DNA of 64,000 nt from Spirochaetia bacterium (lineage in GTDB: Bacteria > Spirochaetota > Spirochaetia > CADAEX01): the NCBI GenBank assembly GCA_963662795.1, contig OY759746.1, forward strand, positions 2,560,001-2,624,000, given 5' to 3'. The notes under the pieces were generated by a model. That model did no database searches, was not told the DNA's origin, and saw only the letters and a list, made by a program, of their open reading frames with translations. Positions 1 to 64,000 of this stretch are shown in pieces. Positions within the stretch are counted from its first letter, which is position 1, and the number at the start of each line of letters is the position of its first letter. A program made the translations under genes and the position numbers.

Positions 1-1266
1 AAAATCATTATCAAGAGGAATCAGGGCTGTTTTTATTCCCACAGATTCAAGCGCGGCTGCGAAAAGTATTCCAAGATCATCATAATCCCCAAGCTTGTAG
101 GAAAGTGTCTGGAATGGATATTGTATATAGTCAAGCAGTGCCGGGTCTTTGTGGAAAACTGTGTAGGGGGTTGTGTCATCTTTGGATGTGGTAATGCCGC
201 CTGTATTAAGCCCCTCAAGCAGATACATGGCAAACTGCATGTTCCGGTTAAGGCCGCTTCGCAGATTGTTCCTCGCTATTCCCACAATATATTTTGAATA
301 ATCCATTACTTCAGGTGAATTGGGTGAAATGAATGAGGCAAGGACATCTGTACTGGTCCACCTGACCGAGTTTCGGTTATACACCGGGATAACCAGCGTT
401 TGAAATGCAGTGCGTTCTGCTCCAAGAAGTTCGTATTTTATAACCAGTTCGCCCGGAATCATCCCGTTTTCCGTGAAGTTCTGTATGGTCTCCATAAAGT
501 CGGCATAAAGCGGTATTTTTGCTGTTTCCTTCTTTTTTAGTAACTCTTTTGTACCGCAGGCCATGAGGGAAGAGGTATAGTTTTCAGCCCTGAAACTTAC
601 AGATACATTGCGTATTTCGGCGGATTCATTATTGACGATTTCAATCGTACCTATTTTGTTGGTTTTATACATGCTGTAAAGGAGAGGGAATACCGGTTCC
701 TGTTGTTCAAGTGTTACTCCCACATTTCCGGCTGCTGTATCTGTGTCAAATGAAAGCCTGGCCGAGAGACCTAAAACTATTCCGGTATACATCGGCTCCT
801 GTGAAGCAGTAAAATTTATATATCCTGCCCCGGCAGAGAAAACCAGGGTGGGGGACATCCTGAACCCTGCTTCCCCATATAATTTCCACCAGAGATCGCT
901 GTATGAAAGTTCGTTGTATGTGAACTGGTACAAACCTCCGGACACGCCGAACAGCAGGGCAAGCCTCGAAAGCGGATAGGAAAACACGCTTGCATTAATC
1001 CCTGCTGAAGTGAAATTGGGATATGTTCCGGTATTTAACAGAGGAGTCACATAATAGCTGAATTCAGGACCAAAAGCCAGAAGGTCGAATAACTGTACAT
1101 CGGTGTTCAGGCATACTCCGCCGCCGGGCGAAAAATATCGGGTTGTCTCATCGCCGACAGGAAAAATTGCGGTCGGGGTTGCTTTTATGTCAAAATCCAA
1201 TGAATATATTTCGCCTGCTGACAGAAGCAGCAGAAAAAAACATAGAACACTGCCTGATAACTTCAC
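1..1266 (-). CDS. Secreted/outer-membrane protein, partial (runs off window start): signal peptide, beta-strand-rich region, Ig-like segment, transglutaminase-like domain
   Basis: Not in the ORF track because there is no stop in the window. Manual translation from GTG at 1266 (SD AAGAGG upstream) is open to position 1: MKLSGSVLCFFLLLLSAGEIYS...DYIQYPFQTLSYKLGDYDDLGILFAAALESVGIKTALIP, resembling the spirochaete 'D.VQ.P..TL....GDCDD' family. Confidence 0.8.
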   Translation of the reverse strand, partial: MKLSGSVLCFFLLLLSAGEIYSLDFDIKATPTAIFPVGDETTRYFSPGGGVCLNTDVQLFDLLAFGPEFSYYVTPLLNTGTYPNFTSAGINASVFSYPLSRLALLFGVSGGLYQFTYNELSYSDLWWKLYGEAGFRMSPTLVFSAGAGYINFTASQEPMYTGIVLGLSARLSFDTDTAAGNVGVTLEQQEPVFPLLYSMYKTNKIGTIEIVNNESAEIRNVSVSFRAENYTSSLMACGTKELLKKKETAKIPLYADFMETIQNFTENGMIPGELVIKYELLGAERTAFQTLVIPVYNRNSVRWTSTDVLASFISPNSPEVMDYSKYIVGIARNNLRSGLNRNMQFAMYLLEGLNTGGITTSKDDTTPYTVFHKDPALLDYIQYPFQTLSYKLGDYDDLGILFAAALESVGIKTALIPLDNDF

Positions 1267-1478
1267 GGTTACCTCTTTAATTGTGATTATAATTAATCAA
1301 TGATTTTTCATCAATTGATTAATAAAAAACCGGATTATGTAATTATATCATTAATTTGTGCGGCATAAAAATATTTTTTATTTTTGTATTAAGGTTTAAT
1401 AGGATAAAATACAGTGCCGCATCAGATGATACTGATTTTTATTCTCTTCCGATGCGGTTGTTAAGAGGCGTATAACTT

Positions 1479-2672
1479 TCAGCTCAAAAGGTCAAAGGCG
1501 AATTTCCGCCCCATTTCATACCCTTTTTCTATATCTTTTTCAGACGCTCCGCCCTGGAACTCAAAAGTACCTGTGAATTCCCATTTAAGAGGTTCTGTAA
1601 TTGCTTTTACTTTTTTAAGAGCGCCGCCGCTCCACCCGTAACTGCCGAAGTAAAGAGCTTTTTTATTTTCTATCTTTTTAAGCGCGAGAAGTTCAAGTGT
1701 GTTTATCATGGGAGGGAATAGACCGACCTCGTAAGTAGGCGCCCCGATTATGACCCCTGACCTTGTCCAGACAGAAGGCATGATATAGCTTGTATCAGTG
1801 CGGGCTACATCAAATATCTCAACAGGCACACCCGCGGAGGATGCCCCGAGTGCTACTGAGTTCATCATTTTTTCCGTATTTCCGTACATGGAACCGTAAA
1901 GAAGGGTAACGCCCGGTTTACCGGGTTTTCCTGCCAGCTCTGCCCATTCTTTGTATAAGGAGACAATTTCTCCCGGTTTATCCCGCCATACAAGGCCGTG
2001 AGAAGGAGCAATTATTTTGATATCGATGCCTTTAAGCTTTTCAATGGCACTTAATACATTGCGTGAAAATTTCGCGATTATATTTACATAGTATCTCAGC
2101 GCTTCTTTTTTATAAAAATCAATATTTTTACAGTCATCATCAAATATATTTCCGGAAAAAGCCCCGTAGCTGCCGAAAGCATCGCACGGGAAAAGTATTT
2201 TTTCCTCAGGATTATATGTTGCCATGGTTTCCGGCCAATGGACAAACGGAATGTGGTAAAAAACGAGTTTTCTTTCTCCAAGATCAAGTACTTCCCCGTC
2301 CTCTACAGCTAAAATATTATCTGTGAGGCCGTAGTAGTCTTCAACCATTTTTTTTGCCTTTGCTGTGCAGAGAATTTTAACCCCGGGGGATAGTCTTCTT
2401 AGTGTTTTAAGTACGCCGGTATGGTCCGGCTCCATATGGTTGATAATTACATAATCAATCTTATCCAGATCAACAACACTCGCAACCTCATCAAAAAAAC
2501 TGTCGGTTTTTATTGATTTTGAAAGATCGATAATAGCTTTCTTTTTATCATTAATAAGATAAGAGTTATAAGTTACACCTTCTTTTGAGATCGGCCAAAG
2601 TCCTTCGAACAAATCAGTAGTTCTGTCATTGACTCCAATCCAGAAAATATTTTTTTTTATTTCGATTGCCAT
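1479..2672 (-). CDS. fprA: Flavodiiron protein (A-type flavoprotein, O2/NO reductase)
   Basis: HMEPDH, HWPE and DAFG motifs of the MBL-like diiron domain, plus flavodoxin motifs SMYGNT and GSYGWSG. Confidence 0.95.
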   Translation of the reverse strand: MAIEIKKNIFWIGVNDRTTDLFEGLWPISKEGVTYNSYLINDKKKAIIDLSKSIKTDSFFDEVASVVDLDKIDYVIINHMEPDHTGVLKTLRRLSPGVKILCTAKAKKMVEDYYGLTDNILAVEDGEVLDLGERKLVFYHIPFVHWPETMATYNPEEKILFPCDAFGSYGAFSGNIFDDDCKNIDFYKKEALRYYVNIIAKFSRNVLSAIEKLKGIDIKIIAPSHGLVWRDKPGEIVSLYKEWAELAGKPGKPGVTLLYGSMYGNTEKMMNSVALGASSAGVPVEIFDVARTDTSYIMPSVWTRSGVIIGAPTYEVGLFPPMINTLELLALKKIENKKALYFGSYGWSGGALKKVKAITEPLKWEFTGTFEFQGGASEKDIEKGYEMGRKFAFDLLS

Positions 2673-2732
2673 TGAAAACTCCTTTTTTGTATCTTAAACT
2701 AAATATAAAACTAATAAATAATTAAAACAATA

Positions 2733-2747
2733 TAGTACTTATTATTT
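2733..2747. promoter_or_regulatory. Possible PerR/Fur-type operator between the divergent oxidative-stress genes
   Basis: TAGTACT-T-ATTATTT is an imperfect 7-1-7 inverted repeat overlapping a TATAGT -10-like hexamer. AT-rich context makes it weak. Confidence 0.3.
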
Positions 2748-2766
2748 ACTTAATCAAAAACCGGAG

Positions 2767-3576
2767 TTGCATTTGCTTAACATCAACAGGACAGGATTGC
2801 TTCTTGAGGAGATTTATTCAAGGTATCATAAACCTGAATACATAAATCCGGATCCTCTGGTTTTTGTAAGAAAATATGATAAAATGGAAGACAGGGAGAC
2901 GGCAGGACTGATTGCGTCATCACTTGCCCTTGGCAGGGTAGAACTTATTATGTCTGCTGTCGACAAAGTTCTCTCAGCAATCCCATCGCCTTTTGAAGAC
3001 GTCAGGAAGCTTGAATACAGGGATTTTGAAAAAATGTATGAAGGATTTTCCTACAGATTTTTCAAAACATCACATCTGGCAGGTTTTTTATCGGGTATAG
3101 GCAGCCTGATAAGAAAACACGGCTCAGCAGGCCGCTGCTTTAAAAAATATTATGCTGATGAAGGTTCGCTTATTCCTGCGGTGCATTCTTTCAGCAGGGA
3201 ACTTCTTGCAGGATGTGAAAAAAACCCTGGAATACTTGTTACGGAAAGCTGGAAGGGGAGCGCTTTTAAAAGGTTTAATCTTTTTTTAAGATGGATGGCA
3301 AGGTCTGATAATATTGATCCGGGCGGATGGGATTTTATTGATAAAGAAGGACTTATTGTCCCTCTGGATACCCACATGATGAATATTGGAAAATATATAG
3401 GACTAACAGGCAGAGCTACCCCTTCTTTGAAAACTGCAATTGAAATTACTGAAAATTTGAAAAAGTATGATAAAATGGATCCTGTCAGGTTTGATTTCAG
3501 CCTAACAAGGCTTGGAATACATCCTGATCTTACAATAGAAAAATTAAAATTGCTGGAGGGAAGAGAAAATGAATAG
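2767..3576 (+). CDS. TIGR02757/DUF2400 family protein (HhH-like, unknown function)
   Basis: DP...SA.KR.NLFLRWM.R...DPG.W...PLDTH...DPVRFDFSL family motifs. The start may be TTG 2773. Confidence 0.85.
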
Positions 3577-4144
3577 TATCAAGGGCACACAGACAGAAAA
3601 AAATATTTTGACTGCATTCTGCGGTGAATCACAGGCCAGAAACAAATACACTTATTTTGCAAGCGTGGCCAAAAAGGAAGGTTTTGTACAGATTTCAAAA
3701 ATTTTTGAAGAAACTTCAGACCAGGAAAAAGAACATGCCAAAAGGCTGTTTAAACTGCTCGAAGGGGGCGAGGTTGAAATAAAGGCTTCTTTTCCTGCGG
3801 GAGTTATCGGCGATACTGCAGCCAACCTGAAGGAAGCGGCAGGGGGAGAACACTACGAGTGGACAGAGATGTATCCAGGATTTGCTAAAAAAGCACGGGA
3901 AGAGGGCTTTCCTGCAATAGCTGCGGTTTTTGAGGCGATTGCGGTTGCTGAAAAACAGCATGAAAAAAGATACCTTGATCTGAGAAAAAATGTTCTTGAG
4001 AATTCAGTTTTCAGGAAAAAATCAAAAACAGTCTGGAGATGCATAAATTGCGGTTATCTGTATGAAGGAGAATCAGCTCCTCTTTCCTGTCCTGCATGCG
4101 CGCATCCGCAATCGTACTTTGAACTTTTTGGAGAGAACTGGTAG
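3569..4144 (+). CDS. rbr: Rubrerythrin
   Basis: GESQA..KY, EKEH and EKQH diiron motifs; C-terminal CINC...CPAC rubredoxin-like site. Confidence 0.97.
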
Positions 4145-4200
4145 AATATTGTTTTTTTGAACAATAAATTAAGTAAATTTATAAAACGGAGGGAATTAAA

Positions 4201-4575
4201 ATGGCTGAAAAATTTAAAGTCTACAAATGTGAACTATGCGGAAATATCGTTGAAGTATTACACGCTGGAGACGGAGATCTTGTATGCTGCGGGAAAGAAA
4301 TGGTTTTAATGACAGAAAAAACCGCAGACTCATCAACAGAAAAACATGTTCCTGTCATTGAAAAAACCGCTGAGGGCTACAAGGTAACTGTAGGCAGCAC
4401 ACTGCATCCAATGCTGGACAATCATTATATTGAGTGGATTGAGCTTGTCGCGGATGGTCTTTCCTATAAGAAATACCTTAAACCAGGAGATACCCCGTCT
4501 GCTGAATTCTGTATAAAAGCCTCAAAAGTTTCCGCAAGGGAATACTGCAACGTGCATGGTCACTGGAAGGGTTAA
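4201..4575 (+). CDS. dfx: Desulfoferrodoxin (2Fe superoxide reductase)
   Basis: CELCG...CCG desulforedoxin domain; EKHVP, HPM, HYIEWI and CNVHG motifs. Confidence 0.97.
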
Positions 4576-4584
4576 GGAGCGGAA

Positions 4585-5070
4585 ATGGAACAGAAACTGA
4601 AAGAACTGCTTATAAAGCAGATCAACGAGGAACTTTATTCCTCATATCTTTATCTTGCTATGGCATCTGATTTTGAAAGCAAAAACATGAAGGGTATGGC
4701 TGCGTGGATGAGCAAGCAGTCAATGGAAGAAACCGGTCACGGGATGAAAATTTACCGTTTTCTTCAGGAAAGAGGTGAAAAACCGGTCCTGGCTCAGATT
4801 GATAAACCGCAGGAATCATGGAATTCTCCCAAAGATGCGTTTGAAGCTTCACTTAAACATGAAAAGCATATAACCGGGTGTATTGATAAACTTGTTAAAG
4901 CTGCCCGCTCAGCGGAAGATTTTGCAACTGAAATATTCCTTCAGTGGTTTGTGACTGAACAGGTTGAGGAAGAGGCAAATGTATCGGATGTTCTTGCCAA
5001 ACTGGAAATGGTCGGCAGCAAATCAACAGGTCTTTATATGCTTGACAGGGAACTTGGTCAGCGGCAATAA
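4585..5070 (+). CDS. ftnA: Non-heme ferritin
   Basis: QINEELYSSYLY, EE..H, FLQWFVTEQVEEE. Confidence 0.95.
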   Translation: MEQKLKELLIKQINEELYSSYLYLAMASDFESKNMKGMAAWMSKQSMEETGHGMKIYRFLQERGEKPVLAQIDKPQESWNSPKDAFEASLKHEKHITGCIDKLVKAARSAEDFATEIFLQWFVTEQVEEEANVSDVLAKLEMVGSKSTGLYMLDRELGQRQ

Positions 5071-5101
5071 CGCACTATAGTGCATAAGCAAGGAGGATAT
5101 T

Positions 5102-5263
5102 ATGAAAAAATATGTTTGTGATGTATGCGGGTATATCTATGACCCCAAAGAGGGTGATCCGGACAACGGCGTAAAAGCAGGAACTTCATGGGAAAATGTC
5201 CCTGAGGACTGGGTTTGCCCTGCCTGCGGAGCCCCAAAAGATCAGTTTTCTCCTATGGACTGA
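5102..5263 (+). CDS. rub: Rubredoxin (53 aa)
   Basis: Below the ORF-track length cutoff. [53 protein letters not shown], with strong SD AGGAGG. Confidence 0.97.
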
Positions 5264-5281
5264 ACTTTTTAAAATGTGAAG

Positions 5282-5351
5282 AAAAGTTGCCTGCAGGACC
5301 TGTCATAACGGATTATATATCCTCACGGCTTGTTCTGCGGGCAGTTTTTTT
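5282..5351. terminator. Long GU-containing hairpin between convergent rubredoxin and cysE
   Basis: AAAAGTTGCCTGCAGGAC pairs with GTTCTGCGGGCAGTTTTT, with an inner GGAT-TATAT-ATCC stem, followed by a T run. Confidence 0.6.
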
Positions 5352-5364
5352 ACCCGCTGAATGG

Positions 5365-6249
5365 TCAGCTCCTGTAAATCAGGCTTCCCGGTGCTACGGA
5401 ACTTGTTATCCATGTATTTCCCCCGATTATAGAACCTTTTCCAATTATAGTTCTTCCGCCCAGAATTGTCGCATTGGCGTAGATAATTACATCATCTTCT
5501 ATATCAGGATGCCTTTTTTCACCCGTTCTCGGGTTTCCTTCCTTGTCAAAAGGGGATAATGCGCCTAATGTTACCCCCTGATAAAGCTTTACCCTGTCCC
5601 CTATTGTAGTAGTCTCGCCAATAACAACACCTGTACCGTGGTCAATAAAAAAACTTCTGCCGATTTTTGCTCCCGGATGTATATCAATCCCTGTTCTTGA
5701 GTGTGCTCTTTCCGACATGATTCTCGGGATAATAGGAACACCGTGAGAATACAGTTTGTGCGCAATGCGGTGTGTGGAAATTGCTTCAATACATGGGTAA
5801 CTGAGCACTACCTCATCCAGAGATGTTGCTGCCGGATCACCGTCTTTTGCTGCCTGAACATCAGTAATAAGAATTTCCCTTATTTCAGGAAGAGACTCTA
5901 TCAGATCCATGAGAACTTTCCCGGCTTTTTCACCGCAGTCGCAATCTCCGCACTCCTTTTCTGTACACATATATCTGAAACTGTCTCTCAGATACTTGAT
6001 AAATCTGTAGCTGATATATCGTAATCTTTCATTGATGTAAAAATCAATTTCCTCAGCTGAAATTGTGTCCCTGCTGTAGCACCCCGGAAAAAGAATTGAA
6101 AGAAAGGCCTCAAGGACATCATAAACCCCATCTCTTCCTGATCTTCCCAGTTCCTCCCCGGCTGTCACGTGATAATCATTTTTAATGCTGTTCCCTATTT
6201 TTTTTGAGATTCCCGGTATACTCTCATTCATGAAACGATCAATCTTCAT
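5365..6249 (-). CDS. cysE: Serine O-acetyltransferase (EpsC type)
   Basis: GDPAA, TGIDIHPGA, FFIDHGTGVVIGET, KRHP. Likely start ATG 6249 (ORF track extends to TTG 6285). Confidence 0.93.
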   Translation of the reverse strand: MKIDRFMNESIPGISKKIGNSIKNDYHVTAGEELGRSGRDGVYDVLEAFLSILFPGCYSRDTISAEEIDFYINERLRYISYRFIKYLRDSFRYMCTEKECGDCDCGEKAGKVLMDLIESLPEIREILITDVQAAKDGDPAATSLDEVVLSYPCIEAISTHRIAHKLYSHGVPIIPRIMSERAHSRTGIDIHPGAKIGRSFFIDHGTGVVIGETTTIGDRVKLYQGVTLGALSPFDKEGNPRTGEKRHPDIEDDVIIYANATILGGRTIIGKGSIIGGNTWITSSVAPGSLIYRS

Positions 6250-6337
6250 ATATTCAAAGATATAAAAATCGGAAACAAAATGCAATAATTATAAAAGCTA
6301 GAATATTCTTATAATTACTATTATACTGAATATAACT

Positions 6338-7417
6338 ATGAAAAAATTAGAGGAATGTACTATTCTGGTTGTTGACGACAGTATTCACAACCTTGATATC
6401 ATGGTAAGCATGCTTGACACTATTTATGATGTGATTGTCGCTTCAGACGGAGAAAGCGCACTTGAGCTTGTAAATGAAATTATACCGGACCTTATCCTCC
6501 TTGATATCGTAATGGAAGGGATAGACGGATTTGAGGTCTGCAGAAGGCTCAAGAATAACAGTAGAACATCAGCAATACCTGTGATATTTTTGTCAGGCAA
6601 CAAGGATGCTTCTGACAAAAACAAAGGGTTTGAGTCCGGGGCTGTTGATTATATAACCAAACCATTTGAGGTTAACGAAGTCAAGGCAAGAATAAAAACA
6701 CATCTCTCCTTAAAGATTGCCCAGGAAGAGCTTAAAATCCAGAATGCCAAGCTTGAATCCGAGGTTGAAAAAAGAACATTTGAACTGCGGAAAACTGTTC
6801 TTGAACTAAGATATTCTTATCAGGAAACAATATTTCTCCTGTCAAAAGCGGCTGAATACAGGGATGATGATACAGGCAGCCACCTTTTAAAGGTAAGCAG
6901 CTACTGCAGAGCTATTGCAGAAGCGATGGGCATGGATGAAAGCATGGTAGAAAATCTGTATCATGCTTCATTGCTTCATGATATTGGTAAAATTGGAATT
7001 CCCGACAGCATTCTCCTTAAAAAAGGAGCTTATGATTCTGATGAATGGAATAAAATGAAAAAACATACCGAGATAGGTTCCTATATATTATCGAGTTCAA
7101 ATGTTGAAGTAATAAAAATGGGCAAAATGATAGCGCTTACTCATCATGAAAAATGGGACGGTACAGGCTATCCCAATGGGCTAAGCTATGAGGAGATTCC
7201 TTTAATAAGCAGGATTGTGTCTGTCGCAGATGTATTTGACGCACTTGTATCAAAGAGAGTTTACAAGGATGAATTTACTGTTGAAGACGCGCTTAATGAA
7301 ATAAAAAAAAGCAGCGGACGCCATTTTGACCCAAAAATTGTAGATACATTTCTTTCTATTGTTGATGATATACTTGAGATAATGAATAAATATAAAGAAA
7401 GTCACGCTGCAGTTTGA
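6338..7417 (+). CDS. Response regulator with REC and HD-GYP c-di-GMP phosphodiesterase domains (RpfG family)
   Basis: REC motifs VVDD, LLDIVM, KP; intact HDIGK and HHEKWDGTGYP. Confidence 0.93.
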   Translation: MKKLEECTILVVDDSIHNLDIMVSMLDTIYDVIVASDGESALELVNEIIPDLILLDIVMEGIDGFEVCRRLKNNSRTSAIPVIFLSGNKDASDKNKGFESGAVDYITKPFEVNEVKARIKTHLSLKIAQEELKIQNAKLESEVEKRTFELRKTVLELRYSYQETIFLLSKAAEYRDDDTGSHLLKVSSYCRAIAEAMGMDESMVENLYHASLLHDIGKIGIPDSILLKKGAYDSDEWNKMKKHTEIGSYILSSSNVEVIKMGKMIALTHHEKWDGTGYPNGLSYEEIPLISRIVSVADVFDALVSKRVYKDEFTVEDALNEIKKSSGRHFDPKIVDTFLSIVDDILEIMNKYKESHAAV

Positions 7418-7500
7418 TTAAAAGCTCCCTGAAAAACATATTGCAGGTAAAATTTTTCATATAATCATCAGACAAATAATAGCAAAGTGCAGGAAGTAAT

Positions 7501-8571
7501 ATGATTAATAAAAAAACTGACGGATTTTCCCATTCGGATAAAACCATAATGGTTGTGGATGATGAAAAAATTGTCAGAGAGCTTACAGCCGAGATGCTGA
7601 AAAGGCTTGGTTATACTGTAATTTCATTTGGAGGTGCATTATCTGCGCTGGAATATTACAGAGATAATATACATACAGTGGATCTCGTAATACTTGATAT
7701 GATCATGCCCGGGATGGGAGGAAGGGAAGCTCTTTATAAATTCAGGGAGATCAATCCGGCTGTGAAAGTTTTTATACTTTCAGGTTTCAGTCTGGACAGC
7801 GAAAACAGGGAGATGCTGAATGACGGTGTTGCTTCATTTATTCAAAAACCCGTATCTCTTGCTTCATTAAGAAACAAGCTTGATGAACTGTTTTTTTCAG
7901 ATGAAATAAACCCTGAACCTGTTGAAAAAGGAATTCAGGATAATAAACAGCCGCTGCCCCTTCTTGAAGGACTTGATACCAAAAAAGCGCTTGAAATGCT
8001 TGACGGTGATACAGGTCTGTATCTCAAACTGGTAGAAAGAGTAAAAACAAATTATAAAGGATCCTCTTCGGCGTTAATTGAAAAATATAACAACGAAGAC
8101 TATGAGTGGATTTATACTTTTGCCCATAGTATTAAAAGTCTTGCCGGTAATCTTGGGGCTGGGAAATTATTAACCGATGCTGAATCTGTAGAACAGTCAA
8201 TAAAACATGATGATAAGGCAAAGCTCAAATATCTTCTTCCGGTATTTGCGCAGAAACTGGATGCTTTTATCAATCTTTTATCTTCAATTGAACCGGGAGA
8301 AACAATAAATAACGACAGTTCCTCTAAAACTTTAAAACCGGATACAGATAAAGGGAATTCTCCCTTGAATACCGGATATCTGGAGGAACTGAAAAAAGCA
8401 GTCAGGGTACACCGCCCCGGAAAAGTGCATAAAATGATTGATTTATTGAAGGCCTCTGATATTCCTGAAGATGCATTGCTGCTTCTTGAAAAAATCCAGG
8501 GAGCGGCAGATGTTTATAATTTCAGGGATGCAGGCGTACTTGTACTGGAACTGGAAAAATTAATTGAATAA
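7501..8571 (+). CDS. REC + HPt phosphotransfer protein
   Basis: N-terminal receiver (VVDDE, LDMIMP, QKP); HPt motif AHSIKSLAGNLGA. Confidence 0.88.
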   Translation: MINKKTDGFSHSDKTIMVVDDEKIVRELTAEMLKRLGYTVISFGGALSALEYYRDNIHTVDLVILDMIMPGMGGREALYKFREINPAVKVFILSGFSLDSENREMLNDGVASFIQKPVSLASLRNKLDELFFSDEINPEPVEKGIQDNKQPLPLLEGLDTKKALEMLDGDTGLYLKLVERVKTNYKGSSSALIEKYNNEDYEWIYTFAHSIKSLAGNLGAGKLLTDAESVEQSIKHDDKAKLKYLLPVFAQKLDAFINLLSSIEPGETINNDSSSKTLKPDTDKGNSPLNTGYLEELKKAVRVHRPGKVHKMIDLLKASDIPEDALLLLEKIQGAADVYNFRDAGVLVLELEKLIE

Positions 8572-8572
8572 G

Positions 8573-8588
8573 TGTAACAATGGTTACA
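8573..8588. promoter_or_regulatory. Crp/Fnr-family (HcpR2/NtcA-like) operator
   Basis: Perfect palindrome TGTAAC-aatg-GTTACA (GTA-N8-TAC) about 60 nt upstream of the ferredoxin gene, next to a Crp/Fnr regulator gene. Confidence 0.65.
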
Positions 8589-8649
8589 GTCTCTCTCCGG
8601 ATTTTTTTATAGATTATTTGTGAAACCTGAAAACTTGGGAGAGATTTAT

Positions 8650-9513
8650 ATGAAAAGAAAGATAATTAAAATAGATGAAGATAAATGCAACGGATGCGGA
8701 CTTTGTATTCCGGACTGTCCTGAGGGGGCTCTTCAGATAATAGACGGGAAAGCACGGCTTGTAAGCGACCTGTTCTGCGACGGACTCGGCGCCTGTATAG
8801 GGCATTGCCCTGAAGGTGCAATCGAAGTTGAAGAGAGAGAAGCTGAACCCTATGATGAGAGAAAAGTGATGGCAAATATCGTTTCAAAAGGGGATGCCAC
8901 AATAAAAGCGCATATTGCCCACCTTAAAAACCATAATGCGGAAGATTTTTACAATGCCGCGCTTGAATATCTGGAAGAAAATGGTTACAGGAAATCTGAT
9001 TACATCAAAGAAGAGGTGAAAATTAATGTGTGCCCCGGAACATTAAGCAGGAGCCTTAACCCTTCATCTGCTGCCGGTAATGCTGCTGTTTCTGTTACAT
9101 CCGCAGGAGCATCAGGAGAGGCAGAACAGCCTTCTGAACTTATGAACTGGCCTGTGCAGATGCATCTTGTAAATCCGGATTCGCCCCATTTCAGGAAATC
9201 CGATCTTCTTATTGCCGCAGACTGCACAGCGTTTGTCGCCGGAAATTTTCACAGCTTATTTCTCAAGGGGAAAACCCTTGTCATTGCCTGTCCCAAGCTT
9301 GACAATTCATCGGAAATCTATACAGAAAGAATCATCAGCCTGATTGAAACAGCCGGATTAAATACAATTACAGTTCTTATAATGGAAGTTCCGTGCTGTA
9401 TGGGGCTTACCGCTATTGTTAAAAATGCAGCGGCAAAAGCTTCAGGAAAGGTCCCTGTAAAGCAGATAGTAGTTGGTATTGACGGACATGTTGTCAGGGA
9501 AAACTGGCTTTAG
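8650..9513 (+). CDS. 4Fe-4S ferredoxin-domain protein of the type often linked to hcp
   Basis: CNGCGLCIPDCP and CDGLGACIGHCP; C-terminal WPVQ, AADC, ACPKLD, MEVPCC. ATG 8650 follows SD GGAG. Confidence 0.88.
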   Translation: MKRKIIKIDEDKCNGCGLCIPDCPEGALQIIDGKARLVSDLFCDGLGACIGHCPEGAIEVEEREAEPYDERKVMANIVSKGDATIKAHIAHLKNHNAEDFYNAALEYLEENGYRKSDYIKEEVKINVCPGTLSRSLNPSSAAGNAAVSVTSAGASGEAEQPSELMNWPVQMHLVNPDSPHFRKSDLLIAADCTAFVAGNFHSLFLKGKTLVIACPKLDNSSEIYTERIISLIETAGLNTITVLIMEVPCCMGLTAIVKNAAAKASGKVPVKQIVVGIDGHVVRENWL

Positions 9514-9561
9514 GGACCTGACCCTGTCAGGCTAAAGGCAGGCGCTTAGCATTCAGCTTTT

Positions 9562-10263
9562 TCACCCAAAACCCGTGTTTTTCAATATCAGTACAAGGGC
9601 AGGTCTGTTTTTTATTATCAGATTTCGCCCCTGCTGCTTAATTATTTTTTCTTTTGACAGCCCTGAAAAAACCCTCGACAGGGAAGGCCGTGTTACACCG
9701 AATATTTCTGCAATTACTTCTTTTGTATAGGGGAGGATTACAGTATCTGATTTCTGCTTTTCAGAAAGATCAAGGATATATCCTGCAGTTTTCTGCTTTA
9801 AACTGGAAAATTTTAAAAGACTGATTTTTTCAGCAAGTAAATTTATTTTATCTCCCGCATCCCTGAGATAGTTTCGCAGAATGATTTCAGAATTTCTGAA
9901 TAGTTTCATTATTGCTTCAATCGGAATAATGAGCAGTTTTGCGTTGCTGCCGGGAGATACTGTAAGAGTAACGGGAATTGAGGGGTCTGAAGCAAATATT
10001 ATTGCAGAAGCTGCAATTGAAGAACTTTTAAGTTTTTCAATTTTTATTGTTTTTCCGCTTATGTCGTTAATTTCAGTATCAAGCTCGCCCCTGAGCACAA
10101 TAATCAGACTTTCGTATTTATCTCCCCGTACTTTTACAATTGCATTTTCTTCGTACTGCTTAATTATATATGGGATGGTAAGGAAAAGCAGTTTAATTTC
10201 CGCAAGTTTTACAGATTTAAACAAAGAGCACTTTGAAATCGCAAGAAGTTCCTGGTCAGTCAT
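9562..10263 (-). CDS. Crp/Fnr family transcriptional regulator (HcpR-like)
   Basis: cNMP-binding-like N-domain and HTH IAEIFGVTRPSLSR. Confidence 0.88.
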   Translation of the reverse strand: MTDQELLAISKCSLFKSVKLAEIKLLFLTIPYIIKQYEENAIVKVRGDKYESLIIVLRGELDTEINDISGKTIKIEKLKSSSIAASAIIFASDPSIPVTLTVSPGSNAKLLIIPIEAIMKLFRNSEIILRNYLRDAGDKINLLAEKISLLKFSSLKQKTAGYILDLSEKQKSDTVILPYTKEVIAEIFGVTRPSLSRVFSGLSKEKIIKQQGRNLIIKNRPALVLILKNTGFG

Positions 10264-10377
10264 GATTGTATGTCTATTATAGGACAGCCTGCGTTATTGT
10301 GTAAAGAATAAATGCTGTTTGAAATGGAGGGTGACACCGCAGAAAACAACTTCATGAACAACCTGCAGAATAAACAT

Positions 10378-10413
10378 AAAAAAAAGCTGTCCGCATTAAA
10401 GGCAGACAGCTTT
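10378..10413 (-). terminator. Intrinsic terminator of hppA
   Basis: AAAGCTGTC/GACAGCTTT stem with a U tract on the minus strand. Confidence 0.7.
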
Positions 10414-10448
10414 GAAAATATTCAGATAAGAAAAAGGTTGATGATCTC

Positions 10449-12518
10449 TTAACCCCAGAAGTTTTTAAGCATTGGAGCTATAACAAGAGAGACTACAGCC
10501 ATAAGTTTGATAAGTATGTTGAGCGATGGTCCTGACGTATCCTTGAAGGGATCCCCGACTGTATCGCCTACAACAGCTGCTTTATGGGCCGGTGACCCCT
10601 TCCCGCCGCTTGCTCCTGCCTCGATCATTTTCTTTGCGTTGTCCCATGCTCCGCCTGTGTTTGACATGAAAATTGCAAGTACAACACCCGAAGCTGTAAC
10701 ACCTGTCAATAAGCCTGCAAGCATTTCAATTCCGCCGGTAAACCCGATTATTACGGGAGTAGATATTGCTATAATACCGGGGAGCATCATTTTTTTGAGA
10801 GCTGAAGCTGTGCTTATATCAACGCATTTTTTATAATCAGGAAGATCAGTATTTTGCATAATACCAGGTTTTTCCTTGAACTGCCTTCTAACCTCTTCAA
10901 TCATTGCAAAAGCGGCTTTTCCGACTGCAGTCATGGAAAGAGATGAAAAAAGATACGGGATTACGGCACCGAGAAGAATGCCGGCAATTACTTTTACATT
11001 AGTAAGATCAATTTCTCCTACCCCTGTAGTTGCCTTGAATGCTGTAAAGAGAATGATTGCGGTAAGTGCGGCTGAACCGATGGCAAAGCCTTTTCCAATT
11101 GCCGCTGTTGTGTTGCCGACTGAGTCAAGTTTGTCTGTAATTTTCCTTACACCTTCCGGAAAGTGCGCCATTTCCGCCATACCCCCTGCGTTATCGGCAA
11201 TCGGGCCATAGGCATCGACAGCCAGCTGGATGCCGAGCGTTAAAAGCATTCCGAGTGCCGCAATAGCAACACCGTAAAGCCCGGAAAGATAAAAACTCGA
11301 AAGTATAGCGCTTATAATAACAACAATGGCAGGGAAGGTTGAAAGCATACCTACTCCCATTCCTGTGATAATAGTTGTAGCAGCTCCGGTTTCGCAGGAT
11401 TCGACTATGGTTAAAACAGGTTTTTTATCTGTCCCTGTATAATATTCAGTAAGCATACCAATTGCTACACCGGCTGCAAGACCGATTACAGATGATAAAA
11501 ATACCTGAAAAGGGCCGACCCCGTTGTTGAAAGTTTCGCCGCCGAATACAAAAAGGCAGAGAGGGTATGTAAGAATTGCCGCGAGTATTGCCGCACCGAA
11601 CGAACCTGAATTAAGGGCTTTCTGGGGGTCGGAATCAGGTTTTGCCTTTACCATGAATATTCCGATAAGCGAAGCCGCTATTCCGACTACGCAAAGCAGC
11701 AATGGGAGAGCAATAAGTTTCAGCCGCATTGTATCTGAACCGATCATGGATGCGCCGAGGATCATGCAGCCTACTATGGAGCCGACATAGGATTCAAACA
11801 AATCCGCACCCATTCCGGCAACATCGCCTACATTATCTCCTACGTTATCAGCAATTACAGCAGGATTCCTTGGATCATCCTCAGGTATTCCTGCTTCAAC
11901 CTTACCGACAAGGTCTGCTCCAACATCAGCAGCTTTAGTGAATATTCCCCCTCCGACCCTTGCAAAAAGGGCAATTGAAGAGGCTCCAAGTGAAAAACCG
12001 GAAAGAACAGGGAGTATGGTTTCTGAAAACAGCGCTATAGAGTCTCCAAGGAAATTAATTGATCCGAGAAGCACCACAAAGATACCAAACAGTGCAAGAC
12101 CGACAACGCTCATCCCCATAACAGAACCGCCGGCAAATGCTATTTTAAGCGCCTCTGTAAGCCCGGAATCAGCCGCAGCGGTAGTAGTTCTTGCATTGGC
12201 AGCAGTCGCAACTTTCATCCCGATAAAACCTGCAAGTGCTGAGCATGCAGCGCCGATTAGAAAAGCAACTGCCTGAAGCTTGATGTAACCCTGGTTTGCT
12301 ATAATAAGGAAAGCGCTGACAACCAGGACAAAAGGGATTAAAGTCTTGTATTCCCGTGAAAGAAAAGCCATTGCGCCGTCAGCGACGAAACCGTTGATCT
12401 GCTTAAGCTTTTCATTTTCTATCGGCTTTTTAAATATCCATTTTGTTCTTAACAAGGCATAGAGCAATGCAACAAGACTTCCTGCAATTGTTGCATAAAG
12501 CGCAAATTCTATTTTCAT
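10449..12518 (-). CDS. hppA: Membrane-bound pyrophosphatase, K+-dependent, probably Na+-translocating
   Basis: [34 protein letters not shown]; GNTTAA (Ala indicates K+ dependence) and DLFESY. Likely start ATG 12518. Confidence 0.95.
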
Positions 12519-12782
12519 AAACCTACCCTTCTTTTTTTGTTTGATTTTTAAACACATTCTCACTGAGGGTGTGTAAAATTAAATACAGATATTATACAGA
12601 ATTGGATAATTTATCAATATGTAAAAATAAAAATAGCGAAAATGAATGAGAAAAACTAATTGATATTTCATTATTATTGCAATTTTTTTATTTATTCTTT
12701 TTCTGTTCTGAATTAAAGATATCATACTTACTTGACCGGCCAGTCATATTGAGGTTTAATTTAATATAACTATTGGAGGTGT

Positions 12783-14090
12783 TTGAATATGATCTGGAAT
12801 CCGGACGCAGAAAGCGCAGAATTGAAAACCATGCGGCAGCATCAACTTGAAAGCCTTAGAAAGCTGGTTGACCTTGTTTATAGCAGGGTCCCGTTTTATA
12901 AAAAGAAATTTGATGATGCGGGAGTAAAGCCGGATGATATTAAAAATCTGGCTGATATTCAAAAACTCCCGTTTACTTCGAAATCCGACTTAAGGGAAAC
13001 TTATCCTTACGGTCTTGTTTCAGCTCCGATGGAGGAAATTGTTGAAGTGCACGCCTCCTCCGGAACAACCGGAACGCCTGTCGTGGATGCCTATACTGAA
13101 AATGATATCAATATCTGGTCTGATTCAATGGCGAGAACACTCTCGATGGCCGGTACTACGCATAAAGATATTGTCCAAAATGCATACGGATATGGACTTT
13201 TCACAGGAGGACTCGGCGTTCACTACGGGACCAGAAGGATTGGCGCTCATATAATTCCAATATCAGCGGGAAATACACAGAGGCAGATTGCTGTCATGAG
13301 AGATTTCGGCTCATCAATTTTAACCTGTACTCCTTCGTATTCGCTTTATCTTGCAGAAGCAGCCAAAGAAATGGGTATAGATTTCAGAAAGCTGAAACTC
13401 AAAGCCGGATGTTTCGGAGCTGAGCCCTGGAGCGATAATATGAGGAATGAAATTGAGGAGAAACTTAACCTGAGCGCCCATGATATTTACGGGTTAACAG
13501 AGATTATAGGCCCCGGCGTTGCTTCAGAATGTGAGGCAAAAAACGGCCTTCACATAAATGAGGATTATTTTTATCCCGAGGTAATAAATTCCGAAACCGG
13601 TGAAGTCCTTCCTGAAGGAGAGAAGGGGGAGCTTGTTTTTACAACGCTTACCAGAACCGGTACTCCTCTTATCAGGTACAGAACCCGTGATATAACATAT
13701 CTTTTCAGGGAAAAATGCAGTTGCGGGAGGACGCTTGTAAAAATGCACAGGCTGTTCGGCAGAAATGATGACATGATGATTATCCGCGGTGTAAATGTAT
13801 TTCCATCCCAGATTGAAGATGTTCTTGTCAGGATTGAAGGGACAGAACCTCATTATCAGATTATACTCAGCAGGGGAGATACCCATCTTGATGAGATTGA
13901 AATTCAGGTTGAGGTTGAGGAAAACTTTTTCTCGGATGAAACAAGAAAAATGGAAGAGCTTAGAAATAAAATATCTGAAACTGTAAAGTCAAAACTTGGA
14001 ATAGGTGCTATAATTAAACTTGTTGAACCAAAAACAATTGCCCGCAGCGAAGGCAAGGCAAAAAGAGTTATCGATAAAAGGATAATATAG
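12783..14090 (+). CDS. paaK: Phenylacetate-CoA ligase family
   Basis: [30 protein letters not shown]. Start may be ATG 12789. Confidence 0.92.
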
Positions 14091-14103
14091 AGAGGAGTTT
14101 GCT

Positions 14104-14526
14104 ATGACAATTAACCAGATTTCAGTTTTTCTTGAAAACAAATCAGGCAGGCTTGCCGATGTTACCAAAGTTCTGGCAGACGGTCAGATTAATATAAGAG
14201 CAATGACAATTGCCGATACTGCTGATTTTGGAATTTTGAGGCTTATTGTAAGCGAACCTGATAAAGCCAGTGATATTCTTGAAAAACACGGTTTTACAGT
14301 CAGGATCACAAAAGTGCTTGGAATTGAAATAGATGACAAACCTGGAGGGCTTCATAAAATTATGGAGATATTCAAGGATAACGGCGTCAATATTGAATAT
14401 CTTTATGCTTCACTTGAAAATAAAAACAGTAAGGCTGTTGTAATTTTCAAGGTAGAAGATATTGAACTTGGACTTGAAATTGTTCAAAGGAACTCTCTTG
14501 TTGCAATATCCGGGAAAAGTCTCTAA
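14104..14526 (+). CDS. Double ACT domain protein (paaK-associated)
   Basis: QISVFLENKSGRL...DKPGGL...NIEYLYA. Confidence 0.9.
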   Translation: MTINQISVFLENKSGRLADVTKVLADGQINIRAMTIADTADFGILRLIVSEPDKASDILEKHGFTVRITKVLGIEIDDKPGGLHKIMEIFKDNGVNIEYLYASLENKNSKAVVIFKVEDIELGLEIVQRNSLVAISGKSL

Positions 14527-15727
14527 ATATAATATATTATTAAAAATACTGATTCTGATGTTTTCCGTATCCGCTTTACTTGTCTCATGCTCTGATGACA
14601 GGGAAGCAGATTATAATTTTGAGAGTACACCGGATGAACTTCAGGCGCCTCTGCCGGCTTCGGCAGGAGCCCCGGGCGAGGCAGAGGCAGGGTTTGCATT
14701 CGGGGACGGGACCTTAAGCCTTAAATCAATGGGTGAAGCACCCGCTGCAGTAATGATGAAAGAAGCACCTGCTGCATCAGCCCGGCAGCAGGAAACGGAA
14801 AATACAGCAGAGAGGAAAAAAACATATACAGGCGGATGTACAATTCAAAGCGCCTCTGCTGCTGAAACCATTCTTGAAGCCGGAAAAATAGCTGAAAATT
14901 ACGGCGGATGGATCGAATCATCGTCTGCGTCTCATGCTGCAGTAAGAGTGCCGGCGGCGAATTTCAGAAAAGCTTTCAATTCTCTTTTACAGCTTGGCAA
15001 TGTAATTGATAAATATGAGGAAGCTGCCGATGTTACTGAGCAATACACAGATCTTGAAACAAGGCTCGGTGTTCTCCTGGGGGCAAGAAAGCGGCTTGAA
15101 AATCTTCTTTTTACAGTAAATGAAACAGAGAAAAAGGTACCGATTCTCCGTGAACTGAAAAGAATTGACGACCAGATTGAGCGGCTGAAAGCAGAACTCA
15201 AAACGCTTGATGAAGCTGTAAGCTACGCTGTAATAATTTTAAATATAGTGCCGTATAACTACGATAATGCGTCAGTTCCGGCTGGAATGTTCCCCTGGAT
15301 CGGGCATCTTGATCCATTTTCTGTTTCAATAAAGCAGTTGTTCAGGAAGATCTCAGTCCCTCTGCCTGAAGAGTTCGCATTGCTGCGGGGACAGGGATTC
15401 AGATATTTTCATGCGGAATCATCTGATGGAACAGTTCTCCGCATAGGCACAATTGACAATGATCCTGAAGGCAGCAGCAGTTTCTGGCAGAAGGCGATCG
15501 CCCATGGAATAAGCAGTAGATTCTCCGATTCTGAGGAAGGTGAATCGGGAAACATGAAATATGTTGTTTTTAAAGGAAAAAGGTCATCCACTTACAGTTA
15601 CATCGCAGGAACAATTATCAGGCGTAAACTTTTATACGTTGCTGAAATTTATTTCCCCAATCCGGAAAGTTATGATAAATGGAAAGAAAGTTTAACAGAG
15701 TCACTCGGGAGGATGGAAATCAGATGA
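14462..15727 (+). CDS. DUF4349-domain lipoprotein with C-terminal PsbP-like domain
   Basis: Lipobox LVSC; VRVPA...DVTEQYTDLETRL coiled coil. True start uncertain (TTG near 14498 possible). Confidence 0.75.
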   Translation: MNLDLKLFKGTLLLQYPGKVSKYNILLKILILMFSVSALLVSCSDDREADYNFESTPDELQAPLPASAGAPGEAEAGFAFGDGTLSLKSMGEAPAAVMMKEAPAASARQQETENTAERKKTYTGGCTIQSASAAETILEAGKIAENYGGWIESSSASHAAVRVPAANFRKAFNSLLQLGNVIDKYEEAADVTEQYTDLETRLGVLLGARKRLENLLFTVNETEKKVPILRELKRIDDQIERLKAELKTLDEAVSYAVIILNIVPYNYDNASVPAGMFPWIGHLDPFSVSIKQLFRKISVPLPEEFALLRGQGFRYFHAESSDGTVLRIGTIDNDPEGSSSFWQKAIAHGISSRFSDSEEGESGNMKYVVFKGKRSSTYSYIAGTIIRRKLLYVAEIYFPNPESYDKWKESLTESLGRMEIR

Positions 15728-16359
15728 GACTCAATGGCCCGCTTGATAAAATATTCTTCCGTTTTATTGTTTTGGTAATTATCCTGACTGCCGATCTGCT
15801 TTCTGCATCGGAAATTGAAAATAAAAAACTGACCTTTTACATATCTTCCAGCCTGGCTGTTTCAAATCCGCAGGAGAGCGGAGATGAAATAGCTGCTTTC
15901 TGTGAAGCCGGAGGCGGATATTATACCAGAAAATCAGATTATGGCGTATCACTTCGATATCCTCATTCCTGCAAAGACATGATGGAAAAAATGATAAGAA
16001 AATCAGGAATTGTTTTGTCCTGGAACGTCAGCACACAGGATGCCGGAACCGAATATAATGTTCTGGTTAATCAGCTCAAGTCGCGGGAAAAACTTTTATC
16101 TGAATATATGAGACTTATTGAGTCATCCGGATTTTCAGGCACGCTGTCACTTGAAAGAGAGCTTACTTCTCTTGTGACCGAAATGGAAAGTCTTAAAGGG
16201 AGGATCAGAAAAATGGAACATGATTTTGCCTATATCTATCTTGATCTCGATTTTTCATCAGAAGATAATCCTGAACCGGAAAAAAAAGAATCTTCTTTCC
16301 CATGGATAAACAGGATTGACTTTTATGATTTCGCAGGCAGCGGGTACTATGATGAATAA
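15724..16359 (+). CDS. DUF4349-domain exported protein
   Basis: ATGA overlap with the upstream stop; signal peptide; GGY...LRYP...D...Y..L...LKSRE..L...LERELT...E..KG. Confidence 0.75.
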   Translation: MRLNGPLDKIFFRFIVLVIILTADLLSASEIENKKLTFYISSSLAVSNPQESGDEIAAFCEAGGGYYTRKSDYGVSLRYPHSCKDMMEKMIRKSGIVLSWNVSTQDAGTEYNVLVNQLKSREKLLSEYMRLIESSGFSGTLSLERELTSLVTEMESLKGRIRKMEHDFAYIYLDLDFSSEDNPEPEKKESSFPWINRIDFYDFAGSGYYDE

Positions 16360-16828
16360 AAATACTGCCCTGCTGATGAAAATTGCAAAATTGGCGCTTC
16401 CGGCCCTGATAGGAGCAGTGCTGCTTTCCGGCTGCCGTCCCTTTTTAGCTGAAATTCCTGATGGTTTTGCCGCCTCAGGTAATCATGCCCGCCTGATAAT
16501 ATATTCACCTGATGGATTTAAGGCAGAGATTAAAACAGAGAAAAATTCTCCCCGTAAAAAAATATCATTCTGGGCGGAAGCTCTTAAAACACAGCTTGTC
16601 AGTGAAGGTTACCCGCTGATTGACGAACGGCCGTTTTCATCTGTTAATCTTGACGGCATTGCTTTTACGTGGCTTATGCCTCTTGGAAACAGTTATTATA
16701 AATATCTGACAGCTGTATCTGTTAAAGGTAAAACCATCTACATAATTGAAGCTTCTGCTGAAAAAGAACTTTTCGATAAATATGAAAATGAAATTGGAAT
16801 TATAATATCATCCGTCTCTGCGCGGTAA
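16349..16828 (+). CDS. Hypothetical lipoprotein (PsbP-like fold inferred)
   Basis: Lipobox LSGC; resembles the C-terminal domain of the 14462-15727 protein. Confidence 0.7.
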   Translation: MMNKNTALLMKIAKLALPALIGAVLLSGCRPFLAEIPDGFAASGNHARLIIYSPDGFKAEIKTEKNSPRKKISFWAEALKTQLVSEGYPLIDERPFSSVNLDGIAFTWLMPLGNSYYKYLTAVSVKGKTIYIIEASAEKELFDKYENEIGIIISSVSAR

Positions 16829-16876
16829 ATTGGGGCAGTACAGCCATACCGGCGGGAAAAATTATGGAGTGGAAAA

Positions 16877-18298
16877 ATGAGTAATGAATCAAAAAATAAT
16901 GAACAGAAAACTCCTGACCCTAAAGACAGAAAAGTTTTCGTAGTTGATACAAATGTTTTTATCCACAAAAGTGATGCTATCCTTTCCTTCCGGGATTCTG
17001 ATGTTATTATTCCGCTTTCCGTACTTGAGGAACTGGATAAGCTTAAATCCTTCAGTGATGAAAGGGGAAGAAACGCAAGGCACGCGGTAAGGCTTCTCGA
17101 TTCCATAAGTAAACACGGGGACCTCAACAAAGGTATCAAGATAGATAACGGCGTAGTTATCAAGGTTTTTGTTGATGAGCCGGAGAATTTTCCTTCAAGC
17201 CTGATTCGGGAAAAGCCTGATAATAAAATAATTTTGACAGCATTGGCCCTTCACCGTGAAAGGGAAAAGGTTTTTTTTGTATCAAAGGATATTAATGCGA
17301 GAGTCAAGGCAGGGGCGCTTGGATTAAAAGCAGTCGATTACGAAAAACAAACAATCAATATTAAGGATTTTTATTCAGGAATTAAGGCATATCCCCGGGA
17401 GATGTTTCCGGAAAATTCAATAGCCTATGAATATGTCAATAAAACAAATGAAACTGAAAAAACTGAATTGGGGTTTGAATGTATGCCGGGAGCGGACTGT
17501 ATTGCTGTTGCTCCCTGGCCTGAAAAACTTATTAACAATCAGTATGTTGTTTTCGGAACAGCAGACAAAGACCAGCTTTTCGGCCGCTTCAGGGAAGGAG
17601 AAAACGGGGCCGGAAGCATAGAAATTATCAAACCTGTGGATACGCCGGTATCCGCGATAAACCCTTTAAATGAAAGACAGCAGATTGCTTTTGATATGCT
17701 TCTTAATGATGAATTTTCTCTTGTAACTCTTGTCGGAAAAGCAGGAACGGGAAAAACATTGCTTGCACTTGCCGCCGGACTCCATAAAGTTATCAGGGAA
17801 AAAAAATATACAAGGGTTCTTGTAAGTCGTCCTGTAATTCCCATGGGGAAAGACATAGGATATCTTCCTGGCGGCAAAGATGAAAAAATGTCGCACTGGA
17901 TGCAGCCGTTATTTGACAATTTAAGTCAGATAACGGAAGCAATTTCTGATAAACAGGAGCAGAAAAACATAGACGGGATGCTTAAAAACAGGCAGATCGA
18001 AATTGAGGCCCTGACATTTATGAGAGGAAGATCACTTCCGAACCAGTATATAATAATTGATGAAGCGCAGAACTTAAGCCCTCACGAGATAAAGACCATA
18101 GTAAGCAGAGCTGGTGAAAATACAAAGATAGTCCTTACCGGCGATCCTGACCAGATTGACAGCCCCTATCTTGACGCAAGTTCCAACGGGCTTACATATC
18201 TTGTCGAGGCATTTAAAGGGCAGAAACTGTTCGCGCACATTGTTCTTGAAAAGTCAGAGCGAAGCAGACTTTCAGAACTTGCTGCAAAACTTCTTTAA
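16877..18298 (+). CDS. phoH: PhoH2 family protein (PIN RNase + PhoH ATPase)
   Basis: PIN motifs VDTNV, EELD, DN.I, SKD; Walker A GKAGTGKT, RGRSL, DEAQN. Confidence 0.92.
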   Translation: MSNESKNNEQKTPDPKDRKVFVVDTNVFIHKSDAILSFRDSDVIIPLSVLEELDKLKSFSDERGRNARHAVRLLDSISKHGDLNKGIKIDNGVVIKVFVDEPENFPSSLIREKPDNKIILTALALHREREKVFFVSKDINARVKAGALGLKAVDYEKQTINIKDFYSGIKAYPREMFPENSIAYEYVNKTNETEKTELGFECMPGADCIAVAPWPEKLINNQYVVFGTADKDQLFGRFREGENGAGSIEIIKPVDTPVSAINPLNERQQIAFDMLLNDEFSLVTLVGKAGTGKTLLALAAGLHKVIREKKYTRVLVSRPVIPMGKDIGYLPGGKDEKMSHWMQPLFDNLSQITEAISDKQEQKNIDGMLKNRQIEIEALTFMRGRSLPNQYIIIDEAQNLSPHEIKTIVSRAGENTKIVLTGDPDQIDSPYLDASSNGLTYLVEAFKGQKLFAHIVLEKSERSRLSELAAKLL

Positions 18299-18313
18299 AA
18301 AGGTAAATACAAC

Positions 18314-19519
18314 ATGATAATAAAAAAATATTGCGGTATTCATACTGCTGTGAATTTTATACATAAAATTCATTTTTTGATTATTCTTGCGGCGATTATT
18401 ATTTTTTCCGGCACTTTGTCCGGCTGCAATGCAGGAAAAAAAAACCAGCCGGTTACCGAAAGCAGGTTTCTGCTTGGAACACTTGTAGACCTTACTGTCT
18501 ATGAAGGGGAAAACGGTACAGTATTCCGCAAAGCTTTTAATCTGATTTCTGAATATGAAAATATGCTTAGCCGCAATATTGAAACAAGTGAAATATCCCT
18601 GATAAATAAAAATGCTGGAAAGTTTCCGGCATCAGTATCTGAAGATACGTTATATGCAATTAAAAAAGGCCTTGAATATTCGGTTCTGACTGAAGGGCTT
18701 TTTGATATATCCATTGGACCCCTTGTCACTTTGTGGGGAATAGGAACCGAATCTGCAAGGTTGCCTACAGACCCTGAAATAAAAAAGGCTGTTGAATTGA
18801 CTGATTATAAAAAAATATTTATTACAGCGGATAAAATTAAAAGTCCCGGGTTCCAGGCAGACAGTCAATCGGCAGAGGTTAAGACAACTGAAGGTGGATT
18901 GGATGACAGCCGGACAAATAATGCGATAACGGCAGGCGATGCAGTTCCTGCCGGTGAAAGTGTATTTCTCGGAAAAGAAGGGATGGCAATTGATCTCGGA
19001 GCTGTTGCAAAAGGATTTATTGCGGATAAGGTGCTTGAATTGTTTGAAGCCAATGGTGTAAAAAGCGCTATCATAAATCTGGGCGGCAATGTTCTGCTGT
19101 TTGGCAGCAAACCCGGGGGGATTCCTTTTAAAATAGGTATACAGAATCCTTTTGATGTACGCGGCAGTTATCTTGGAATAATCAAGGCTTCAGATATTTC
19201 AATCGTGACATCTGGAATATATGAGCGGTATTTCGAGGCTGATGGTAAAAAATATCATCACATCCTGAATCCAAAAACCGGATATCCGGTAGAAAATGAT
19301 ATTATGGGAATATCTGTAATAACCGGAAAATCAATTGACGGTGACTGTCTTTCCACATCTTTATTTATGCTGGGGTCGGTAAAAGCGATTGATCTTGTGG
19401 AAAATCTCGAAAACACAGAAGCTGTAATAATTACGAAAGAGAAAAAAATAATTTTAAGCAGCGGTGCAGAAAAAATGTTTTCCCTTATTGATAATGATTT
19501 TACTGTCAGCGGCAGTTGA
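18314..19519 (+). CDS. apbE: FAD:protein FMN transferase (ApbE/Ftp lipoprotein)
   Basis: Lipobox LSGC; DLGAVAKG, NLGGN, TSGIYER, HHILNPKTGYP. Confidence 0.93.
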   Translation: MIIKKYCGIHTAVNFIHKIHFLIILAAIIIFSGTLSGCNAGKKNQPVTESRFLLGTLVDLTVYEGENGTVFRKAFNLISEYENMLSRNIETSEISLINKNAGKFPASVSEDTLYAIKKGLEYSVLTEGLFDISIGPLVTLWGIGTESARLPTDPEIKKAVELTDYKKIFITADKIKSPGFQADSQSAEVKTTEGGLDDSRTNNAITAGDAVPAGESVFLGKEGMAIDLGAVAKGFIADKVLELFEANGVKSAIINLGGNVLLFGSKPGGIPFKIGIQNPFDVRGSYLGIIKASDISIVTSGIYERYFEADGKKYHHILNPKTGYPVENDIMGISVITGKSIDGDCLSTSLFMLGSVKAIDLVENLENTEAVIITKEKKIILSSGAEKMFSLIDNDFTVSGS

Positions 19520-19568
19520 ACAGATATTTCACATAACGGATAGTATTTAAGAAAACAGACCGTATGGC

Positions 19569-19597
19569 TTGACAAGAAAGTAAGTATGCTATATCTT
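19569..19597 (+). promoter_or_regulatory. Sigma70-type promoter upstream of proXVW
   Basis: TTGACA-17 nt-TATCTT. Confidence 0.6.
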
Positions 19598-19808
19598 TAT
19601 CTTTGTATATTATGTTTTTGTATTGTATTATCGTTTTTGAAAATATTCCCCAATCTCTTTTGAAAATATTAAGAATACTGACATTATACTAACTCATCAT
19701 AAGATTAACTGGTGTAAAAAATTACGCCGGGGATTCCTTTAAATTAATTATTTTGGGAATGGCCGGGGGAATTTTTTCCCTAATTATTTTAAGCATAAAA
19801 GGAGTTAG

Positions 19809-20786
19809 ATGATGAAACAAATTAAAAGAATTGTTCTTTTATTTCTTTTCGCAGCTGCAGTCACAGGAATTCTATTTGCTGCAGGCAGCAGTGAAAAGAA
19901 TAGCAAAGGTACTATTGTTTTCGGCGATGTAAGCTGGGACAGCGTCAAGGTCCATAACAGGATCGCGGGATTTATAATACAGCACGGATACGGCTACACA
20001 CCGGAGTATACGCCGGGCGAGACAATAACCATTTACCAGGGAATGATGCAGGGTGATATCGATGTAAACATGGAATCATGGTCGGACAATGTACAGGAAG
20101 CATATGATAAAGGCGTTAAAGCCGGCAGTATAATTGATCTTGGTCCGAATTATCCGGACAGCGAACAGGGGTGGTATATCCCAACTTATATGATAAAGGG
20201 AGATACCAAGAGGGGCATTAAGGCTTCCGCACCAGATCTTACATCAGTAGAAATGCTGCCGAAATACTGGGAGCTTTTTAAGGATCCTGAAAATCCGTCA
20301 AAGGGAAGACTTTTTGTAGGCCCGCCGGGCTGGGGAGCTACCAAAGTCGGGCAGGAAAAAATGACAAAACTCGGTCTTGATAAAACCTACAATGCTTTTC
20401 TTCCCGGTTCGGACGCCGCCCTTTCAGGTTCAATGATCGCAGCCTACAAAAAGGGAGAGCCATGGGTCGGATATTACTGGGCCCCTACATGGGTTTTGGG
20501 TTCTCTTGATATGACAATGCTTAAAGGTTCTGAATGGCCTCCTGCAAAAGTCAATATACTTATAAATCCTTCAGTAAAAAAGAAGGCTCCCGAAATTGTT
20601 GAGTTTCTGACAAAATATGAAACCACTACACCTGAAAACAACGAATTTCTTGCAATAATGAAAGAAAAAGAATATTCAACAGATGATGCCGCTATGTGGT
20701 TCCTGAAAAACAAGGAAGACAAATGGTCAAAATGGGTATCCAAAGAAGTCCATGAAAAGGTAAAAAAAGCTTTGACTTCATTATAG
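19809..20786 (+). CDS. proX: Glycine betaine/proline ABC substrate-binding protein
   Basis: SWDS, ESW, GW and YYWAP aromatic-cage motifs; signal peptide. Confidence 0.9.
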   Translation: MMKQIKRIVLLFLFAAAVTGILFAAGSSEKNSKGTIVFGDVSWDSVKVHNRIAGFIIQHGYGYTPEYTPGETITIYQGMMQGDIDVNMESWSDNVQEAYDKGVKAGSIIDLGPNYPDSEQGWYIPTYMIKGDTKRGIKASAPDLTSVEMLPKYWELFKDPENPSKGRLFVGPPGWGATKVGQEKMTKLGLDKTYNAFLPGSDAALSGSMIAAYKKGEPWVGYYWAPTWVLGSLDMTMLKGSEWPPAKVNILINPSVKKKAPEIVEFLTKYETTTPENNEFLAIMKEKEYSTDDAAMWFLKNKEDKWSKWVSKEVHEKVKKALTSL

Positions 20787-20802
20787 AATAAGGAAAAATA
20801 AC

Positions 20803-22011
20803 ATGAGTGAAATGGACCATATAGTCTCCATTAAAAACCTCTGGAAGGTCTTTGGGCAGAAGCCCAAAGACCTTTCATGGGAACAGATGAAAACGACAAA
20901 AAATGATGACAAGCTTAAAAAAAGCGGATGCGTAGCTGCGCTTCGGGATGTTTCCCTGGATATTGAGAGAGGAGAGTTTTTCGTAATCATGGGCCTCTCC
21001 GGAAGCGGGAAATCAACGCTTATCAGAACACTTATACGGCTTATAGAACCAACTAAAGGCAGTATTACTGTTTCAGGAAGTGAAGTCAGAAAGCTTGACA
21101 AGAAAGCGCTGATGGAATTCAGACGGCATAAGGCTTCAATGGTTTTTCAGAATTATGCACTGCTTCCCCACAAGACGGTGCTTGATAACGCTGCATACGG
21201 ACTTAAAATTCAGGGCATGAAAGAGAAGGAGAGACTTGCAAAGGCACAAACCGCCCTCGAGACTGTCGGTCTTAAAGGCTGGGAGAGTTATTATCCCGGG
21301 AATTTAAGCGGAGGAATGCAGCAGAGGGTAGGTATAGCGCGGGCGCTCGCCACTGATCCTGAAATACTGCTTATGGATGAACCGTTCAGCGGCCTTGATC
21401 CCCTTATCAGGAGACAGATGCAGGATGAGCTGGTAGAGCTTCAGGATACAGTTAAAAAGACAATAATATTTGTCACACATGACCTTCATGAAGCCTTAAA
21501 GCTAGGAAGCAGGATAGCCATAATGAAAGGGGGCTCAGTAGTCCAGATAGGAACGCCGGAAGAGGTTGTTACAAACCCGGCGGATGATTATGTTAAAGAG
21601 TTTGTAAAGGATGCATCTCCTGCAAAGATTATTACTGCAGGGCTCATAATGGAAGATCCCGATGTTCTTCTTTACAGATGGGAAGGGCCTAAAACCGCCC
21701 GCCACCTTTTAAGAAGTTCAAAAAAGGAATCAGCGTTTGTTATTTCCAAAAAAAGGGAACTTCTTGGTGTTACTACAATAAATGCGCTTGACAAGGTTTT
21801 GAAGGAAGGGGGCAGCGAATTCGGCGACAGTATTGATACGGATGTTGCCCGGTGCACCATAGATACAACGCTTGAGGAACTATTTCCTGTCGCGACAAAC
21901 ACTTCCTATTCCGTAGCTGTTGTTGATGAAAAGGGGAGGTTTCTTGGAGAGATAAGGCCGAGAATGATTCTTGATGCCATGTATCAAAAGGAGGAGGGAG
22001 AAAATGTTTGA
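20803..22011 (+). CDS. proV: Glycine betaine ABC ATP-binding protein with CBS domains
   Basis: GLSGSGKS, LSGGMQQRVG, MDEPFSGLDPLIRRQMQDEL; C-terminal CBS pair. Confidence 0.95.
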   Translation: MSEMDHIVSIKNLWKVFGQKPKDLSWEQMKTTKNDDKLKKSGCVAALRDVSLDIERGEFFVIMGLSGSGKSTLIRTLIRLIEPTKGSITVSGSEVRKLDKKALMEFRRHKASMVFQNYALLPHKTVLDNAAYGLKIQGMKEKERLAKAQTALETVGLKGWESYYPGNLSGGMQQRVGIARALATDPEILLMDEPFSGLDPLIRRQMQDELVELQDTVKKTIIFVTHDLHEALKLGSRIAIMKGGSVVQIGTPEEVVTNPADDYVKEFVKDASPAKIITAGLIMEDPDVLLYRWEGPKTARHLLRSSKKESAFVISKKRELLGVTTINALDKVLKEGGSEFGDSIDTDVARCTIDTTLEELFPVATNTSYSVAVVDEKGRFLGEIRPRMILDAMYQKEEGENV

Positions 22012-22867
22012 ATTTCCTGAAATACTAAGTATACCGATGGCTAAATGGATTGATTATATCATGGAGGCAGTGCTTGAGAATTTCGGCGGTTTTTTTGATC
22101 TAATTGGGGAAATAAGTCTTGTAATGCTTATGTCGGTAGAAAGGGTTTTTCTGGCAATACCCTGGTTTGTCATAGTTATAGCTGTCGGACTTCTCGGGTG
22201 GAAGATATTATCCTCTGTCTGGAAAGGGATTTTATTCTCACTTTTACTCATGATAATCGGCAGTTTCGGTTACTGGGATCTTGCGATGATGACTTTGGCA
22301 ATTGTAATAACATCTGTTATTACAGCTCTTATTATTGGAATTCCTATAGGGATTATCATGGCCTGGAGCAGGACTGTTGAAACAATAATCAGACCGATTC
22401 TTGACGCTATGCAGACTCTTCCGAGTTTTGTATACCTTATTCCGGCTCTTATGCTGTTCGGCCTGGGAAAAGTCCCGGCAGCATTCGCGACCTTTATATA
22501 CGCTGTACCGCCTGTCATAAGGCTGACCTGTGTCGGTATAAGGGGAGTGCCGGAAGATGTAGTTGAGGCGGCGAAAGCGTTCGGTTCAAGCAGGTGGCAG
22601 ATTCTGTTCGATGTGCAGCTTCCGCTGGCCCGGCCTTCCATAATGGTCGGTATAAATCAGACAACAATGATGGCTCTTGCCATGGTTGTAGTAGGTTCAA
22701 TGATCGGCGCCAAAGGGCTTGGAATGGAGGTACTTCTCTCAATCAACAGAATTGAAGTGGGAAGAGGTTTTGAGGCCGGGGTCAGCATTGTACTTCTTGC
22801 GATTGTTATTGACAGACTTACAAACGCGCTTGCAAAAGACACACAGACTTCAGTAACAGGAACATAG
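22004..22867 (+). CDS. proW: Glycine betaine ABC permease
   Basis: LDAMQTLPSFVYLIP, EAA loop, GINQTTMMAL. ATG 22004 follows SD GGAG. Confidence 0.95.
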   Translation: MFEFPEILSIPMAKWIDYIMEAVLENFGGFFDLIGEISLVMLMSVERVFLAIPWFVIVIAVGLLGWKILSSVWKGILFSLLLMIIGSFGYWDLAMMTLAIVITSVITALIIGIPIGIIMAWSRTVETIIRPILDAMQTLPSFVYLIPALMLFGLGKVPAAFATFIYAVPPVIRLTCVGIRGVPEDVVEAAKAFGSSRWQILFDVQLPLARPSIMVGINQTTMMALAMVVVGSMIGAKGLGMEVLLSINRIEVGRGFEAGVSIVLLAIVIDRLTNALAKDTQTSVTGT

Positions 22868-22887
22868 GTCTGATTTACAATCCTGCC

Positions 22888-22930
22888 AGATCCGGAATTA
22901 GCCGCAATATGAGGGTAATTCCGGATTTTT
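22888..22930 (+). terminator. Intrinsic terminator after proW
   Basis: AGATCCGGAATTA/TAATTCCGGATTT stem followed by a T run. Confidence 0.7.
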
Positions 22931-23019
22931 GTATTTAATATCCTACCGGTATCATGGAATAAAACTCCTCTCCAATATATAATGCTCAATATATAATGTT
23001 CAATTCAGGAGAAAATACC

Positions 23020-24489
23020 ATGGCTTTGGCCGACTTGCAGGATTTTATAAAAAAGCTTGATGAAAAAGGGGAACTTGTCCGCATCAGGACATCTGTCTCT
23101 CCTGAACTTGAAATAACCGAGATCGCGGACCGGGTAATGAAAAAAAAAGGACCAGCTCTCCTCTTTGAAAATGTCAAAGGTTCTGATTATCCTCTTTTTA
23201 TAAACGGTTTCGGATCATCCGTACGGATGGCTATTGCGCTGGGGTTTTCCTCTCCTGATGATGTAGCCGCAGAGATCGGAGATATTATTGATCTTTCAGG
23301 ATATGCAACCCTCATTGATAAAATCAAGGCGGTACCGCGTCTTGCCCGTCTTGCCATGGCCTTCCCCGTTACAAAGGGCAGGGGAGCATGTCAGGAAATA
23401 GTTGAGGAGTGCGATTTATCATCACTTCCGGTACTGAAATGCTGGCCAGGCGACAGCGGCAGATTTATAACACTTCCGGTTGTAATTACCCGTGATCCTG
23501 AAACCGGCATGCAGAACATGGGTATGTACAGAATGCAGGTTCTTGATAATACAAGTACTGCAATGCACTGGCATCTGCACAAAGACGGCAGAAGAATCTA
23601 TGAAAAATATAAAAAAATCGGCGGAAAAATGCCGGTTTCTGTTGCCATAGGCTGTGATCCTGCTGTAATTTATGCAGCAACAGCGCCTCTTCCTGAATTT
23701 GTGGATGAGGCATTGTTTGCCGGTTTTATCAGAAAAGCGCCGCTGTCAATGGTAAAATCCCTGGAGAGTGATATCCTGGTTCCTGCCTCATCTGAATTTG
23801 TTCTTGAGGGATTTATTGATATTGATGAGGCACCTGTTCTTGAAGGACCGTTCGGGGACCATACAGGTTATTATTCCCTGGCTGATTACTATCCGGTTTT
23901 TCATATTACAAAGCTCACAAGGAAAAAACATCCTGTTTACCCGGCGACAATAGTCGGCAGACCTCCAATGGAAGACTGTTTTATCGGAAAAGCGACTGAG
24001 AGGATTTTTCTTCCGCTGCTGAGAATGCAGTGTCCTGAAATTATGGATATTGATTTCCCGCTCGAAGGGGTTTTTCATAACTGCGTAATTATTTCAATTG
24101 ACAAAAAATATCCCGGCCAGGCCTTTAAGGTAATGAATAATCTCTGGGGGCTTGGGCAGATGATGTATACAAAAATGATAGTAATTGTGGACAGAGATAT
24201 TTCTCCCCATGATTATTCTGCTGTTACATGGAAAGTCTTCAACAATATTGACTGGGGGAGGGATATAATTATTTCAAGGGGGCCGCTTGATGCGCTTGAC
24301 CACTCATCCCCGTATCCCCATTTCGGAAACAGGATAGGGATTGACGCCACAGTCAAACGGCCTGAGGAAGGGCATCCGAGACCGTGGCCTGATGAGATAA
24401 TAATGAATGATGAAATAAAGAATCTGGTTACTTCAAAATGGACAGAATACGGTCTCGATACTGACAGGGAATCACCGGAGAAAGGATAA
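23020..24489 (+). CDS. ubiD: UbiD-family decarboxylase, menaquinone (futalosine/MqnL, SCO4490) type
   Basis: EGPFGDHTGYY, GRPPMED, WGLGQMM, GPLDALDH. ATG 23020 follows SD AGGAG. Confidence 0.9.
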   Translation: MALADLQDFIKKLDEKGELVRIRTSVSPELEITEIADRVMKKKGPALLFENVKGSDYPLFINGFGSSVRMAIALGFSSPDDVAAEIGDIIDLSGYATLIDKIKAVPRLARLAMAFPVTKGRGACQEIVEECDLSSLPVLKCWPGDSGRFITLPVVITRDPETGMQNMGMYRMQVLDNTSTAMHWHLHKDGRRIYEKYKKIGGKMPVSVAIGCDPAVIYAATAPLPEFVDEALFAGFIRKAPLSMVKSLESDILVPASSEFVLEGFIDIDEAPVLEGPFGDHTGYYSLADYYPVFHITKLTRKKHPVYPATIVGRPPMEDCFIGKATERIFLPLLRMQCPEIMDIDFPLEGVFHNCVIISIDKKYPGQAFKVMNNLWGLGQMMYTKMIVIVDRDISPHDYSAVTWKVFNNIDWGRDIIISRGPLDALDHSSPYPHFGNRIGIDATVKRPEEGHPRPWPDEIIMNDEIKNLVTSKWTEYGLDTDRESPEKG

Positions 24490-25391
24490 TGAGAGATTCC
24501 ACTATCATGAACACTTTAAAGGGCAGCTTTAAAAAAATTACTGCTTACAGTTCTCTTGTTATGTTTTCACACTCGATATTCTCCGCGTCCTTCGCAGTAG
24601 CGGCGTCTTTTTTTGCTTCGCGCGGTATTCCCGGTTTAATTAATTTTATCTGGATTATGACTGCTTTTTTCGGGGCCAGGAATTTTGCGAATGCCGTAAA
24701 CCGTATTGTAGACAGAAAGATAGATGCGGAGAATCCCAGAACCTCATCGCGTCATATCCCTTCCGGTGAGATATCGGTCAGGGAAGCTTTATCTGTTTCT
24801 GTTTTTTTCTTTGCTGTTTTTATACTGGGAGCCGCAATGCTTCCTCCAATATGTCTTATCATGACTCCGCTGGCCGGTGCCCTTATGATTCTTTATTCCT
24901 ATACAAAGCGTTTTACATGGATGTGTCATTTTTTTCTGGGGGCAGCCTGTGCGTGCGCATCTGCCGGAGGTTGGCTTGGCGTAACAGGGGTTTTCCAATG
25001 GCAGATGTTTCCCCTTGTTTTTGCCAACGGCGCATGGGTCGCCGGATTTGACATAATTTATTCAATTCAGGATGAAAGCCATGACAGGAAAGTAAATCTT
25101 TATTCCATTCCTGCGAAGTTTGGCGTAAAAACAGCTTACTGGCTTGCAGTACTGCTTCATATATTCACGATTGTCATGCTGATTCTTGAAGGATTTATAA
25201 TGAAAAGCGGAATAATTTATTATTCAGGAATTGCCGTTATCGGCTTTCTGTTTGTTTTTCAGCATCTGCATACAATTATTACTTCTTTCAGCAGGGTCAA
25301 TTTTGCGGCCTATACGGTAAGCAGGATAGTTGGAATTGTATTGCTGATTGCAGTGATGGCTGATGCATATTCAGGATGGAGCGGGTTATGA
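24489..25391 (+). CDS. ubiA: UbiA-like prenyltransferase (MqnP type)
   Basis: NRIVDRKIDAENPRT, YSYTKRFT, FDIIYSIQD. Confidence 0.9.
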   Translation: MRDSTIMNTLKGSFKKITAYSSLVMFSHSIFSASFAVAASFFASRGIPGLINFIWIMTAFFGARNFANAVNRIVDRKIDAENPRTSSRHIPSGEISVREALSVSVFFFAVFILGAAMLPPICLIMTPLAGALMILYSYTKRFTWMCHFFLGAACACASAGGWLGVTGVFQWQMFPLVFANGAWVAGFDIIYSIQDESHDRKVNLYSIPAKFGVKTAYWLAVLLHIFTIVMLILEGFIMKSGIIYYSGIAVIGFLFVFQHLHTIITSFSRVNFAAYTVSRIVGIVLLIAVMADAYSGWSGL

Positions 25392-25987
25392 AAAGAATTA
25401 TTGTCGCAGTAACAGGGGCAAGCGGAAGCATATACGCGGTAAAGCTTATAGAAGCCCTTATTCAGTTTGATATTGATGTTCACCTGGTTTTCTCAGATAC
25501 TGCGAAAAAAGTTATGTTATATGAAATAAAAGAAAGCTTTTTGGATATGGCAGGGAAGCTTGATAAGCGCATCCGAAGCGATAATCTGCCAGGCCGGATA
25601 ATTTATCATGAAAACAGCGATATGTTCTCTTCCATTGCAAGCGGATCTTTCAGGACGGAGGGGATGATAATTATCCCCTGCACAATGGCCTGCGCCGGAA
25701 GAATCGCCTCCTGCAGCGGCAGTACTCTTATTGAAAGGACTGCTGATGTCTGCCTGAAAGAAAAGCGGGCGCTTGTTCTTGCTGTAAGAGAAACTCCTCT
25801 TAACCTCGTTCATCTTAAAAATCTCACCGCGCTCTGTGAAGCCGGTGCTGTTATTTATCCTGTAATGCCCTCTTTTTACAATAAGCCTGAAACTATAGAT
25901 GAACTTGCGGAAAACTTCTCTTCAAGAATTCTTGAATCATTCGGAATTTTAACGAAAAACTATAAGGAATGGAATGAAAATGAATAG
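25388..25987 (+). CDS. ubiX: Flavin prenyltransferase
   Basis: TGASG, IASGS, ADVCLKEKR, RETP, FY..P. Confidence 0.93.
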   Translation: MKRIIVAVTGASGSIYAVKLIEALIQFDIDVHLVFSDTAKKVMLYEIKESFLDMAGKLDKRIRSDNLPGRIIYHENSDMFSSIASGSFRTEGMIIIPCTMACAGRIASCSGSTLIERTADVCLKEKRALVLAVRETPLNLVHLKNLTALCEAGAVIYPVMPSFYNKPETIDELAENFSSRILESFGILTKNYKEWNENE

Positions 25988-26924
25988 CAATACAAAGGTG
26001 AAATATTTTTTTAAACTGATATCAATATTATATCTTTTATTATTGCCGCGAACGGCTTTTTCTGAAAACCGGCCGGATCTGATAATCGGCGTGCTTCCAG
26101 ATGTTGATTCAATTCCTGTCCTTCTTGCAGGGAAGGAAGGGTATTTTGAAAAAGCGGGTGTGAGTGTAAAAATTGAAAAATTCACAAGCCCTGTAAACCG
26201 TGACACCGCATTTCAAACCGGAAATATTGACGGCGCAGTATCAGACATCCTTGCCGCGCTTCTTGCAATTAATGGCGGATTTGATGTCGGGATTACCTCG
26301 CTTACAAACGGATCATACAAGCTTGTCGCATCAGGTAATTCAGGAATAAAAAAAATCAGTGACATAAAAGGAAAAAGTGTTGCAGTGTCTTTAAACACTG
26401 TTATCGAGTACTGCACAGACAGGTTGGCCGCATCTGCAGGGCTTGAATCAGGCAGTTACGGTAAAACCGTAATCCCCCAGATCCCGGTCCGCCTTGAAAT
26501 GCTTAAAGCCGGAAAAATCCCGGCTGCGACACTTCCTGAGCCTCTTGCCTCTGCCGCCGCATCCGGAGGATCAGGTGCTGTAATCATAGACAGTTCCGAC
26601 CGTCTCGGAATAAACCCCGGAGTGATGATCTTCTCCTCTGCCTCACTTTCCGGAAAGGCGGATGCTGTCAAAAACTTTTATAAAGCGTATAACATGGCAG
26701 TCCAATATCTTGCCGGTACCGCTCCCGGCTCCATGGATGATTTTCTTGTAAGGGAATGCGGATTTCCCGAAGCGGTAAGAGGTGTAATTACGCTTCCTGT
26801 TTATACGAAAGCGGCGCTACCTTCTGAAGAAGAATTCAGCAATGTAAGAGAATGGCTTGAAGATAAAAATCTGATTAAAAAAGGGATAAGCTACAGCAGA
26901 GCAGTACAGGTAATTGCAGACTGA
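25974..26924 (+). CDS. ABC substrate-binding protein (SsuA/THI5/NMT1-like)
   Basis: Signal peptide; GVLPDVDSIP...EGYF, LPEP; overlaps the ubiX stop. Confidence 0.85.
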   Translation: MKMNSNTKVKYFFKLISILYLLLLPRTAFSENRPDLIIGVLPDVDSIPVLLAGKEGYFEKAGVSVKIEKFTSPVNRDTAFQTGNIDGAVSDILAALLAINGGFDVGITSLTNGSYKLVASGNSGIKKISDIKGKSVAVSLNTVIEYCTDRLAASAGLESGSYGKTVIPQIPVRLEMLKAGKIPAATLPEPLASAAASGGSGAVIIDSSDRLGINPGVMIFSSASLSGKADAVKNFYKAYNMAVQYLAGTAPGSMDDFLVRECGFPEAVRGVITLPVYTKAALPSEEEFSNVREWLEDKNLIKKGISYSRAVQVIAD

Positions 26925-26938
26925 CTTTTATCCAAATA

Positions 26939-28507
26939 TCAGAACGATATAAATGAGACTGACTGGTCATCTGATTTAAAATAGGCAATATCCTGCTGCC
27001 TTCCGGAATTAATGCCGGACTGGGCCATGGCGAAATATTTTTTGTCCTTTTCAAGGTATTTATAGATATCTGACAGAAGGTATCTGCACTCAATAAAATT
27101 ATCACCTTTTTTCATTATGCCTGAAAACAATTGTGTTGACGTTCTGCTCTCACTTTCCCATTTGCTTGAAATTGCATACCAGGAACCGTTCTTAACCCCG
27201 CAGACGAAATTCATATTGCCGCCGGGAACAGTAATGAATACCTGATACCAGAGACCGTCTATGCTTTTAAGCTGATCCCGGCCGGTACCAATATGCATAT
27301 ATAAATATTGATCATCCATTGCCATCTGAACCAGAGATATGTCTCCCGCGGTCCCTGATAGAGAATCTCCTGCCTCATCATCAGCCAAAACAGGAATCGC
27401 GGTCCAGTCCCCGCATTTACCGTCAATAATTATATCTCCCGGCCGGACTAGAGGAATCCTTCCGGATTCCCTCATTTTTTCCTCAAGTATACTCTTTTTT
27501 TCAGACAGAACAGCTGCTGTCCCCGGCGGGAATGCGTAACTGTCAGGCGGTGTTTCCCTGAGATTCCCGCTAAGCAGTGAATCGTATGTTTTCCTGTTAA
27601 AAGCAGGCTTGTTTTCTGAAAAAGCTTTTTCAGCTGAAATCCTGTTTTCAAATAACTTTGGAAATATTGAATACTTTGTCTGAAGAATCCGGTAATCCTT
27701 TCCTGACCGGCCGGAAGCTGATAATCCCGCTTCTGACAGTCTGGTTTCAATTCTTCCCCTGTAATCGCTTTTATACCAGTTCTCCAGGACAAAGCGGTCT
27801 ATTTCTGAAAATTGCTCAACTTCAAAATCGGATATCGGCGGGGATGCGATAGTTATTCTTGTGGTTCTGTTCTCCCTGATCTCTACCATATCTTCAAAAA
27901 CCGGAATATATTCAAGAGCTCCTGCCTGAAGTACTTCAACCTTATATCTGCCGATTAAAATTTTCGGCAGCTGTGTAAAACTTGATCCTATAGGTTCTCC
28001 GTTAAGAAGTATCTGGTACATGCCGGTGTCTTCAAAATCAACTGACAATGTCCCGTATGCTATATGGACCCCGCTGAACGCCTCAAGAAGTGAGGCGGTT
28101 ATGCTGTCTGATGCGTCAAAAATATCAAGAACTGTTTCCGCGGTTTCCTCTTTTTCGAGAACTACCGTATTCTTAAGTTTATCGAAAACTAAAAGTTTTA
28201 TAACGCATGTGTATCCCTTTTTGACTGATGTTTCACCGAAAATAATAGTGTCAATATTATCTTCAACAGCAATAACGGAAGGGGAACGCCTGTCTTCCTG
28301 CGAAATGGGGATAGCATCATATTTGTCAATAATTTTCAGGGACAGCAATATTGTGTCCTGTATTACAGTACTTAAAGTATCGTACTGTTCATCCCCCATA
28401 TTATTGACAGGGACAGATACTGCTACGCGCGGTTTCGGGTTCTGGCTGTATAAATTCTGAAGCGCAAGGATAACAAATAATAAAAGAAACAGGATCCTTA
28501 TTTTCAT
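26939..28507 (-). CDS. Exported protein: TolB-N/CsgG-like N-domain, PEGA-like repeat, C-terminal DOMON/CBM9-like domain
   Basis: Signal peptide; IIIDGKCGDW...D..GD...DI.....DDQYLY resembles CBM9/DOMON. Domain calls are inferred by eye. Confidence 0.6.
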   Translation of the reverse strand: MKIRILFLLLFVILALQNLYSQNPKPRVAVSVPVNNMGDEQYDTLSTVIQDTILLSLKIIDKYDAIPISQEDRRSPSVIAVEDNIDTIIFGETSVKKGYTCVIKLLVFDKLKNTVVLEKEETAETVLDIFDASDSITASLLEAFSGVHIAYGTLSVDFEDTGMYQILLNGEPIGSSFTQLPKILIGRYKVEVLQAGALEYIPVFEDMVEIRENRTTRITIASPPISDFEVEQFSEIDRFVLENWYKSDYRGRIETRLSEAGLSASGRSGKDYRILQTKYSIFPKLFENRISAEKAFSENKPAFNRKTYDSLLSGNLRETPPDSYAFPPGTAAVLSEKKSILEEKMRESGRIPLVRPGDIIIDGKCGDWTAIPVLADDEAGDSLSGTAGDISLVQMAMDDQYLYMHIGTGRDQLKSIDGLWYQVFITVPGGNMNFVCGVKNGSWYAISSKWESESRTSTQLFSGIMKKGDNFIECRYLLSDIYKYLEKDKKYFAMAQSGINSGRQQDIAYFKSDDQSVSFISF

Positions 28508-28525
28508 TTTTATCTCCTGAGCTAT

Positions 28526-29479
28526 TTAAAAAACAGCGTTATATGCAAAAAAATCTTTTACCGCTTTTAGTTCCAGCAGTTCTGAAGGATTATCTACTGA
28601 GCCTGGTGCTGAGGTCACTGTAATTAAAAAATAACTTTCTCCGGGTTTGACTCTTAAATAAACACTTGCGGAAGTATCAAGGCTTAATTCCATGGCCTCT
28701 GCTTCAAGGAGCCTGTTGCCGATAAAAACCTGTTTTCCTGATACCTTAGCCGCATCTTTCGAAAACGATTTAAAAAGATCCCCGGTATCATCATCCTGGA
28801 TGCTTATGCTGAGCGGAAATTCGCCTGCGGTAATTGTAAATATACATCCGCCTTTTATATCGTTATGCCATATCCATTTGCCGTCCTGGCTGAAAATACT
28901 GAAATGCCTGTCAATTATTCTTTGCTGTGTAATCATTGGTGTGTCTTCAATTTTTACAGAAACAGCGTATGCAATGGGCAATAAATCCTCAACCGGTAAA
29001 TTTTTACTTGAAAGCCAGAGTCCTGTAACTGCAGATCCGGTAAGCTGCATGCAGTATACTTCGCTTTTTATGCCATCGGGAGGCTGTGTAATATAAACAT
29101 GTGATTCTGATTGATTTTCATCTTTTACAAGGACCCATTTCAGTTCCCTTAAAAGGACTTTGTTCTTAACCGGGTTATTGTTAAACAGTTCCGGAATACC
29201 GGGTTTTTCCGGGCTTATTTTACTTGAGCAGATTTCAATAATCCCTGTATTAATATTGTCCGGAGTATAAATACCTGCCCAGGTGCCCGGTTTTTCCTGA
29301 TATGAAAAAAGCCAGCCTTCAGGAATTGTAATTGAAAGACCGTTCCTGACCAGTCTGTTAACCGCGCCGATTTGCGGCGGTTCAGGAACTGAAGACTTTC
29401 CTGCGCCGGGGCCGCTCAGACACCCAGTAATTATAAAGAACGAAGCTAAAAGAGGGAAGAACCGGTATAATTTATACAT
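28526..29479 (-). CDS. Hypothetical lipoprotein
   Basis: Lipobox ITGC; GLSITIPEGW; SD GAGGA. Confidence 0.7.
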   Translation of the reverse strand: MYKLYRFFPLLASFFIITGCLSGPGAGKSSVPEPPQIGAVNRLVRNGLSITIPEGWLFSYQEKPGTWAGIYTPDNINTGIIEICSSKISPEKPGIPELFNNNPVKNKVLLRELKWVLVKDENQSESHVYITQPPDGIKSEVYCMQLTGSAVTGLWLSSKNLPVEDLLPIAYAVSVKIEDTPMITQQRIIDRHFSIFSQDGKWIWHNDIKGGCIFTITAGEFPLSISIQDDDTGDLFKSFSKDAAKVSGKQVFIGNRLLEAEAMELSLDTSASVYLRVKPGESYFLITVTSAPGSVDNPSELLELKAVKDFFAYNAVF

Positions 29480-29585
29480 AATTCTGATTATCCTCAGATT
29501 TAAATTATATCACGATGTAATTTTAATCAGCAAATGAAATTTTAAACAATAAAAATTTGTCAGCGGCTGACTTACCTTTTCCCTG

Positions 29586-30353
29586 TTACCTGTTTTCGTT
29601 GTTGTTGCCTGTTATCCAGGGACAGAAGTATTTTTCAGCAGCGTCAAGCGAATAAAAAAAAGCAAGCCCGAGAAGAGAAATGCACAGGATGCCTGCCGCC
29701 ATATCCTTATATGCTACCCTTATCCATGAATCCATGATAAAAAACCCGAGCCCCTTGTCTGTGCCGAAAGTTTCGGCGAAAAAGAGTACACTAAGTGATG
29801 TTGCCGCGGATATCCGCACAGAAGAGATGAAGCGGGGAAGCGTGTGGGGCCAGATTACGTAGCGGAAGGCATGGAAGAATCTCCCGCCCAGAATGGAAAT
29901 TGATGTGAAGTATTCTTTTTCAATGTTTTTTACGCTGTCGCGTACGGATAAAAGCACCTGGAAGAATATTACCGAGAAAACAATCAGGATCCTTGATAGT
30001 TCTCCAAGCCCGAAAATGAGAAGAAACAGGGGAAGGAGAGCTATCTTTGGCACAGGATACAGAAGATATGACAGGGGTGAAATAATAAAATCACCTTTCC
30101 GGCTCAGACCTGAAACAACTCCGGCCGGGTATGCAAGGATTGAGGCGAGCAAAACAGGAATAATGGTTCTCAGAAAGCTTGCCGCCGTGTGCCTTAAAAG
30201 AACAGAGGGAAAGATCTCAATAAGTCTTATTATTACGGTGGCAGGGGATGGAAGAAAAAGGCCGGCTCCGGTCATTGAGATTATCTGCCAGATAAAGACA
30301 ATTATAAGCGAAGCGGTTAAAAACTTTGAGGAATTACGGTAAAACTCTCTCAC
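29586..30353 (-). CDS. ABC permease (SsuC/NitT type)
   Basis: LPSP, YPVPKIALLP, AE.F..DKGLG. Confidence 0.9.
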   Translation of the reverse strand: MREFYRNSSKFLTASLIIVFIWQIISMTGAGLFLPSPATVIIRLIEIFPSVLLRHTAASFLRTIIPVLLASILAYPAGVVSGLSRKGDFIISPLSYLLYPVPKIALLPLFLLIFGLGELSRILIVFSVIFFQVLLSVRDSVKNIEKEYFTSISILGGRFFHAFRYVIWPHTLPRFISSVRISAATSLSVLFFAETFGTDKGLGFFIMDSWIRVAYKDMAAGILCISLLGLAFFYSLDAAEKYFCPWITGNNNENR

Positions 30354-31081
30354 CTGGTACTCTCCATTATGAGCCTTATACTGTTTATATGTGAAAAAAA
30401 AGCCGGATCTTTTCTGTCCCTGAAATCCTGTCCTGAGCGGTAGACGGAAACAAATCCTTCAGATGGTTTTTCTCCCATGATATAAATTGTATCAGCAAGA
30501 TAAACCGCTTCTTCCATGCTGTGGGTTACAATCAGTGTTGTTATCTTCTTTCCTCTTAATAGATTCTTTAAAAAATCCTGAAGTTCTTCCCTGGTAAGCG
30601 CATCTATCGCTGAGAAGGGCTCATCCATCAATAGAAGCTCCGGGTCTGATGCCATTGTTCTTGCAAGCGCGGTTTTCTGTTTTTCCCCGCCCGAAAGGGA
30701 AGAAGGGTAGCGTTCTTTCAGGCTGCTTATGGAAAAATCCTTCATTATACCTGATACCTTCTTCCTGATTGCGTTTTCTTCAAGCCCGGAGATCTCAAGA
30801 GGGGCCCTTATGTTTTTCTCAACTGTAAGCCATGGAAAAATACCGTAGGTCTGCAGAATACAGCCGACTCTTTTATCTCCTTTTTCAATAATCCTGCCTG
30901 AAAGCTTAACGCTCCCTGCAAGGGGCTTTTTTTGCGCTGTTATCAGGGAAAGAAGGGTTGATTTACCGCAGCCGTTAGGTCCCAGAACCGCGGCTGTTTC
31001 TCCCCCTGTTATATTGATGCTTAATCCCGTGAATAATGACATACCAGGGTATGATGCGGATAGATTTACTGCTTCGAGCAT
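30350..31081 (-). CDS. ABC ATP-binding protein (SsuB/NitT type)
   Basis: GPNGCGKS, LSGGEKQ, MDEPFSAID, TH. Confidence 0.92.
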   Translation of the reverse strand: MLEAVNLSASYPGMSLFTGLSINITGGETAAVLGPNGCGKSTLLSLITAQKKPLAGSVKLSGRIIEKGDKRVGCILQTYGIFPWLTVEKNIRAPLEISGLEENAIRKKVSGIMKDFSISSLKERYPSSLSGGEKQKTALARTMASDPELLLMDEPFSAIDALTREELQDFLKNLLRGKKITTLIVTHSMEEAVYLADTIYIMGEKPSEGFVSVYRSGQDFRDRKDPAFFSHINSIRLIMESTR

Positions 31082-31162
31082 GTATTAAGTGTATAGCCGG
31101 AACCGGCTTTATGTAAACAGGAGGCATCAGGTTGTTGTCCAGTTAATACCTTGTTGTTTTAC

Positions 31163-32017
31163 TTAAACTGACAGCAGAACAATTGCAAGAACCGACATCA
31201 TAAGAGCGGATATTTTTCTGAGTGTCAGTTTCTCAATTCCGGTAGCTATAGCGAGAATATATGTTATAAGAAACCCCATATTTGATATCGGGATAACAAT
31301 ACTTATATTTGCGTTTTCAATTGCATAGAAAAGAAAGAGCGCAATGATAAAGATCAGGAATCCCGATATCAGGGAATATTTGAAGTTAATAGCTGTAATC
31401 CTTGTATTTTTTTCACGGAAAAATGAATATACAGCTCCCCCCGCAAACCAGAATAAAGCGCTCATGATTATGATTGCCTTTTTATCTGTTCCGCCAGAAA
31501 TAAGATATTTTGATGAGACCGCGTATAATGACCTGAAGACGGATGCCGCTATCCCGATCATGAGGTAAATAAAAAACCTGCTGCCGGTCCCTTTTTTTTC
31601 TCTTTCAAAGAGGAAAAGGACGGCTGCAATAGAGATTATTATACCGGTAAAATTAATTGCCTTGAGTTTTTCATGAAGCAGTATAATCGAAAGAATAATA
31701 ACAAGCACAGTGTTAAGTCTGTATATTGTTGATCCTGTACTTGCGTCAAGAACTGTCATGCTCTCGATAAGCAGAATATTTGAAAGAAAAACAAAAAATC
31801 CGGGCAGTACAGCGAATGCAAGGGCCTTAGCTGTTATACCACCCGTATTGCCTGTTGCTAAATAGAATGTCATCTGAAATAGAAACCAGATGAGTCCGAT
31901 CATCGAAACAAACATCCCGCGCGACCGGTAAGCGCCTGTCGAATATTTTTTAAATACAAAGTCATTGAGTCCTGAAAAAATTAAACACAGGACCGCAAAA
32001 AATACGCCATTATTCAT
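31163..32017 (-). CDS. EamA/DMT family transporter
   Basis: About 10 hydrophobic helices in two repeats, each ending in an EKL motif. Confidence 0.85.
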   Translation of the reverse strand: MNNGVFFAVLCLIFSGLNDFVFKKYSTGAYRSRGMFVSMIGLIWFLFQMTFYLATGNTGGITAKALAFAVLPGFFVFLSNILLIESMTVLDASTGSTIYRLNTVLVIILSIILLHEKLKAINFTGIIISIAAVLFLFEREKKGTGSRFFIYLMIGIAASVFRSLYAVSSKYLISGGTDKKAIIIMSALFWFAGGAVYSFFREKNTRITAINFKYSLISGFLIFIIALFLFYAIENANISIVIPISNMGFLITYILAIATGIEKLTLRKISALMMSVLAIVLLSV

Positions 32018-32145
32018 TAAACTGCTGCTTTAGAAAAGGATTGAGTGATATTATATATATTTTCCTGTTTTATAAACAGGAGAATTATTGATACATTTTA
32101 TTAAAAAGGAGAATATCTCCATTGCTATTATATACTTAATTTTAT

Positions 32146-33404
32146 ATGTTCAATCCCCGATAATCGATACCTGAGAAAAGTTGTTTTTTTTTATCTTGCT
32201 TGCCGCCATAGCTATGCCTTCTGTTGCTGATGAATTGCAGGATCGCATAGATAAGGCTTTTTCAGCAGGAAATACGGAAGAAATAAAAGTTGTTATTGCT
32301 GAGAAAAGCACTCAAGAGGGATTTGAAAAAGTAGAATCATACCTTGTTGAAAATGTAAAAAAATCAATAATAGCGGGAAATTACAGTTTTGCCGGTAATG
32401 TTCTTGACCAGATTCTTCTTAATAACCTTGATAATGTAGAGGCCCAGGATCTTTATATTTCGCTTGAGAAAGTGAAGAAGGAAAAAAGGCTAATTGAAGA
32501 AAAGAAGCTTGCCGAGGAGGCGGGAAAGCGCGAGGAAGAGCGGCTTGCTGAAGAGAAAAGACTTGCCGAGGAAGAGAGAAAGCGCGAGGAAGAGAGGATA
32601 AAACAGGAAGAAGAGCAGAAAATACTCGCAGAAGAGCAGAGGCTTCTTGAAGAACAGCGTATAAAAGAGGAAAACGATCGTCTTAAAGAGATTGCGAAGG
32701 CACTTGAGGAAGAGAAAAATACTGCCGCTGAAAAGGCGGTTTCGGAATATATCCGGACTGAGAACGATAAGGGTTATTTTACTTTTAAGGGAGAACTGGG
32801 CGCCATTGACCTGATTCTTTACAGATCGGGATTTTTCAGCGATGTATATGATAAAGACAAGACAAGCTACAGATACGGATTATCGCTGGGCGGATCAGTG
32901 TTCTATTACAAAGCCGGTTATTCCGGCGGCCTTGATCTTTCCGCTGAATCATACTTTCTTGAAATATATCCGGAAAGCGCGTCGGTTTTTTCATGGAAAA
33001 TAGCCGCAAACAGCGAATTCCTTGCCACAGATCTGCCGGTTTATGCAAGGCTCGGCCTGACACAGACAAAATATAACTATCCTTCGGATGTCGGGGAAGA
33101 CATATATATCGCATCACTTATTTCCCCGATTTTAGGAATAGGACTTAGGGACTATCAGCTTACTGACAGATTTTATTTAAGCGGAATTTTTGATTTTTAT
33201 CTTGTAAGTTTCATGACATCTTATTTTGACGGCGCATTTGACAGTCAGTTAGGTCTTAAGTATGACCTGTCTGATTATAAAAAATATGACTTTTATGTGA
33301 AAAGCAACCTGAGTGGAACTTTTGTTCTTGGTGATAACAAAATTGAAAATAACCTGAAGCTTCAGATTATTGCAGGGGCGGGGATCAACTATGGCAAAAA
33401 GTAA
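32146..33404 (+). CDS. Predicted outer-membrane protein: helical N-domain, ER/K-rich helical spacer, C-terminal beta-barrel; 5' end possibly frameshifted
   Basis: ORF 32181-33404 has a signal-peptide h-region, an E/K/R-rich tract and alternating aromatic beta strands ending AGINYGKK. The signal n-region appears in other frames from ATG 32146. Confidence 0.65.
32490..32597 (+). repeat. Imperfect 54-nt (18-aa) tandem repeat in the ER/K segment
   Basis: CTTGCCGAGGA at 32508 and 32562; AAAGCGCGAGGAAGAG at 32525 and 32579. Confidence 0.8.
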
Positions 33405-35029
33405 CAGATTTATACTGATTTTTTTGGCAGTTTCTGCATTACTGTACGGACAGGATATATATACGAAATATCTTGATGAGGCCAGGGCGTTTTACCTCAT
33501 CAAGGATTATGACAAGGCTTTATCACGCATACAGTTTGTACTTAAAAGCCATGACAGTTTTGCAGTACTTCCTGAAGAAGAGAAGACGCTTTCTGAAAAT
33601 ATTTATTATTCTTACCTTAAAAGGGCTTTCAGATAATAACAGCAATGATAAATTCAGCGCTTTTGCTACTGGTAACCCGTATTTTAAGCAAATTGCTGCT
33701 GCTTCCCCCAGGATTAATGAACTTAAGCAGAAAAACGATGAGTTTATGGCTGCTGTTAAGCGAGAGGAAGAGCTAAAACGGGCAATGGCAGAGGAAAAGA
33801 GAAAGACACAGGAACTCGAGGAACTTAAAAGGGCTGCGGATGAAAAACTGCGCACAGAAACAGCACGCCTTGAGGAAGAGCGGAGAAAGGAGCTTGACAG
33901 GATAGCAGAGGCGCAGAGGAAGGAAATGGAGAGGATTGCCTAGGAGCGGAAAATTGAAAGCGAAAGACTGCTTGCCGAGAGAAAACGGGAAACAGAGAGA
34001 GTCCTTGAAGCAGAAGCAGCCAGAAGAAAGCAGGATGAAGCTGCAAAAAAGGCTGAACAGGAAAATTTCATGAAATTCCAGGAGCAGATAGTAAAGGAAA
34101 GAGCTGAGGCGGAAAATACTTCCAATGAACAGATTAATACAGTTATGCAGTCTTTTATAACGATGAGGGACAAGGAGTCTCAGGGGAATCTGCGGATAGT
34201 CATTATTGTTACTATAGTAATCGGCGCGATTTTTATTGCGATGCTTGCCGCTGTAATAATTCTCTTCCTTATTTCATACCGTAATTCACGCAGGCAGCAG
34301 GAAACATTCATGAAGTATGCAGAGATGGCGCCAGTCCGCTCATACGATGCCCTTCCTTCTCCTGTCATGAGCGATGTTGCTGACGCGGTATACAGGATTG
34401 AGGACAGGACCTCCTCCGGTGAGCATGGTGAAAGCACATCCAGGGCGCTGCCTTCTCCTGAAGATCATGACAAGGAAAAACTCAGAATTATTGTTGAACA
34501 GCGCAAGGCCTTCGGAGACGCGATAGACAGCGCTACCCACAGGAAAAACTGCTCAAAAAACGCGGCTGAGCTTGTCTACAAGATTTCAGCGCTGCTGGGA
34601 CGTCCTACAAGGGAATCGATGATCTATTATGCTGTCGGACTTATTTATGATATAGGATTTTTAAGCACAGACCCTACGCTGCTTGATTCACCCAGACTTA
34701 CTGACGAGCAGTTTGAAATGCTTAAAAAACACGCAACATCAGGGCTTGACATGATCCATTTTGTTGATAAGGAATAGAAGGAGATTTTTATTGATGGTAT
34801 TACAAAGCACCATGAAAACATGGATGGCAGCGGCTATCCTGAAAACCTCAAGGCAAAGGATATCCCTTTTATAGCAAGAGTTATAAGGGTTGTTGACAGT
34901 TACGTGTCTCTGATATCCCAGCGCGCTTACCGCGATATTTATGACAAGGAGACTGCCTTTAAAAAACTCATGGAAGATAAAGGTGTTTATGATGAAAAAA
35001 TACTGGAGGCATTGTCAAACGTAATATGA
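33391..35029 (+). pseudogene. Disrupted membrane-anchored HD-GYP-like protein (signal, TPR-like, ER/K spacer, TM helix, degenerate HD-GYP)
   Basis: Four ORF fragments join into one ~545-aa reading by removing one A at ~33619-33622 and reading through TAG 33941-33943 and TAG 34775-34777. HHENMDGSGYP lies just after the second TAG, partly upstream of the ORF-track start. Confidence 0.8.
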
Positions 35030-36080
35030 AAAAAACAACAGTTGAAATAAAAATAATATTTGCCCTTGCGGCGGTAATTGCCGCATCCGGCTGTTCAATA
35101 GCTGATGATATGCTGGGTGTAAATGAGGCTATTCTCAGCGACAGGGTAGCCCTTCTATTTCTGTTATTGAGGGAATAAGTTATGCATTTATTGATGAGGA
35201 TAATACGCTGCAGCTGCAGGTAAGCAATCCGGAAAGCGGTTATAAATATTACTGGGAAACTACAGGAGGGACAATTGACGGAGAAGGAGAAACTGCCACA
35301 TATACCGCAGTTGTAAGGTGCTACGGATCAAAGGATGAATATGTCGAGACAAAAACTGCTGAGAAAACAATACACAATATCGAAATTCTCACCGACAATA
35401 TGCTCTGGCTAAAAGCTGATTCAATAACAGAGCTTAACTCGTTTGATGCTGTCGCATCCTGGACCGATTCAGGTACAGTGGGGAATGTCCTCTCGCAGGC
35501 TACAGAGACAAACAAACCCAAGTATGTCGCAGACAGCCTTACTGGAAGGCCGGTAGTGAGGTTTGTAGACAATACAGATTCCCTTTATAACACCGCGCTG
35601 ACAACCGGCTCAGGATTCGGAATAGCGCAGTCTCAAATATCTTTTTTTATTGTATTCAGGATAAACAGTTATATCGCGGCAAGCTATATCTTGGGAGCGC
35701 GGAACGGCGGAACAAATTCATTTCCGGTTTTATATCACCTGGCGCCAGGGCAGCAACTCAGGGTTTACCAGTATACAGCGTATAACGCGGCTCCTTTTCC
35801 GGTCCTTTATGGTGAGACAAAACTGATGAGCTCAGTCTGCGATATGACACAGGCGGTAGTAGCGGACAAACTGAAAATATGGCTCAACGGTGCGGAGCAG
35901 GTTGACAATATCAATGTCGCTGCGACAAATCCTACCATAACAAGGCTTTATCTTGCTGCTCTCACCTCAAACAACAGTTTCATTGGTGATATAGCGGAAG
36001 TGCTTTATTTTAACACCGCCCTTTCTGATGAAAGAAGAGAGCAGATTGAAAACTACCTGTCAGAAAAATGGGGTCTTTAA
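35026..36080 (+). pseudogene. Frameshifted lipoprotein with Ig-like and LamG/concanavalin-A-like domains
   Basis: ATG 35026 (ATGA overlap) encodes MKKTTVEIKIIFALAAVIAASG-C, then stops at ~35178. Another frame is open from ~35127 through 36080 (LWLKAD...W.DSG...GDIAEVLYFN.ALS...IENYLSEKWG). Confidence 0.75.
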
Positions 36081-36099
36081 GTTATACAGAATAATACTT

Positions 36100-36132
36100 G
36101 GCTGCCGCATAGTTTCCTTTAAAGCGGCAGTC
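36100..36132 (+). terminator. Hairpin after the 32-36 kb operon
   Basis: GGCTGCCGC/GCGGCAGTC stem; weak U tract. Confidence 0.45.
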
Positions 36133-36241
36133 CTGATTAGTGTTTTAAATCCAGAATTAAAATTCCTGTAAAAAAATCTTTTTCTTGTATTTGGCGAAAT
36201 CCTGATTCTATAATATAGGATAATTCAAATAAGGAGAAAAT

Positions 36242-37336
36242 ATGATAAAGAAACAATTGTTTTTTCTGGTAATTATTCTGATGATTGTTCCCCTGCTTTT
36301 TGCAGGAGGCGGAAAGGAAAAAGGCGGAGCTATGGATAAACTGCCTGCATTTGACAATCTGAAATTCGCTGTAATATCAGACATCCACCTTGTGCTTCCT
36401 GAACAGAAGGGTAATTCAGACGGGTACAGGCTTGGACTTAAGACGGTAAGCATACTTGAAAAAACTGTTGAAGAATTCAATAAAGACCCTGATCTTGATT
36501 TTGTTCTTGTAACAGGTGACCTTACCGTAGACGCAGAACCCTGGAACATTGACAAGACAAAAGAAATTCTCTCAAGGCTTAATGTTCCTTATTTTGTTAT
36601 TCTCGGAAACCATGATTCAAGTCCGATCAGACACAACGAAAAAGATCAGCCGGTAGGTGTATCCAAATATGCTGTTTCAAATACTTTTACAGGGATGTAC
36701 GGCGGTGGAATGGATCCGGGAAGAACATATTACTCAAGGGAACTCGCGGACGGTCTTGTTCTTATAGCGCTTGATTCCACCCATCTTCAGATTTGGGACC
36801 CGGTAGCCGGAATGGCGGATTTCAGCGGCAGCATAGATCCTGCCCAGATGGTATGGCTTGAGAAAACACTTGCGGCAAACAAGGGAAAAACAGTCATGGT
36901 AATGCAGCACCATGGGACTGTACCCTTTGCGGATGGGGACAAGACAAATCATAATTACTGGAGCTGGTTCAAGCTTGATAACGGGGAAGAGGTTCAGGCT
37001 CTCTATAAGAAGTACGGTGTTAAAGCTGTTCTTTCGGGACATCACCATATTTCAACCAGGTATCAGAATGTTGACGGAGTTTATCATATCACAAACGCGG
37101 CTCTTACAAGCTACCCGATGCGATATACAATGTATAACATTTCACCAAAAGGCTTAAGCTATGAAGCAAAAGATGTTCCGGTTCCCGCGGAATGGCATGA
37201 ACTTGTAAAGAAAAACTTCCTTGCCAATAAATGGTGGAGAGATGCGGATCACACAATGACTCCGGAAGGGGACGCCAAATATCTTGAATTCTACGAAGGA
37301 ACCTCAATGATAAAGGCAAGCATTGATTTTAAATGA
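36242..37336 (+). CDS. Exported calcineurin-like metallophosphoesterase (CpdA/GpdQ-like)
   Basis: Signal LFAGGGKE; DIH, GD, GNHD, HH and GHHH motifs. Confidence 0.9.
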   Translation: MIKKQLFFLVIILMIVPLLFAGGGKEKGGAMDKLPAFDNLKFAVISDIHLVLPEQKGNSDGYRLGLKTVSILEKTVEEFNKDPDLDFVLVTGDLTVDAEPWNIDKTKEILSRLNVPYFVILGNHDSSPIRHNEKDQPVGVSKYAVSNTFTGMYGGGMDPGRTYYSRELADGLVLIALDSTHLQIWDPVAGMADFSGSIDPAQMVWLEKTLAANKGKTVMVMQHHGTVPFADGDKTNHNYWSWFKLDNGEEVQALYKKYGVKAVLSGHHHISTRYQNVDGVYHITNAALTSYPMRYTMYNISPKGLSYEAKDVPVPAEWHELVKKNFLANKWWRDADHTMTPEGDAKYLEFYEGTSMIKASIDFK

Positions 37337-37357
37337 TTATTTTAAGGTTTACTAAAT

Positions 37358-37398
37358 AAAGAAGGGAAGAGCCGTAAAATAGTTCTTCCCTTTTTTTT
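37358..37398 (+). terminator. Intrinsic terminator
   Basis: AAAGAAGGGAAGAGC/GTTCTTCCCTTTTTT stem ending in an 8-T run. Confidence 0.8.
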
Positions 37399-37456
37399 AA
37401 AACAGAACCCCGTTAACCGCATGATTAAGCGGTGTATGGGGTCTCCTGTCTGCATA

Positions 37457-38230
37457 TTATGAGATACCAGCGATAGACTCTTTTTTCCTGCAGGGGAAAA
37501 TATCAAGAAGCTCTGTAAGGGTATCAACAACAGCATCAGGCTGCCTTAGATGCCCTTTATCTTCAGGATCATAAGCTTCTGTTTTTAAAAGTATAACACC
37601 TGCAAAACCAGATTTTCGAGGGCCTTCAACATCACGGTTGGGCTGATCTCCGATATAGACGCATTTTTCAGGAGCTATCTCTGCTTTTTCACAGCCTATC
37701 CTGAATATCTCCGGATTTGGTTTTTTAATTCTGACTTCTGCAGACATGATAACTACTTCAAAATCATCCAGAATATCCACAGCTTTAAGTTCTGCCGGGA
37801 GCATCGTAGGGCTGACTGTATTGCTGATCAGTCCGACTCTGTAGCCTCTTTTTTTAAGCTCCTTTACTACAGGTGCCGCATCAGGATACATTACCCTGTT
37901 GCCTTTAGCATGCGCATTCATTATGACAAGCTTGTCAGCGTTTTTTTCAATCCTGTCAAAGTGAGGTGCATCATAAAAAAGCCATTTTTTGCACATATCT
38001 TCGACTGTCTCTTCATAACAGTTTGTAAAACTCCAGTCCTTCAATTTTTTATCACGTTCTTTTAATAATTTTCTGAATTCTTTCGGGTCACCTTCATAAC
38101 CCAGAAAATCCATAATCTCTTTTGCTTTTGCAACACCATCATCAGCATGTTTCTGATTAGTGTTGAGTGTTCCGCCTTTATCGAAAAAGATAAAATCAAT
38201 TTTTGTTGAATCAAAATGTCCGCGAATCAT
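37457..38230 (-). CDS. HAD-superfamily hydrolase
   Basis: FFDKGGTL, ISN, KKP.PEIF, YIGD...D..G. Confidence 0.9.
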   Translation of the reverse strand: MIRGHFDSTKIDFIFFDKGGTLNTNQKHADDGVAKAKEIMDFLGYEGDPKEFRKLLKERDKKLKDWSFTNCYEETVEDMCKKWLFYDAPHFDRIEKNADKLVIMNAHAKGNRVMYPDAAPVVKELKKRGYRVGLISNTVSPTMLPAELKAVDILDDFEVVIMSAEVRIKKPNPEIFRIGCEKAEIAPEKCVYIGDQPNRDVEGPRKSGFAGVILLKTEAYDPEDKGHLRQPDAVVDTLTELLDIFPCRKKESIAGIS

Positions 38231-38258
38231 TATTTTACCAACCTTGATGTAATAAAGT

Positions 38259-38291
38259 AATGCGGCCTAATACTATTGATCAGGCCGCATT
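38259..38291. terminator. Intra-operon hairpin between the SBP and HAD genes
   Basis: AATGCGGCCT/AGGCCGCATT inverted repeat. Confidence 0.55.
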
Positions 38292-38317
38292 TCTAATTAT
38301 TCCGAATGGATTAAAAA

Positions 38318-39502
38318 TTACATATTCTTCATCCAGAAATCCCTGAATATAATAACGTTATTGTAGAGCCAGTCGCCGTCTTCCCTCCATGCATTGATTT
38401 CCTGAAAGGGTTTCTGTCCTTCTGGTACTTTAACATCTTTTCTTATGGACCAGTTTCCGATTGTGTTATAGGGTTTAAATCCCAGTCCGCCTTTCTCATC
38501 ACCGTAAAAATACTTGATAAACAGTTTTGCGGCATTGGGATGTTTAGCGTATACGGGGACGGCAACAGCAGTCTGGTTCAGGAATGTTGAGAACGGTTTT
38601 ACATCCCATGCAAGAGCCGCATTAAGACCCTGTTCTTCCGCAACCCTCATTTTTGAAGGACTTATAATTCCGAGAGGAGGATTCTTCTGTCCTTTTGCTC
38701 CGACTCCTTCGATTGCGTCGTTTCCGCCCTTTTCGAATATAATGTCATTTTTAAGAAGCTGTTTTATAAACTCATGTCCTGCTGTGGGGCAGCCTTCGCT
38801 TAAAACTATATTCTTGCCGAATTCTTCCTTGTAGGCTTTTTTCATATCCTCGGCATGCATTATAAACATCGCCATGTTGTTCATATCGGAACCGCCAAGC
38901 ATCGGGTCCTTCATTATAAGTCTTCCTTTCCACTCAGGTCTGGTTAAATCCCACCATGAATCTACAGGACATTCAGGGTATACTTCGGTGTTGTACGCGA
39001 TCATTTTACCGCCGAGCCTCTGGATGCCGAGTTTTTCATTCCTGAACTGGTCAAACATAACAGCTTCAACATCTCTTGGAACATATTTGAACAGCCTGTT
39101 GAAATCTACAAATTCAGCGTAAAGCTCAGGTGTATCGCCGCATGTAATAACATCTACTTCATAAACCTTTGAATCCTGAAGTTTTTTCAGTTTTTCCTTG
39201 ATTTCAGCGGCTCCGATATCAGAATAGACAATTTTAACTCCGTATTTCTTTTCAAAAGCTTCCTGGAATTTAGAGATTCTGGAAGTATCCGCGTAAAGTA
39301 CAATTTCACCTTCTGCCTGGGCTGCCTTGATAATCTCATCCCAGTTTTCAGTTGCCGGCTGATAAGGACCGAGCTGGGCCTGTTTCAGCCATGCATCAAT
39401 TGCAGGATCCACCTTTGAAGGTGACTGTTCCTTTGCTCCTCCGGCAAACAGCATTGCTGAGCCGATGAGAAGGATCAATACGATTAACAGTGTTTTTTTC
39501 AT
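38318..39502 (-). CDS. ABC substrate-binding protein (AfuA/FbpA-like)
   Basis: Signal LFAGGAKE; AQAEGEIVLY, YNTE, SWWDLT.PEWKG, HPNAAKLF. Confidence 0.88.
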   Translation of the reverse strand: MKKTLLIVLILLIGSAMLFAGGAKEQSPSKVDPAIDAWLKQAQLGPYQPATENWDEIIKAAQAEGEIVLYADTSRISKFQEAFEKKYGVKIVYSDIGAAEIKEKLKKLQDSKVYEVDVITCGDTPELYAEFVDFNRLFKYVPRDVEAVMFDQFRNEKLGIQRLGGKMIAYNTEVYPECPVDSWWDLTRPEWKGRLIMKDPMLGGSDMNNMAMFIMHAEDMKKAYKEEFGKNIVLSEGCPTAGHEFIKQLLKNDIIFEKGGNDAIEGVGAKGQKNPPLGIISPSKMRVAEEQGLNAALAWDVKPFSTFLNQTAVAVPVYAKHPNAAKLFIKYFYGDEKGGLGFKPYNTIGNWSIRKDVKVPEGQKPFQEINAWREDGDWLYNNVIIFRDFWMKNM

Positions 39503-39572
39503 TCAATTCCCCCTTGTTTTTTTCCGGCAGCAGCTTACAGCTTGTTAGCCGGTTTTCAGAAAAATAATTTAT

Positions 39573-40661
39573 TTAGAAAATTCTTTTTCCAGTTTCAATA
39601 TCAAAAATATTATGGCAGTCCAGCTTTATTCCGATTTTGATTGTTTCTCCCGGTTTAGACCTTACATAGTTTTTGGTAATCATAGTTACAGTACAGTGTT
39701 CATTGTAAAGGTTATTGATCTGCGCCGGGCCTGTGGGAAGCTGCGTTTCAATCCTGAATGCTACACCGTTTTGATTTAATTCAGCGTCTTCCGGCCTGAA
39801 AGCTACTTTTACATATTTTCTATCCCCGATAAGATCTGATTCCACTGGCAGGATAAAGCCTTTGGCATTTACATGCGCTTTGCCGTTTTCCCTTATTACA
39901 TCGCCGTCAATGAAATTCATTTTAGGGTTGCTTATAAAATCTGCCACAAACAGGTCTGCAGGTTTCCTGTAAAGCATTTCAGGCGTATCTTTCTGAAGAA
40001 TAACACCATCTTTCATAATACATATATGGGAAGACATCGTCATTGCCTCTTCCTGGTCATGTGTTACATAAACAGTTGTTGTTCCTGCTTCCTGGTGAAG
40101 CCTCTTGACTTCAGATCTCATCTCAAGCCTTAGTTTCGCGTCAAGGTTTGAAAGCGGCTCATCCATAAGGAATATACCCGGTTTTGCAATAAGCATTCTC
40201 GCAATTGCTACCCTCTGCTGCTGACCGCCTGAAAGCTCGTTTGGATATCTGTGGGCATGGTTTTCAAGGTGTACCTTTTTAAGGATATCCATTGTAAGCT
40301 TTTCAACTTCATTCTTCGGAAGTTTCTTGATTGTCGGCCCGAAAGCTACATTTTTCATTACTGTCATATGGGGCCATAGTGCGTATGACTGGAAAATAAG
40401 TCCGATATCACGTTTGACCGGATCTACATATACTTCATCCTTTTTGGAAAAAACAACCTTATCGTTTATTGTAATTTTTCCTTCTGTCGGATTTTCAAGT
40501 CCTGCAATTGATCTTAAGGTTGTTGTTTTGCCGCAGCCGGACGGACCGAGAAGCGTAAGAAAATCCCCTTCATGGATATCGATAGTAAGATTGTCAATTG
40601 CTTTGGTTGTACCCCAAATTTTTGAAAGATTCTCAATTCTTATTTTTACTTTTCCGCTCAT
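39573..40661 (-). CDS. ABC ATP-binding protein (AfuC/PotA-like)
   Basis: GPSGCGKTT, LSGGQQQR, DEPLSNLDAKLR. Confidence 0.93.
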   Translation of the reverse strand: MSGKVKIRIENLSKIWGTTKAIDNLTIDIHEGDFLTLLGPSGCGKTTTLRSIAGLENPTEGKITINDKVVFSKKDEVYVDPVKRDIGLIFQSYALWPHMTVMKNVAFGPTIKKLPKNEVEKLTMDILKKVHLENHAHRYPNELSGGQQQRVAIARMLIAKPGIFLMDEPLSNLDAKLRLEMRSEVKRLHQEAGTTTVYVTHDQEEAMTMSSHICIMKDGVILQKDTPEMLYRKPADLFVADFISNPKMNFIDGDVIRENGKAHVNAKGFILPVESDLIGDRKYVKVAFRPEDAELNQNGVAFRIETQLPTGPAQINNLYNEHCTVTMITKNYVRSKPGETIKIGIKLDCHNIFDIETGKRIF

Positions 40662-40664
40662 AAA

Positions 40665-42524
40665 TTAATCTCCAATTCCTTTTGCCATATCTGTCCCCTG
40701 ATATTTGCGGATAATGTAAATCCCCAGCAGGCTCAGGAACACAAGTATCATTGCTATTGCGTCACCAAACTGGTGATATCCGCCTTCGGTGTATCTGAAA
40801 GTCATTGTCGGGAGTATTTTTGTCTCAGGAGTTACAAGTAATACAATAAGAGACAGCTCCCTCATCGTTGATATAAATGAAAGCATAAAACCGGCTACAA
40901 AGCCGCTCTTTGTCAGCGGGTAAATAATCTTTGTAAATTTTGTCCAGAAACCGGCTCCGACGAGAGTCCCGGCCTCTTCAAGTGATTTGTCTATCTGCAT
41001 CATGGCCGCGGACCCGGTCCTGGATGAAAACGGAAGACGTTTGGCAAGCGATACAATTACAAGCAGTGCGAACGTTCCGTAAAGTGAAGGGAAGAATCCG
41101 ATCGGCCTGGAAAACATTCCGAGGTATACTGCGCCGAACGCGATTGAGGGAATAATATAGGGTGCGAATGAAAAAGTATCGCAGGCTGATGCGAGTTTTG
41201 TTCCTCTGCCTCTGACTATCGCGTAGCCCAGGAAAATACCGATTATTCCGGCTAAAATGGATACAGTTATTGAGAGTCTTATGGAATTCCATGTTGTAAG
41301 CCATATATCAGGATTGCGGAGTATTCCGGCCTGGCCTTCACCCAGTACTATTCCGCTTTTTCCTATTGTATTTGATGCTCCTATCCAGTAATGGAGAGTA
41401 AAGTTGCTTAATGAATAGTTCCCGTTTACTTCCATAAAGGTTTGATAAAGAAGAACATAGAGCGGAAGGAAAATACAGGTAACAACAAATAACATTACAA
41501 GGGCAAAAATAAACCACTTAGCCTTGCCAAGATTCATCGGTTTAGACCTGAATCCTTTACCTGATATTGTTACATAGCTTTTTCTTGCCCCGATTACCTT
41601 TACGTTCATGTAAATAGTCAATCCGGATATAATTATCATTATTATTGCTATAATGAATGCATCTCCGGGGAGATTGTTCCTGATAGCACTGTATATCTGA
41701 GTCGCAAGGGTTGTATAGGAAACAGGAAGCCCCAGGAAAGCCGGCGTTCCGAAAGTTCCAAGACCTTTTGAAAAAGTCAGAATAAAAGCTGAAAGGATAG
41801 CAGGCATAACAAGAGGCAGTGTTATTTTTGACATAACCTGTCTTCTGTTTGCACCGAGAAGCGCACCTGTTTCTTCAAGGTTAGAATCTATCGAGGCAAG
41901 CGCGCCTGATACCGTAATGAAGGAAAAAGCATAATAGTGAAGCGAAAGGCAGATTATTATCGGCACAGGGCCGTAGGAAAGCCAGTCGGGCGGGGCGATG
42001 CCGGTGAGATACTGAAACCATCCCTGACTTCCACCTATTCTCTGGTTTTTAAACAGGGTAAGCCAGGCAAGGGCTATCGGCCAGGACGGGATGACATAGG
42101 GTATAGTTGCTACATTGGCAATTATTTTCTTGTACGGCAGATCGGTTCTTACAACAAGGTATGCCAGAATACACCCTATCAGCATAGACAGGATTGTAAG
42201 GCCTCCTGTTACAACAATTGAGTTTAATAATGGTTTATAGAACATGTTTTTTGAAACATCGCTGTAAAAAACCCTCTCAAGGTGCACAAGAGTAAAATTT
42301 CCCGGAACTGCCTTTAATCCGTGCAGAACTACCTGTGGAAGTCTTCTGTCCGAAAGTGTAAATGTAAAAGCGGTCTGGAAAATATTGATAAGAGGCATGA
42401 ATACAAAAAATACAAGAAGGGCAAGCAGGATTATTCCCATTACCCTTTCCGGTTTTTTAATTTCCCTGCCTGTTTTCCGAAGGAGAGGACTGTTAAATCC
42501 CTCTGTTTTGACTGATATGCTCAT
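40665..42524 (-). CDS. ABC permease (AfuB/FbpB-like, two TM cores)
   Basis: Two EAA-like loops (LEETG..LGA, LEEAG..VGA); FGTP. Likely start ATG 42524 after SD AAGGGG. Confidence 0.9.
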   Translation of the reverse strand: MSISVKTEGFNSPLLRKTGREIKKPERVMGIILLALLVFFVFMPLINIFQTAFTFTLSDRRLPQVVLHGLKAVPGNFTLVHLERVFYSDVSKNMFYKPLLNSIVVTGGLTILSMLIGCILAYLVVRTDLPYKKIIANVATIPYVIPSWPIALAWLTLFKNQRIGGSQGWFQYLTGIAPPDWLSYGPVPIIICLSLHYYAFSFITVSGALASIDSNLEETGALLGANRRQVMSKITLPLVMPAILSAFILTFSKGLGTFGTPAFLGLPVSYTTLATQIYSAIRNNLPGDAFIIAIIMIIISGLTIYMNVKVIGARKSYVTISGKGFRSKPMNLGKAKWFIFALVMLFVVTCIFLPLYVLLYQTFMEVNGNYSLSNFTLHYWIGASNTIGKSGIVLGEGQAGILRNPDIWLTTWNSIRLSITVSILAGIIGIFLGYAIVRGRGTKLASACDTFSFAPYIIPSIAFGAVYLGMFSRPIGFFPSLYGTFALLVIVSLAKRLPFSSRTGSAAMMQIDKSLEEAGTLVGAGFWTKFTKIIYPLTKSGFVAGFMLSFISTMRELSLIVLLVTPETKILPTMTFRYTEGGYHQFGDAIAMILVFLSLLGIYIIRKYQGTDMAKGIGD

Positions 42525-42790
42525 CAGATTCCCCTTGTATTCAATTTGATTGAAAAAGTATAAACCAGCTTTTATTAAAAGTAAAGATTTTTTCATAATG
42601 AATTAAAAATGCATAAAGTTTTCCATTTTAGATGAAATATTGGATATTTTTTTGATAATTGCGATAAAAATGAAAATAATTTTTACATTTATCAAATCCT
42701 GCTGCATTCAGTACCGGGCTGTATGCAGAGTTTTTATGAATTATGAGTTGTTTTGAAAGAAGATAAGATAAGGGTTTACAGCGGGGCTGT

Positions 42791-43066
42791 TTATTTTTTT
42801 GCGGTAACCTTGATAATGTGATAACCGAACTGTGTTGATATTACATCGCTGACAGATCCTGCGCCGGTTTTTTTTACAGCATCCTCAAATGGTTTTACCA
42901 TCTGCCCGGGACCGAACCAACCGAGATCCCCTCCCTTTGATTTACTGGGGCATGTGGAATACTCTCTGGCGAGTGATTCAAAATTGGCGCCCTGTTTAAT
43001 TTTTTTGAGAAGCTCTTCTGCCAGGCGCCTGTCTTTAATAAGTATATGACTTGCTTTCCATTCCAT
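42791..43066 (-). CDS. ppiC: Parvulin peptidyl-prolyl isomerase
   Basis: ASHILI, S.CPS...GGDLG.F..GQMV..FE, TQFGYHII. Confidence 0.95.
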   Translation of the reverse strand: MEWKASHILIKDRRLAEELLKKIKQGANFESLAREYSTCPSKSKGGDLGWFGPGQMVKPFEDAVKKTGAGSVSDVISTQFGYHIIKVTAKK

Positions 43067-43104
43067 GAATCAACATTATAACATATTAAAAATATTCTCA
43101 AGCA

Positions 43105-44576
43105 TCAGAAGCCGGCCCCAAGAACCTTTCTTATTACTGACAGCAGATCCTTTAATGCGTATGGTTTTGAAATGACCTCTGATGCTCCCTTAAGTAGTAA
43201 TCCTTTTTCAGGCAGATTGCTGGAATAACCGCTTGCAATGATAATTTTTAAATCAGGAGAAGCGGCAATCAGCTTTTTCAGGCTTTTCTGCCCCCCATAC
43301 CGGGCATGTTAATATCAGGTACAGCAATATCTATCGCTTTTACCAGTTTATTTAAGATTTCAATTGCTTCTTCACCCGATTCAGCCTGGATAACATTATA
43401 TCCGTAATGAGTCAGACTAATGTTCATGAAATCAAGAATCGCTTTATTATCATCAACAATCATCACCGTTTCTCTGCCGGCTGTAATTTTTCTGTCAATA
43501 ATATTCTGCTTGGTTTTTTTATTGATAATGTCTTCTTCGGATGCCGGAAAAAAGAGATGGAAGACTGTTCCGCTGTCCGGAGAACTGTCGCATGTCAGAA
43601 ATCCTCCGTGGCTTTTTACAATTCCATAAACGGTTGAAAATCCCAGCCCTGTTCCTTTCCCGGTTTCTTTTGTTGTAAAGAACGGGTCATAAATCTTTCC
43701 TGAAATACTGCTGTCAATTCCGCATCCTGTATCTGAAATATCAAGAAAAGTGTATTTTCTGCAGGGTATCAGTCTGTTCTCGGAGAAAAACTTCTCCTTA
43801 ATATCTTCAGGACCGGTTTCAATCCTGAGTAATCCGCCGTCAGGCATCGCATCAGATGCCTTGCTGCACAAATTAAGGATAATCTAGCGGTTCTGCTTTT
43901 ACAGGGTAAACATTATTATCAAGCCTGGTTTCAATTTTTATCATTTTGGGAATCGTTCTCTCAATTATTTTAAGCGAATGATTGACCGAGACATTGATGT
44001 TTGATGTTATCTTGACAGATTCCGTTTTTCTGCTGAATAAACGCATCTGTTTGACAAGCCTTGCCGCGCATTCTGCAAGGACCTGATTTTCTGTTATATC
44101 GATTACCGGATCTTTATCATAAAATGTTCCGGTATAATTTTTTAAAGTGTTTGACGCCATGCGTGCAGTTTGATTTTCCGCTGGGCTTCATCCAGCAGGT
44201 GATAAAATGACGTGGTGCTTTCTGTTTGTGCTTCCAGTTCATCAAGAACTTTCATCAGCGACTCGTGCAGTTTATGGGAATATGAATAGTCATTAAGCTT
44301 TATTTTTAAGAGCAGCAGCTGTTCTTCTGTTTTCTCCATTTTAATATCCCTTAGAATTACAAGAACCTCCCGCCTTCCGCTGACAACCATCCTTGATTCA
44401 AACCATTTTAAATCATCTTTGATTCTTATTCTGAATTCGAAACTCTGCGATTCTCCCGATTTAAGGGCTTCCGTTACTTTCTCCATTGTCAGTAATGCAG
44501 TTTCCGCCGGGAAAATATCTGCTATGCTTTTTTCGATAAAATCCGCTCTGGACATGAAAAATACAGTTTTCAGCAC
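43105..44576 (-). pseudogene. Decayed PAS/GAF hybrid sensor histidine kinase
   Basis: Fragments in different frames: PAS/GAF start, partial linker, HATPase (DTGCGI, PFFTTK..GKGTGLG) and a REC domain split at the C6 run near 43291, with tail IIIASGY...KPY ending at 43105. No HisKA H-box found. Confidence 0.85.
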
Positions 44577-44665
44577 TATCGAATTTCAGCCTGTCAGCTC
44601 TATTGTCTTATAAATAACTTGCCCGCTGAATAATCTGCCTATATACTCCTTTAAGAGGTATAAAC

Positions 44666-45226
44666 ATGAAAAAACTGGTGGCAGCAGCGGTACTGATTCT
44701 TATCAGTGCTGCAGCGTTTGCCGGCCCGGAAATTGCCGGTGTTGCAGTTTCGGATTCTGTATCCTATGGCGGAAAACAGTACAGTTTAAACGGTGCCGGG
44801 ATAAGAAAAAAACTTGTATTGAAACTTTATGTAGGCTCACTATACGCTGAAAAGAAGATTACGGATGAAAAAGAAGTGCTTAGAGGGCCGGTTTCTTCGG
44901 TTATCAGGCTTGATATAATCTCAGGCATTATTACCAGCAAACTGATGAAAGAGACAGTACAGGAAGGATTTGATAAAGCTATGGACGGCGATACATCCTC
45001 CCTTCAGGACAGGATTGACAGCTTTATTGCTGTTTTCAGTGATGAAATTTCCAAAGGCGATTCATTTATCTTTGTAAGCGTTCCTGGCAAAGGGGTAACT
45101 GCGTATAAGGGAGATAAAGAGCTTGTCGTGATAAATGACGACAGATTCCGTGAAGTTCTTTTTACCATCTGGCTTGGAAGCGACCCTGCTGATAAAAATC
45201 TTAAAAAAGAGATGCTCGGCGGCTGA
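44666..45226 (+). CDS. Chalcone isomerase-like exported protein
   Basis: Signal peptide; LNGAGIRKK...LYVGSLY...IWLG..P....LKK.MLG. Confidence 0.88.
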   Translation: MKKLVAAAVLILISAAAFAGPEIAGVAVSDSVSYGGKQYSLNGAGIRKKLVLKLYVGSLYAEKKITDEKEVLRGPVSSVIRLDIISGIITSKLMKETVQEGFDKAMDGDTSSLQDRIDSFIAVFSDEISKGDSFIFVSVPGKGVTAYKGDKELVVINDDRFREVLFTIWLGSDPADKNLKKEMLGG

Positions 45227-45276
45227 TAACTGATAATCCATTTCGTAATAATTAACCCGCTGATGCACAATACGTT

Positions 45277-46011
45277 TTAATTACTGCTGTTATAAAAATC
45301 AACAGCCTTTGCAAGCTCGTTTATGCAGATATCTTCATATCCTCTGTAAAGTGATATGATATTATCCTGCCTGAGGCTGTTGTCTTTTTTCAGCAGCAGC
45401 GGGAAAATACTATGGGTCGAGACTACAAGCTGGTATTTTTTTATTAGGCGGGGAAAAATTTCCTTCCAGAGAAACGCCTGGCCCGCGAATCCTATATGGT
45501 TGTCAATTTCATCAAGAAGAAGTGTAGGTCTGTCCTCTTTCTTCATTTTCCAGGTGAGGAATCTGTCCTCAATATAATTTATAAGCTCATTTATCAGTCC
45601 TATCCGCTTTTCACCTGTTGAGCGGAGATTGGTAAAATCATCAAAAAAATCAGGATTGATAAATGATTTTTCAGAATTGGCATAACAGTCCTGGAAGAAA
45701 ACCGGACTGCCGTCCCATTCAACAGAATAAGCAGAATTTGCTGTTTCCATACTGATTAGCCGGGATGATGACGGGACGGTGCCGCCAACTGTCTCGACAC
45801 TGTTTTGTTCCATTATTGACTGCTGATACACATCTGACCATCCGCCGCCTGCACACCCTGCGGATTCTGCAAGCGCTTTGAGAATTGAACTCTTCCCTGA
45901 TCCGTTCGGACCGGACAGCAGATTGAGTCTGTTATTGAATTGAATCTTTTTTCTGCCAATCCCGGGAAGTTTTACCTGATATCCTCTGTCAAACTTTATT
46001 GAACTTATCAT
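45277..46011 (-). CDS. Small stand-alone ABC/AAA_21-type ATPase
   Basis: GPNGSGKS, STGE signature, LLLDE, STHS. Confidence 0.8.
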   Translation of the reverse strand: MISSIKFDRGYQVKLPGIGRKKIQFNNRLNLLSGPNGSGKSSILKALAESAGCAGGGWSDVYQQSIMEQNSVETVGGTVPSSSRLISMETANSAYSVEWDGSPVFFQDCYANSEKSFINPDFFDDFTNLRSTGEKRIGLINELINYIEDRFLTWKMKKEDRPTLLLDEIDNHIGFAGQAFLWKEIFPRLIKKYQLVVSTHSIFPLLLKKDNSLRQDNIISLYRGYEDICINELAKAVDFYNSSN

Positions 46012-46139
46012 CTGTTCAGCTTACCTCTTGAGAGCATAATGGAATTTATAGTATAACAGATTTAATATATAATTTCAGCTGTATACGATTTTAATATTCT
46101 AAATTGACAAGCCATTTCAGAGAGAATAATCTTTTAAAT

Positions 46140-48740
46140 ATGAAAAGTAGCTCTTTTAAAAATATTACCATTGTTTTCCTGAAAATATTTTTTCCTCTTT
46201 TTTTATTTACACTTGCGGGCTTTGCAGTGCATTCAGCCCTTATTGAATTCAGGTCTGTAGACCTTGCTAGAAAGATACATGAAACTCCTTTTGACAGACT
46301 TATGCTTTCGCTTTTATTTACCGGTTTGGCGTATTTCTTTTCAATCGGATATGACAGGACAGCTGTAAAGATTGTCGGAGGCAAATTACCTTTCCGGAAA
46401 AATGCCCTGCTGACTTCAATAAGCTACGGGATCGGTAACAGCACGGGTTTAGGCGGTGCCGGGACGAATTCTGTCAGGTTCCATTTGTATTCCCAATGGG
46501 GCTATTCGCTTTCCGATATCGCAAAAATAGTATTATATGCCGCCATCTCCTTCTGGATAGGTTTTCTTTTTTTGGGTGTTTTTCTATTCCCGATGATTAA
46601 ATTACCCGTAGGGTGGAATGCAGGACTTAATCTGCCGTTATGGCCCCTCTCTGTTTTTTTTGCTGTTTTAATCCTCACATACTTTGCTTTGCCGTTTTTT
46701 AAAATAAGGATTTTATCTTTCAGGAATGTTTCGGTTGAGATACCTTCCTTTTTTATATCTGTTCAGCAGCTGTTTTTTTCCGTCGCTGACTGGCTTTTTT
46801 CATCGCTGGCTCTTTATATTTTTTTCCCTGAAATAACATTTTCGGGATTTATAGCATTTTCAGGTTTTTTCCTTTTTTCCCAGTTAATCGGAATGTTAAG
46901 CAACATCCCCGGCGGTCTTGGAGTTTTTGAGGCAGGAATTGTCTTATTTGCTTCATCCTCCGGTTTTGATCCTGCATCAACTCTATCCAATCTCATTTTA
47001 TTCAGAATAACCTATTACTTTATTCCTCTTTGTGCAGGTTCCCTGCTTCTGATTTTCCATGAAATACGGGTAAGACAGGAGGCGGTTTACAGTACTGTTA
47101 AAGGGATCCTGTCTTCTTTTTCAAAAATTATACCTGAAACAGCGGCTGTAATAACCTTTATAACAGGAGCTTTCCTTGTTATCACAGGCGCCTTCCCCGA
47201 CAGTTCCGACAGGCTTAAGGCTCTCAGTGTTTTTGTTCCGCTTGTATTGATAGAGTCATCCCATTTTTTTGCGAGCCTTACCGGAACTGCCATGCTTTTC
47301 GTGGCAAATGGTCTCAGACGGCGGATAAAGGCCTCATGGACAATTACTGTTTTTCTCATGTCGGCCGGATGTGTTTTCAGTATCCTGAAAGGATTTGATT
47401 TTGAAAAGGTTTTTGCCATTTTGCTGTTTATTTCTGTTTTGATATACGGAAGAAAAGAATTTTACAGACTTGAAAAACTGTTTGTTTCATATCTCCGGAC
47501 AGAGCAAATTGTCATTACGGGAATAGTTATAGTTTTTTCAATCTGGCTGGGTTTTTTCAACTACAAACATGTTGACTATTCGCATGAGCTGTGGTGGCAG
47601 TTTACCCTGCTGGGGCATGCTCCGAGATTTCTCAGGGGAGAAGCAGGCGTTATCTGTCTCGTGATTCTGCTTGGTATTATACGGATCGTACATCCGGGGG
47701 TCCCCCGTTCCTTTAAAAAATCAGAAGAGGAAACAGCAGGGGAAGACCTTGATTCAGCTTACAGGCTTGCCTTGTCATCCCCGTCCTCCTGTTCCTTTCT
47801 TGCGCTGACGGGCGACAAGAAATTATTATTCAGTACAACAGGCAGCTCTTTCATTATGTCCGGTACAATGAAAAATACCAGGGTCAGTATGGGAAATCCG
47901 GTCGGGGACAGGGAAGAATGGCAGGAGCTGATCTGGGAATTTATTGAAGATGCGGACAGGAACAACGCAAGGGCCGCTTTCTATCACGTTGATAAATCAT
48001 CGCTTGATTTGTATCTTGAGGCTGGTATGAATTTTTTCAAGATCGGGGAAGTGGCGAGGGTGAATCTGGAAGGGTTTACGCTTGATACGCCTGAAAGAAA
48101 GCATATAAGGTACAGTTACAGAAAAGGGGAAAAGGACGGACTTCTTTTTGAGGTTGTTTACCCGCCTCACAGCGGGGAACTTCTTGAGAAACTGAAAAAT
48201 ATTTCTGACAGATGGTTGAGTGATAAAAATACAGCTGAAAAGGGATTTTCCCTTGGCTTTTTTTCTGAAGCATATTTCAATTACTGTCCGTGTGCATTAG
48301 TGAAAAAAGAAAACAGCATTCTTGCTTTTGCCAATTTATGGCTTCCTGATAACAGGGAAGAATTCTCCATTGATCTTATGCGGTTTCTTCAGGAGGCACC
48401 GTCCGGTATTATGGATTATCTCTTTACATCGCTTCTCCTCTGGGGAAGCGGAAAGGGATACAGGTTTTTTAATCTGGGAGCTGCTCCGTTATCAGGTCTT
48501 ACAAGCCGCCCTTCCGCTCCTGCATGGAATAAGCTGGGCAACTTTATTTTCAGTCATGGAGAGCATTTTTATAATTTCGGGGGCTTAAGAAAATTCAAGG
48601 AAAAGTTTTACCCGGTCTGGGAACCTGAATATATTGCATGCAGACCAGGTTTAAATGTCCCGTTTATAATCTCCGATATTACATCCCTCATTTCCGGCGG
48701 AGTGAAGGGGATATTCAGCAGAAAATCCAAAACAGGATGA
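46140..48740 (+). CDS. mprF: Aminoacyl-phosphatidylglycerol flippase/synthase
   Basis: PGGLGVFE, KGFSLG, DLMR, GEHFYNF.GLR.FKEKF.P.WEP.Y. Start ATG 46140; the track's TTG 46104 coincides with the -35 box. Confidence 0.95.
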   Translation: MKSSSFKNITIVFLKIFFPLFLFTLAGFAVHSALIEFRSVDLARKIHETPFDRLMLSLLFTGLAYFFSIGYDRTAVKIVGGKLPFRKNALLTSISYGIGNSTGLGGAGTNSVRFHLYSQWGYSLSDIAKIVLYAAISFWIGFLFLGVFLFPMIKLPVGWNAGLNLPLWPLSVFFAVLILTYFALPFFKIRILSFRNVSVEIPSFFISVQQLFFSVADWLFSSLALYIFFPEITFSGFIAFSGFFLFSQLIGMLSNIPGGLGVFEAGIVLFASSSGFDPASTLSNLILFRITYYFIPLCAGSLLLIFHEIRVRQEAVYSTVKGILSSFSKIIPETAAVITFITGAFLVITGAFPDSSDRLKALSVFVPLVLIESSHFFASLTGTAMLFVANGLRRRIKASWTITVFLMSAGCVFSILKGFDFEKVFAILLFISVLIYGRKEFYRLEKLFVSYLRTEQIVITGIVIVFSIWLGFFNYKHVDYSHELWWQFTLLGHAPRFLRGEAGVICLVILLGIIRIVHPGVPRSFKKSEEETAGEDLDSAYRLALSSPSSCSFLALTGDKKLLFSTTGSSFIMSGTMKNTRVSMGNPVGDREEWQELIWEFIEDADRNNARAAFYHVDKSSLDLYLEAGMNFFKIGEVARVNLEGFTLDTPERKHIRYSYRKGEKDGLLFEVVYPPHSGELLEKLKNISDRWLSDKNTAEKGFSLGFFSEAYFNYCPCALVKKENSILAFANLWLPDNREEFSIDLMRFLQEAPSGIMDYLFTSLLLWGSGKGYRFFNLGAAPLSGLTSRPSAPAWNKLGNFIFSHGEHFYNFGGLRKFKEKFYPVWEPEYIACRPGLNVPFIISDITSLISGGVKGIFSRKSKTG

Positions 48741-48747
48741 GTTATTA

Positions 48748-48776
48748 TTGACTTTTTATTGCATTGATTATATCAT
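48748..48776 (+). promoter_or_regulatory. Sigma70-type promoter of the Rrf2-nifS-nifU operon
   Basis: TTGACT-17 nt-TATCAT. Confidence 0.6.
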
Positions 48777-48807
48777 ATTAAAGCAGTAGGAAATAAAGGA
48801 AGTATCG

Positions 48808-49242
48808 ATGTTTCAAATTTCAACAAGATTAAGATATGGATTAAGGGCTCTTACATATCTTACCACGAACGGGGGTACCGGTACAGTGAGCCTTCATGAA
48901 ATTGCGGAAAAAGAGGGGATTTCGAGAAAGTATCTTGAAAATATATTTAAACTCCTTAAAAAGGGCAATATAACAAGAAGCGTAAGAGGTCGTGAAGGCG
49001 GTTATGCGCTTATAAAGAAACCTGACGAGATAGGGCTTTATGAGATTGCCTCTGCTCTTGAGGGGAAAGTTGCGCTTCTTGACTGTATTGATGATAATGG
49101 ACTGTGCGAAAACAGTTCTGAATGCGGAGTAAGAAGTTTCTGGGCAGATTACCAGGAATATGTTAAAAAATATATGATCAATATAACTCTTGCCCAGGTA
49201 ATTGACAGGTATTATGGGAAAAAAATAACTTACAGGTTTTAA
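48808..49242 (+). CDS. iscR: Rrf2 family regulator (IscR-like, three Cys)
   Basis: STR.RYG, SVRG.EGGY, C-x6-C-x5-C; heads the Fe-S operon. Confidence 0.85.
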   Translation: MFQISTRLRYGLRALTYLTTNGGTGTVSLHEIAEKEGISRKYLENIFKLLKKGNITRSVRGREGGYALIKKPDEIGLYEIASALEGKVALLDCIDDNGLCENSSECGVRSFWADYQEYVKKYMINITLAQVIDRYYGKKITYRF

Positions 49243-49267
49243 TTTCAGGTAAAAAGGGGTTTTTCTG

Positions 49268-50473
49268 ATGAGTGAATCAAAAAAAATTTATATGGATTAC
49301 AATGCGACAACACCTATCCGGCAGGAAGTAAAAGAGGCACTTATAGAAAGCTTTGATTTGTACGGGAACCCGTCAAGTCTTCATACACCGGGCCGGCTTG
49401 CGACGGAGAAAATTGTTGAAGCAAGGATTAACATAGCAAAGCTGATAAATGCCGAACCTGATGAGATAATATTTACGGCAGGCGGATCTGAATCAAACAA
49501 TACAGTCTTAAAATATGTAGTTTGCAGTCCCAATAAGGGATGTTCAGGCGGATGCTGCAGCAAGGCAGGACGGGACCAGATTATAACTACAGCAATTGAG
49601 CACCCCAGTATAATTTCAACAATGGATTTTATAAAAGATCAGGGGGGGACGCCTGTAATGCTGGGTGTTGACAGCAAGGGAAAGATTGATCTTAAAGAGC
49701 TTGAAGAGAGCATTACAGATAAAACAGCGCTTATATCGGTTATGATGGCTAATAATGAAATCGGTACAATCCAGGATATTAAAGAAATTGCCCGGATAGG
49801 AAAGAAACACGGGGTGCTTGTTCACACCGATGCTGTTCAGGCTGCAGGAAAAATACCTATTGATGTAAAAGACCTTGGAGTTGATTATCTTTCCCTTTCA
49901 GGCCACAAGATTTATGCTCCCAAAGGCATTGGAATTCTTTATGCCAGAAGAAAAGCACCATACTGTCCTTTTATACATGGCGGGCATCAGGAAGACGGCA
50001 GAAGGGCCGGGACACTTAATAATCTCGGGATAATAGGTTTCGGCAGGGCGGCTGAACTCGCGCTGAAGGAAATTGACATGGAATATAAGACCATGCAGCG
50101 GCTGAGGGACAGGCTAAAGGCAGGAATTGTAAAATCAGTCCCTGATATTACAGTTAACGGACATGAAACCGACGTTCTTCCAAATACACTGAATGTTTCT
50201 TTCGCAGGGGCGGAAGGTGAATCCATACTTCTTTATCTTGATATGGAGGGGATAGCCGTATCAACCGGCTCTGCCTGTTCTTCAGACTCTCTTGAGCCTT
50301 CACAGGTCCTTTTGTCAATCGGACTTGGTCCCGAGCTTGCCCATGGCTCTATAAGGTTCAGTCTTGGAAGGGAAAATACGGAAAGCGATATTGATTATGT
50401 CATAGAAAAACTGCCGCCGGTAATAGCTAAAATCAGAAAGATGTCGACGGCCTATACAGGAGGGAAAAAATGA
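49268..50473 (+). CDS. iscS: Cysteine desulfurase (NifS/IscS)
   Basis: DYNATT, NPSS, SGHKIYAPKG, STGSACSS. Confidence 0.95.
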   Translation: MSESKKIYMDYNATTPIRQEVKEALIESFDLYGNPSSLHTPGRLATEKIVEARINIAKLINAEPDEIIFTAGGSESNNTVLKYVVCSPNKGCSGGCCSKAGRDQIITTAIEHPSIISTMDFIKDQGGTPVMLGVDSKGKIDLKELEESITDKTALISVMMANNEIGTIQDIKEIARIGKKHGVLVHTDAVQAAGKIPIDVKDLGVDYLSLSGHKIYAPKGIGILYARRKAPYCPFIHGGHQEDGRRAGTLNNLGIIGFGRAAELALKEIDMEYKTMQRLRDRLKAGIVKSVPDITVNGHETDVLPNTLNVSFAGAEGESILLYLDMEGIAVSTGSACSSDSLEPSQVLLSIGLGPELAHGSIRFSLGRENTESDIDYVIEKLPPVIAKIRKMSTAYTGGKK

Positions 50474-51066
50474 CTGCAGGATCATGGTTATATACAGAAA
50501 AAGTAAAGGAACATTTTACAAATCCCAGAAATATTCTGGATGATGAAGATAAATATGACAGCGATGGCAGGGGAGAAGTTGGAAATATTACCTGCGGCGA
50601 CCAGATGCTTGTTGTTATCAAGGTTAAAGATGATAAAATAACAGATTGTAAATGGAAAACCTACGGGTGCGCAAGCGCAATTGCAAGTACTTCTATGATG
50701 TCAGAGATGGTTATCGGAATGGATCTGAAAGAAGCATATCACATCAAGCCTGAAGATATTGTAAAAAGCCTTGACGGCCTTCCTGAACACAAAATTCATT
50801 GTTCAGTTCTCGGCGACAGGGCACTGCGGGCAGCTATTGAGGATTACTACAGACGCAACGGCCTTGAGAATGAGATTGAAGTTGAACCGGCAAGGGTTGT
50901 CTGCCACTGTAAAAATATTACAGACCGGGAAATTGAGGATTTTGTTAAAAACGGCGGTAAAACATTTGAAGAGCTTCAGGAAAAAACTGAAATCGGGACT
51001 GTCTGTGGCGGGTGTGTGGATGAAGTGAAAGAACTTCTCCATGACTATCATCATATATACGGATAG
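50470..51066 (+). CDS. nifU: Fe-S scaffold: NifU N-domain + BFD-like [2Fe-2S] domain
   Basis: CGD, GCASAIAS, KIHCS; CHC...CGGC. Confidence 0.92.
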   Translation: MTAGSWLYTEKVKEHFTNPRNILDDEDKYDSDGRGEVGNITCGDQMLVVIKVKDDKITDCKWKTYGCASAIASTSMMSEMVIGMDLKEAYHIKPEDIVKSLDGLPEHKIHCSVLGDRALRAAIEDYYRRNGLENEIEVEPARVVCHCKNITDREIEDFVKNGGKTFEELQEKTEIGTVCGGCVDEVKELLHDYHHIYG

Positions 51067-51096
51067 TCAAAGATTATTTTTTGCATAAAACTGATT

Positions 51097-51124
51097 AAAG
51101 GTCTCTTTTTAAGAGGCCTTTTTT
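51097..51124 (+). terminator. Intrinsic terminator after nifU
   Basis: AAAGGTCTCTT/AAGAGGCCTTT stem plus T run. Confidence 0.8.
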
Positions 51125-51214
51125 ATTGTATAAATATAATTGACAGACATACCGGGAGTTGACGGTACACTACCCTGAACTCTGCCCGGAAAAACAGATA
51201 AGGGAGAATCGTAA

Positions 51215-52114
51215 ATGGCAGCACTTGAGATTAAACAGATCAAGGGAAATACCTGGTATATTCCTTCTCCGGCTAATATCGGAATTTATGCGGATAACGG
51301 CAATGCGGTTATTATTGACAGCGGCAACGATAAGGAGGCCGGCCGGCAGATCTGCAGGCTGATAGACAGCCTTGGCTGGAAGCTTTCGATGATTATCAAT
51401 ACCCATTCAAATGCTGACCACGCTGGGGGAAACGCTTTTATTCAGAATAAAACCGGATGCAGGATAGCTGCTACAAGGGTCGAGGCCGCTTTTATTGAGA
51501 ATCCTGTTCTTGAGCCGGCGTTTCTCTTTGGAGGGTTCCCGCATAAGGGGCTGCGCAATAAATTCCTTATGGCAAATGAATCAAGAGTGACTGACATAAT
51601 TGAACCCGGGGATAAAATTATTTCTCCGGGTGGAGCTGAGCTGGAGACAATTTCTCTCCCGGGTCATTTTTTCGGGATGATCGGGGTAAAAACCCCGGAC
51701 AATGTGATCTTTCTGGCAGATACGCTTTTTTCCGAACACATTGTAAACAAGTACAGTATTTTTTATCTCTTTGATATCGGGGAACACCTGAAAACACTTC
51801 AGGTAATTGAATCGCTTGAAGCGGATTATTTTCTGCCGTCCCATGCGGAACTTACTGACAATATAAAAAAACTTGTAGCCATAAACAGGGCGAAAATTGA
51901 TGAAATAAGCGGCAATATCGCAGATCTCTGCAAAGAAGAGATTGAGCTGGACGGGATTCTCTCAGGTTTATGCGCCCTTTATAATATTGAACTTAATGAT
52001 AATCAGTATGTTCTTGTCCAGAGTTCTCTCAAGGCATACCTCGTTTATCTGCTTCAGAAGGGTGAGCTTTTAAAAGAATACCGCGGCGGCCGGCTTTTCT
52101 GGAAAAAAACCTGA
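51215..52114 (+). CDS. MBL-fold metallohydrolase
   Basis: IDSG, THSNADH, PGH, AD, PSH. Confidence 0.87.
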   Translation: MAALEIKQIKGNTWYIPSPANIGIYADNGNAVIIDSGNDKEAGRQICRLIDSLGWKLSMIINTHSNADHAGGNAFIQNKTGCRIAATRVEAAFIENPVLEPAFLFGGFPHKGLRNKFLMANESRVTDIIEPGDKIISPGGAELETISLPGHFFGMIGVKTPDNVIFLADTLFSEHIVNKYSIFYLFDIGEHLKTLQVIESLEADYFLPSHAELTDNIKKLVAINRAKIDEISGNIADLCKEEIELDGILSGLCALYNIELNDNQYVLVQSSLKAYLVYLLQKGELLKEYRGGRLFWKKT

Positions 52115-52173
52115 TATCAATCTTTATCCAATGTTCTATTGTAGTTCGGATTTTTTGAAGTTATATTATATAT

Positions 52174-52479
52174 ATGTCCGGTAAAACTGCTTTCAGTACA
52201 GATCAAAAATTCTCTGAATTGGTCAAGGAGCCTGGGAGATATATAATTGTGCTCCATAATGATAACTATACAACTATGGAATTTGTTGTTTCCGTACTAA
52301 AGGAAGTATTCCATAAATCATCTATTGAAGCCAACGTAATAATGCTTGAAGTGCACAAAAAAGGGGCGGGCAAAGTAGGATCATATACCTACGATATAGC
52401 AGCGACAAAGATGTACCAGGTGGAAAATCTGGCGTCCCGCGCCGGCTATCCCCTGAAATGCACGATGGAGAAAGAATAA
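52174..52479 (+). CDS. clpS: Clp protease adaptor ClpS
   Basis: LHNDNYTTMEFVV.VL, MLEVH..G, YPL.C. Confidence 0.96.
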   Translation: MSGKTAFSTDQKFSELVKEPGRYIIVLHNDNYTTMEFVVSVLKEVFHKSSIEANVIMLEVHKKGAGKVGSYTYDIAATKMYQVENLASRAGYPLKCTMEKE

Positions 52480-54932
52480 TGAAAATAAACGATGAGGTAC
52501 AGGTAATACTTAATGCCGCATATGATGAGGCGCTGTCCCGGAAGCATGAGTTCCTTACACCGGAACATTTAATATACACATCCCTTTCTTTCGAAAGCCC
52601 CAGGGAATTGTTTCAGGAATGCGGGATCGACCCTGATGAATTAAAAAATGAAACGGCCAGATATCTTGAAAAAGAAATCCCTGTCACAGAAAAAAGCGAG
52701 CCTGTACAGACCCTTGGCCTGCAGAGGATAATTGAAAGAGCCCTTATCCATATAGAAAGCTCATCCAAAGGAGAGCTTGTCTTTTCAGATATTATTGTAT
52801 CGATATTTGAGCAGAAAGACTGCTACGCATCATATTACATGAAAAAAATGGGGCTTACAAAAATCAACCTTCTGAGAGTTGTCTCACACGGGTTTGATAA
52901 AGAGCCTGATTCCCTTATTATTCAGCCGGGTGATAACGGAAAAACAGATGCTGATAATGATGAAGCAGGCGGGGCGGAAAAAGAACCTAAAGAAAGTAAA
53001 AAAAGCTTCCTTGAGAAATTCACAAGAGAACTCACTGCTGAAGCTAAAAAAGGAAAACTTGAACCGCTTATCGGACGTGAAGAAATACTTGAAAGGATTG
53101 TCCAGGTACTCTGCAGAAGGATGAAGAATAATCCGGTTCTTGTCGGCGATCCGGGTGTCGGAAAAACCGCAATGGCTGAAGGCATAGCAGCGATGATTTC
53201 GGAATATCGCGTTCCTTCTTTTCTCCATGACTACTCAGTTTATCAGATAGATATGGGTTCTCTTGTCGCCGGAACAAAATACAGGGGAGATTTTGAGGAA
53301 CGTCTTAAAAGAATTCTCAGGGAGCTTGAAACAAGGGAAAAGGTAATAATATTTATAGATGAAATACATACCGTAATAGGGGCAGGGGCTGTGTCGGGAG
53401 GTTCCCTTGACGCTTCCAACCTTTTAAAGCCGCTGCTCTCATCCGGGCGCCTGAGGTGTATAGGCTCAACAACTTTTGAAGAATACAAGAAAATATTCGA
53501 GAAAGACCGGGCCCTTGCAAGAAGATTCCAGAAAATTGAAATACCTGAAACAAGCTTAAGCGAAACAGAACAAATACTTACGGGCCTCAAGGAAAGGTAT
53601 GAGTCCTATCACAATGTAAAATATACGGATGAAGCAATAAAAGCGGCTGTCGCGCTTTCAGACCAGTATATCACTGACCGCCATCTGCCTGACAAGGCGA
53701 TTGATGTTATTGATGAAGCAGGGGCATACATGAAGCTTCTTGATTTCAAGAACAGGCCGGCTAAACTGAAAAATATCCCGAAAAATGATAAGAGGATTGA
53801 TGACAGTAAAATAAATAATAAGGCGGCCGGAAATGATGAAGGTGCTGATGAAAATAACGCGGAAAGCGGCAGCGTTGCAGCTGCAGACAGCGTAAATACT
53901 GCAGCTGCAGAAAAAGCAGCGCCGGTTCTGGTTGATGAAAATATAATAGAAAAAATTGTCGCAGGGATTGCCAGAATTCCTGAAAAAAGCGTGACTGTTA
54001 CAGAAAAATCCAAACTTAAGGATCTTTCTTCTGAAATAAAAAAATATCTTTTCGGTCAGGATAAAGCTGTTGAGAGTGTCTGCCATTCTGTTAAAAGAGC
54101 AAGGGCCGGATTCAGGGAGCCTGACAAGCCTGTGGCTTCATTTCTTTTTGTAGGACCTACGGGAGTGGGAAAAACTGAACTTTCCAAACAGCTTGCTTCT
54201 GCCCTTGGCATATCGCTTATAAGGTTTGACATGAGCGAGTATCAGGAAAAGCACACAGTCGCCCGCCTGATAGGCGCTCCTCCGGGATATGTTGGATATG
54301 AAGAGGGCGGGCTTTTAACAGATTCAATCATAAAAACGCCGCATGCTGTGCTTCTTCTGGATGAAATTGAAAAGGCGCATCAGGATATTTACAATATCCT
54401 TCTGTCTGTAATGGATTACGCCACCCTTACTGACAATAACGGACGAAAAGCTGATTTCAGAAACATTATACTGATAATGACTTCCAATGCAGGAGCACGG
54501 GAGCTGGGAAAGCCGATGATCGGTTTCGGAGGTCTTAAGATCGGAGACAGTGCTCTTTCTTCTGCTGTGGAAAAGATATTCGCGCCTGAATTCAGAAACC
54601 GTCTCGACAGTGTTGTGGTCTTTAACGATCTTGATATGGATAACGCAAAAAGCATAGTAAAAAAAGAGATAAAACTCTTTACTGCCCAGCTGGCGTCAAG
54701 AAATATAACTGCAGAGTTTACTGAAAAGTGTGTAACTTTTATAACTGAAGAAGGTTATTCAAGGGAATACGGTGCAAGGAATATTTCAAGGGTCTTCCGT
54801 GAGAAAGTAAAAGATCTTTTCATTGACAGGGTGCTTTTCGGAGAACTTGAATCAGGCGGCAGAGTCATAGTTGATGCTGAGGATAATTCTATTGTAATAA
54901 GACTGCCGGTTTCAGAGTATACAGAGGAATAG
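52479..54932 (+). CDS. clpA: ATP-dependent Clp protease ATPase ClpA
   Basis: Two AAA modules (GDPGVGKT, GPTGVGKT); IGF loop; TAATG coupling to clpS. Confidence 0.95.
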   Translation: MKINDEVQVILNAAYDEALSRKHEFLTPEHLIYTSLSFESPRELFQECGIDPDELKNETARYLEKEIPVTEKSEPVQTLGLQRIIERALIHIESSSKGELVFSDIIVSIFEQKDCYASYYMKKMGLTKINLLRVVSHGFDKEPDSLIIQPGDNGKTDADNDEAGGAEKEPKESKKSFLEKFTRELTAEAKKGKLEPLIGREEILERIVQVLCRRMKNNPVLVGDPGVGKTAMAEGIAAMISEYRVPSFLHDYSVYQIDMGSLVAGTKYRGDFEERLKRILRELETREKVIIFIDEIHTVIGAGAVSGGSLDASNLLKPLLSSGRLRCIGSTTFEEYKKIFEKDRALARRFQKIEIPETSLSETEQILTGLKERYESYHNVKYTDEAIKAAVALSDQYITDRHLPDKAIDVIDEAGAYMKLLDFKNRPAKLKNIPKNDKRIDDSKINNKAAGNDEGADENNAESGSVAAADSVNTAAAEKAAPVLVDENIIEKIVAGIARIPEKSVTVTEKSKLKDLSSEIKKYLFGQDKAVESVCHSVKRARAGFREPDKPVASFLFVGPTGVGKTELSKQLASALGISLIRFDMSEYQEKHTVARLIGAPPGYVGYEEGGLLTDSIIKTPHAVLLLDEIEKAHQDIYNILLSVMDYATLTDNNGRKADFRNIILIMTSNAGARELGKPMIGFGGLKIGDSALSSAVEKIFAPEFRNRLDSVVVFNDLDMDNAKSIVKKEIKLFTAQLASRNITAEFTEKCVTFITEEGYSREYGARNISRVFREKVKDLFIDRVLFGELESGGRVIVDAEDNSIVIRLPVSEYTEE

Positions 54933-54989
54933 GTTTTCCTGATATCCTTTGAATATAAAAAAAATTTCAGTGGAGAACCTTTTGGCATA

Positions 54990-55682
54990 ATGACGTCCGG
55001 TTTCCCTTATCTTGATGAAAACCAGTATTTTGAATTTCCGCACCCTGAGACAGCAGACAGTGACGGCTTTTTAGGCGCAGGAGGAAACCTTTCCCCGGGA
55101 ATGCTGATTTCCGCTTACCGGCAGGGAATTTTCCCGTGGTTCAGCGAAGGGGACCCTGTAATGTGGTTTTCTCCCGATCCCAGGTTTGTCCTTTTTCCTG
55201 AAAAACTTCACGTCCCGCAAAGGCTTGAAAGGCTCCTGAAAAAAGAGTTATTTGATGTTGAATTCAATGCGAATTTCAGTCAGATAATAAGGGAATGCAA
55301 AAATGCAAACCGTCCCGGACAGAGGGGCACATGGATAACTGACGGGATGGAAAAAGCCTACATAAGGCTCTTTGAGCTTGGGTATATATTTACTGCCGCG
55401 GTTTTTGAAAAAGGGAGCCGGACTCTTGCCGGCGGGGTATATGGTGTAAGGATCGGAAGATGCTTTTTCGGAGAATCAATGTTCGCGAAAAAACCTGATG
55501 CATCCAAATACGGTTTTGTGAAACTTGTCAGACAGCTGGCACGTGAAGGCATCGCAATTATTGACTGCCAGATGAAAACTGCCCATCTTGAGCGGTTCGG
55601 GGCGGAAATGATACCAAGGAGCTTTTTCCTTGAAATTATAAATAAAAACCAGAAACTGGAAAGGATTAAAAATGACTTCTAA
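54990..55682 (+). CDS. aat: Leucyl/phenylalanyl-tRNA-protein transferase
   Basis: AYRQGIFPW, WFSPDPR, TWIT, GESMF, DASK, IDCQ. Confidence 0.96.
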   Translation: MTSGFPYLDENQYFEFPHPETADSDGFLGAGGNLSPGMLISAYRQGIFPWFSEGDPVMWFSPDPRFVLFPEKLHVPQRLERLLKKELFDVEFNANFSQIIRECKNANRPGQRGTWITDGMEKAYIRLFELGYIFTAAVFEKGSRTLAGGVYGVRIGRCFFGESMFAKKPDASKYGFVKLVRQLAREGIAIIDCQMKTAHLERFGAEMIPRSFFLEIINKNQKLERIKNDF

Positions 55683-58506
55683 AAAAAGATACTTAGGCCT
55701 GTTAATAACACTGCTTCTGCTTTTTACGTGGCAGGGAGCTTTTGCAGATATATTCTCATTAAACAATGATAAAGCAATACCGACAGATCCCCAGCTTGTT
55801 AAAAACTCTCTTGCAAACGGGCTTACCTATTATGTAAGGGAAAACAGGAAACCTGAGAACAGGATAATACTCCGCCTGGTTGTAAATGCAGGATCTGTAC
55901 TTGAAAAAGAAAACCAGCGGGGGCTTGCCCATTTTCTCGAGCACATGGCGTTTAATGGCACTGTCAATTTTCCGGGAAATACACTGGTTGATCTCCTCGA
56001 AAAGGAAGGGGTAAAATTCGGACCTGATCTTAACGCCTACACAGGCTACGACAATACAGTTTATATGCTTGATATTCCTGCAGACAGGGAAGATCTTGTT
56101 GATTCAGCGCTGCTTATCCTTTTTGACTGGGCGTCCGGCATTACATTCAGCCCTGAAGAGATAGAAAAGGAAAGGGGAGTTGTAATTGAGGAGTGGAGAA
56201 AAAACAAAGGCTCATCTGAAAGAATAAGCGAGGTGCAGCGGAAGGAAATATTTTCAGGATCACGATACGCAGAAAGACAGCCTATAGGAACCATAGAAGT
56301 TCTGGAAAGTTTTACCCGTGATGACGTTTTATCTTTCTACAAAGACTGGTACCGCCCGGATCTGATGGCTGTAATAGCTGTTGGTGATTTTGATAAAGTC
56401 AAAATGGAGAAAAGAATCACAGATACATTTTCCGCAATGCCGCTTCAGAAAATCAGAAAAATGAGGCCTGAATATCCTGTCCCGGGACGGGAAAAAACTG
56501 ATGTTTCTGTTATCAGGGACACAGAAGCTACTTCCGCAGAACTTAAAGTAATATATTTTCATGACAATATTGATCAGGAGACAATCGGGGATTATCGAGA
56601 GAATCTCGTATTTTCCCTTTATCTCTCCATGCTTAACAGCCGGTATAACGAAAAAAGACAGGAGAAAAACCCTCCTTTCCTGAGCGCAGGGGCAGGTTTT
56701 GGGAAACTAACCTCGTTGAGATCTGTTTTTTCTGCTGTCTGTACAGCAGACCCTGAGAATGTAGAAACAGGGATTGAAGCGCTCGCAGGCGAACTTTCAA
56801 GGATCCGCAGGGACGGTTTTACAGATACAGAGTTTATAAGGGCAAAAGAAAAGTATGCTGCCATAATGGCGCAGCTTTACAGGGAATCTGAAAATACAAA
56901 CTCGGAAGCACTGGCGTCTGAACTGACAAGAAATTATTTTGACAATGAATATGTTCCCGGAATTGAAAATGAATACACCCTTGCCGTAAATCTTCTGCCG
57001 GATATAACAATTGATGAGGTTAACTCTCTTTCAGATTATTTTTTCGGAGCAAAAGAGCCCCTTGTTTTATTAAGCCTGCCGGATAACGGCAAAGGATCTG
57101 AAGCAAAGCTTACTGAAGAATATGTGAAAGATGTTTTTGAAAAAGCGCTTGTTTCCCGGTATCCTCCTTATGTTGATGCGGCCGGCGAGGGTGCTCTGAT
57201 AAATGAAATGCCGGAAGCCGGAAGTTCAAGGCTTGTAAAAACAGATAAACAGAACAATATTGAATATTATGAGCTTTCAAACGGTGCAAAGGTAATTATT
57301 AAAAAAACACCTTTCAAAGAAGATGAAGTCCTGTTCAGCGCTTTCAGCCTGGGCGGGCACTCTCTTGTTGCGGATGACGAATGGGTTTCGGCGAATTTTG
57401 CTTCAGGGATTATTACCCGCGGTTTATTGGGAGGACGGACAAGGATACAGCTTGACAAGTATCTTGACGGCAAGCTTGTAAATGTCTCTCCGTATATCGG
57501 CGAGACATCAGAGGGGTTTTCAGGCAGTTCCTCCCTTTCTGATCTTGAAACCCTGTTCCAGATGGTATACCTGTATTTTAATGCTGCGGAAAAAGACCCT
57601 GATTCCTACGATTCCTATATCTCAAGGCTGGGCATATATCTGCAGAACCAGGAAGCTGACCCGGAGGTTATCTTCGGCCGCACACTCAGGAATATCCTTA
57701 CCTCAAGTCATATGCGAGGCAGGCCTTTTGACAGTACAATGATTTCAGAGATTGATATTGATAAGGCATATTCAGTTTTCAGGGAACGCTTTGCCGACCC
57801 CGGAGACTTTACCTGGATTTTTACAGGTTCTGCCGGCCCTGATGTCATAATTCCTCTGGCTGAGAAGTATCTTGCTTTTTCAATTCCAGGCAGGGATAAA
57901 GCGGAAGGAAAAGAGACATGGAAGGATACGGGAATAAGGCTGCCTGAAGGAAAGATAGAAAAGACTATTTATATGGGGAAAGAGGAAAAGGCGGATATCG
58001 CGCTTGTATTCAGCGGGGATTTCAGCTGGAGCAGGGAAAACCTTGTTCTTCTTACAGCGCTTGCCGAAGCGGCGGATGTAAGACTCAGGGAAGTAATAAG
58101 GGAAGACGAAGGGGGAACCTACAGTATAAATGTATATCCGTCAGTCGATAAATATCCTCTCCCGCAGTTTCAGATAACTGTTTATTTTGTATGCTCCCCG
58201 CAGAGGGCAGATGAACTCAAGGCTATTGTCTTAAGGGAGCTTGCAGCCATTGCAGAAAAGGTTCCGGAGGGGACTCTGCAGAAGTTTAAAAGCTCGTCAA
58301 AACTTGAATACCGGAAGCAGATAAAGGAAAACAGCTTCTGGCTGTCGGCAATTAAGGACGCCGAATTTGACGGTTCTGGCCTCGCCTGGTTAAGGAATTA
58401 TGAGGATATGACTGAAAGTATTACCGGCAGGCTGATAATGGACGCGGCATCTGTTTATTTCAATCCTGAAAGAATGGTAGATGTTACAATGCTCCCTGAA
58501 AAATAA
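55672..58506 (+). CDS. M16 family zinc peptidase (PqqL-like), exported
   Basis: Signal peptide; HFLEH, NAYT, ERGVV.EE, WYRP. Confidence 0.93.
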   Translation: MTSKKRYLGLLITLLLLFTWQGAFADIFSLNNDKAIPTDPQLVKNSLANGLTYYVRENRKPENRIILRLVVNAGSVLEKENQRGLAHFLEHMAFNGTVNFPGNTLVDLLEKEGVKFGPDLNAYTGYDNTVYMLDIPADREDLVDSALLILFDWASGITFSPEEIEKERGVVIEEWRKNKGSSERISEVQRKEIFSGSRYAERQPIGTIEVLESFTRDDVLSFYKDWYRPDLMAVIAVGDFDKVKMEKRITDTFSAMPLQKIRKMRPEYPVPGREKTDVSVIRDTEATSAELKVIYFHDNIDQETIGDYRENLVFSLYLSMLNSRYNEKRQEKNPPFLSAGAGFGKLTSLRSVFSAVCTADPENVETGIEALAGELSRIRRDGFTDTEFIRAKEKYAAIMAQLYRESENTNSEALASELTRNYFDNEYVPGIENEYTLAVNLLPDITIDEVNSLSDYFFGAKEPLVLLSLPDNGKGSEAKLTEEYVKDVFEKALVSRYPPYVDAAGEGALINEMPEAGSSRLVKTDKQNNIEYYELSNGAKVIIKKTPFKEDEVLFSAFSLGGHSLVADDEWVSANFASGIITRGLLGGRTRIQLDKYLDGKLVNVSPYIGETSEGFSGSSSLSDLETLFQMVYLYFNAAEKDPDSYDSYISRLGIYLQNQEADPEVIFGRTLRNILTSSHMRGRPFDSTMISEIDIDKAYSVFRERFADPGDFTWIFTGSAGPDVIIPLAEKYLAFSIPGRDKAEGKETWKDTGIRLPEGKIEKTIYMGKEEKADIALVFSGDFSWSRENLVLLTALAEAADVRLREVIREDEGGTYSINVYPSVDKYPLPQFQITVYFVCSPQRADELKAIVLRELAAIAEKVPEGTLQKFKSSSKLEYRKQIKENSFWLSAIKDAEFDGSGLAWLRNYEDMTESITGRLIMDAASVYFNPERMVDVTMLPEK

Positions 58507-58511
58507 AAACC

Positions 58512-58541
58512 GCTGCTGTACTTTACGAAAAGTGCAGCAGC
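58512..58541. terminator. Hairpin between convergent genes
   Basis: GCTGCTGTACTTT/AAAGTGCAGCAGC. Confidence 0.7.
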
Positions 58542-58552
58542 TAACTTCAGAG

Positions 58553-60220
58553 TCAATACTTGAAACCGCTGTCCCCGATAAATTCGCGCAATATTGAAGT
58601 TCTGGGGACAAAGCGGGCGGGGATGCTTGTAAAGTTTTCAAGAAAACGCTGCAGTCTTTTTGCTTCAGAATAGAGCTCGTTGCAGGGCTTGACTGTTTTT
58701 AGTATAGGCTCTGCAAATGACTTAAGGACAGCAAGTTCATAGTCAAGCGCTGAGTTGAAGACGCTGTCCGCGTTTTCCTGGAATGGAAAGATATTCCTGT
58801 ATTCTCCCTTCCTCACAGAAGGCCATCTTGAAAGTGTATCAAGGGCCGAATAACCCCTGTACTGGTAATCCCTCACCATTCTCCTCAGCAGACGGTTGTC
58901 CGTTGTCGGAATTCTGTTGTGGTCGTCAAGGTTAAGTTGTGTGAGAGCCGAGATATATATTTTATGCTTGAAATCACGGTCTATTTCACTTGTCAGCTTT
59001 TCATTAAGGCCGTGTATTCCCTCAACCACCAGAATGCTCCTGCTGTCCATTTTGATTTTATGCCCCTTGAAGCTGCTTTTCCCTGTTATGAAATCAAAGT
59101 AAGGGATCTCAACCTCTTTGTCCGAAATAAAATCAAGCAGATTTTTATTGAAGAGTTCAATATTTATTGCATCTATCGATTCAAAATCATATTCACCGTT
59201 TCCATCTTTCGGCGTTTTTTCCCTGTCAACATAATAATTATCCAGAGAGAGTATAATGGGGTTATAGCCTACAACGCGCAGCTGGGTTGAGAGCTTTTTG
59301 GAAAATGTTGTTTTACCTGACGAAGAGGGGCCTGCTATAAGTATGAGCCTGACTTTACCCCGTTTAAGCGCTATCTGGTCTGCTATCTGCGCTATTTTTT
59401 TATTGTGAAGAGCATCGGCAACCCTGATTATCTCTTCTGTATTTCCCTCATCGATGTGCTCGTTAAGTTCACCGACAGAGCTGAATTTCTGTATCTTGCC
59501 CCAGGCTTTATATTCCTGGAATATCGAAGAGAGTACCGGAATATCCCTGAATGGTTTTATGTGCTGCAGATCTTCTGTATCAGGATACCTGAGAAGAAAG
59601 CCGCTGGAGTATTTCATGATTTCGAAATATTTCAGTATGCCTGTGCCTGGTGCAATCGGGGTATGGGCAAGGTCCCTGTAATTTTCACATGTATAAAGCG
59701 CTACTTTGCTGTCGTTTCTGTGTTTAAGGAGGAGTGAAGTATCTCTGCAGTTGTTTTTTTCAAAAAGGGACACAGCTTCCTGATATGAAATTACCTGCCT
59801 TGTTATTGGAAGGTCCTTTTTGACATCCTCTCTCATTGATTTTTCTATTGCCCTGATGTCCCTCTCGGGAACTTCTTCAATGTCTACAAAATAAAAATAA
59901 TAACTGTTGCCCAGAGAATTGCTTATGACAAGGCGTTTATCCGGAAAGAGTTTCTTTGCTGTTTTAGTAAGGAGAAAACAGAGGGAATCCCTGTAAATCC
60001 TGTTGCCTGTGGGCGTACTCACCGCAATAGGTTTTACCAGACAGTTTATGCCGATTTTAAAGCTTAAGCTTGTAAGTTCATTATTCGCAAAAGCTCCGAC
60101 AAAGGGGTCACTGATTGAATTAAACTCATCATTTTCAAGGATCTCTTCTACTCTCGTACCGTATGGAACTGTAATTTTGGTGCCTGAAGGAAGAGTTACA
60201 TCTATATCTTTCATAATCAA
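58553..60220 (-). CDS. Nucleoside (uridine) kinase fused to a ThrRS-like TGS/editing N-terminal region
   Basis: AGPSSSGKTT, EGIHGLN, RLLRRMVRD, IFPFQE; N-terminus resembles the ThrRS N-domain. Confidence 0.88.
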   Translation of the reverse strand: MIMKDIDVTLPSGTKITVPYGTRVEEILENDEFNSISDPFVGAFANNELTSLSFKIGINCLVKPIAVSTPTGNRIYRDSLCFLLTKTAKKLFPDKRLVISNSLGNSYYFYFVDIEEVPERDIRAIEKSMREDVKKDLPITRQVISYQEAVSLFEKNNCRDTSLLLKHRNDSKVALYTCENYRDLAHTPIAPGTGILKYFEIMKYSSGFLLRYPDTEDLQHIKPFRDIPVLSSIFQEYKAWGKIQKFSSVGELNEHIDEGNTEEIIRVADALHNKKIAQIADQIALKRGKVRLILIAGPSSSGKTTFSKKLSTQLRVVGYNPIILSLDNYYVDREKTPKDGNGEYDFESIDAINIELFNKNLLDFISDKEVEIPYFDFITGKSSFKGHKIKMDSRSILVVEGIHGLNEKLTSEIDRDFKHKIYISALTQLNLDDHNRIPTTDNRLLRRMVRDYQYRGYSALDTLSRWPSVRKGEYRNIFPFQENADSVFNSALDYELAVLKSFAEPILKTVKPCNELYSEAKRLQRFLENFTSIPARFVPRTSILREFIGDSGFKY

Positions 60221-60295
60221 ATCTCCCGGATAAATTTAGTGAAGGTATTTTAATATTAAAACCGGCAGATTGTACAGGATTAAAAAAACAGCTGT

Positions 60296-60634
60296 TCAGC
60301 GTTTATGCTTGCCGATAAAATTATTATAGATAGTAATAGTTAAAAATGAGGCTGAAACCCAGAGAACAGCAAGTATGGAAACTTTCGTCAGCTCTATCGC
60401 TAGCGCCCAGATTTTGCAGAAAAGCTCATAGTGATTCAGCAGGATGTCTTTGTTTATACTGTTAATAACTGCATTGCGCAGAAAAACTGTAAATTCAGCG
60501 GAAACATAGAATGTAAGAATAAATGCGACTGTAAAAGCAATAAAAAGGAAAATTATAAAAATGTTCTGTTTTGTACTGCCTGTAAAAATAATATGCTTGC
60601 TCATTATGTATATAAAAATACGGATAAAACACAA
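60296..60634 (-). CDS. Small hypothetical membrane protein
   Basis: Two hydrophobic helices; ATG 60604 is a plausible start. Confidence 0.5.
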   Translation of the reverse strand: MCFIRIFIYIMSKHIIFTGSTKQNIFIIFLFIAFTVAFILTFYVSAEFTVFLRNAVINSINKDILLNHYELFCKIWALAIELTKVSILAVLWVSASFLTITIYNNFIGKHKR

Positions 60635-60692
60635 TTGTCAATCATGTTTTATCCGAAATTTGAATTAATTTACTATTGCTCCGGATTGAGCC

Positions 60693-62015
60693 TTAATCCA
60701 TTACTGCTTTCCCGATTGCCATATCCCAGTCGAAGGTAGCGGCAAGATATTCATAAACAGCTGAAATATGACTTATTTTTGCAAGCTCAAGACTTAATGC
60801 CGCATCCTTCAGATCAAGCTGTGTTGCCATCCCGCTGTTGTAGGATGTCTGTGCTATCTCGTATGCCTGCATAGCGGTTTCCATAGTCGCGGCTGCGGAT
60901 TCAATCCTTTCGCCTGTTTCCTTAAGAGTCAGGTAAATGCTGTTTATTTCTGAAAGAATATTTTCCTTGAGCTGTTTGAGCTTGATTTCTGTCTGGTCAA
61001 ATTCTGATTTTGCCTTTTTATCCTGGGCCGAAAGTGCACCTCCGGAATAAATCGGCAGAGATACTTTTATTCCGACCTGTGTGACAGTTGTTTTATCGCC
61101 ATCCAGGGAAAAATCATCTGATCCTGTAGAGACGCCGTATAGAATATTACCGGCAACAGTAGGATAATGATCAGACATTGCCGCCTTTACATTTATCTCT
61201 CTTAAAGACATCTCTCTTACAAGAGATTTGTAGTCAGGTCTTTCCTTTAAAATATCAGGCAGGGGTACAGGCTGGGGCATTTCCGGGTAATCATTAATAT
61301 CGCTCTTGAGTATAACCTCATCTTCAAGAGGTATCCCGGCGAGATTTTTTAAATTGATTTTAGCAAGATCCAGATTTTTTCTTGCCTGGGTTGTCTCAGG
61401 GATTTTCATCTTCCAGTCCACCTCTGTACGGAGCAGTTCGAACTGTGATACCAGTCCGTTCTCAAATTTTTTCCTGACATTAAGGTAATTTTCATGGGAG
61501 TTATTCTCCACTTCCTTTTTCACCTCAAGCAGTTTCTCAAGTAGAAAATTCTGGTAATATACCTTTTTGGCAAGTGTTATTACTGTCTGGTTTTGAATAT
61601 CATATATATACCCGCTCATCAGTTTGAATTCCCTGCTTGCCTTGATTGCGTTAAAGACTTTCATGTTGAATATCTGCTGACTTAGCGACAGCCCGAAACT
61701 GAATTCGTTGTCAGTATTCACATCGATATCCTGATAAATAAGCATTCCGCTTGCTGTGTCAGCCGCGACAGGCCAGGACTGCTCTATATCGCTGAGATTT
61801 CTTGTATATCCGATCTCTGCTCCGATCATGGGATAAGCCTGGGATCTTACTGTTTTTTCTGTCGCGTCTGCTATTTCGATATCTTTGGCCGCCTGAAGCA
61901 GCTGTTTGCTGTTCTTTTCGACGAGCCTGATATAATCATCTATGGTAATTTCAGAGCCGAAACCGTAAATGGCTGCTGAAAATAATAGTAAACAGATTGC
62001 TGCTGTTTTTTTCAC
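60693..62015 (-). CDS. TolC family outer-membrane efflux protein
   Basis: Signal peptide; two OEP-like repeats (AYP, HYP, LPIYSG); GTGA overlap with the RND gene. Confidence 0.9.
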   Translation of the reverse strand: MKKTAAICLLLFSAAIYGFGSEITIDDYIRLVEKNSKQLLQAAKDIEIADATEKTVRSQAYPMIGAEIGYTRNLSDIEQSWPVAADTASGMLIYQDIDVNTDNEFSFGLSLSQQIFNMKVFNAIKASREFKLMSGYIYDIQNQTVITLAKKVYYQNFLLEKLLEVKKEVENNSHENYLNVRKKFENGLVSQFELLRTEVDWKMKIPETTQARKNLDLAKINLKNLAGIPLEDEVILKSDINDYPEMPQPVPLPDILKERPDYKSLVREMSLREINVKAAMSDHYPTVAGNILYGVSTGSDDFSLDGDKTTVTQVGIKVSLPIYSGGALSAQDKKAKSEFDQTEIKLKQLKENILSEINSIYLTLKETGERIESAAATMETAMQAYEIAQTSYNSGMATQLDLKDAALSLELAKISHISAVYEYLAATFDWDMAIGKAVMD

Positions 62016-64000
62016 TGTAAAACCTCCATGGCTTTTGTCATTTTTTTCGAAAGCAGGTTTTCAATGGCCGGTATTACTATGAGCGAGAGAACGGTTGATG
62101 TTACAAGTCCCCCGATGCTTACAATACCCATCGGCTGCCTGATTTCCGCTCCTGATGAACCGAGTCCCATCGCCATGGGAAGCATCCCCAGTATTGTAGC
62201 GAGATTTGCCATAATAATCGGTTTCAGTTTTGTAGGGCACGCTTCCAGCAGCGCTTCGTGCATTGTCAGGCCTTTGCGTGTAAGCTGGTTGGCGTAATCG
62301 AGAATAAGAATAGCGTTATTTACTACAAGTCCTACCAGCATGATTATCGCCATCATTGAAATAAAGTTCATGTTTATCCCGGTAATGAGGAAAGCGTAGA
62401 CAACGCCGATCAGCGATAGCGGTACGGTAAACAGTATAAGAAGCGGCTGAAACAGTTTTTCAAGCATTGCCGCGAGCAGCATATAGGTGAGGACTATTGC
62501 AATTATAAATACAATTCCCATCTCCCTGTTTGTGCTCTCCATTTCCCCGGCATCGCCTGACAGTACCATCCTGTATCCGAACGGAAGGTCAAGCCCTGTA
62601 ACTTCCTTTTTTACGATATCTGTAAGCTGGCTCTGCGCAAACCCGGGGGCAATATCTGCCGTAAACTCTATAGCCTTGACTTTATCCTTGTGGAGGATTT
62701 TGTTGTACCCTGTCGTGAAATTTACATCAGCAAAATGCGATACAGGTTTAATCCCGCCGGGAGTCGCTATCATAATATTTTTTACATCCTCATAGGTTTC
62801 AACTGAATCATCCTTCAGCACTACGCGGATATCGTATTCCTTGCCTTCCTCTTTGTACTGGGTCATAACCATCCCTTCAATCGCGCTTCTTACCGTGAAT
62901 GCGATGTCATATATAGTCAGACCGGCATCAGCTATTTTTTTTCTGTCAGGTACAATAGTAATTTCAGGTTTCCCTGCCCTTGAAGAGGTGTCCAGGTTCA
63001 AAAATCCGGGTATGTTTTTCAGTCTGTTGAAAAGGGTTTCCTTGTATTTTTCAAGCTCGGCGTTATCCTGTCCCACAAGATAAAAATCTATAGGTTTTTC
63101 ATCGGAACCCCCGCCGCCTGAAACAGCTGCAACCTTGATATCCACACCTGGAATATCTGCCAGGCGGGAGGTGATTATTGAAGCGTAATCCTGATTGGAA
63201 AGCTCCCTCATCCCCTTCTCAACAAGCTTGATATTCAGGACAGCCATGTTTGTTCCGGTATTGAGGTCCGATATTTTTCCAAGTTTTGTAATTATGTGTT
63301 TGAGGTCTGGTAAATCTGTAAGTCTTTGTTCTATATTTTCCGCTACAGCTGATGTTTCAGAGAGGTCATAACCCTGCGGCATTTCAACTGAAATACTGAC
63401 TTCTCCTTCGTCCATCATTGGAAAAAATTCAAAATTGATATATTTGAACATGCCCATTGAGAACACAAACAATACGATTGTGCCGATTACAACAAAGAAG
63501 CTTCTGAGCTTTGTTTTCAGAATTGATTCAAGAAGATGTTTATACTTTTTCTCAACTTTGTCAAAAATAGCTTCAAGAAAAAGTCCGACCTTGTTTTTCT
63601 TTAATGCCCGTTCAGGAAGGATAAAAGACGCCATCATGGGGGTGAGTGTAAAGGCGATAAGGAGTGAAAAAATTGTCGCGAATACTACGGCGAGGGCGAA
63701 TTCCCTGAGGAACATTCCAACCATGCTCCCCATTGCCGCGAGAGGAAGGAATACCGCAATATTGGTAAGGGTAGATGCAATTACCGCGACTGTTACCTCG
63801 TCCGTCCCGATTAAGGCTGCATCCCTTCTCCTGTGCCCGAGCTCCTTGTGTCTGAAAATGTTTTCAAGAATTACGACAGAGTTCATAACAAGAACGCCGA
63901 CCGATGTTGAAAGCCCCATCAGTGTCATCATATTAAGTGAAAAACCCATAACCTGAAATGTAAGAAAGGTCGGGATAAGAGAGAACGGCATTGTGAGGGC
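62012..64000 (-). CDS. RND efflux permease (AcrB family), 5' end outside window
   Basis: LNMMTL.GL, ENI.RH, GLVVNNAIL, PI.M..LATILGMLP.A. Confidence 0.93.
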   Translation of the reverse strand, partial: ALTMPFSLIPTFLTFQVMGFSLNMMTLMGLSTSVGVLVMNSVVILENIFRHKELGHRRRDAALIGTDEVTVAVIASTLTNIAVFLPLAAMGSMVGMFLREFALAVVFATIFSLLIAFTLTPMMASFILPERALKKNKVGLFLEAIFDKVEKKYKHLLESILKTKLRSFFVVIGTIVLFVFSMGMFKYINFEFFPMMDEGEVSISVEMPQGYDLSETSAVAENIEQRLTDLPDLKHIITKLGKISDLNTGTNMAVLNIKLVEKGMRELSNQDYASIITSRLADIPGVDIKVAAVSGGGGSDEKPIDFYLVGQDNAELEKYKETLFNRLKNIPGFLNLDTSSRAGKPEITIVPDRKKIADAGLTIYDIAFTVRSAIEGMVMTQYKEEGKEYDIRVVLKDDSVETYEDVKNIMIATPGGIKPVSHFADVNFTTGYNKILHKDKVKAIEFTADIAPGFAQSQLTDIVKKEVTGLDLPFGYRMVLSGDAGEMESTNREMGIVFIIAIVLTYMLLAAMLEKLFQPLLILFTVPLSLIGVVYAFLITGINMNFISMMAIIMLVGLVVNNAILILDYANQLTRKGLTMHEALLEACPTKLKPIIMANLATILGMLPMAMGLGSSGAEIRQPMGIVSIGGLVTSTVLSLIVIPAIENLLSKKMTKAMEVLQ

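Follow-up and report, generated by a model that had tools for sequence, protein, structure and literature searches.

A predicted outer-membrane barrel and a degenerate HD-GYP protein are encoded side by side in Spirochaetota and may bridge the cell envelope

Organization and decay of the operon

The window analysed here is a 64,000-nucleotide stretch of a Spirochaetia bacterium contig (OY759746.1). Positions 32171-36080 are occupied by three genes on the same strand, each overlapping the next, as the preliminary description had claimed. We refer to them as A (32171..33404), B (33391..35029) and C (35026..36080); these genes and all features given below lie on the + strand. Intact orthologs encode 410 aa (A, loci L001 and L002), 545 aa (B) and 358 aa (C, L001). 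Lesions were called by comparison with an intact sister species. Gene A has CTG at 32171 where L001 and L002 have ATG, and a +1 frameshift at codon 5 (additional nucleotide near 32184) leaves a surviving ORF of 32181-33404; the ATG at 32146 is not its start. Gene B is a pseudogene in which one nucleotide is added near 33619 and stop codons occur at 33941 and 34775; in the pseudogene C one nucleotide is missing near 35151, and 21 nt have been deleted in frame near 35308. Compared with the sister species, the operon has thus lost a start codon and suffered three frameshifts, two nonsense mutations and the 21-nt deletion. The earlier account, with its reconstructed B, holds for the architecture, as judged from models of the L001 proteins A and B, but made no mention of a pseudogene operon; in the window all three genes, A included, are broken.

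If these lesions were assembly errors, the operon would be intact in the organism. Short homopolymer runs contain or adjoin all three single-base indels, dN/dS of the window copy (0.07-0.13) is not elevated, and the window branch shows no surplus of replacements (34 N/85 S versus 23 N/87 S, p 0.22). On the other hand, three lesions are substitutions (the start codon and both stops) and one is the 21-nt deletion. Moreover, five frameshifts and stops fall within 1313 codons of A-B-C and none within 4795 codons of the 14 flanking genes, a distribution with a chance of about 5e-4. Assembly error is accordingly quite improbable, and comparison of the sequences makes it very probable that the window carries a recently inactivated pseudogene operon. 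Promoter-like sites in the window occur at chance level. Terminator-like sites number 9 against 3.8 expected, none of them after gene C.

Protein A: N-domain, helix and barrel

Protein A, modelled from the intact L001 ortholog, comprises a signal peptide, a TPR-like N-domain, a long helix and a C-terminal 10-stranded barrel. (Signal peptides of A and B were called by eye.) The periplasmic N-domain (32232..32435, approximately residues 21-88) is the best-conserved part, with mean pairwise identity of 0.39 versus 0.28 for the barrel, and its fold matches only TPR or other helical-repeat proteins (Z <=9.6). It is followed by a continuous E/K/R-rich single helix of 90 residues (32436..32705, residues 89-178) that is expanded in the window lineage: the spacer measures 115 aa in L001, whereas 57 of 65 family members have one of 73-77 aa. 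Hydrophobic helical periodicity was found in none of 64 sequences.

The barrel (32775..33392, residues 202-407, 10 DSSP strands) is amphipathic, with hydrophobic and polar alignment columns alternating along the strands and several conserved glycines at positions that do not face lipid. It superimposes on pOmpT (7xw0) with Z 18.9, rmsd 3.1 and 191 aligned residues, and on OpcA with Z 16.4, whereas Z does not exceed 12.7 for soluble barrels of the nitrobindin type. A is hence predicted to be an outer-membrane barrel, of closed, even-stranded, amphipathic type and preceded by a signal peptide, in line with the original proposal. Outer-membrane barrels usually end in an aromatic residue; the C-terminus of A has none.

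No Pfam match to A was obtained at E <=0.1, and no Pfam or NCBIfam family scored above cut-off. PDB sequence searches with A and C gave no significant match, nor did A match any omptin at E <=1. Identity as an omptin protease was rejected, since there is neither an omptin profile match nor a conserved catalytic histidine (no His is conserved in >=75% of A sequences). The family comprises 253 clusters at 50% identity (E <=0.001). In ESM Atlas it corresponds to unnamed Spirochaetota clusters, and its profile (alignment A3) retrieved just three proteins, none of them named, from a word-indexed protein database.

Protein B: tip, stalk and membrane helix

In the intact ortholog, protein B consists of a signal peptide, a TPR-like tip, a helical stalk, one transmembrane helix, a linker and a degenerate HD-GYP domain. 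Tip and stalk are modelled as entirely helical, mostly with pLDDT >90. The stalk (33743..34187, approximately residues 118-265) is E/K/R-rich and amphipathic; in the L001 ortholog it measures 151 aa, and the model contains a continuous helix of 135 residues (106-240). The transmembrane helix (34196..34270) reaches a Kyte-Doolittle 21-residue mean of 3.2, and the cytoplasmic linker is conserved (0.35 identity). B has no Cache domain match and lacks a periplasmic LapD/MoxY or dCache domain; residues 1-360 gave no usable match in ESM Atlas.

A and B had originally been described as carrying matching ER/K spacers that act as single-helix rulers in both partners. This can be retained for the A helix of the window lineage only, since in 35 of 65 sequences the B stalk is periodically amphipathic in the manner of a coiled coil (z 4.4 in L001). 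When ER/K tracts were scored by a sliding test (>=55% E/K/R over 20 aa), those of L001 came to 67 aa for A and 46 aa for B. Tracts of at least 50 aa proved rare, occurring in 5/65 A, 3/65 B and 2/65 pairs. No notable tandem repeat underlies them (a single 1.9-copy row).

A and B form a conserved pair

In 70 of 78 Spirochaetota loci, an A gene that encodes the barrel immediately precedes B; 68 of these were recognized by profile and two by eye at contig edges. The 78 loci were drawn from the matches listed, the weaker ones being the best 80 of 123; A was sought within fetched flanks of up to 10 kb. The genes usually overlap, flanking genes vary, and the taxa include Treponemataceae, Spirochaetaceae and Brevinematales. 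The pair is present in two cultured spirochaetes that are not pathogens, Treponema bryantii and Brucepastera parasyntrophica, which makes it accessible to experiment; the 78 loci, with weaker matches restricted to the best 80 of 123, include no record from T. pallidum or T. denticola. Co-occurrence of A and B homologs, expected from the outset, is thus borne out, and we are highly confident that A and B are a conserved functional pair. The A-B-C order proposed with it stands for A-B; C directly follows B in just 11 of the 78 loci and is therefore no fixed member.

Exceptions to this arrangement are instructive. The B stalk measures 58-192 aa (median 90) in all 68 scored loci with barrel-bearing A. 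Eight loci lack A or its barrel; six of these retain the B tip on a stalk of 14-47 aa and the other two have no detectable tip domain. The length contrast is significant when kinship is ignored (Mann-Whitney p 5.5e-5) and represents up to five separate events on the tree. Since the stalk is short or the tip gone wherever the barrel is absent, these loci support a trans-envelope bridge. Behind the signal peptide, A keeps little besides its N-domain in L052 and L057, and in L036 the N-domain with a short piece of helix, while the B tip of all three lies 14-16 aa from the membrane, as expected if the N-domains are partners. Such naturally occurring deletions suggest where A and B probably meet. 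The short stalks could also reflect general decay, as A-less loci are partly long branches (L049, L068, L073).

Direct contact between A and B is probable in the light of this co-loss. Alternatively, A and B might be co-expressed and serve one pathway without touching, each reaching for a third component, for instance peptidoglycan or the periplasmic part of the adhesin. The lack of covariation between their lengths would fit this: among 65 intact pairs, rho is -0.12 (p 0.36), contrary to the co-varying spacers once predicted. The B stalk varies three-fold and the A spacer is nearly fixed, which is also awkward for the ruler idea. Tree similarity beyond MnmE distances (32 loci) gives a partial r of 0.67 for A and the periplasmic part of B and 0.72 for A and the giant Big_7 protein encoded nearby; A tracks the giant as well as it tracks B, so this measure does not single out B. 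Absence of contact is nevertheless improbable, because it does not readily explain why the stalk collapses at every loss of A or its barrel, or why the A N-domain is kept before a stalk-less B. Reach from opposite membranes, as first envisaged, is accordingly supported by the co-loss and not by matched rulers.

Other approaches add little to this point. Common ancestry of the two N-domains is conceivable: profiles of A and B match with 94.6% probability (hhalign) over residues 1-118, a span that includes both signal peptides. Paired columns of the N-domains gave no usable mutual-information signal, as the effective depth was 21 and control pairs scored equally high or higher. Complex prediction for A(22-168) with B(24-198) of L018 scored 0.00 twice, with controls not folded, and is evidence neither way.

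Ig-type neighbours

Gene C had been described as a lipoprotein with Ig-like and LamG-like domains. A lipobox-like cysteine is present, and Pfam matches in the window are weak (Laminin_G_3 E 0.047, Ig_7 E 0.061); Laminin_G_3 is found in 4 of 7 aligned family members, with a best E of 1e-22. C thus appears, by its sequence, to be a lipoprotein of this kind. Where C is absent, a giant of another type with Ig repeats is often found ahead of A. Altogether, 56 of 69 scored A-B loci have an Ig-type gene on the same strand within four genes and 13 have none. The adhesin link comes down to some two associations that are independent of each other, one clade having C-like genes and part of the other the Big_7 giant.

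A might be a dedicated exporter or anchor, in a Slam-like role, for the Ig-fold lipoprotein or the giant, with B as its c-di-GMP-controlled gate or tether. In the clade of window orthologs (16 rows), 11 loci combine barrel-bearing A with sufficient sequence downstream, and in all of them a C-like lipoprotein comes next; C is likewise absent from the three loci that have no A. The joint decay of A, B and C in the window and the non-lipid-facing conserved glycines of the barrel point the same way. However, a 10-stranded barrel is narrow next to Slam, with 14 strands, or autotransporters, with 12. Further, the Big_7 giant seems, by eye, to end in a barrel of its own, and it persists in L036, L052 and L057 despite loss of the A barrel. 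We regard the exporter role as improbable.

B as a putative c-di-GMP receptor

The HD-GYP domain claimed for B (34463..35026) is confirmed in fold: HD_5 matches an intact relative with E 2e-21, and Z reaches 22.3 to PA4781 (4R8Z; rmsd 2.3, 187 aligned) and 22.2 to PmGH (4MCW). The top Foldseek match is DvhD (9RBZ), joint-top in Z (22.2-22.3) at 23% identity. The HD motif itself reads YD, within the pattern RKN..YDIGF..H..HHENxDGxGYP..RxY[RK]. Tyr-Asp occupies this position in 87 of 88 sequences and His-Asp in one (L020). The upstream first-metal His is present in none of the 88, so that two of four first-site ligands are gone in nearly all members. The HD-adjacent Lys is replaced by Phe in 88/88 and the distal Asp by Glu in 83/88. 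All 88 retain the HD-Asp, the other three His, GYP and the guanine-binding Arg, and the last position of RxY[K/R] is R in 61, K in 19 and H in 8 (K or R in 80/88). The HHExxDGxGYP motif and second-site His are likewise found in 88/88, a count to which selection by the KHHEN search pattern contributed. One search pattern required YDIGF, yet 43/88 read YDAGF, and all 11 matches gathered without pattern selection have YD. New basic residues stand beside the second metal site: R384 in 88/88 and K385 in 84/88.

HD-GYP activity typically needs two metals, and the Arg of RxY[K/R] is assigned to guanine binding, as described in bioRxiv 10.1101/2021.11.05.467447. PA2572, whose signature is YN-GYP, is reported to be inactive (PMC3774798), and DvhD is presented as a demonstrated non-catalytic HD-GYP receptor of c-di-GMP (PMC13090378). 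Given one metal site lost, with guanine-binding and GYP residues kept, B is likely to be a catalytically inactive receptor of the DvhD kind rather than a phosphodiesterase. Residual catalysis is possible, since the second site (Asp and three His) is intact in 88/88, unlike in DvhD; from its residues, an ordinary hydrolase is unlikely.

A could instead be an outside-in sensor that reads surface contact, a ligand or the state of the outer membrane and pulls on B, which would respond in the cytoplasm either by slow phosphodiesterase activity with a single metal or through binding partners. TonB-dependent transducers, which act on FecR-type proteins, offer an analogy. Adjacency and co-loss of A and B fit this reading equally, R384 and K385 beside the second site could support altered catalysis, the A fold resembles the adhesin OpcA, and the cytoplasmic linker is conserved. 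Loss of two first-site ligands, the usual need for two metals and the inactive PA2572 speak against it, as does the fact that no cytoplasmic partner gene is conserved beside A-B. We consider a sensor of this type unlikely.

Proposed model and its meaning

The reading that we prefer, with a probability of roughly 0.4, is that A-B is an envelope-spanning module in which the c-di-GMP receptor B signals outward to the barrel A. B would be a single-pass inner-membrane protein, probably dimeric through its HD-GYP domain and coiled-coil-like stalk, which carries the TPR-like tip into the periplasm. A would be an outer-membrane barrel suspending its TPR-like domain inward on a single helix, and the two tips would dock. 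The HD-GYP domain most likely binds c-di-GMP without turnover; binding would shift the B dimer and the signal would pass outward, as in DvhD and LapD, in this case directly to an outer-membrane barrel instead of a protease. The likeliest output, and the weakest step of the model, would be display or anchoring of the neighbouring Ig-fold surface protein; such an adhesin-related output is plausible but tentative. More doubtful still is the specific version in which spirochaetes possess a c-di-GMP device of their own, a one-metal HD-GYP receptor wired mechanically to the barrel by a coiled-coil stalk and a TPR-TPR clasp, without protease or secretion system. If true, diderms whose outer membrane is loosely attached could use c-di-GMP to tighten or release a tether between inner and outer membrane, or to switch the display of adhesins; run in reverse, the device would inform the cytoplasm of the distance between the membranes.

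Spirochaetes have few known c-di-GMP receptors, and a degenerate HD-GYP domain acting as a transmembrane switch was shown only recently, in DvhD. B represents a phylum-restricted family with its own, strictly kept rewrite of the active site and a fixed outer-membrane partner. In gut and sludge spirochaetes the bridge, if real, would link a second messenger with the outer membrane and with attachment to surfaces in a new way. A search of titles and abstract openings, with subscription literature mostly outside its scope, returned no publication on the A-B pair.

Comparison with known systems

OmpT/Pla and OpcA, and putatively T. pallidum TP0292 and TP0923, share with A a ten-stranded amphipathic barrel. 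A differs in its low identity (<=10%), lack of a Pfam match and its own N-terminal helical domain and helix. A survey of T. pallidum places TP0292 in the OmpA family (5 loops) and describes TP0923 as a PEGA protein matching OmpT (PMC13749626).

Canonical HD-GYP phosphodiesterases (PmGH 4MCW, PA4781 4R8Z, RpfG type) have the fold, HHExxDGxGYP and RxY[K/R] in common with B. B differs in having YD for HD, no first metal His, and invariant C, RKN, F and F/D residues of its own. Its architecture does not appear in the accessible text of the HD-GYP survey.

In FecA-FecR-FecI and YfiBNR, an outer-membrane component acts across the periplasm on an inner-membrane signalling protein, and YfiBNR links such signalling to c-di-GMP. 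TonB-dependent cell-surface signalling employs a plugged 22-strand receptor, a FecR-like anti-sigma protein and an ECF sigma factor. The A-B module has a 10-strand barrel, an HD-GYP output and no anti-sigma protein, with no sigma factor among scanned neighbours; compared with YfiBNR, it has no OmpA-type lipoprotein and no diguanylate cyclase.

Also close in design are DvhD/DvhG of Desulfovibrio and LapD/LapG of Pseudomonas, which control adhesins from the inside out. DvhD and LapD are inner-membrane proteins whose cytoplasmic c-di-GMP domain is degenerate (in DvhD an HD-GYP domain); they have a periplasmic output domain and are encoded beside large surface proteins, as described in PMC13090378. 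B resembles them, as judged by its sequence and fold. The metal sites differ: B keeps one, while DvhD has HD changed to SQ and HH to MN (PMC13090378). A scan that covered representatives of 89 of the 93 neighbour clusters (>=120 aa, within three genes), the other four being named by eye, and a set of 14 neighbour proteins found no LapG/DvhG protease, type I secretion gene or associated adhesin. Instead of dCache/PAS, B has a signal peptide, one transmembrane helix, a TPR-like tip and a long stalk, and, unlike in the Lap and Dvh systems, its constant neighbour is an outer-membrane barrel.

State of the operon in the window

Gene A (32171..33404; signal peptide, TPR-like N-domain, long helix, barrel), gene B (33391..35029; TPR-like tip, stalk, transmembrane helix, degenerate HD-GYP domain) and the lipoprotein gene C (35026..36080) lie on the forward strand and overlap one another, as described preliminarily, yet none is intact. 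All three are whole (410, 545 and 358 aa) in L001 (JACKPD010000007.1), the locus of a sister species with the same gene order and 89% nucleotide identity; in L002, another locus of the family, A and B are whole and a contig end cuts C. Compared with L001, the start codon of window A is gone (CTG at 32171) and one nucleotide is inserted at codon 5; B carries an extra nucleotide near 33619 and is interrupted by stop codons at 33941 and 34775; C has a 21-nt deletion and lacks one nucleotide near 35151.

The five frameshifts and stops all fall within 1313 of 6108 codons (chance about 5e-4) and none occurs in 14 flanking genes, a count leaving out a histidine kinase near 43100-44500, itself broken. 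Assembly error is an unlikely source of these lesions. Since dN/dS is not raised (0.07-0.13) and replacements on the window branch show no excess (p 0.22), loss of the operon is recent.

The hybrid PAS histidine kinase (43115-44475, reverse strand) no longer aligns in its N-terminal part; the L001 copy is intact (576 aa). A HAD hydrolase (37457-38230, reverse strand) has dS 2.9 against about 0.2-0.8 in its neighbours, which suggests allele replacement. Genes named by eye as UbiD-like, UbiA-like and UbiX-like follow one another at 22996-25987 (forward strand) and are kept in L001 and L002.

Co-occurrence of A and B

A genome scan gave 123 relatives of B, of which 78 loci were listed; 77 of these 78 are recorded as Spirochaetota. 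A first pass placed A directly upstream of B in 69 of these 78, three of which hold little beyond its N-domain. Four further loci also have A: it is whole in L066 and lies at a contig edge in L065, while in L004 and L014, likewise at edges, it was recognised by eye. In the final tally of the 78 loci listed, barrel-bearing A precedes B in 70, the N-domain alone in 3, and the fetched flanks of 5 contain no A. The expected co-occurrence of A and B homologs is thus borne out. The three reduced A genes (L052:9187-10783, L057:9025-10621, L036:9029-11002) are cut to signal peptide and N-domain (119 aa in two) before a stalk-less B, and these minimal pairs are suited as constructs for a binding test.

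Of the proposed A-B-C order, only the A-B part is general. A quick tree of B has two well-supported clades. In 11 of the 16 rows of the clade that includes the window's orthologs, the gene after B encodes a C-like Ig or LamG lipoprotein; of the rest, two are cut off by the contig end behind B, and three have neither A nor C. Much of the other clade has a Big_7 repeat protein of 2000 residues upstream of A. An Ig-type neighbour occurs in 56 of 69 loci scored, a count that represents about two independent associations. That A is an exporter or anchor is quite unlikely.

The Big_7-repeat proteins directly upstream of A (about 2000 aa; L030:2515-8505 and about 40 other loci) have a barrel-like C-terminus ending in Phe. 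At these loci B is often followed by a DUF4015 glycoside-hydrolase-like gene and a MnmE-like GTPase (named by eye). Several C-like lipoproteins (window 35092-35130; L001, L002, L006, L011) carry D-x-x-G-[VL]-N after the lipidated Cys, possibly a sorting or export signal.

Gene A encodes a predicted outer-membrane barrel

A matched no Pfam family, and no NCBIfam family at its cut-off. For the L001 protein, AlphaFold2 (62 sequences, mean pLDDT 88, pTM 0.53) models four short helices followed by one continuous helix (89-178) and then, after a low-confidence linker, ten strands. Compared by fold, the barrel scores Z 18.9 against pOmpT (rmsd 3.1, 191 aligned) and Z 16.4 against OpcA, with Z 12.7 or less for soluble ten-stranded barrels, which agrees with the beta-barrel first proposed. 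Hydrophobic and polar columns alternate in most strands family-wide; a terminal aromatic residue is absent. The N-domain gave generic helical-repeat matches, nothing more specific, and is the best-conserved part (identity 0.39 vs 0.28). A profile search gave 253 clusters at 50% identity (E 0.001 or less), and the best Atlas look-alikes are unnamed Spirochaetota clusters. At the edge of the window lies a truncated gene for a secreted protein (1-1266, reverse strand) whose N-terminal part resembles, by eye, another small beta-barrel.

Gene B has a rewritten HD-GYP site

In the B model, a helical tip (about 22-117) is followed by a helix of 135 residues, a single hydrophobic helix and, beyond a flexible linker, the HD-GYP domain, which scores Z about 22 to each of PA4781, PmGH and DvhD, DvhD ranking first by Foldseek. 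Residues were counted in 88 sequences (78 loci and 10 database proteins, one duplicating a locus), with two canonical HD-GYP neighbours kept apart as controls. The HD His is replaced by Tyr in 87, the following Lys by Phe in all 88 and the distal Asp by Glu in 83; the upstream metal His is found in none of the 88. The HD Asp is invariant, as are the three His of the second site, GYP and the Arg that binds guanine; R384-K385-N386 are near-invariant and new. With His and Asp ligands divided between the two metal sites, these losses and retentions indicate that B has lost one of the sites, while its nucleotide pocket appears to be preserved. YD is not only a search artefact, because 43 of 88 sequences read YDAGF, unmatchable by the YDIGF pattern, and 11 hits were not pattern-selected. 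The sole member with His-Asp (HDIGF; L020:10001-11473, a Brevinematales genome) still lacks the upstream metal His.

Roles of E185, Y285, R314 and K317 follow those outlined in an HD-GYP survey (bioRxiv 10.1101/2021.11.05.467447). PA2572 (YN-GYP) is described as inactive (PMC3774798), and DvhD, as described, has lost both metal sites, yet binds c-di-GMP and switches conformation (PMC13090378). Elsewhere in the window, a canonical REC-HD-GYP (RpfG-type) protein (6338-7417, forward strand) has intact HD and GYP motifs, so the organism probably turns over c-di-GMP.

Stalk length and reach

Matching ER/K helical arms on A and B had been proposed to meet in the periplasm. Spacers were compared in 65 of 69 A-B pairs, four with truncated A being dropped. 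Their lengths do not covary (rho -0.12, p 0.36), 57 of the 65 A spacers measure 73-77 aa, and 2 of the 65 pairs have ER/K tracts of at least 50 aa in both partners; the idea of matched rulers is abandoned. E/K/R content is correlated (rho 0.58), possibly through kinship. Since helical hydrophobic periodicity is found in 35 of 65 B stalks and 0 of 64 A helices, the B stalk is probably a coiled coil facing a single helix of A.

B stalk length strongly covaries with presence of the A barrel. Where A bears its barrel, the stalk measures 58-192 aa (68 loci; the two edge cases have 154 and 136 aa); of the loci without A or its barrel, six have stalks of 14-47 aa and the other two no detectable tip. 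These loci occupy up to five places on the B tree, three on long branches. That A and B are partners without contact is accordingly rather improbable. At 0.15 nm per residue, the median B stalk (90 aa) and the A helix (about 50 aa) would together reach some 20 nm, with two small domains to be added, a length of the order expected of a periplasm; 25 nm is the upper measuring range given in a Leptospira study (PMC13547282).

The likeliest reading (probability about 0.4 for the whole chain) is that B is an inner-membrane c-di-GMP receptor whose stalk would hold its TPR-like tip out to the periplasmic domain of outer-membrane barrel A. The signal would run outwards, as in DvhD, and the output may be control of the adjacent Ig-fold surface protein. 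The opposite direction, an outside-in sensor, is somewhat unlikely.

Comparison with known systems

The A-B module is real and conserved, its window copy recently dead, and it is apparently undescribed so far. No title or abstract in the literature searched concerns the pair, nor do two spirochaete OMP surveys, in the passages covered (PMC13749626; bioRxiv 10.1101/2025.01.03.631275), describe it. Assignment as omptin, TonB-dependent transducer or canonical HD-GYP enzyme was rejected. Neither a protease gene nor one for type I secretion turned up among the neighbours scanned. In its proposed logic the module resembles Lap/Dvh, from which it is separated by a different periplasmic domain in B.
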